This document shows positions 1-23,599 of a stretch of DNA of 23,599 bases, one piece after another; position 1 is the first letter of the stretch, and every line of letters begins with the position of its first letter. Below the pieces are notes generated by a model. It had not been told where the DNA came from, made no database searches, and saw only the letters and a program-made list of their open reading frames with translations. The position numbers were made by a program, and so were the translations under genes. The stretch spans positions 1 through 23,599 of the forward strand of contig JBFFSH010000038.1 of the NCBI GenBank assembly GCA_041572575.1, read 5' to 3'. Origin of the DNA: Thermodesulfobacteriota bacterium (lineage in GTDB: Bacteria > Desulfobacterota_D > UBA1144 > Nemesobacterales > N074bin48).

Positions 1-208
1 AAGGGAATCGTTTACTATACTTACTCCAAGAGAAGAAGAGATAATAAGACTGCGTTTTGGTATAGACAAGGAAAGCACATATACTCTTGATGAAATAGGT
101 AAAAGGTTTGACCTTACAAGGGAAAGGATCAGGCAGATTGAAAAAGCCGCACTAGAAAAACTTCAGAGATCAGATGCTGGCAATGTGCTTGCAAGCTTTT
201 TAAGATAG
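1..208 (+). CDS. RNA polymerase sigma-70 family factor (RpoD/RpoS-like), C-terminal region 4, 5'-truncated by the window edge
   Basis: Manual translation of frame 2 gives RESFTILTPREEEIIRLRFGIDKESTYTLDEIGKRFDLTRERIRQIEKAALEKLQ...FLR*, which contains the region 4.2 HTH motif TRERIRQIE. Stop TAG is at 206-208. Confidence 0.93.
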   Translation, partial: RESFTILTPREEEIIRLRFGIDKESTYTLDEIGKRFDLTRERIRQIEKAALEKLQRSDAGNVLASFLR

Positions 209-230
209 TTAAAATTAGAAGTGATCAGGA

Positions 231-1316
231 TCAGACCACTTTCTTGTCCCTATATTCCTGCTTATAGATCTCTATAAAACTCATAAATACTGCAAGAAGC
301 ACCGGCCCCAGGATTATTCCCGAAAATCCGAAGTAATCGAGCCCCCCCATAATACTTAATAAAAGGAAAAATGTAGGTAGTTTCACTTTTCCTCCTATTA
401 TGATAGGCCTTATAATATTGTCAGACATACTTATCACAACTATCCCAAATACAAGAAGAACTATTCCCTTTAGAAAAACTCCTGTAGCTAAAAGATATAT
501 AGTAACAGGAAGCCAGACAAATGTAGCACCCACAAGTGGTAATATCGATAAAACAAAACTGATAGATCCTGCAAGCACCGGATAAGAAATTCCTAATATT
601 AGAAATATTATTAGTACAAGCAGACCTTGTACAGCAGCAGTAGCAAGGCTTCCAACAACAACTCCATCTATAGTGTTATGAAAAACCTTAAACGTTCTGT
701 TTTTCTGTTCTTCACTCATGGGTATTAGGTATTTTAGTTTTTCAAACATCTGCCGTCCGTCCCTGAAAAAGAAGAATAGTGAGAAAATCATAATACCAAA
801 ACTAAAAAGCATACTTGTTATATTGCTTGCAAACCCTTTAAAGAGATTAATAAGATAGCTGCTAATAGATTTAGAAGATTTCACTAAAATACTTTTTACG
901 TTTACCTCTCCCAGGTCTAACTTGTTTTCAAGTCCATTTATGATTGAAGTTGGAAGTATTTTTTCAAGAGAATCAGACTCTGTAATTTTTGAAACATATG
1001 ATGCCAGTTTATCAATCTCTCCCTTACTTTTTGCTGAGGAATAAATATCAACCATTTCAAGCGCAAGGCTGCTTACAAGTAAAAATAGAGGGATAACAAT
1101 AAGCCAAACCGTAAGAAGTGTCATGATAATGGACGACAACCCAACCCTGTTTCTTAAAAGTTTTGTGAGTTTTTCATGCGCAGGATAAAGAATAAGTACT
1201 AGAATTGCAGCCCAAAAGAGTGGGATAATAAATGGCAATATAACCTGAACAAAAAGGTACATCAGGTATAAAAATATTCCAATAAAAAACCAGGAGACTA
1301 CTTCATTTCTTGTCAT
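231..1316 (-). CDS. AI-2E family (PerM/YdiK-like) transporter
   Basis: 361-aa multi-TM protein with family motifs PLFWAAILVLILYP, ILPLVGATFVWLP, SDNIIRPIIIG and GGLDYFGFSGIILGPVLLA. Confidence 0.92.
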   Translation of the reverse strand: MTRNEVVSWFFIGIFLYLMYLFVQVILPFIIPLFWAAILVLILYPAHEKLTKLLRNRVGLSSIIMTLLTVWLIVIPLFLLVSSLALEMVDIYSSAKSKGEIDKLASYVSKITESDSLEKILPTSIINGLENKLDLGEVNVKSILVKSSKSISSYLINLFKGFASNITSMLFSFGIMIFSLFFFFRDGRQMFEKLKYLIPMSEEQKNRTFKVFHNTIDGVVVGSLATAAVQGLLVLIIFLILGISYPVLAGSISFVLSILPLVGATFVWLPVTIYLLATGVFLKGIVLLVFGIVVISMSDNIIRPIIIGGKVKLPTFFLLLSIMGGLDYFGFSGIILGPVLLAVFMSFIEIYKQEYRDKKVV

Positions 1317-1396
1317 TCCATGTTGCCATGTATTTATATTATTATGTAATTAACATAATTTATTTTAATAAATAAAGTATAATAGATCATTTAGAA

Positions 1397-2875
1397 ATGC
1401 AATTTAAAAATAGTAATTATTCTAATGCAACATGGATCTTTATAAGATGCATAGGGGCTATTTATCTTATAGCATTCCTTTCATTCTTTTTTCAATATGA
1501 TGGCCTTATAGGACAAAACGGAATTTTACCGTTTGCAAGGTATTTAGATTCACTGCAGACAAACCTTGGTAGTCGTGCATATTGGCTTGTACCTACAATA
1601 AGCTGGCTTAACCAGACAGATACATTTCTATATTGGCAGCTTATAATAAGCCTCGTTTTCTCTGTTGCCCTAATCGCAGGAGTCTTACCCATCATTTCAT
1701 CACTAATACTGTTTATATCGTATCTATCCATAGTAAACATCGGCCAGTCTTTTATGACCTTCCAGTGGGATATACTTTTGCTCGAAGCTGGATTTTTAGC
1801 AATACTAATAAGCCCCGTAAAACTACTATCAAGGCTAAGAGATAATAAAACACCGCACATACTATTAATTATTCTTTTAAAACTTCTCCTTTTCAAACTC
1901 ATGTTTTCATCAGGAATAGGCAAGCTGCTAAGCGGTGATGAGACATGGAAAAATCTAACTGCACTAAACTTCCATTATTTCACTCAGCCCCTACCAAACC
2001 AGATTGCCTGGTATGCACACCAGCTGCCGGAGTGGATACATAAAACTTCAGTAGCGGTAATGCTATTTATAGAAATCATAGTTCCTTTTTTCTTCTTTGC
2101 ACCAGCAAGACCAAGATACTTAGCCGGCTTTTTAACAATAGGCCTTCAAATAATCATCATGGCCACTGGAAACTATACGTTTTTTAACCTGCTCTCAATC
2201 GTGCTTTGTCTGTTTTTATTCGATGATGACTTTTTTAAAATATTTTATCGTAAAAGCGGCCTATCCTTTAAGGATGAGTCTATAACCCCGAGCACAACAC
2301 TTTCAAAAATCAAACTAGGATCTCTCTCACTAATATTCTTCTTAATTGTAAGTCTCTCAGTAATTCAGTTCTCAAGAAGGTATCTTGGGGTAAGAAACTT
2401 GCCTGAATTTGTAAATAAAGCTGTACTCTATTCGTCTTCCTACCACATTGTAAATAACTATGGCCTTTTTACGGTTATGACCACTAAAAGGAATGAAATT
2501 ATAATAGAAGGAAGTAATGACGGCATAAACTGGAAGGCGTATGAATTTAAATACAAGCCTGGAGATTTAAAAGGAGGTCTTCATTTTGTAGCCCCTCATC
2601 AGCCCCGGCTTGACTGGCAGATGTGGTTTGCAGCATTTGGGAATTACAGACGTAATCACTGGTTTGTAAATCTAATGTACAGACTACAGGAAGGAAAACC
2701 AGAAGTTTTAGGACTGATAAAGGGAAATCCATTTCCGGACAAGCCTCCCAAATTTTTAAGAGCACAACTCTATGATTATAAATTTACAAATTGGGAGGAA
2801 AGAAAATCATCAGGCGATATTTGGAAAAGAACTTATTTAAAATATTACATGCCTGTTTTAAGAAGCAGCCGGTGA
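1397..2875 (+). CDS. Lipase maturation factor (LMF1) family membrane protein
   Basis: Motifs GLIGQNGILP, FQWDILLLEAGF, YFTQPLPN, TGNYTFFNLL, YEFKYKPG and PHQPRLDWQMWFAA are typical of LMF1. Confidence 0.93.
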   Translation: MQFKNSNYSNATWIFIRCIGAIYLIAFLSFFFQYDGLIGQNGILPFARYLDSLQTNLGSRAYWLVPTISWLNQTDTFLYWQLIISLVFSVALIAGVLPIISSLILFISYLSIVNIGQSFMTFQWDILLLEAGFLAILISPVKLLSRLRDNKTPHILLIILLKLLLFKLMFSSGIGKLLSGDETWKNLTALNFHYFTQPLPNQIAWYAHQLPEWIHKTSVAVMLFIEIIVPFFFFAPARPRYLAGFLTIGLQIIIMATGNYTFFNLLSIVLCLFLFDDDFFKIFYRKSGLSFKDESITPSTTLSKIKLGSLSLIFFLIVSLSVIQFSRRYLGVRNLPEFVNKAVLYSSSYHIVNNYGLFTVMTTKRNEIIIEGSNDGINWKAYEFKYKPGDLKGGLHFVAPHQPRLDWQMWFAAFGNYRRNHWFVNLMYRLQEGKPEVLGLIKGNPFPDKPPKFLRAQLYDYKFTNWEERKSSGDIWKRTYLKYYMPVLRSSR

Positions 2876-3037
2876 TTTTTGTATTTTGGCTTTAACTAAT
2901 CCAACGTTATTAATCATTCACAGGTTCTCTATCCTGATAGACCGTAATTTTTTCTATTCGAAAAAACCCGTTTTCTCATCCTAGGAAAAGTACATATGGA
3001 CTAACCTTGTCAGAAATATTCTTTCCGCATTTTAAAT

Positions 3038-3081
3038 ACGAGATTGTCACGTCGCTCCGCTCCTCACAATGACAGTTGTGG
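3038..3081. repeat. REP-like palindromic element (solo copy of the family at 7622-7810)
   Basis: ACGAGATTGTCACGTCGCTCCGCTCCTCACAATGACAGTTGTGG shares both ends with 7742-7810 and has an internal inverted repeat ATTGT/ACAAT. Confidence 0.75.
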
Positions 3082-3136
3082 GATGTCGTTTGCTAAAGTA
3101 AAGAAAGCCCACCCTATAATTCTCTGACACCCTAAT

Positions 3137-3171
3137 AAAAAAAGGAGCAGTGACCAAATAGTCACTGCTCC
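3137..3171 (-). terminator. Rho-independent terminator of the DUF11-repeat gene
   Basis: Perfect 11-bp stem GGAGCAGTGAC/GTCACTGCTCC with a 6-nt loop. The A7 at 3137-3143 reads as U7 on the minus strand, and the hairpin lies about 85 nt past the stop at 3255. Confidence 0.9.
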
Positions 3172-3254
3172 CTATGTTTACTTCTTATTGCTTTTCATTC
3201 ACTACCGGGAAGTAACCTTCCCCGCAGGTTTATATCTTATTAAAATCGAGGCTT

Positions 3255-6200
3255 CTATTTAGTTCTACCGTTGTTACCACCTCTGCCTCTACCACCTCCT
3301 GGGCCACCCGGATCACCGGTTCCGCCCTGGACAACAGTTCTTAGATGATGCTCGTTATTGGAGCCATCCGGATCAGGTGTGTCTGAAGAAATTATCTCAC
3401 ATCTGTTAATAATATCTTCTTTTACACTACCTTTGAAGTCAACCTGAATCTCATAGGTCACAGCGTCTCCATGCTGAATCAGATCAGCTTCACACTGTAC
3501 ATAGTGTCCGGATTGATTGTAGAAACAGCCTTGTGATGCGAACTGGAAGATTACCTTCTTCGGATTCAGTGGCAGATAATCTCTTATTACCACGTTCTCA
3601 GCATTTGAAGGTCCGCCTGTTCCACACACATTACTGCCCGTAGCATCATGTGGCAGCTCCGAACAGCCCTCATCATTATGTACCGTACAGAAGTACTGTA
3701 CCGTGCCCGATGGGTTTCCTGTTGGAAAGTTGCTGTCCTTTTCCATCCACAGGTCTGCAGAAACTGCAGAATCTATGTTTGCACAGATGTCCGTGTTGTT
3801 TACCTCATCGGGATCAAATGCATCCGATGTAGCACTTACACAGTTTTCAATATCAGTACCATTAGGCACGTCATTGTTAACCGTGCTCAGTATGGCTACT
3901 ATTACAGACTCTCCCGGATCCACAACGTCTGTGAAGTTACATTCAACAATCGCATCTGGTGGTGGTGGGAAGAACTGACATGCACCCGTTCCAAGAAGTA
4001 TATTTGCACTATCAAACGTTACTTCCGGTGGAAGTATGTCTGTCAGTGATATACCAGTGGCTGATGATGGCCCGTTGTTTGTAATTGTAACTGTCCATCC
4101 AAGTGGGTCGCCTGCGCTTACAGGACCGCTTGCTGGCGTTGTTACAACTTTTGTAACTACCAGATCGGCGCTCTGTGTTATTGTTGTATCACATGTATCG
4201 ATGTTATTGATATTAAAGTCATCGAATGTGTCAGAAGAAACCATAACATCATTATGAAGTATTCCAGTTAGATCAGGCGGAACACTTACATTGATAGTCA
4301 TAGTCTGAGTAAATGCGTCGTTATCGTTTACACTGTCATAGTTACACACTGTAGGAAGTGTTGCAACTCCGGGTACACCTGTCTCACACTGTGCTCCTCC
4401 GGAACCTACTACAGAATTAATCGAAAGCCCTGCCGGCACCACATCTTCAACAACAACATTAACTGCCTGTGAAGGGCCCCAGTTTCCTATGTCTATCAGA
4501 TAATCGAAAGCGGGTCCTCCTGCCACTACTGTGTCAGGACACGACTTCTGGACTCTCATATCTGCAATACCGTCTACATTTATCGATCCCTCTGCCATAT
4601 TGTTTGGCAGGTATGGATCAGGCGTGAGGCTGTTTACAGTGGCAACGTTGTTAATATCAACGTCTTCATTAGCCTGTACTGAAATCCTTATTGCCGTTCT
4701 GTTATCAGACTGTATAGCCGTGAGGTCACCCAGGTCACAGACAACTGTTTCTTCCATCACCATGCTTGCGCTTGTAGGATCACAGGTTACCGTACAGTCT
4801 GTGCATGACTGAATAACAGTTACGTCTGTAATATCAAACAAACCTTCACTCAAAATCTCATCAGTCATAAGAACATCTCTTGCGTCTGATGGCCCTAGGT
4901 TGTCTACGAATATATCACAGAAGCCTGTGTCACCTGCAAATAGCGGCTCATCTGGTTTACAAACCTTTGTAATCTTAAGGTCTGATTCGTCTACGCAAAA
5001 TGTAGAAGCAAATGCGGTATTATTAAAAGTTATGGGATCTACATCTTCATCCGGCATATTATTAATCATCTGTATAGATACACCATCCGAACATGATGCA
5101 AAACCATCATTGTTTGGATCATTGATTAAATAGTCACTAGGAATCAAAAACAGGATTTCAATAATTCTGCTAAAACCCGCAGGTATTCCTGTTAGATTAC
5201 ATTCTATATCTCCAGATCCCGCAAGAGTACAACCAGATGGAAGTGGTTCGATTGGTATTAGAGCTTGAGGAAATATATCTCTAATTTGAACACTAGTTAC
5301 ATCATCCGGGCCATTATTGGTGACTGTAATTATAGCAGTTTGTACTTCACCTGCTACAGTTGGATCCGGAAATACCTCTTTTGAAATCTCGAGATCAGCT
5401 ACAACAGCTTGAACCGCATCATTTGTCACAGAAGTGTTGTTGCTTGTGATTGGATCGGCAGTATCACTTGATACCATTGCTATGTTTTGCAGTGACCCGC
5501 TTGCACCAGCCTGTACCTCTACAGGAATTGTAATAACAGCCGGACCATCACCGGGAGCAAAAGGATTCAAAACCCCGCCTATATCACAAACTATTTTCTT
5601 ATTTATTATCTCCTGAAAACAAACTGATCCCAGAGGTGCTAGAATAAGACCGTTTATTTCAACATGGTCAGGTAATATATCTACTACCCTTACATTATTT
5701 GCCGAACCTGGCCCGTTGTTGCTAATAGTTAGAGTATAGAGAATTGAATCTCCTGGACCAACAGGACCTCCTGCAGCAGATGAAAGCTTTTGAATTGAAA
5801 GATCGGCAGAGTTTTCAAACAACACTTCGTCGGTTGCCATGTTGTTTGAGCAGTCAGGATCAGGTGTGCCTTCTGTTGTTTGGGTATGGCATATTGCCTG
5901 CACTACATCGGTTACGTTTGTACCCTGATTTGCAGTAAATGTATAAGACACTGTCACCTGATCTTCATTTGGAAGCACGCCAAGTTCACACTCAAATACG
6001 AATGGGCTTGTATTAGGATTATTCTGAACGAATGTGCAGAATCTGTTAAAACCATTTACGTCCTGATTCTCACTGAATGGCCCAATGCTAAATGGGGCTA
6101 TTGAGCTGCCAGGAGCAAATGTGATGGTATCTCTCAGTATCACATCCCTTGACCAGGAAGTTCCGTTATTCTTAATAATAGCAGTACACTGTACTGTGTC

Positions 6201-6908
6201 TCCCGAATCTAATGGAAGATCGTGGTTACAGACTTTTGTAATTTCAAGGTCTGCATCGTCCTGAACTATGGTCGAATCTGTGTACTGGTCGAGAATAGCT
6301 CCGCCTTCCAAACCAGTGTATGCAGTGTTAAGTACAGCGGTAACGCCATTACTAAAACCAACTACATGATTACTGTTTACCTGGAATTTTAGTAAGAACG
6401 AATTGATTTCTGGAATAATGCCGGGGATTACGGCATTATTCAGATCTCCTATCTGACAGCGTATACAGCTTGCTTCAGGATCGTCTCCACCAGTATCTTC
6501 ACACACAGAAGAATCTGTAGGTGCACATGTAATTGGTAAATCGGGTTCTGCCGGATCACTACTGAACTGCGTACCGCTTACTTCAAGAAGTGTCCACCCA
6601 AATGGAAAATCATCAATTACTATGACGTCATCCGCGTCTTCAGTGTCAAAGTTTCTCACCTGTACTAGGACAAAGAACTCTTCACCTGCAAATACGTCTT
6701 CGTCTTTCGTACAGTTCTGCAGCTCGTCTGTAATTCCAAACAAACCGCCAAGTGATGTAAAATCACAATCAGGCTGAACCCCGGTCTTGAAGACCTGTAG
6801 GTCCGTTGCCACTCCAGCATGTGAAGTGCTGGATAGTCCGAACATAACAATGCAGCTGAAAAGCATTATTGCTATGAATGATAAAAACTTACTTTTATCA
6901 CTTACCAT
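3255..6908 (-). CDS. Large secreted acidic, Cys-rich protein with eight DUF11-type (conserved repeat domain) Ig-like repeats; putative adhesin or matrix protein
   Basis: Signal peptide ends ...STSHA|G and SD AGGAGG lies upstream. Repeats begin TDLQVFK, ADLEITK, ADLSIQK, ADLEISK, SDLKITK, ADMRVQK, ADLVVTK and ADLWMEK. Most contain N.GP..A..V...D..P and end DP...NN. The C-terminal tail is Gly/Arg-rich. Confidence 0.85.
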   Translation of the reverse strand: MVSDKSKFLSFIAIMLFSCIVMFGLSSTSHAGVATDLQVFKTGVQPDCDFTSLGGLFGITDELQNCTKDEDVFAGEEFFVLVQVRNFDTEDADDVIVIDDFPFGWTLLEVSGTQFSSDPAEPDLPITCAPTDSSVCEDTGGDDPEASCIRCQIGDLNNAVIPGIIPEINSFLLKFQVNSNHVVGFSNGVTAVLNTAYTGLEGGAILDQYTDSTIVQDDADLEITKVCNHDLPLDSGDTVQCTAIIKNNGTSWSRDVILRDTITFAPGSSIAPFSIGPFSENQDVNGFNRFCTFVQNNPNTSPFVFECELGVLPNEDQVTVSYTFTANQGTNVTDVVQAICHTQTTEGTPDPDCSNNMATDEVLFENSADLSIQKLSSAAGGPVGPGDSILYTLTISNNGPGSANNVRVVDILPDHVEINGLILAPLGSVCFQEIINKKIVCDIGGVLNPFAPGDGPAVITIPVEVQAGASGSLQNIAMVSSDTADPITSNNTSVTNDAVQAVVADLEISKEVFPDPTVAGEVQTAIITVTNNGPDDVTSVQIRDIFPQALIPIEPLPSGCTLAGSGDIECNLTGIPAGFSRIIEILFLIPSDYLINDPNNDGFASCSDGVSIQMINNMPDEDVDPITFNNTAFASTFCVDESDLKITKVCKPDEPLFAGDTGFCDIFVDNLGPSDARDVLMTDEILSEGLFDITDVTVIQSCTDCTVTCDPTSASMVMEETVVCDLGDLTAIQSDNRTAIRISVQANEDVDINNVATVNSLTPDPYLPNNMAEGSINVDGIADMRVQKSCPDTVVAGGPAFDYLIDIGNWGPSQAVNVVVEDVVPAGLSINSVVGSGGAQCETGVPGVATLPTVCNYDSVNDNDAFTQTMTINVSVPPDLTGILHNDVMVSSDTFDDFNINNIDTCDTTITQSADLVVTKVVTTPASGPVSAGDPLGWTVTITNNGPSSATGISLTDILPPEVTFDSANILLGTGACQFFPPPPDAIVECNFTDVVDPGESVIVAILSTVNNDVPNGTDIENCVSATSDAFDPDEVNNTDICANIDSAVSADLWMEKDSNFPTGNPSGTVQYFCTVHNDEGCSELPHDATGSNVCGTGGPSNAENVVIRDYLPLNPKKVIFQFASQGCFYNQSGHYVQCEADLIQHGDAVTYEIQVDFKGSVKEDIINRCEIISSDTPDPDGSNNEHHLRTVVQGGTGDPGGPGGGRGRGGNNGRTK

Positions 6909-7078
6909 CTTTTTTTCCTCCTTTTATTAGGATTTACATATTTATTGCTAAAACCTGAAGTCTCTTAGATTATTGGATTTAAGAAACCCCACTTTATTTC
7001 CATCTCTATATTGCTAAATTTTGTTTTTCTCCCTTTACCTCCTTTTATCCGTTTTTACGTTTATTTTGTTTGTCATAG

Positions 7079-7390
7079 TTAATGTCCGTTTGCAGTCATT
7101 TTTTTATTTAGCAGTTCAAGTATCTGATTTAGTTTTTCTCGGTTTACGCTGTAATAGACCTTCATGTCCTCCGATCTCCGCTCTACTAATAAGTGATTTT
7201 CAACTAACTGCTGCACAGCTTTCATAATCCCTTCCATCTCTTTATTTATTCTCTGCTCAAGAAGCCACCACTCAGCTATGGATTCTATGGAACCCTCTGC
7301 ATTTGGGTTATGAGCAAGATAGTCCAGTATTTCGTATGCCACGTTTGAGCTTAATTCTGAATCCAGTTCATTATTTATGTCTTGCTTCAC
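7079..7390 (-). CDS. Small hypothetical protein, probable winged-helix fold (ILxYLxxxPxAxxxxExIAxWWL motif)
   Basis: 103 aa with a GTG start and SD AAGGAG at 7398-7403. The helix-helix-helix then beta-hairpin pattern (LVERRSEDMKVYYSVN) is wHTH-like. It lies directly downstream of a sigma54 promoter. Confidence 0.75.
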   Translation of the reverse strand: MKQDINNELDSELSSNVAYEILDYLAHNPNAEGSIESIAEWWLLEQRINKEMEGIMKAVQQLVENHLLVERRSEDMKVYYSVNREKLNQILELLNKKMTANGH

Positions 7391-7428
7391 GAGCAGACTC
7401 CTTTGGTATTTATTCTTGCATGTATAAG

Positions 7429-7445
7429 TGCAACCACAGTGCCAG
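7429..7445 (-). promoter_or_regulatory. sigma54 (-24/-12) promoter
   Basis: Minus strand reads CTGGCACTGTGGTTGCA, an exact TGGCAC-N5-TTGCA match. Predicted TSS is about 7418, roughly 28 nt before the GTG at 7390. Confidence 0.9.
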
Positions 7446-7556
7446 GTTGTAACTGCCTGTGATCATTGAATAATATAAATTTGAGCAGGATAAATTTGTG
7501 ACTCTGGTTTTCAGATAATTTAGTTAGAGCATCAGATTTATAGGGGTAAAACTAGT

Positions 7557-7592
7557 GGACATTTTTGTCATAAAAAAGTCACAAAAATGTCC
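7557..7592. promoter_or_regulatory. Putative upstream activator sequence (bEBP enhancer)
   Basis: Perfect 12-bp inverted repeat GGACATTTTTGT-N12-ACAAAAATGTCC, about 140-175 bp upstream of the predicted sigma54 TSS. Confidence 0.65.
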
Positions 7593-7621
7593 TGGTTGGA
7601 TGTAATAGGGGTCTGGATGTA

Positions 7622-7810
7622 CCACAAATGTCATTGCGAAGCTCAAACATTCATACAGTTATCAAAAATGAGCTGTGGCAATCTCGTAGTTAGATCAGGA
7701 ACAACGTTTCAAGATAGACAAAGTTAGAGGGTTTTTTAAAAACGAGATCATCACGTCGTACAATCCGAATTAAATAACTAATGAAGTACTCCTCATGATG
7801 ACAGTTGTGG
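7622..7810. repeat. Inverted doublet of REP-like palindromic elements
   Basis: 7622-7687 (CCACAAATGTCATTGCGAAGCTCA...TGAGCTGTGGCAATCTCGT) is an imperfect inverted copy of 7742-7810 (ACGAGATCATCACGTCGTAC...GTACTCCTCATGATGACAGTTGTGG). Confidence 0.75.
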
Positions 7811-7899
7811 TTAGTCACTGCCTAAGCTCACACTTCACCTGTCCCGAGCTATGTCGAAGTGCCTGCCGAAGTATAGTGAAGCTGATACCTTCCCAACCC

Positions 7900-7961
7900 G
7901 TCATGCTTGAGCGTAAGCGAAGCATCTTATTTTAGATTCTTCGGCTTTGCCTCAGAATGAC
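7900..7961. repeat. Second REP-like inverted doublet (GTCAT...ATGAC), possibly also the 3' hairpin of the activator mRNA
   Basis: GTCATGCTTGAGCGTAAGCGAAGCATCT-tatttt-AGATTCTTCGGCTTTGCCTCAGAATGAC, 11 nt past the activator stop codon. Confidence 0.75.
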
Positions 7962-7972
7962 AAGAAGAAAGT

Positions 7973-9379
7973 TTAATGCGAAGAAACATCAATATTATAC
8001 TTCTTCATAAGCTGCCAGAATGCTCTTCTGTTCTTCTGGGCCGCTGTGGCAGCCTTGGTGACGTTTCCATCATGCTTAATAAGGAGGGATTTTATATAGC
8101 TTGTCTCAAAACGCTCAATCACGTCTGACTTAAGGTCCTTGAATGACCTGTCAATATCTATATCCTCTATTTCTTCCAGGCTTATATCCTCAGGCTCTAT
8201 CATCTTACTTCTGCAAAGAACAACCGCACGCTCTATAGTATTTTCAAGTTCCCTCACGTTTCCGGGCCAGTCATAAAACTGTAACTTCTGTAGGGCAGCA
8301 TCTGAGAAACCATCGAGAATCTTCTGGAATTTATTTATGTATTTAACAAGAAAATGCTCTGCAAGGAGTGAAATGTCTCCGGTTCTCTTGTTTAGTGAAG
8401 GAAGCTTTAGCGGTATAATATTTAATCTATAGTATAGGTCAGACCTAAACCTGCCCTCTTTTACGGCTTTTTTAAGATTTTTATTCGACGCTGCTATAAA
8501 ACGTATATCTGCCTTCTGAATTTTTGCCGACCCCAGGGGCTTATATTCTTTTTCCTGCAGAAGCCGTAAGAGTTTAACTTGAGACGAGGTATTAAGCGCA
8601 TCGATCTCATCGAGAAAAAGTGTGCCGCCTTCGGCCGCATTTATAAGCCCTGTTTCTGACGAGGTAGCACTTGTATATGCCCCTTTGAAATGACCAAATA
8701 GCTCATTTTCTACAAGCTCCGGGGGCACAGCGCCACAATCAAAAGTGATAAAAGGCATGCCTGATCTGGGGCTTAAGTGGTGAATTGCCCTGGCTACTAT
8801 CTCTTTTCCTGTGCCGGTTTCTCCGGTAATCATCACAGTAGCATCATACTGTGCAATTTGAGGTATTTTTTCAATTTCAGATAAAAAATTTGGGCTTTGG
8901 CCTATGATATTTTTTAGACCAAGCTTTTGCTTAAGGTGTTGTTTTAGATTTGTTTTAATTTCTTCATGACTTTTATCAATATATCTATCTATTCGGGCTT
9001 TAATCTCCTGTGTTGTAAAAGGATGGTAAACAAAATCACTTACACCCAGGCTTAGCAGTTTTTTTATATTATGGTTAGTAAAATCCTTAATAAGCGCAAT
9101 TATAGGAATTTCTCTTGCTGCTAAAAAATTAAATTTGGTTAGCAGCCGCTCAATTTCTGATAAGTTATCAACTGTAGGATTAATAAAAATAAGACTATTC
9201 GGGTATTTATTAACAGATGAGATTACTTCTTTAATACCAGAGTTTGAATCGGTAAACGAGATAAATTGAATGTTACTACTACAGGGCGACAAAATATTTA
9301 CAAGCGCATCATTTTCACTGCAAGAATATTGCTCTGAACCGATATCCAGAAGTAGAAAGGTAGCATTACTAATACCGAT
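7973..9379 (-). CDS. sigma54-dependent Fis-family transcriptional activator (bEBP) with a degenerate N-terminal receiver-like domain; start uncertain (ORF track TTG 9292, frame open to 9388)
   Basis: Walker A GETGTGKE, ENELFGH..GAYTSA, Walker B LFLDEI, FRSDLYYRLN, sensor II WPGNVRELEN and a C-terminal Fis-type HTH GNVTKAATAAQKNRRAFWQLMKKY. Confidence 0.9.
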   Translation of the reverse strand: MGISNATFLLLDIGSEQYSCSENDALVNILSPCSSNIQFISFTDSNSGIKEVISSVNKYPNSLIFINPTVDNLSEIERLLTKFNFLAAREIPIIALIKDFTNHNIKKLLSLGVSDFVYHPFTTQEIKARIDRYIDKSHEEIKTNLKQHLKQKLGLKNIIGQSPNFLSEIEKIPQIAQYDATVMITGETGTGKEIVARAIHHLSPRSGMPFITFDCGAVPPELVENELFGHFKGAYTSATSSETGLINAAEGGTLFLDEIDALNTSSQVKLLRLLQEKEYKPLGSAKIQKADIRFIAASNKNLKKAVKEGRFRSDLYYRLNIIPLKLPSLNKRTGDISLLAEHFLVKYINKFQKILDGFSDAALQKLQFYDWPGNVRELENTIERAVVLCRSKMIEPEDISLEEIEDIDIDRSFKDLKSDVIERFETSYIKSLLIKHDGNVTKAATAAQKNRRAFWQLMKKYNIDVSSH

Positions 9380-9439
9380 AATATCCCCCTATCGAATCCG
9401 TTAATAAAATATATTTATTGCAAATTCAATATGAAGAAT

Positions 9440-9538
9440 TTTATTTCGGTGATCCTTCTACCTGGCAATCATGTTGATGCTTGAGGCAAGTAGCTTTGCG
9501 TCCCATCTTTTCAAATGGTTTGCCTTTATCGTATAAAC
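9440..9538 (-). ncRNA. c-di-GMP-I (GEMM) riboswitch aptamer
   Basis: Minus strand reads UUUAUACGAUAAA-GGCAAACCAUUU-GAAA-AGAUGGGACGCAAAGC-UACUUGCCU...AGGUAG-AAGGAUC-ACCGAAAUAAA. It has the GGCAAACC / GAAA tetraloop / GGGACGCAAAGC core and the AGGUAG-N7-ACCGA 3' layout, and lies in the 5' UTR of the activator. Confidence 0.85.
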
Positions 9539-9552
9539 CTCCTTCAATATAT

Positions 9553-9582
9553 ATTATATTACTTTAGTATTGATAATGTCAA
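9553..9582 (-). promoter_or_regulatory. sigma70 promoter for the riboswitch-activator transcript
   Basis: Minus strand has TTGACA (9582-9577)-N18-TATAAT (9558-9553). Predicted TSS about 9546 lies just 5' of the aptamer. Confidence 0.8.
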
Positions 9583-9666
9583 TACGTATTTTCGGTGATT
9601 ATTATAATTTTAATAATAAATATATTTAATTGTAGGTTTTTACGATAATAATGTAATCTCACCACC

Positions 9667-10140
9667 ATGAATACAGAACAAACTCCAAATTCAATTGAAC
9701 CCGAGGGCATGTTTTCAGGGTTAAACTTTAGGGCCATTATTGTTGGTGTTCTTGCAGATATTTTTTCTACTCTTATTCTAGGAATGATAATTACAACAGT
9801 TCTGTTAGTAAAACTACATGGGGCTGACATACCAGAAGACGCTGTAGAAAAAATTCTGGAATCAGATAGCAATCTTTATATCTATCTTTTATTAGGACTA
9901 TGCTGTACAGTGTGTGGTGGATTTATGTGTGCCAGAATAGCTGGTTCACTCCCAATAAGACACGGCGGCTGGGTTGGTGCTGCCTCTTTAATAACGGGTG
10001 TAATATTGGAAATGATGCTTGGTGCAGATCAAACATACCCTGACTGGTATATTTATATCTCTATGGCCGGTATTATTCCCGCCGGTGTTTTAGGTGGGTA
10101 TTTATACAATTTGCTAAAATCAATTGATGTGTCTAATTAG
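9667..10140 (+). CDS. Hypothetical integral membrane protein (about 4 TM helices)
   Basis: 157 aa with four hydrophobic Gly-rich segments (AIIVGVLAD..., LLGLCCTVCGGFMCARIA, HGGWVGAASLITG, IIPAGVLGGYL). It is convergent with and abuts the next gene. Confidence 0.8.
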   Translation: MNTEQTPNSIEPEGMFSGLNFRAIIVGVLADIFSTLILGMIITTVLLVKLHGADIPEDAVEKILESDSNLYIYLLLGLCCTVCGGFMCARIAGSLPIRHGGWVGAASLITGVILEMMLGADQTYPDWYIYISMAGIIPAGVLGGYLYNLLKSIDVSN

Positions 10141-10527
10141 TTACTGAGTCTGTCCTTCTCCTGACATAAAAAGTGTTAAACATGGGTCTGAGTTTTCATC
10201 GTCTATAACACCCAGATGAGATACAAGATCGTAGGTTTGCTGCTCACCTTCACGTTTGAATTCCACATTAAAATATATTGTGTTAGATTTACTGGACTGT
10301 CTATGAGTTCTAATATAATAAACCAGCCTGCTTATAACTTCTTTAATTCTCTTATCTTCTTCAGTATTAAGATTATTAGTGGTCGCATCGAGTTTAATTA
10401 CTTCATTCCATAACTGTTTTGTAACGTAAGCAGGAATTAGAAGTCCTGCGTTTTTTACATGATCCGAAATATCTATTTGATGGCCTTCTTCTAAGGCTTT
10501 TGCTCTGTTAAATCCGTTTTCTGTCAT
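10141..10527 (-). CDS. Hypothetical protein resembling the DUF6573 family
   Basis: The pattern RAKALEEG..IDIS....AG...P..VT..LW near the N-terminus and C-terminal G..D....P.LTL...E matches my recollection of this family. It starts 18 nt after the desulfurase stop. Confidence 0.6.
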   Translation of the reverse strand: MTENGFNRAKALEEGHQIDISDHVKNAGLLIPAYVTKQLWNEVIKLDATTNNLNTEEDKRIKEVISRLVYYIRTHRQSSKSNTIYFNVEFKREGEQQTYDLVSHLGVIDDENSDPCLTLFMSGEGQTQ

Positions 10528-10545
10528 AATTTCACCATAAAGAGT

Positions 10546-11691
10546 TTAATGTTTAAGTTTCCGGCAGAACTTCTTGATATGAGCTACGGTCTGTTCTATT
10601 TCTTCCATCGTATTTGAAGTACCAAAACTAAATCTTATGCTGGAATAAGCATCTTCGGGAGATTTTCCCATTGCAAGCAGAACGTATGATGGGTCGGGGC
10701 TGGAATTGGTACAAGCCGAGCTTTGAGAACATCTAATTCCCACACTATCCAGCCTTGCCTTAAGAATTCTGCCGTCTATGTTTTTAAACTGTACATTTGA
10801 AGTATTGCACACCCTGTTTTCAGTATCTCCGTTAAAGCTTACGCAGCGTATTTCCTGAGACAATTGTTCTTCAAAACTGTCCCTCAGTTCTGTCATATAT
10901 GCTATATTATCCTTCAATTTTTTCCTTCTAATCTCCGAAGCCTTCCCTATGCCCACTATTCCTGGAACATTTTCTGTACCCGGTCTGAAATGGTCCTCCT
11001 GAAAGCCGCCAAACATTATAGGATTTAAATTTAATTTATTTTTACAGTAAATAGCCCCGATACCCTGGGGAGAATTAAATTTATGACCCGTGAGCGAAAG
11101 GTAATCAATAGGCATACTATCAAGATTAAGCTCCAATTTCCCTACTGCCTGTGCTGCATCGGTATGATAAAGAATTCCGTGTTTTCTGCATATCTTACCA
11201 ATCTCCTCTACAGGCTGAATTACCCCTGTTTCATTATTAACCCATTGGATAGAAACAAGCGACACTTTCTTATCACCCAGTGTTTTATCAAGCACGTCTA
11301 AATTCACATATCCACCCTCGCAGGCATCAAGCTCTATGATCTCTGCACCATTTAGCTTTAAATAACTGCACATCTTCTTTATCGATGAATGTTCTACACA
11401 AGATGTAACGATACGGCATTTCTCTTTACAATCCCTAAAACATGAGTAAAAGGCCATATTGTTTGACTCTGTTCCCGAGCTTGTAAACACTAGTTTATCT
11501 TTATCGCATCCTAGGAGTTTTGCTGTCTCTTCCCTGGCTCTTTCAACAAATTCTTTTGCCCTTTGCCCGGTTGCATGAGTACTGGAAGGATTACCAAATC
11601 CCTCACCTAATACCTCCATCATGGCCGTCACTACTTCTGGATAAGGCCTGGTGGTTGCGTTGTTATCTAAGTATATTTCTTTGTCTGCCAT
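10546..11691 (-). CDS. Cysteine desulfurase, group I (IscS/NifS-like), PLP-dependent
   Basis: YLDNNATT, GNPSS.H, FTSSGTESNN, NNETGVIQP, HTDAAQA.GK, PLP lysine in TGHKF, RPGTENV and catalytic Cys in SQSSACT. Confidence 0.93.
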   Translation of the reverse strand: MADKEIYLDNNATTRPYPEVVTAMMEVLGEGFGNPSSTHATGQRAKEFVERAREETAKLLGCDKDKLVFTSSGTESNNMAFYSCFRDCKEKCRIVTSCVEHSSIKKMCSYLKLNGAEIIELDACEGGYVNLDVLDKTLGDKKVSLVSIQWVNNETGVIQPVEEIGKICRKHGILYHTDAAQAVGKLELNLDSMPIDYLSLTGHKFNSPQGIGAIYCKNKLNLNPIMFGGFQEDHFRPGTENVPGIVGIGKASEIRRKKLKDNIAYMTELRDSFEEQLSQEIRCVSFNGDTENRVCNTSNVQFKNIDGRILKARLDSVGIRCSQSSACTNSSPDPSYVLLAMGKSPEDAYSSIRFSFGTSNTMEEIEQTVAHIKKFCRKLKH

Positions 11692-11850
11692 TTTGTTCTC
11701 TACCCTTAAAAATATAATATATACATTAATTAATAAAACTAAATATATTAATACAATTTTATAATGATTTGCTGTGATGAATTATATTAATCCGTCAGGC
11801 ATTAAATGAGTGTAAGTTGAGTTAATAAACACCCCAGTTAAACTTGCACA

Positions 11851-12411
11851 ATGCCTAAAAAAAGGATAACTAAAGTTTATACCAAAACAGGAGATGACGG
11901 ATATACATCCCTTGTGTTTGGACAGAGGGTAAGCAAAGCCTCATTGAGGGTTACAGCCTACGGGGATGTAGACGAGCTTAACAGTGTAATTGGTGTAATA
12001 AGGTCCAAAAATACAGATAAAAAAATCGATGTGCTGCTAACAAATATCCAAAATGATCTATTTGTTATAGGTGCAGATTTAGCATCTGTAGAATCGGATA
12101 AATCACTTAGGCTTTCCAAAAAGCGGGTTGCTTTTTTAGAGCGGAATATAGATAAATATCTAAAACACTTAGAACCACTAAAGGAATTTATACTTCCCGG
12201 AGGTAGCGAAGCAGGATCATTAATTCATCTTGGAAGAACCGTTGCAAGAAGAGCCGAGAGAAATGTTACAGCCTTAATGGACTCTGAAAAAGTAAATAAT
12301 CTGGTTTTAATTTATCTTAACCGTCTATCAGACCTGTTTTTTGTATTAGCAAGGATTGTAAACAAAGCCGAGAATAAACCAGAAACCTATGTAGATTTTA
12401 ATAAGAACTAA
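11851..12411 (+). CDS. ATP:cob(I)alamin adenosyltransferase, PduO type
   Basis: VYTKTGDDGYT, YGDVDELNS, IQNDLF..GADLA, FILPGG, RTVARRAER and YLNRLSDLFF. Confidence 0.95.
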   Translation: MPKKRITKVYTKTGDDGYTSLVFGQRVSKASLRVTAYGDVDELNSVIGVIRSKNTDKKIDVLLTNIQNDLFVIGADLASVESDKSLRLSKKRVAFLERNIDKYLKHLEPLKEFILPGGSEAGSLIHLGRTVARRAERNVTALMDSEKVNNLVLIYLNRLSDLFFVLARIVNKAENKPETYVDFNKN

Positions 12412-12416
12412 TAATC

Positions 12417-13067
12417 ATGAATAAAATTGATACTTATGATACACAGATTGTAAACCCGGAAATTGAACAATATTTAAATAATCTTTTGGCCGATGATGAC
12501 CCTTTGCTAAGGGAAATGGAGCAGCTTGCCCTGAATATGGATTTTCCGATTATTGGACCGCAAGTCGGAAGATTATTATATCAATTAACCAAAATATCGG
12601 GTGCAAAGAAAATATTGGAGCTTGGATCGGGATTTGGATATTCGGCCTATTGGTTTTCCAAAGCATTAAATGATGATGGATATGTGATTTGTACGGAGCA
12701 CTCTGAGGACAATCATAAGATAGCAGAAAAATTTTTTAAAAAAAGTGAGTATTTTAACCGGGTAAGATATGAAAAAGGGGAAGCTTTGTCTATTCTAGAC
12801 AAACAGGAAGAACAATTTGATATCATTCTAAATGATATCGATAAGGAATATTATCCGGATGTAATTGAGATTGCAGCAGAAAAACTAAAACCCGGTGGTC
12901 TGTTAATTACGGACAATATGTTATGGTTTGGCAGGGTTCTTTCTGATTATAAAACTCCGTCGACTGCAGGAGTAAAAATTTTTACTGAGCTAATTTTAGA
13001 AAGAAAAGACTTTATGACAACTATAATTCCTTTACGAGATGGAGTGGCAATAAGCTTAAAAGTATAA
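12417..13067 (+). CDS. Class I SAM-dependent O-methyltransferase (COMT/CCoAOMT-like)
   Basis: ILELGSGFGYSA, FDIILNDIDK, LKPGGLLITDNML and PLRDG. Confidence 0.92.
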   Translation: MNKIDTYDTQIVNPEIEQYLNNLLADDDPLLREMEQLALNMDFPIIGPQVGRLLYQLTKISGAKKILELGSGFGYSAYWFSKALNDDGYVICTEHSEDNHKIAEKFFKKSEYFNRVRYEKGEALSILDKQEEQFDIILNDIDKEYYPDVIEIAAEKLKPGGLLITDNMLWFGRVLSDYKTPSTAGVKIFTELILERKDFMTTIIPLRDGVAISLKV

Positions 13068-13077
13068 TTCACAACAA

Positions 13078-15714
13078 ATGGCAAAAGTAATATCTTCAAA
13101 ACAGACAGAAACGGGGTTTGATCTAAGCAAGTATTATGTAGAGCATTTTGAGCACATAAAAAAACTGCACCGCCTTAAGGCCGGAAATTTGAATAAACTT
13201 TCTGGCAGATCGCTTGCTAAGAGAAGGTCCAAAGCAATGGACGATCTTATTATTAATTATCTTAGCTATGGTGGATTTACTAATCTAAAAAACCTAAGCG
13301 TCATAGCGCTTGGGGGTTATGGAAGAAGCGATTTAAGCCCACACTCAGACATAGATATCCTGTTTCTTTATGACGATATATTTATAAAAACTGCAAAAGA
13401 GATTACTCAGAGTCTTCTCTATAAGCTTTGGGACCTTAAGCTTGATGTTGGATACGCAACTAGAACAGTCGATGAATGCGTTGAACTGTCCTTTGATAAA
13501 GATACGACCATTCTAACTTCAATGCTTGACTCCAGATTGATCTATGGGGATGAATCATTATTTAAATCACTTAACAATAAACTGTTTAAGCAGGTTCTTC
13601 CTAAAAACTCAAAAACTTTTATTGAGAATAAAGTTTCAGAAAACCTGCAAAGGATCGAAAAATATGGAAATTCCATATACATGCTCGAGCCAAATGTAAA
13701 AGAGAGTGTTGGGGGACTTAGGGATATTCATTTTGCACTCTGGATCGCGCAGGCAAAATTTAAGGTAAAAACATTTAAGGAGCTTTTATTAAAGGGAATA
13801 TTATTTCATAATGAATTAAACACACTAAATAAAAACATGGATTTTCTGCTGTCTATAAGAGCTGAGCTTCACTATCTTGCCGGAAAAGCAGAAGACAGGA
13901 TCAGGTTTGAATACGGTGAAGACATAGCCAAATATCTGGGATTTAAAGACAGTGATCTAAGAGCTGTGGAAAAATTCATGAGGATTTACTACCTCCGTGC
14001 AAACCAAACAAGAGAAGTATCCAAAAGGCTTATAGACAGATGTTTAGTAAAACCACAAATATCTTCAAAGTTTTCCAAAATTACCAAACTAGGTGATGGT
14101 TTTATACTTCAGGGAGGAAAATTATCAGTTACACACAGGAAAATTATTGAGGACCAACCTCCAAATATGATAAGAGCATTTGTCATCTCCGATAAATTTG
14201 GTTGTAACAAGACACCTTATCTTGCGGACTTAATAAAAGACAACTCAAATTTAAAAACAATAACCGATAAATTTAGAACAAACGAAGAGGTAAATCAGTA
14301 CTTTCTTAAACTTTTAAAAGACGGAAAGCAGGTTTCTAAAGAGCTCTTTGAGATGAACAGGCTAAGATTTTTGGGCAGATTCATACCAGAGTTTGGAAAG
14401 ATAGTGTGCATGGCACAGTATGATGCATATCATGTTTACACTGTTGACATACATTCAATTTTTATGATTGAAGAAATAGAACGGCTCATCAATGGACAAC
14501 TTGAGGACAAATTTCCACTTCTCACAAATCTTGCAAGGGAAGTACAGAGAAAAGATATATTGTATCTTGGCTGTCTATTCCATGATATGGGAAAAGGTGA
14601 AGGCAAAAACCATAGTCAGAAGGGCGCTGCTATGATTCCTAAAATTGCAAAGAGAATGTCTCTTGAGTCTGAAGACGCAGATGTTTTGGAATTTATGGTA
14701 AAACACCATCTCATAATGCCGCACTTTTCTCAGAGAAGAGATTTAAACGACGAGAGTTTAATCCAAAGGTTTGCAAAATCTGTTAAGACCAAACAGACTC
14801 TGGACCTTCTTTACCTTCTCACTTTTGCAGATATAAGATCGGTTGGTCCTGATACATGGTCTGACTGGAAGGGGATGCTGCTTCAGGACTTATATCTAAA
14901 AACTGCAGCCATTTTAGAGCAAAGTGAATACAGAAAAGAAGAGCCGCATGAACTAAGGCAGAGATATATTAAGGAAGTATCAAATATATTGAAGGATAGT
15001 ATAAAAGAAAAAACTGTTGCTAAAATTTTAAAGGAAATGCCCGATTCTTATTTTAAGGGTTTTTCTCCAAAAAGAGTTGCCACACACGTAAAATTAATAG
15101 AAAGGGCAGGCAAGGATACTGACTTTCATATAAGCTATCACCCCCCCGTTAAGTTTGATGACTTTATCTTCTGGGGAGAAGATACAACAGGAATATTTCA
15201 TAAGCTATGCGGAGTGCTTGCAGCAAACGGCCTTAATATCCTTGGAGCCAGAATTACATCAACTTCCAGGAAAAGAATTCTGGATGTATTTTATGTAAAC
15301 AGGATGGGTGAATCAACTATTGATGATAAACAAATATGGACTAAGGTAAGAAGCGATTTGGAAAAAGTACTAAGTGGAGAGCTAAAGGCAAAACAGCTGC
15401 TCGAAAAGAAAATCCTAAACTATGCGCATTATAGGAAAAATATCCCAACCCATCCCACTAAAGTCGAAATAGACAATGAAAGCTCTGATGACTTTACAAT
15501 AATAGAATATTATTCCAATGACAGAATAGGACTTCTTTATGAAGTCTCAAGAGAACTAAGCAACCTGGGATATTCCATAGAGTATGCAAAAATATCTACT
15601 AAAGTAGACCAGGTATCAGATGTTTTTTATATTACAGATTCAAACAATAAGAAAATTTTATCTTCTAAAAAATTAAGAGAGATTAAAGATACTCTTCTAT
15701 CTCTCGACTCTTAA
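13078..15714 (+). CDS. glnD: [Protein-PII] uridylyltransferase / uridylyl-removing enzyme
   Basis: NTase motif ALGGYGR..LSPHSDIDILFL, LEPNVKES.GGLRDIH, HD domain (YHVYTVDIH...LFHDMGKG) and two C-terminal ACT domains (DRIGLLY). Confidence 0.95.
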   Translation: MAKVISSKQTETGFDLSKYYVEHFEHIKKLHRLKAGNLNKLSGRSLAKRRSKAMDDLIINYLSYGGFTNLKNLSVIALGGYGRSDLSPHSDIDILFLYDDIFIKTAKEITQSLLYKLWDLKLDVGYATRTVDECVELSFDKDTTILTSMLDSRLIYGDESLFKSLNNKLFKQVLPKNSKTFIENKVSENLQRIEKYGNSIYMLEPNVKESVGGLRDIHFALWIAQAKFKVKTFKELLLKGILFHNELNTLNKNMDFLLSIRAELHYLAGKAEDRIRFEYGEDIAKYLGFKDSDLRAVEKFMRIYYLRANQTREVSKRLIDRCLVKPQISSKFSKITKLGDGFILQGGKLSVTHRKIIEDQPPNMIRAFVISDKFGCNKTPYLADLIKDNSNLKTITDKFRTNEEVNQYFLKLLKDGKQVSKELFEMNRLRFLGRFIPEFGKIVCMAQYDAYHVYTVDIHSIFMIEEIERLINGQLEDKFPLLTNLAREVQRKDILYLGCLFHDMGKGEGKNHSQKGAAMIPKIAKRMSLESEDADVLEFMVKHHLIMPHFSQRRDLNDESLIQRFAKSVKTKQTLDLLYLLTFADIRSVGPDTWSDWKGMLLQDLYLKTAAILEQSEYRKEEPHELRQRYIKEVSNILKDSIKEKTVAKILKEMPDSYFKGFSPKRVATHVKLIERAGKDTDFHISYHPPVKFDDFIFWGEDTTGIFHKLCGVLAANGLNILGARITSTSRKRILDVFYVNRMGESTIDDKQIWTKVRSDLEKVLSGELKAKQLLEKKILNYAHYRKNIPTHPTKVEIDNESSDDFTIIEYYSNDRIGLLYEVSRELSNLGYSIEYAKISTKVDQVSDVFYITDSNNKKILSSKKLREIKDTLLSLDS

Positions 15715-15734
15715 ATGGTGTTTATCCCTAACAT

Positions 15735-17327
15735 ATGAGCCAGCAATCAACCAATGTCCATTCAGATTTCTTAGTTATAGGCAGTGGGCTTGCAGGACTA
15801 TACTCTGCATATTATGCGTCAAAATTCGGCTCTGTATCACTTGTTACCAAATCAACACTTGAGCAAAGCAACAGTTATTGGGCGCAAGGGGGTATTGCAG
15901 CAGCGATTGACCCCGATGATTCCCATATGTATCACAAAGAAGACACTTTAAAAGCAGGCAGGGGTCTTTGCAACACTGAAGCTGTAGATATTTTGGTAAG
16001 AGAAGGAATACAGCGAGTCTTAAGCCTTATGAAACTAGGTATGAAATTCGATGTCGGTGACGAGGGATTTCATCTGGGTATGGAAGGAGGGCATTCAAAA
16101 AGAAGGGTACTTCAGTCTGGTGGTACATCCACAGGAAAAGAAATCGTAAGCTTTTTAATTAATGAAATAAAAAAGAGTGAAAAAATTAATGTTTTTGAAA
16201 ACACTCAGGTACTTAAAATATTAACGCAGTCAGGCAGATGCCAGGGTGGGATAGCAGTTAATTACTATGATAATAATACCTACATTTTTAGTTCCAACGC
16301 TACTATTTTGGCCACAGGCGGTGCTTCAGCGCTTTATCAAAGATCAACAAACCCTCCGGGTGCTACAGGTGAAGGAATAGCACTTGCGTATAACGAAGGT
16401 GCCCGGGTAATGGATATGGAATTTATTCAGTTCCATCCGACTTCTTATTATTCAGAGTCTGGAAAAAGCTTTTTATTGAGTGAAGCGCTTAGGGGTGAGG
16501 GAGCAATACTTTTAAACGAAAGTGGAGAGAGGTTTATGGAATCAGTGCACGAGCGTGCTGAACTTGCGCCAAGAGATGTAGTCGCAAGTGCAATATTTAG
16601 AGAAATAAGAAAATCAGAAAAACCTTTTGTCTTTCTATCAGTAAAACATCTGGACAGCGGCCTTATAAAAGAAAAATTTACAAATATTTATGAATTCTGC
16701 CTAAGTGAAAATCTTGATATAACAGCTGAGGACATACCGGTTGCTCCCGCTGCCCATTATTTTATAGGAGGAATTAAAACGGGACTTATGGGAGAGACCA
16801 ATATTGACGGGTTATATGCCTGCGGTGAAGTAGCATCAAACGGAGTGCATGGAGCAAACAGACTAGCGAGCAACTCCCTATTGGAATGCCTCGTGTTTTC
16901 AAAAAGAGCCATCGACCACGCAAAAGATTCGTTTAATAGCAGAACTTCTAAGTCACCAGAAATTGATTTAAATAGGTATAAGTATCAAACCAGTCAAGAA
17001 CAGCAGACCATCTATCTTGATATAAAGAACAAGGTATCTCAAATTATGAATGAACTAGTAGGAATTATTAGAAAAGAAGAAGAGCTTCATGAGGCACTTA
17101 AGCAATTGGAAGCACACGGAGAACTTGTATGTAAACTGAGTAGTTTTTATTCCATCCAGCTACAAAATATAATCACAGTATGCCTGCTGATTACTAAATC
17201 TGCGCTTTGCAGACAGGAATCCAGAGGGGCACATATAAGAGAAAAATATCCTGAAGAAAACGAAGATTGGAATACTCATATAGTTTGGGAAAAGAAAAAC
17301 TCTCAGCCATTAATTGAAAAAATTTAA
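15735..17327 (+). CDS. nadB: L-aspartate oxidase
   Basis: IGSGLAGL, SNSYWAQGGIAA, EGGHS.RR, QFHPT, SEALRGEG, ELAPRD, AAHY, GVHGANRLASNSLLE and ESRGAH. Confidence 0.95.
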   Translation: MSQQSTNVHSDFLVIGSGLAGLYSAYYASKFGSVSLVTKSTLEQSNSYWAQGGIAAAIDPDDSHMYHKEDTLKAGRGLCNTEAVDILVREGIQRVLSLMKLGMKFDVGDEGFHLGMEGGHSKRRVLQSGGTSTGKEIVSFLINEIKKSEKINVFENTQVLKILTQSGRCQGGIAVNYYDNNTYIFSSNATILATGGASALYQRSTNPPGATGEGIALAYNEGARVMDMEFIQFHPTSYYSESGKSFLLSEALRGEGAILLNESGERFMESVHERAELAPRDVVASAIFREIRKSEKPFVFLSVKHLDSGLIKEKFTNIYEFCLSENLDITAEDIPVAPAAHYFIGGIKTGLMGETNIDGLYACGEVASNGVHGANRLASNSLLECLVFSKRAIDHAKDSFNSRTSKSPEIDLNRYKYQTSQEQQTIYLDIKNKVSQIMNELVGIIRKEEELHEALKQLEAHGELVCKLSSFYSIQLQNIITVCLLITKSALCRQESRGAHIREKYPEENEDWNTHIVWEKKNSQPLIEKI

Positions 17328-17369
17328 TAAAAAAACCCAAATTACTTATTTTCGTATTATAATATTGTT

Positions 17370-18014
17370 ATGAGTAGAGTACATACAGTTTTATTTATTC
17401 TATTATTTTTCATTGGAATAAATGTTTGCACCAGGGCCCAGCAAATAGACAAAGATGAAGTCATTAAATATGTTTCATCCTATAACGTATCGGCTCTAAA
17501 ATCTCTAGGGCCAGGGGTTATGCCGATACTTTCAAACCTGTATATAGTTTCCGATTCAAAACAAAAAAGAGTTATTGCCAATATATTTTATCAGCTCGGG
17601 TTTCTATCCGGCAATGCTAAGAGCGTGCTCATGCAGGACGTAAGAACCAACGACAAACAACTTAGAGTGGCTGTTCAGTACGCGCTCGGAAGAGTGAGCA
17701 GTGATGAAGATGTTGTAGATGCGCTTTTATATAATATGCATAATGACTCTAATGCACACTTTAGAGATAAGGCAGCATGTGCCCTTGCTTATGACCAGAT
17801 ACATTTAACAGAGAATGAAAAAGTTGATTTGTATGAAGGTTTGATAAAAGGACTTTCAAGTCCAAACAGACAGATTCGCAGTATTGCCATAAAAGCACTT
17901 AAGATACACACTGGACAGACAAAAGGATTTTTGGTAAATGGTACTGCAAGTAATCAATCCGAATCTTTGAGGAAATGGCACGCGTGGTTAGAAGAATACA
18001 AATCAAATCTTTAG
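17370..18014 (+). CDS. Exported HEAT-repeat protein
   Basis: Signal peptide ending ...CTRA|QQ and HEAT-like units LRVAVQYALG, FRDKAACALA and IRSIAIKALK. Confidence 0.75.
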   Translation: MSRVHTVLFILLFFIGINVCTRAQQIDKDEVIKYVSSYNVSALKSLGPGVMPILSNLYIVSDSKQKRVIANIFYQLGFLSGNAKSVLMQDVRTNDKQLRVAVQYALGRVSSDEDVVDALLYNMHNDSNAHFRDKAACALAYDQIHLTENEKVDLYEGLIKGLSSPNRQIRSIAIKALKIHTGQTKGFLVNGTASNQSESLRKWHAWLEEYKSNL

Positions 18015-19701
18015 TAATATTATTTCTTTTTACCATAATATCTTACGGAAACGAATATTCTGATATTCTAGTAAGCTACAGCTTCGATGATGACAATATA
18101 GAAACAGGGCCTGACACTTTTAAAATATGGGAAACAGGCAAGGGCTGTGTAGACCTTACAGATTCATATCGATTTAGCGGATATAATTCGGTTCAAATTA
18201 GTGACGGGGTAGGAGACAAGGACTTTCCTGAACTTATGGGGTTCTTCCCTACAATGAAAACCGGAAAGTTATATATACACTTTAGTTTTCTTACAACAGA
18301 TCATAACGATTTTCTCAATATTGCTCTTGCAGGTCCCAAGTTTTTTAATTTAACAAAAGACGGCATAGGATTTTGGCTTAAAACTCAAAAGGGTTATCTA
18401 TATCATGTATCAGACAGCATGCCTAAAAAGCTCTTTGCTATCCATGCCTTCAGATGGTACTCGGTTGATATTGAATATGATATAGACAAAGGAACATACG
18501 ACCTCAAAATCACCGAAGAAAATCACTATACGCCGCTTATAGAGCTTAAAAATCAAAAAAATGCATCAAACAATCCAAAATCAGTAGTTAATGTTTTCTC
18601 TTTTGTAACAGATCCATTCACAGATAAATCGAATCTAACCTATTACATTGACGACGTAATAATAGGGCTGGATGAAGAGATATTAAAAACCAGTTTTGTT
18701 GCTCCGGGAAGAAAAAAATATTTTGTTGATATGTGGGATGATTATCAGAATAAGTTAAGAGATAAACCCGGCTGCCTTCCAGCAATTCACCCGTATGATT
18801 ACGGGCTAAACGATAATAAAATTAATGAGCTTGGAAAACAGGGTCTTCTTGGTTTAATTAACAAGGCAGCAAGTGGAGAACAAATTCCTTTAGATAAAAC
18901 AAAAGATATTTCACTCCAAAACTTAGATATATTAAACGCAGTGTATAAATGGAGCCGGGGATGTTCGCTGCTTGCATCGAACAAGCCGTCAAAAGCTCTG
19001 GAACTGTTTAATTCGTCGGCGCAAACACTGCAGTATGCTCCGGTTGTTGAACTATCCAGGATATTGGCACTTGCCAGACTAAACAGATGGGGTGAGGTAA
19101 ATGACGGACTTAGAAACCTGTATTTTGAAGGAGTAGATGATCAAAGAATATCCGTAGTTCAGGCAATGTTAGGGATGTTAAATACAGATCTTCAAAATGC
19201 AGAAAAGTGGCTAGAAGAACCAGCCCAAACCATTCCGGATAAATTTGGTGACAAGATCTCCAACAATATAATCAGACGCTTCTGGTCGGGAAAAATAGAT
19301 AAAGATTTATTCATTGCAGCAAAGAAATATATGCCTTATGACTGGCTTGGCTATTATCAGCAGGCACATATAGCGGAACAGTATTTTTATGTACTCTTAT
19401 GGCAGGAAAAAAATGAGGAGGCTGCAATATTTGCTGACCGCATGATTGAACGCCTGGAATTACTTGCAGTGCCCACGTCTATATGGCTTGAAAGAAGAGG
19501 TGATGCTGCTTTTTATATGAAAGACTACAATACAGCCGAAAAGTTTTATCAAAAAGCCTTAGTGAAAAAGAGGAAATTAAAACTGATAGAGCTTTGTATG
19601 AAAAGCTATCAGATGTTTATTACCTCACAGGTAACTATGATCAAGAAAGGTTATATAGAGAAAAAATTTATGGAAGCCTTGTAGATAAAAAATGTAGATA
19701 G
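17975..19701 (+). CDS. Exported protein with an N-terminal beta-sandwich (LamG/ConA-like) region and C-terminal TPR-like repeats; apparent frameshift near 19551-19555 (in-frame stop 19684, restored stop 19701)
   Basis: Signal-like N-terminus, a beta-rich aromatic domain ending YYIDDVII, and TPR-like ERRGDAAFYMKDYNTAEKFYQK. The shifted frame continues LYEKLSDVYYLTGNYDQE. Confidence 0.7.
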
Positions 19702-19735
19702 TTTCAAATCAATATAATATTAATCTTGATTATTA

Positions 19736-19864
19736 TTATCCAATAAATGCAACCGCAAAGATTAAACTAGTTAATATAGATATAAACAGTATATCTTCTA
19801 GTGATAACCTAGTCTTAAATATCTTAATTCTTTTCTGTTTCAGTCTTTGTAATAACAAATTCAT
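19736..19864 (-). CDS. Unannotated 42-aa small membrane protein
   Basis: MNLLLQRLKQKRIKIFKTRLSLEDILFISILTSLIFAVAFIG* has a basic N-terminus and one C-terminal hydrophobic helix. Its ATG lies 15 nt downstream of a perfect sigma54 motif. Confidence 0.55.
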   Translation of the reverse strand: MNLLLQRLKQKRIKIFKTRLSLEDILFISILTSLIFAVAFIG

Positions 19865-19878
19865 AGCATTAAATATTA

Positions 19879-19895
19879 AGCAAAAATTGTGCCAG
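19879..19895 (-). promoter_or_regulatory. sigma54 (-24/-12) promoter
   Basis: Minus strand reads CTGGCACAATTTTTGCT, matching TGGCAC-N5-TTGCW, in an otherwise very AT-rich intergenic region. Confidence 0.8.
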
Positions 19896-20118
19896 TCGCT
19901 AATTAGTTTCAATATCTATGTTACTAGCTATTTATAAAGATTGAGGATTTTGAAAACTTCCCAAAACCTTAAGCCTCTACCAAAAATTGTTGTTATAAGT
20001 AACTTTTAAATTCTAATTTATATAACTAAATAATATAATTGATTTTGAATCTGTAATATAAGATAATCATTCAAATACAGATAGAGCATCATTATTTACT
20101 TAACAATAAAACTAAGAT

Positions 20119-21528
20119 ATGAAAACAATCAGGTTTTCAGTATTTATTGTAGCTATACTCACAATATCCTGTGGGGTGGAATATAACCCTCCTGATTTGG
20201 GTACATTGTACTCACAATCGGCAATGTCATCCGATTTAAACAGAAATCCGGTAATTGTTATTCCGGGTATTCTTGGCTCGAAGCTATTAGATCAGCAAAC
20301 AGGTCAAGTGGTTTGGGGTGCATTTGAAAAGGATTATGCAAATCCTAAAGACAGAGATGGGGCAAAGCTCATTGCGCATCCCATGAAAATAGGAACGCCA
20401 TTTGCTGAACTTAAGGATAATGTTTACCCAAACGGTGCACTCGACAGAGTAAGGGTAAGAATTTTTGGCCTGTCATTTTTGCTAAATGCTTATGTAAACA
20501 TTTTAAGCTCGCTTGGGGTTGGCGGCTATGTAGACGAAGAGCTGGGTAAATCTGGTTTTGTAGACTATGGTGATGAACATTTCACATGCTTTCAGTTTGC
20601 CTATGACTGGAGAAGAGATAATGTGGAAAATGCCAAACTGCTTCATAATTTTATAATAGAAAAAAGACAATATATCAGGGATGAATATAATAAAAGATAT
20701 AATGTTGATAAAGATGATATAAAGTTTGATATTGTAGCTCATTCTATGGGGGGTCTTGTTACAAGATATTATCTCAGATATGGAGATTCTGAGCTTCCTG
20801 AAAATGGAGCCGATCTTAAAGTTACCTGGAAGGGTGCATATTATGTTGAAAATGTAATAATTGTCGGTACTCCCAACGCAGGATCTTTAGATGCCCTGGA
20901 TCAGCTCATTAATGGAAAAAAAATAGGCCCGTTCCTCCCAACATACACATCGACAATAATTGGCACAATGCCCTCGGTTTACCAACTTCTTCCTAGAACA
21001 AGACACAAAAGAGTATTAGATGAAAATGGAAATGCAGTAGATATAATGGATTCCAATACGTGGGAAAAATACAACTGGGGCCTTGCAAATAAAGAGAGAA
21101 TATCTGATCTGCAAAAGATTTTTCCTGATGATACTGATGAGAACCTCATAATGGACACAGCTAAGGACCACTTACAAAAATCTCTTATAAGGGCTAAGCT
21201 TTTTCATAAATCTCTGGATATACCAAAAGCCCCTCCGGATACTCTGAGACTTTATCTCATAGCAGCAGATGCAGTAGAAACCCCTTCGGTAATGAGCGTT
21301 TCAAACACAACCGGAGAGTTAGTAATAGAAGAGTCAGCCCCTGGTGACGGCACCGTACTTAGAGTAAGTACACTAATGGATGAAAGAGTTGGCGGGAAGT
21401 GGGAAGCAAGGCTCGTATCCCCAATAAAGTGGTCAAATGTGATGTTTATATTCAACGATCATCTGGGAATGACAAAAGACCCCGCTTTTACTGACAATAT
21501 GCTGTACATTCTTTTGGAACAGTCATAA
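20119..21528 (+). CDS. Lipoprotein alpha/beta hydrolase, LCAT/phospholipase-acyltransferase-like
   Basis: Lipobox-like LTISC (Cys17), PVIVIPGILGSKL, FAYDWR, nucleophile elbow AHSMGG, GTPNAGS, PSVYQLLP, GDGTV and His in NDHLG. Confidence 0.88.
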   Translation: MKTIRFSVFIVAILTISCGVEYNPPDLGTLYSQSAMSSDLNRNPVIVIPGILGSKLLDQQTGQVVWGAFEKDYANPKDRDGAKLIAHPMKIGTPFAELKDNVYPNGALDRVRVRIFGLSFLLNAYVNILSSLGVGGYVDEELGKSGFVDYGDEHFTCFQFAYDWRRDNVENAKLLHNFIIEKRQYIRDEYNKRYNVDKDDIKFDIVAHSMGGLVTRYYLRYGDSELPENGADLKVTWKGAYYVENVIIVGTPNAGSLDALDQLINGKKIGPFLPTYTSTIIGTMPSVYQLLPRTRHKRVLDENGNAVDIMDSNTWEKYNWGLANKERISDLQKIFPDDTDENLIMDTAKDHLQKSLIRAKLFHKSLDIPKAPPDTLRLYLIAADAVETPSVMSVSNTTGELVIEESAPGDGTVLRVSTLMDERVGGKWEARLVSPIKWSNVMFIFNDHLGMTKDPAFTDNMLYILLEQS

Positions 21529-21580
21529 TAGAACACACTAAAATAAAATCAAAAGTGAAGTTTGTCATTAAATCCAGTTA

Positions 21581-23527
21581 TTAGCTCTCCTGATGCTCAT
21601 ATTTATCTTTAAGGGCATTTACCACAGAGGGGTCGGCAAGCGTTGTAGTATCTCCAAGCACCCTTCCTTCGGCAATATCCCTTAGAAGTCTTCTCATTAT
21701 CTTACCACTTCTTGTTTTTGGTAATTCTGCAGTGAAAATAATGTCTTCGGGTCTTGCAATGGCACCTATCTTTTTGACTACATGTTTTTTTAGTTCATCA
21801 ATAAGCCTGTTATTACATTTAATACCTTCTTTCAGAGTAACAAATGCTGAGATTGCCTGGCCCTTAAGCTCGTGCTGTTTTCCTATTACAGCAGATTCTA
21901 CGACGGTTTTATGATCAACAAGCGCACTTTCCACCTCCATAGTGCCGATTCTGTGCCCTGATACATTTATAACATCATCAAGCCTTCCAAGCACCCATAG
22001 ATATCCATCCTCATCCCTCTTGGCGCCGTCTCCTGTAAGATAAACATCTTTATACTTGCTCCAATAGGTCTTCATATAACGATTCTTATCACCATATATG
22101 GTTCTAAGCATAGACGGCCAAGGATTTTTTAATACCAAATTACCCGCTCCTCTTTTGATACTCTTCCCGTCTTCATCATAAATATCGGCTTCTATTCCGG
22201 GAAAGGCATGGGTAACTGAGCCTGGTTTTAATTTTGTTATTCCAGGCAGTGGAGTAATTAAGATACATCCAGTCTCAGTCTGCCACCATGTATCAACTAT
22301 AGGACAGTTCTTGTTACCAATGATATTGTAATACCACATCCATGCCTCTGGATTAATCGGCTCTCCCACACTGCCAAGAAGTCTCAAAGAACTGAGGTCA
22401 AATTTGCCAGGGTGAGATTCACCCCATTTCATAAATGCCCTTATCGCAGTAGGTGCAGTATAGAAGATATTTACCCCATATTTTTCAACAATCTCCCAAA
22501 ACCTTCCCCTGTGCGGGTAATCCGGCGTACCTTCGTACATTAAGGTTGTAGCCCCGTTTGCAAGAGGACCATAGATTATATAACTATGTCCGGTGACCCA
22601 TCCAATGTCTGCCGTACACCAGTATGTATCTTCTTCCTTTATATCAAACACCCATTTAGTTGTTGCATATACTCCGGTTAAATAACCTCCGGTTGTATGC
22701 ACAATTCCTTTTGGTTTGCCTGTAGTTCCGCTTGTGTAGAGAATGAAAAGCATGTCTTCGCTGTCCATATGTTGGGCAGGAAACGAACTGTCTGCACCTT
22801 CCATAAGATCATGCCACCAAAAATCACGGCCTTTTTTCATTCTGATTTTTGTATCAGTTCTATTTACCACAACGACCTTTTTAACAGACGGTGCAGACTT
22901 AAGAGCATCATCAGAGTTTGCCTTGAGTGGCACCACTCCGCCCCTTCTGTATCCACCATCTGCTGTAATTAGAATTTTTGATTTACTGTCATTTATTCTT
23001 CCGCTAAGGCTCTCGGCACTAAAACCACCAAAAACTATGCTGTGTGGTGCCCCTATTCTCGTACACGCAAGCATTGCAATGGCAAGCTCAGGTATCATGG
23101 GCAGATAGATTGTAACTCTGTCCCCTTTTTTAACTCCAAGACTCTTAAGTACATTAGAGAATCTGTTAACTTCTCTATACAGATCCCAATATGTTAGTAC
23201 TCTTGAATCACCAGGCTCCCCTTCCCAGATGATTGCTGCCTTATTTTTTCTCGAAGTTTCTAAGTGTCTGTCAATACAGTTATAGCTAACATTTATTTTG
23301 CCCCCTATAAACCACTGTGCAAAGGGCGGCTTCCACATTAGTGTTTTTCTCCACTTTCTAAACCAATGAAGCTCATTTGCAAAACCTTCCCAGAATTTTA
23401 TGTTATCTTTTTTTGCTTTTTGATAGACAGAGTGGCTGTTTATATTAGCCTTTTCTGTAAAATCTTTCTTAGGATTAAAAGTCCTGTCTTCCTTAAGAAG
23501 CACTTCAAAAGTGTTTGAGTTTTTCAT
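21581..23527 (-). CDS. acs: Acetyl-CoA synthetase (acetate--CoA ligase)
   Basis: [55 protein letters not shown] and [11 protein letters not shown]. Confidence 0.97.
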
Positions 23528-23599
23528 TATTCACATTAAATTTGGAATATTTAAAATTTTGATAAACACCAATAAGAATATATTATTTTAAATCTTACT

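What the first reader, a model, noticed from the sequence alone, without database searches (positions are those of the whole stretch)
3137..9582. Self-contained cascade from a c-di-GMP riboswitch through an orphan sigma54 activator to a wHTH protein and a giant DUF11 adhesin
Seen in sequence, all on the minus strand and in logical order: TTGACA-N18-TATAAT, a GEMM-I aptamer, a bEBP gene, a 12-bp palindrome at enhancer distance, a perfect TGGCAC-N5-TTGCA, a 103-aa wHTH-like gene, an ANGGA-rich leader, a 1217-aa secreted repeat protein and a strong terminator. Established: c-di-GMP controls the motile/sessile switch, and sigma54 promoters need a bEBP bound upstream. Inference: the riboswitch sets the amount of a phosphorylation-independent activator, which then switches on the adjacent adhesin operon. 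c-di-GMP would thus act on the activator mRNA rather than on the protein, as it does for FleQ/FlrA/VpsR. I do not know of a description of this complete architecture.
Basis: partly seen in the sequence, partly recalled or inferred. Interest (0 to 1): 0.88.

Follow-up and report, generated by a model that had tools for sequence, protein, structure and literature searches.

The report
Riboswitch-gated portable sigma-54 activator cassette
A c-di-GMP-sensing RNA sits in front of a gene-activating protein that has lost its usual phosphorylation switch; that activator, its DNA binding sites, a sigma-54 promoter and a small unknown partner gene form a cassette found in many bacteria, which here drives a large secreted protein but elsewhere mostly drives contractile injection machines.

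Summary
The core is not peculiar to this window. A pseudo-receiver sigma54 activator lies just upstream of the small 'WWL' gene in 65 of 71 genome loci with enough flank. A -24/-12 promoter (95 of 106 spacers) and a 16-bp dyad AGGACAAATTTGTCCT at about -50/-120/-142 (85 of 95) are conserved with it. The '12-bp palindrome' is two such dyads, and a third lies at 7487-7502. The cargo is interchangeable: contractile-injection genes in 46 of 69 loci, the DUF11 protein only here. The riboswitch is an add-on. It precedes the activator here and in 6 of 13 Brocadiales activator genes, but in none of 32 other riboswitch-bearing genomes; the switch-fronted activators are not one clade (AU p=7e-6). In Brocadiales it is a terminator-type ON switch, often with a second switch after WWL. 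Here the platform is a hairpin that hides the ribosome site, the activator lacks an AUG at the homologous start, and ON behaviour is inferred only. No CsrA was found. 'Adhesin' and the role of WWL are untested. Verdict: real, a new variant of known kinds; I found no description of the cassette.

The parts
9553..9582 (-). sigma70-type promoter TTGACA-N18-TATAAT for the riboswitch-activator transcript (start site expected near 9546, not mapped)
   Evidence: 12/12 match; similar -35 boxes precede many other aptamers of this genome (by eye)
9445..9534 (-). c-di-GMP-I (GEMM-I) aptamer; several non-standard pairs are marked in the Rfam alignment
   Evidence: 60.5 bits; one of 16 in the genome
9371..9444 (-). 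translational expression platform: long hairpin that pairs an anti-SD with the SD AGGGGG (9390-9385); in the free fold the aptamer's 3' tail extends it over the start-codon region
   Evidence: hairpin 9444-9384 z = -4.7; cost of opening the ribosome site 15.9-17.4 kcal/mol free, 13.9-14.3 with the aptamer blocked
7973..9379 (-). sigma54 activator (bEBP), about 466-468 aa: pseudo-receiver, AAA+ (GAYTSA loop, intact Walker A/B and sensor II), Fis-type HTH (KNRRAFWQL). Probable non-AUG start at ATT 9373 or ATC 9379; the annotated TTG start at 9292 would cut the first strand and helix
   Evidence: identical bases in contigs of runs X15 and X6
7900..7965 (.). REP-like palindromic repeat with other copies in the genome; not part of the conserved cassette
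   Evidence: 9 blastn rows
7578..7593 (.). dyad site 1 (centre -142 from the -24 GG), 10.9 bits
   Evidence: matrix trained without this window
7556..7571 (.). dyad site 2 (centre -120), 16.1 bits; the pair of sites 1 and 2 is the best tandem pair in the genome
7429..7444 (-). sigma54 -24/-12 promoter TGGCAC-N5-TTGCA (start site expected near 7418, not mapped)
   Evidence: 17.8 bits
7079..7390 (-). 103-aa 'WWL' protein of an unnamed family; winged-helix-like; first gene behind the sigma54 promoter
   Evidence: (1065 representatives at E<=0.001)
6909..7078 (-). 170-nt leader with five ANGGA words and one 13-bp hairpin; no evidence for CsrA control
3255..6908 (-). 1217-aa acidic, Cys-rich (39 Cys) DUF11-repeat protein with a signal-peptide-like N-terminus and a Gly/Arg tail; the local cargo; adhesin role inferred
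3142..3173 (-). intrinsic terminator closing the operon

Best explanation
The region is a local copy of a portable sigma54 expression cassette that has picked up a c-di-GMP riboswitch and a DUF11 cargo gene. SHOWN by comparison: activator gene, three dyad sites, -24/-12 promoter and WWL gene are conserved as a unit, and the activator's receiver-like domain lacks the phosphorylation residues. INFERRED: a sigma70 promoter makes the riboswitch-activator mRNA; its ribosome site is buried in a hairpin and its start codon is non-AUG, so basal activator is very low. c-di-GMP binding withdraws the aptamer's 3' tail from that hairpin and raises translation (ON). The activator binds the dyads through its HTH, opens sigma54-RNA polymerase at 7444-7429 and transcribes WWL plus the secreted DUF11 protein up to the terminator at 3142-3173. 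WWL, always the first gene behind this promoter, most likely acts as a feedback modulator of the activator or of the promoter. c-di-GMP thus acts through activator amount, not through a FleQ-type pocket.
For: Activator within 4 kb upstream, same strand, in 65 of 71 genome loci and 33 of 39 metagenome loci with >=1.2 kb of flank. Promoter in 95 of 106 non-redundant spacers (14 of 120 dropped as near-duplicates; shuffles 1.4; matrix trained on the same set). Dyad in 85 of 95 (shuffles 3.9); positional peaks 35, 48 and 26 of 94 against 1, 2 and 0 of 94 in control windows. Dyad >=10 bits in 85 of 95 rows with the canonical HTH helix against 25 of 45 others (rows include duplicates and kin). At the phospho-Asp column the four commonest residues among 77 homologues are V, I, A, T (own N); at the Lys column P, C, L, S (own H). 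FleQ R144, E330 and R334 equivalents are K, F, Y by offset. Riboswitch before the activator in 6 of 13 Brocadiales activator genes, each with a terminator that overlaps the aptamer's 3' strand. RpoN and GGDEF proteins are present.
Against: No expression or binding data; the RNA-library contigs cannot show transcription. The predicted relief of the ribosome site is only 2-3.5 kcal/mol and the SD stays paired in both states. The aptamer has several non-standard pairs. The riboswitch is absent from the cassette in 0-of-32 fashion in other riboswitch-bearing genomes and in the two same-order relatives G053 and G047, so the family must have another input. The activator sits on a long branch and lacks an AUG. 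HTH and WWL diverge together in the odd subtypes, so WWL binding to the dyad is not excluded.
Confidence: 0.6

Rival explanations
1. The cassette works, but the riboswitch here is decaying or incidental. In a genome with 16 such aptamers, one landed in front of the activator; activator output is set by another signal, such as a ligand or partner of the pseudo-receiver domain.
For: 16 aptamers in the genome; non-standard pairs in this copy; small predicted switching energy; most cassettes have no riboswitch; the pseudo-receiver has its own conserved positions such as G112, D115, P120, R129.
Against: The aptamer scores 60.5 bits, sits 11 nt behind the expected start site, and abuts a significant anti-SD hairpin (z -4.7). 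The same pairing recurs on other activator branches in Brocadiales at 6 of 13, far above what 14-56 switches per roughly 4-Mb genome would give by chance.
Confidence: 0.2
2. The local activator gene is being lost: the start codon has mutated, the message is translationally silent, and the operon is off or driven by one of the 10 other activators of the genome.
For: No ATG at the family start; SD buried; branch length 0.75-0.78; a same-genus genome has another gene at this site.
Against: The frame is open for 471 codons, with Walker A/B, sensor II and HTH intact; promoter and three dyads are intact; the WWL variant EGSIESIAEWW is shared with relatives at 61-75% identity; the sequence is identical in runs of two studies.
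Confidence: 0.1
3. The dyads are operators of the WWL protein (an autoregulator or DNA-bending helper), and the activator binds elsewhere or is recruited by WWL.
For: WWL is winged-helix-like. WWL copies with no adjacent activator keep both promoter and dyads (e.g. L039, L050, L063, L091, L133, L139, L170, L211). One dyad lies at -51, close to the polymerase.
Against: Dyad strength follows the activator's HTH helix. Loci with deviant WWL motifs (this window, L017, L098) keep strong dyads. The conserved WWL motif is acidic and aromatic, which is not typical of a DNA-reading helix (general knowledge). Sites at -120 and -142 are at enhancer distance.
Confidence: 0.1

Closest known systems
Vibrio cholerae Vc2 riboswitch -> TfoY -> VasH/RpoN -> type VI secretion (PMC4858559, passages read)
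   Same: A class I c-di-GMP riboswitch in the leader of a transcription regulator; downstream, a sigma54 activator and a contractile machine.
   Different: There TfoY rises at low c-di-GMP and the sigma54 activator is one step further down. Here the riboswitch is directly on the activator mRNA, is predicted ON, and everything lies in one cassette.
Clostridioides difficile riboswitch -> cmrRST (bioRxiv 10.1101/2021.10.06.463453, abstract and outline read)
   Same: c-di-GMP promotes expression of regulator genes through a riboswitch, with surface and biofilm outputs.
   Different: Two response regulators with a kinase and a phase-variable switch; no sigma54 activator or enhancer is named in the abstract.
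FleQ (Pseudomonas aeruginosa), FlrA, VpsR (PMC10723142, passages read; PDB hits)
   Same: sigma54-family AAA+ activators with an atypical receiver domain, linked to c-di-GMP; FleQ works with a partner protein (FleN).
   Different: FleQ binds c-di-GMP directly through R138, R144, R185, R334 and E330. By offset only R185 is kept here (a column invariant in the family), so the link runs through the RNA. WWL is not an ATPase like FleN.
eCIS regulators of Geller et al. 2021 (PMC8213781; main-text passages, supplement rows)
   Same: Regulators next to eCIS loci. The supplement lists Sigma54_activat as a 'Shell' domain (49 counts in eCIS, odds ratio 1.59, FDR 0.04, 4 phyla; e.g. Ppro_0378).
   Different: The main text names GerE/LuxR and BTAD and has no occurrence of 'sigma'. 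The passages I saw do not mention the WWL gene, the dyad, the promoter, the pseudo-receiver or a riboswitch. Supplement files 13-15 were not searched and file 12 was cut.
c-di-GMP-I riboswitches before surface-protein genes (PMC6366702 part 1 of 3 read; PMC2996986 passages)
   Same: Same aptamer class; surface or adhesion output; most of the other aptamers of this genome sit directly before secreted-looking genes (by eye).
   Different: Here a sigma54 relay is placed between the riboswitch and the surface protein.

Membership tests
c-di-GMP-I riboswitch (RF01051) | Covariance-model score above the gathering cut-off | tested here: met
   60.5 bits against 35, full model 1-87
c-di-GMP-I riboswitch (RF01051) | Ligand-contact nucleotides equivalent to Vc2 G20, A47, C92 | tested here: met
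   They match the Rfam consensus; their role is from one passage of PMC11218506; the mapping uses Vc2 numbering that I recalled
c-di-GMP-I riboswitch (RF01051) | Expression platform that competes with the aptamer | tested here: inconclusive
   Anti-SD hairpin (z -4.7) is extended by the aptamer tail, but the gain on blocking the aptamer is only 2-3.5 kcal/mol
c-di-GMP-I riboswitch (RF01051) | Ligand binding and ligand-dependent expression | not testable with these tools
   needs in-line probing and a reporter
sigma54 bacterial enhancer-binding protein | AAA+ domain with Walker A/B, GAFTGA-type loop and sensor II | tested here: met
   PF00158 E 7e-65; GETGTGKE, DEID, GAYTSA with the invariant Thr, GNVRELEN
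sigma54 bacterial enhancer-binding protein | C-terminal HTH and a conserved upstream dyad about 80-150 bp before a -24/-12 promoter | tested here: met
   PF02954 itself is weak (E 0.02)
NtrC-type phosphorylated response regulator | Phospho-acceptor Asp, conserved Lys, and a cognate kinase | tested here: not met
   Asp column is N, Lys column is H; homologues mostly V/I/A/T and P; no kinase gene among the window's ORFs next to it
FleQ-type c-di-GMP-binding activator | R144, R185, E330, R334 pocket | tested here: not met
   K, R, F, Y by offset from K180 and R363 (spacing 184 against 183); not a true alignment
winged-helix regulators (MarR/PadR/ArsR) for WWL | wHTH fold and a family profile match | tested here: inconclusive
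   11 of 100 members hit MarR_2 weakly, best E 3.5e-4; model pLDDT 87.5 with helix-long helix-beta hairpin-helix; Foldseek best E 0.065; VIA best Z 4.7, rmsd 6.4 over 65 residues, most top rows wHTH
CsrA/RsmA-controlled leader | Several ANGGA motifs and a CsrA gene | tested here: not met
   5 motifs against 2.2 expected, p 0.04; PF02599 not found in the 96%-complete genome
DUF11 (TIGR01451) repeat surface proteins | Repeated DUF11 domains and an export signal | tested here: met
   7 stretches, E 1.9e-87; TIGR01451; signal peptide judged by eye
DUF11 (TIGR01451) repeat surface proteins | Adhesion function or surface anchoring | not testable with these tools
   no anchor domain found by Pfam; no structure was predicted

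The most novel reading that the evidence does not exclude
An undescribed, widespread two-protein sigma54 switch (a kinase-less pseudo-receiver activator plus its WWL partner, with a fixed three-dyad promoter) is the dedicated regulator of contractile injection systems and other costly secreted cargo in Acidobacteriota, Verrucomicrobiota, Desulfobacterota and Brocadiales. Because its output is set by how much activator is made, unrelated lineages have repeatedly wired a c-di-GMP riboswitch onto the activator mRNA: a translational one here, a terminator-type one in anammox bacteria, where a second switch after WWL makes a coherent feed-forward gate.
Probability: 0.4. Interest if true: 0.8.

Novelty: new variant of a known kind. 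Interest (0 to 1): 0.62.

Why it matters
How environmental bacteria switch on extracellular contractile injection systems is largely unknown, and this gives a concrete and testable regulator: an activator subfamily, a 16-bp binding dyad at three fixed positions, a promoter and an unnamed partner protein with over 1000 clusters. It also shows a second way to tie c-di-GMP to sigma54 transcription, through activator abundance and not through a FleQ-type pocket, apparently reached more than once. For this window alone the gain is modest: a likely c-di-GMP-induced surface protein.

Tried and rejected
(1) The five-part architecture as one conserved unit: rejected; tblastn with the DUF11 protein hit only loci cut from this window among all loci held. 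(2) CsrA control of the ANGGA leader: no CsrA found. (3) An IHF site between enhancer and promoter: 15 of 95 spacers within 1 mismatch against 7.5 in shuffles (max 14), this window 2 mismatches; inconclusive; consensus recalled. (4) Autoregulation through dyads upstream of the activator gene: 1 of 67; rejected. (5) One origin for all riboswitch-fronted activators: rejected by AU test on 30 rows, quick tree; repeated loss is not excluded. (6) Assembly error behind the missing ATG: not supported (X6 may be the source of the DNA). (7) Expression evidence: contigs of RNA runs X15, X17 and X19 cover spacers and flanks alike and may be DNA; no inference. (8) A single-protein scan of metagenome contigs, a plasmid search with P0059 and the word-indexed searches found little; these are sensitivity limits. 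(9) Phylum searches centred on G261 and G244 drew largely the same sample as and add nothing. (10) Complex prediction of activator with WWL was not available, so binding is untested; the activator model was never returned (last asked); no model of the DUF11 protein was made. (11) LMF1 was not found in G001 (74% complete), so the left border of the island is not fixed. (12) Paper searches listed no description of the cassette; the library lacks most subscription papers, and most hits were seen only as listings.
Full report
Setting. The window is the whole contig C38 of a 2.6-Mb, 37% GC genome, 96% complete. The genome has RpoN, two GGDEF proteins, 10 other sigma54 activators and 16 c-di-GMP-I aptamers, most of the others directly before secreted-looking genes (by eye).

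Observation. All listed elements are present at the stated places. Three refinements matter. First, the activator's open frame runs to 9388 without an ATG. Aligned to 77 homologues, the family's Met falls on ATT 9373, with ATC 9379 two codons earlier; the SD AGGGGG is at 9390-9385. Contigs of runs X15 and X6 match these bases with no other letters (X6 may be the source). Second, the '12-bp palindrome' is two tandem 16-bp dyads 22 bp apart, and a third dyad lies at 7487-7502. Third, the ANGGA leader is only marginally enriched and no CsrA was found.

The conserved core. The 103-aa protein has 1065 relatives among cluster representatives, with invariant W41-W42 and no Pfam family; the Atlas neighbours are all hypothetical proteins. 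A scan of species genomes with a 30-row alignment gave 78 loci, mostly Acidobacteriota, with Verrucomicrobiota, Desulfobacterota, Brocadiales and others; a metagenome scan gave 80. The narrow pattern biases this sample. A related activator lies within 4 kb upstream on the same strand in 65 of 71 and 33 of 39 loci that have at least 1.2 kb of flank, with median gaps of 265 and 287 nt among those within 1.2 kb. In 106 non-redundant spacers (14 of 120 dropped as near-duplicates), 95 have a -24/-12 promoter, mostly 45-55 nt before the WWL gene; shuffles give 1.4. A dyad AGGACAAATTTGTCCT, learned without this window, occurs in 85 of 95 (shuffles 3.9). It peaks at about -50, -120 and -142 (35, 48 and 26 of 94, against 1, 2 and 0 in control windows). 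This window has all three sites. The dyad goes with the activator's HTH helix: 85 of 95 rows against 25 of 45 (duplicates and kin included, so the p-value overstates). Several WWL copies with no adjacent activator keep promoter and dyads, so WWL travels with the promoter. The cassette is patchy: WWL in 4 of 120 genomes of the own phylum, 18 of 92 in the Brocadia order and 8 of 401 in a sample of the phylum that holds Syntrophorhabdus. A same-genus genome keeps the right-hand flank genes but has an unrelated ORF where the cassette begins.

The activator. The N-terminal domain is receiver-like (Atlas leads at 0.89-0.90 to Response_reg and FleQ clusters) but not phosphorylatable. At the Asp column the four commonest residues are V, I, A, T (own N), and at the Lys column P, C, L, S (own H). 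The AAA+ motifs are intact, with GAYTSA for GAFTGA. Offsets from FleQ K180 and R363 (PMC10723142, passages) put K, F and Y at R144, E330 and R334, so a FleQ-type pocket is unlikely; this is an offset, not an alignment. Some members lack the N-terminal domain and still have WWL (e.g. L213, L216, L233). Whether the activator is constitutive or needs a ligand or partner is open.

WWL. The model is confident (pLDDT 87.5) and its best, weak matches are mostly winged-helix proteins (Z at most 4.7). The conserved motif is acidic and aromatic.

Cargo. Of 69 genome loci with at least 3 kb downstream, 42 have sheath or tube genes by tblastn. Pfam adds three sheath loci and one eCIS-core locus, giving 46. 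Others carry radical-SAM, NusG/MbtH-type biosynthetic, protease, muramidase or secreted-protein genes. The DUF11 protein is found behind the cassette only here; its best relative is 40% identical over 98% of its length. 'Adhesin' rests on the domain family only.

The riboswitch. A model built from 10 of the genome's 16 aptamers found, in 82 sources, only this window and four Brocadia-type loci, and none in 80 mostly short metagenome loci. Among Brocadiales activator genes with upstream sequence, 6 of 13 have a same-strand aptamer just upstream: L051, L052 (second activator), L209, L212, L213 and L217. The seven without are the first activator of L052, L216, L224, L225, L226, L227 and L228, whose aptamer is on the opposite strand. 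L079 and L080 were left out because their contigs end there. Rfam confirms five of the six; L052 was not in that call. These genomes hold 14-56 aptamers each, so 6 of 13 is well above chance, though kin are not independent. Their aptamers are followed by terminators that use the aptamer's 3' strand, that is, ON switches, and a second such switch directly follows WWL in L051, L052, L079, L080, L209, L211, L212 and L226. Against generality: in 32 other genomes that hold RF01051 somewhere, no listed hit lies near the WWL gene (searches compared by eye; 3 hits unlisted). Fifteen further loci have no Rfam hit, and the same-order relatives G053 and G047 have none at the cassette. The switch-fronted activators fall on four branches (quick tree), and an AU test rejects a single clade (p 7e-6; 30 of 83 rows). 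In this window there is no terminator after the aptamer. Instead a hairpin at 9444-9384 (z -4.7) buries the SD, and the aptamer's 3' tail extends it over the start region; blocking the aptamer lowers the cost of opening the ribosome site from 15.9-17.4 to 13.9-14.3 kcal/mol. That points to ON, weakly.

Mechanism. Shown by comparison: a conserved activator-dyad-promoter-WWL unit, a pseudo-receiver, interchangeable cargo and a recurrent riboswitch. Inferred: very low basal activator; c-di-GMP raises its translation; the activator binds the dyads and fires the sigma54 promoter; WWL and the DUF11 protein are made; WWL feeds back. Confidence 0.6; the rivals are an incidental aptamer (0.2), a decaying gene (0.1) and WWL-bound dyads (0.1).

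What is known. Riboswitch control of regulator genes is established for V. cholerae tfoY (PMC4858559, passages) and C. difficile cmrRST (bioRxiv 2021.10.06.463453, abstract and outline). Class I switches act in either direction (PMC6366702, first third read). Geller et al. name GerE as the first conserved eCIS regulator and never use the word 'sigma' in the main text, but their supplement lists Sigma54_activat as a weakly enriched shell domain (three files not searched, one cut). A sigma54 regulon survey showed no passage on contractile systems or Acidobacteria (PMC12316311, passages). Ten library searches listed no description of this cassette, its dyad, the WWL family or a riboswitch on a sigma54-activator mRNA; subscription papers are mostly outside the library.

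Verdict. A real feature. Each part is of a known kind; the portable cassette and its repeated coupling to c-di-GMP riboswitches appear undescribed. New variant of a known kind, interest 0.62.

Noticed in passing
G000:C87:7818-8472 (L001, L005, L006): Three c-di-GMP-I aptamers in tandem, about 280-290 nt apart, on one strand before a secreted-looking gene.
   Followed up: no
L052:10252-10376; L051:4709-4833; L080:2604-2719 and 5220-5321; L209, L211, L212, L226: In Brocadiales a second ON-type riboswitch directly follows the WWL stop codon and gates the cargo; many score best as RF03167 c-di-GMP-I-GGC.
   Followed up: partly
L080:2811-10275 and L051:4922-6690: The cargo in several Brocadia is a cluster with two radical-SAM genes and DUF6345, with a second WWL-riboswitch unit inside it.
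   Followed up: no
L017:8430-10924; L052:10597-11304; L211:5640-8214: The same uncharacterised cargo cluster (acidic and Gly-rich proteins without a Pfam family in those scanned) follows the cassette in G047 and in Brocadia.
   Followed up: no
L016:8684-9235; L072:10762-11292; L077:10582-11148: A NusG-family gene follows WWL before long operons (contractile injection system in L016, named by eye; Pfam NusG and biosynthetic genes in L072 and L077).
   Followed up: no
G000:C30:10292 and G000:C83:9397: Two further tandem pairs resembling the dyad (20.4 and 19.9 bits) with no sigma54 promoter pattern within about 300 nt.
   Followed up: partly
window 19895 (minus strand): A second YTGGCAC-N5-TTGCW sigma54-type site in this window, between the ORFs at 17975-19684 and 20119-21528.
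   Followed up: no
window 7625-7965 and 3040-3090: Several REP-like palindromic repeats flank the cassette parts; the 7900-7965 one has near copies on contig C12.
   Followed up: partly
G000:C127:199-287: An aptamer followed directly by transposase-like ORFs (named by eye), probably an insertion that cut it from its gene.
   Followed up: no
L212:8431 (minus strand): A sigma54-type promoter pattern directly upstream of the riboswitch that precedes the activator in G142.
   Followed up: no
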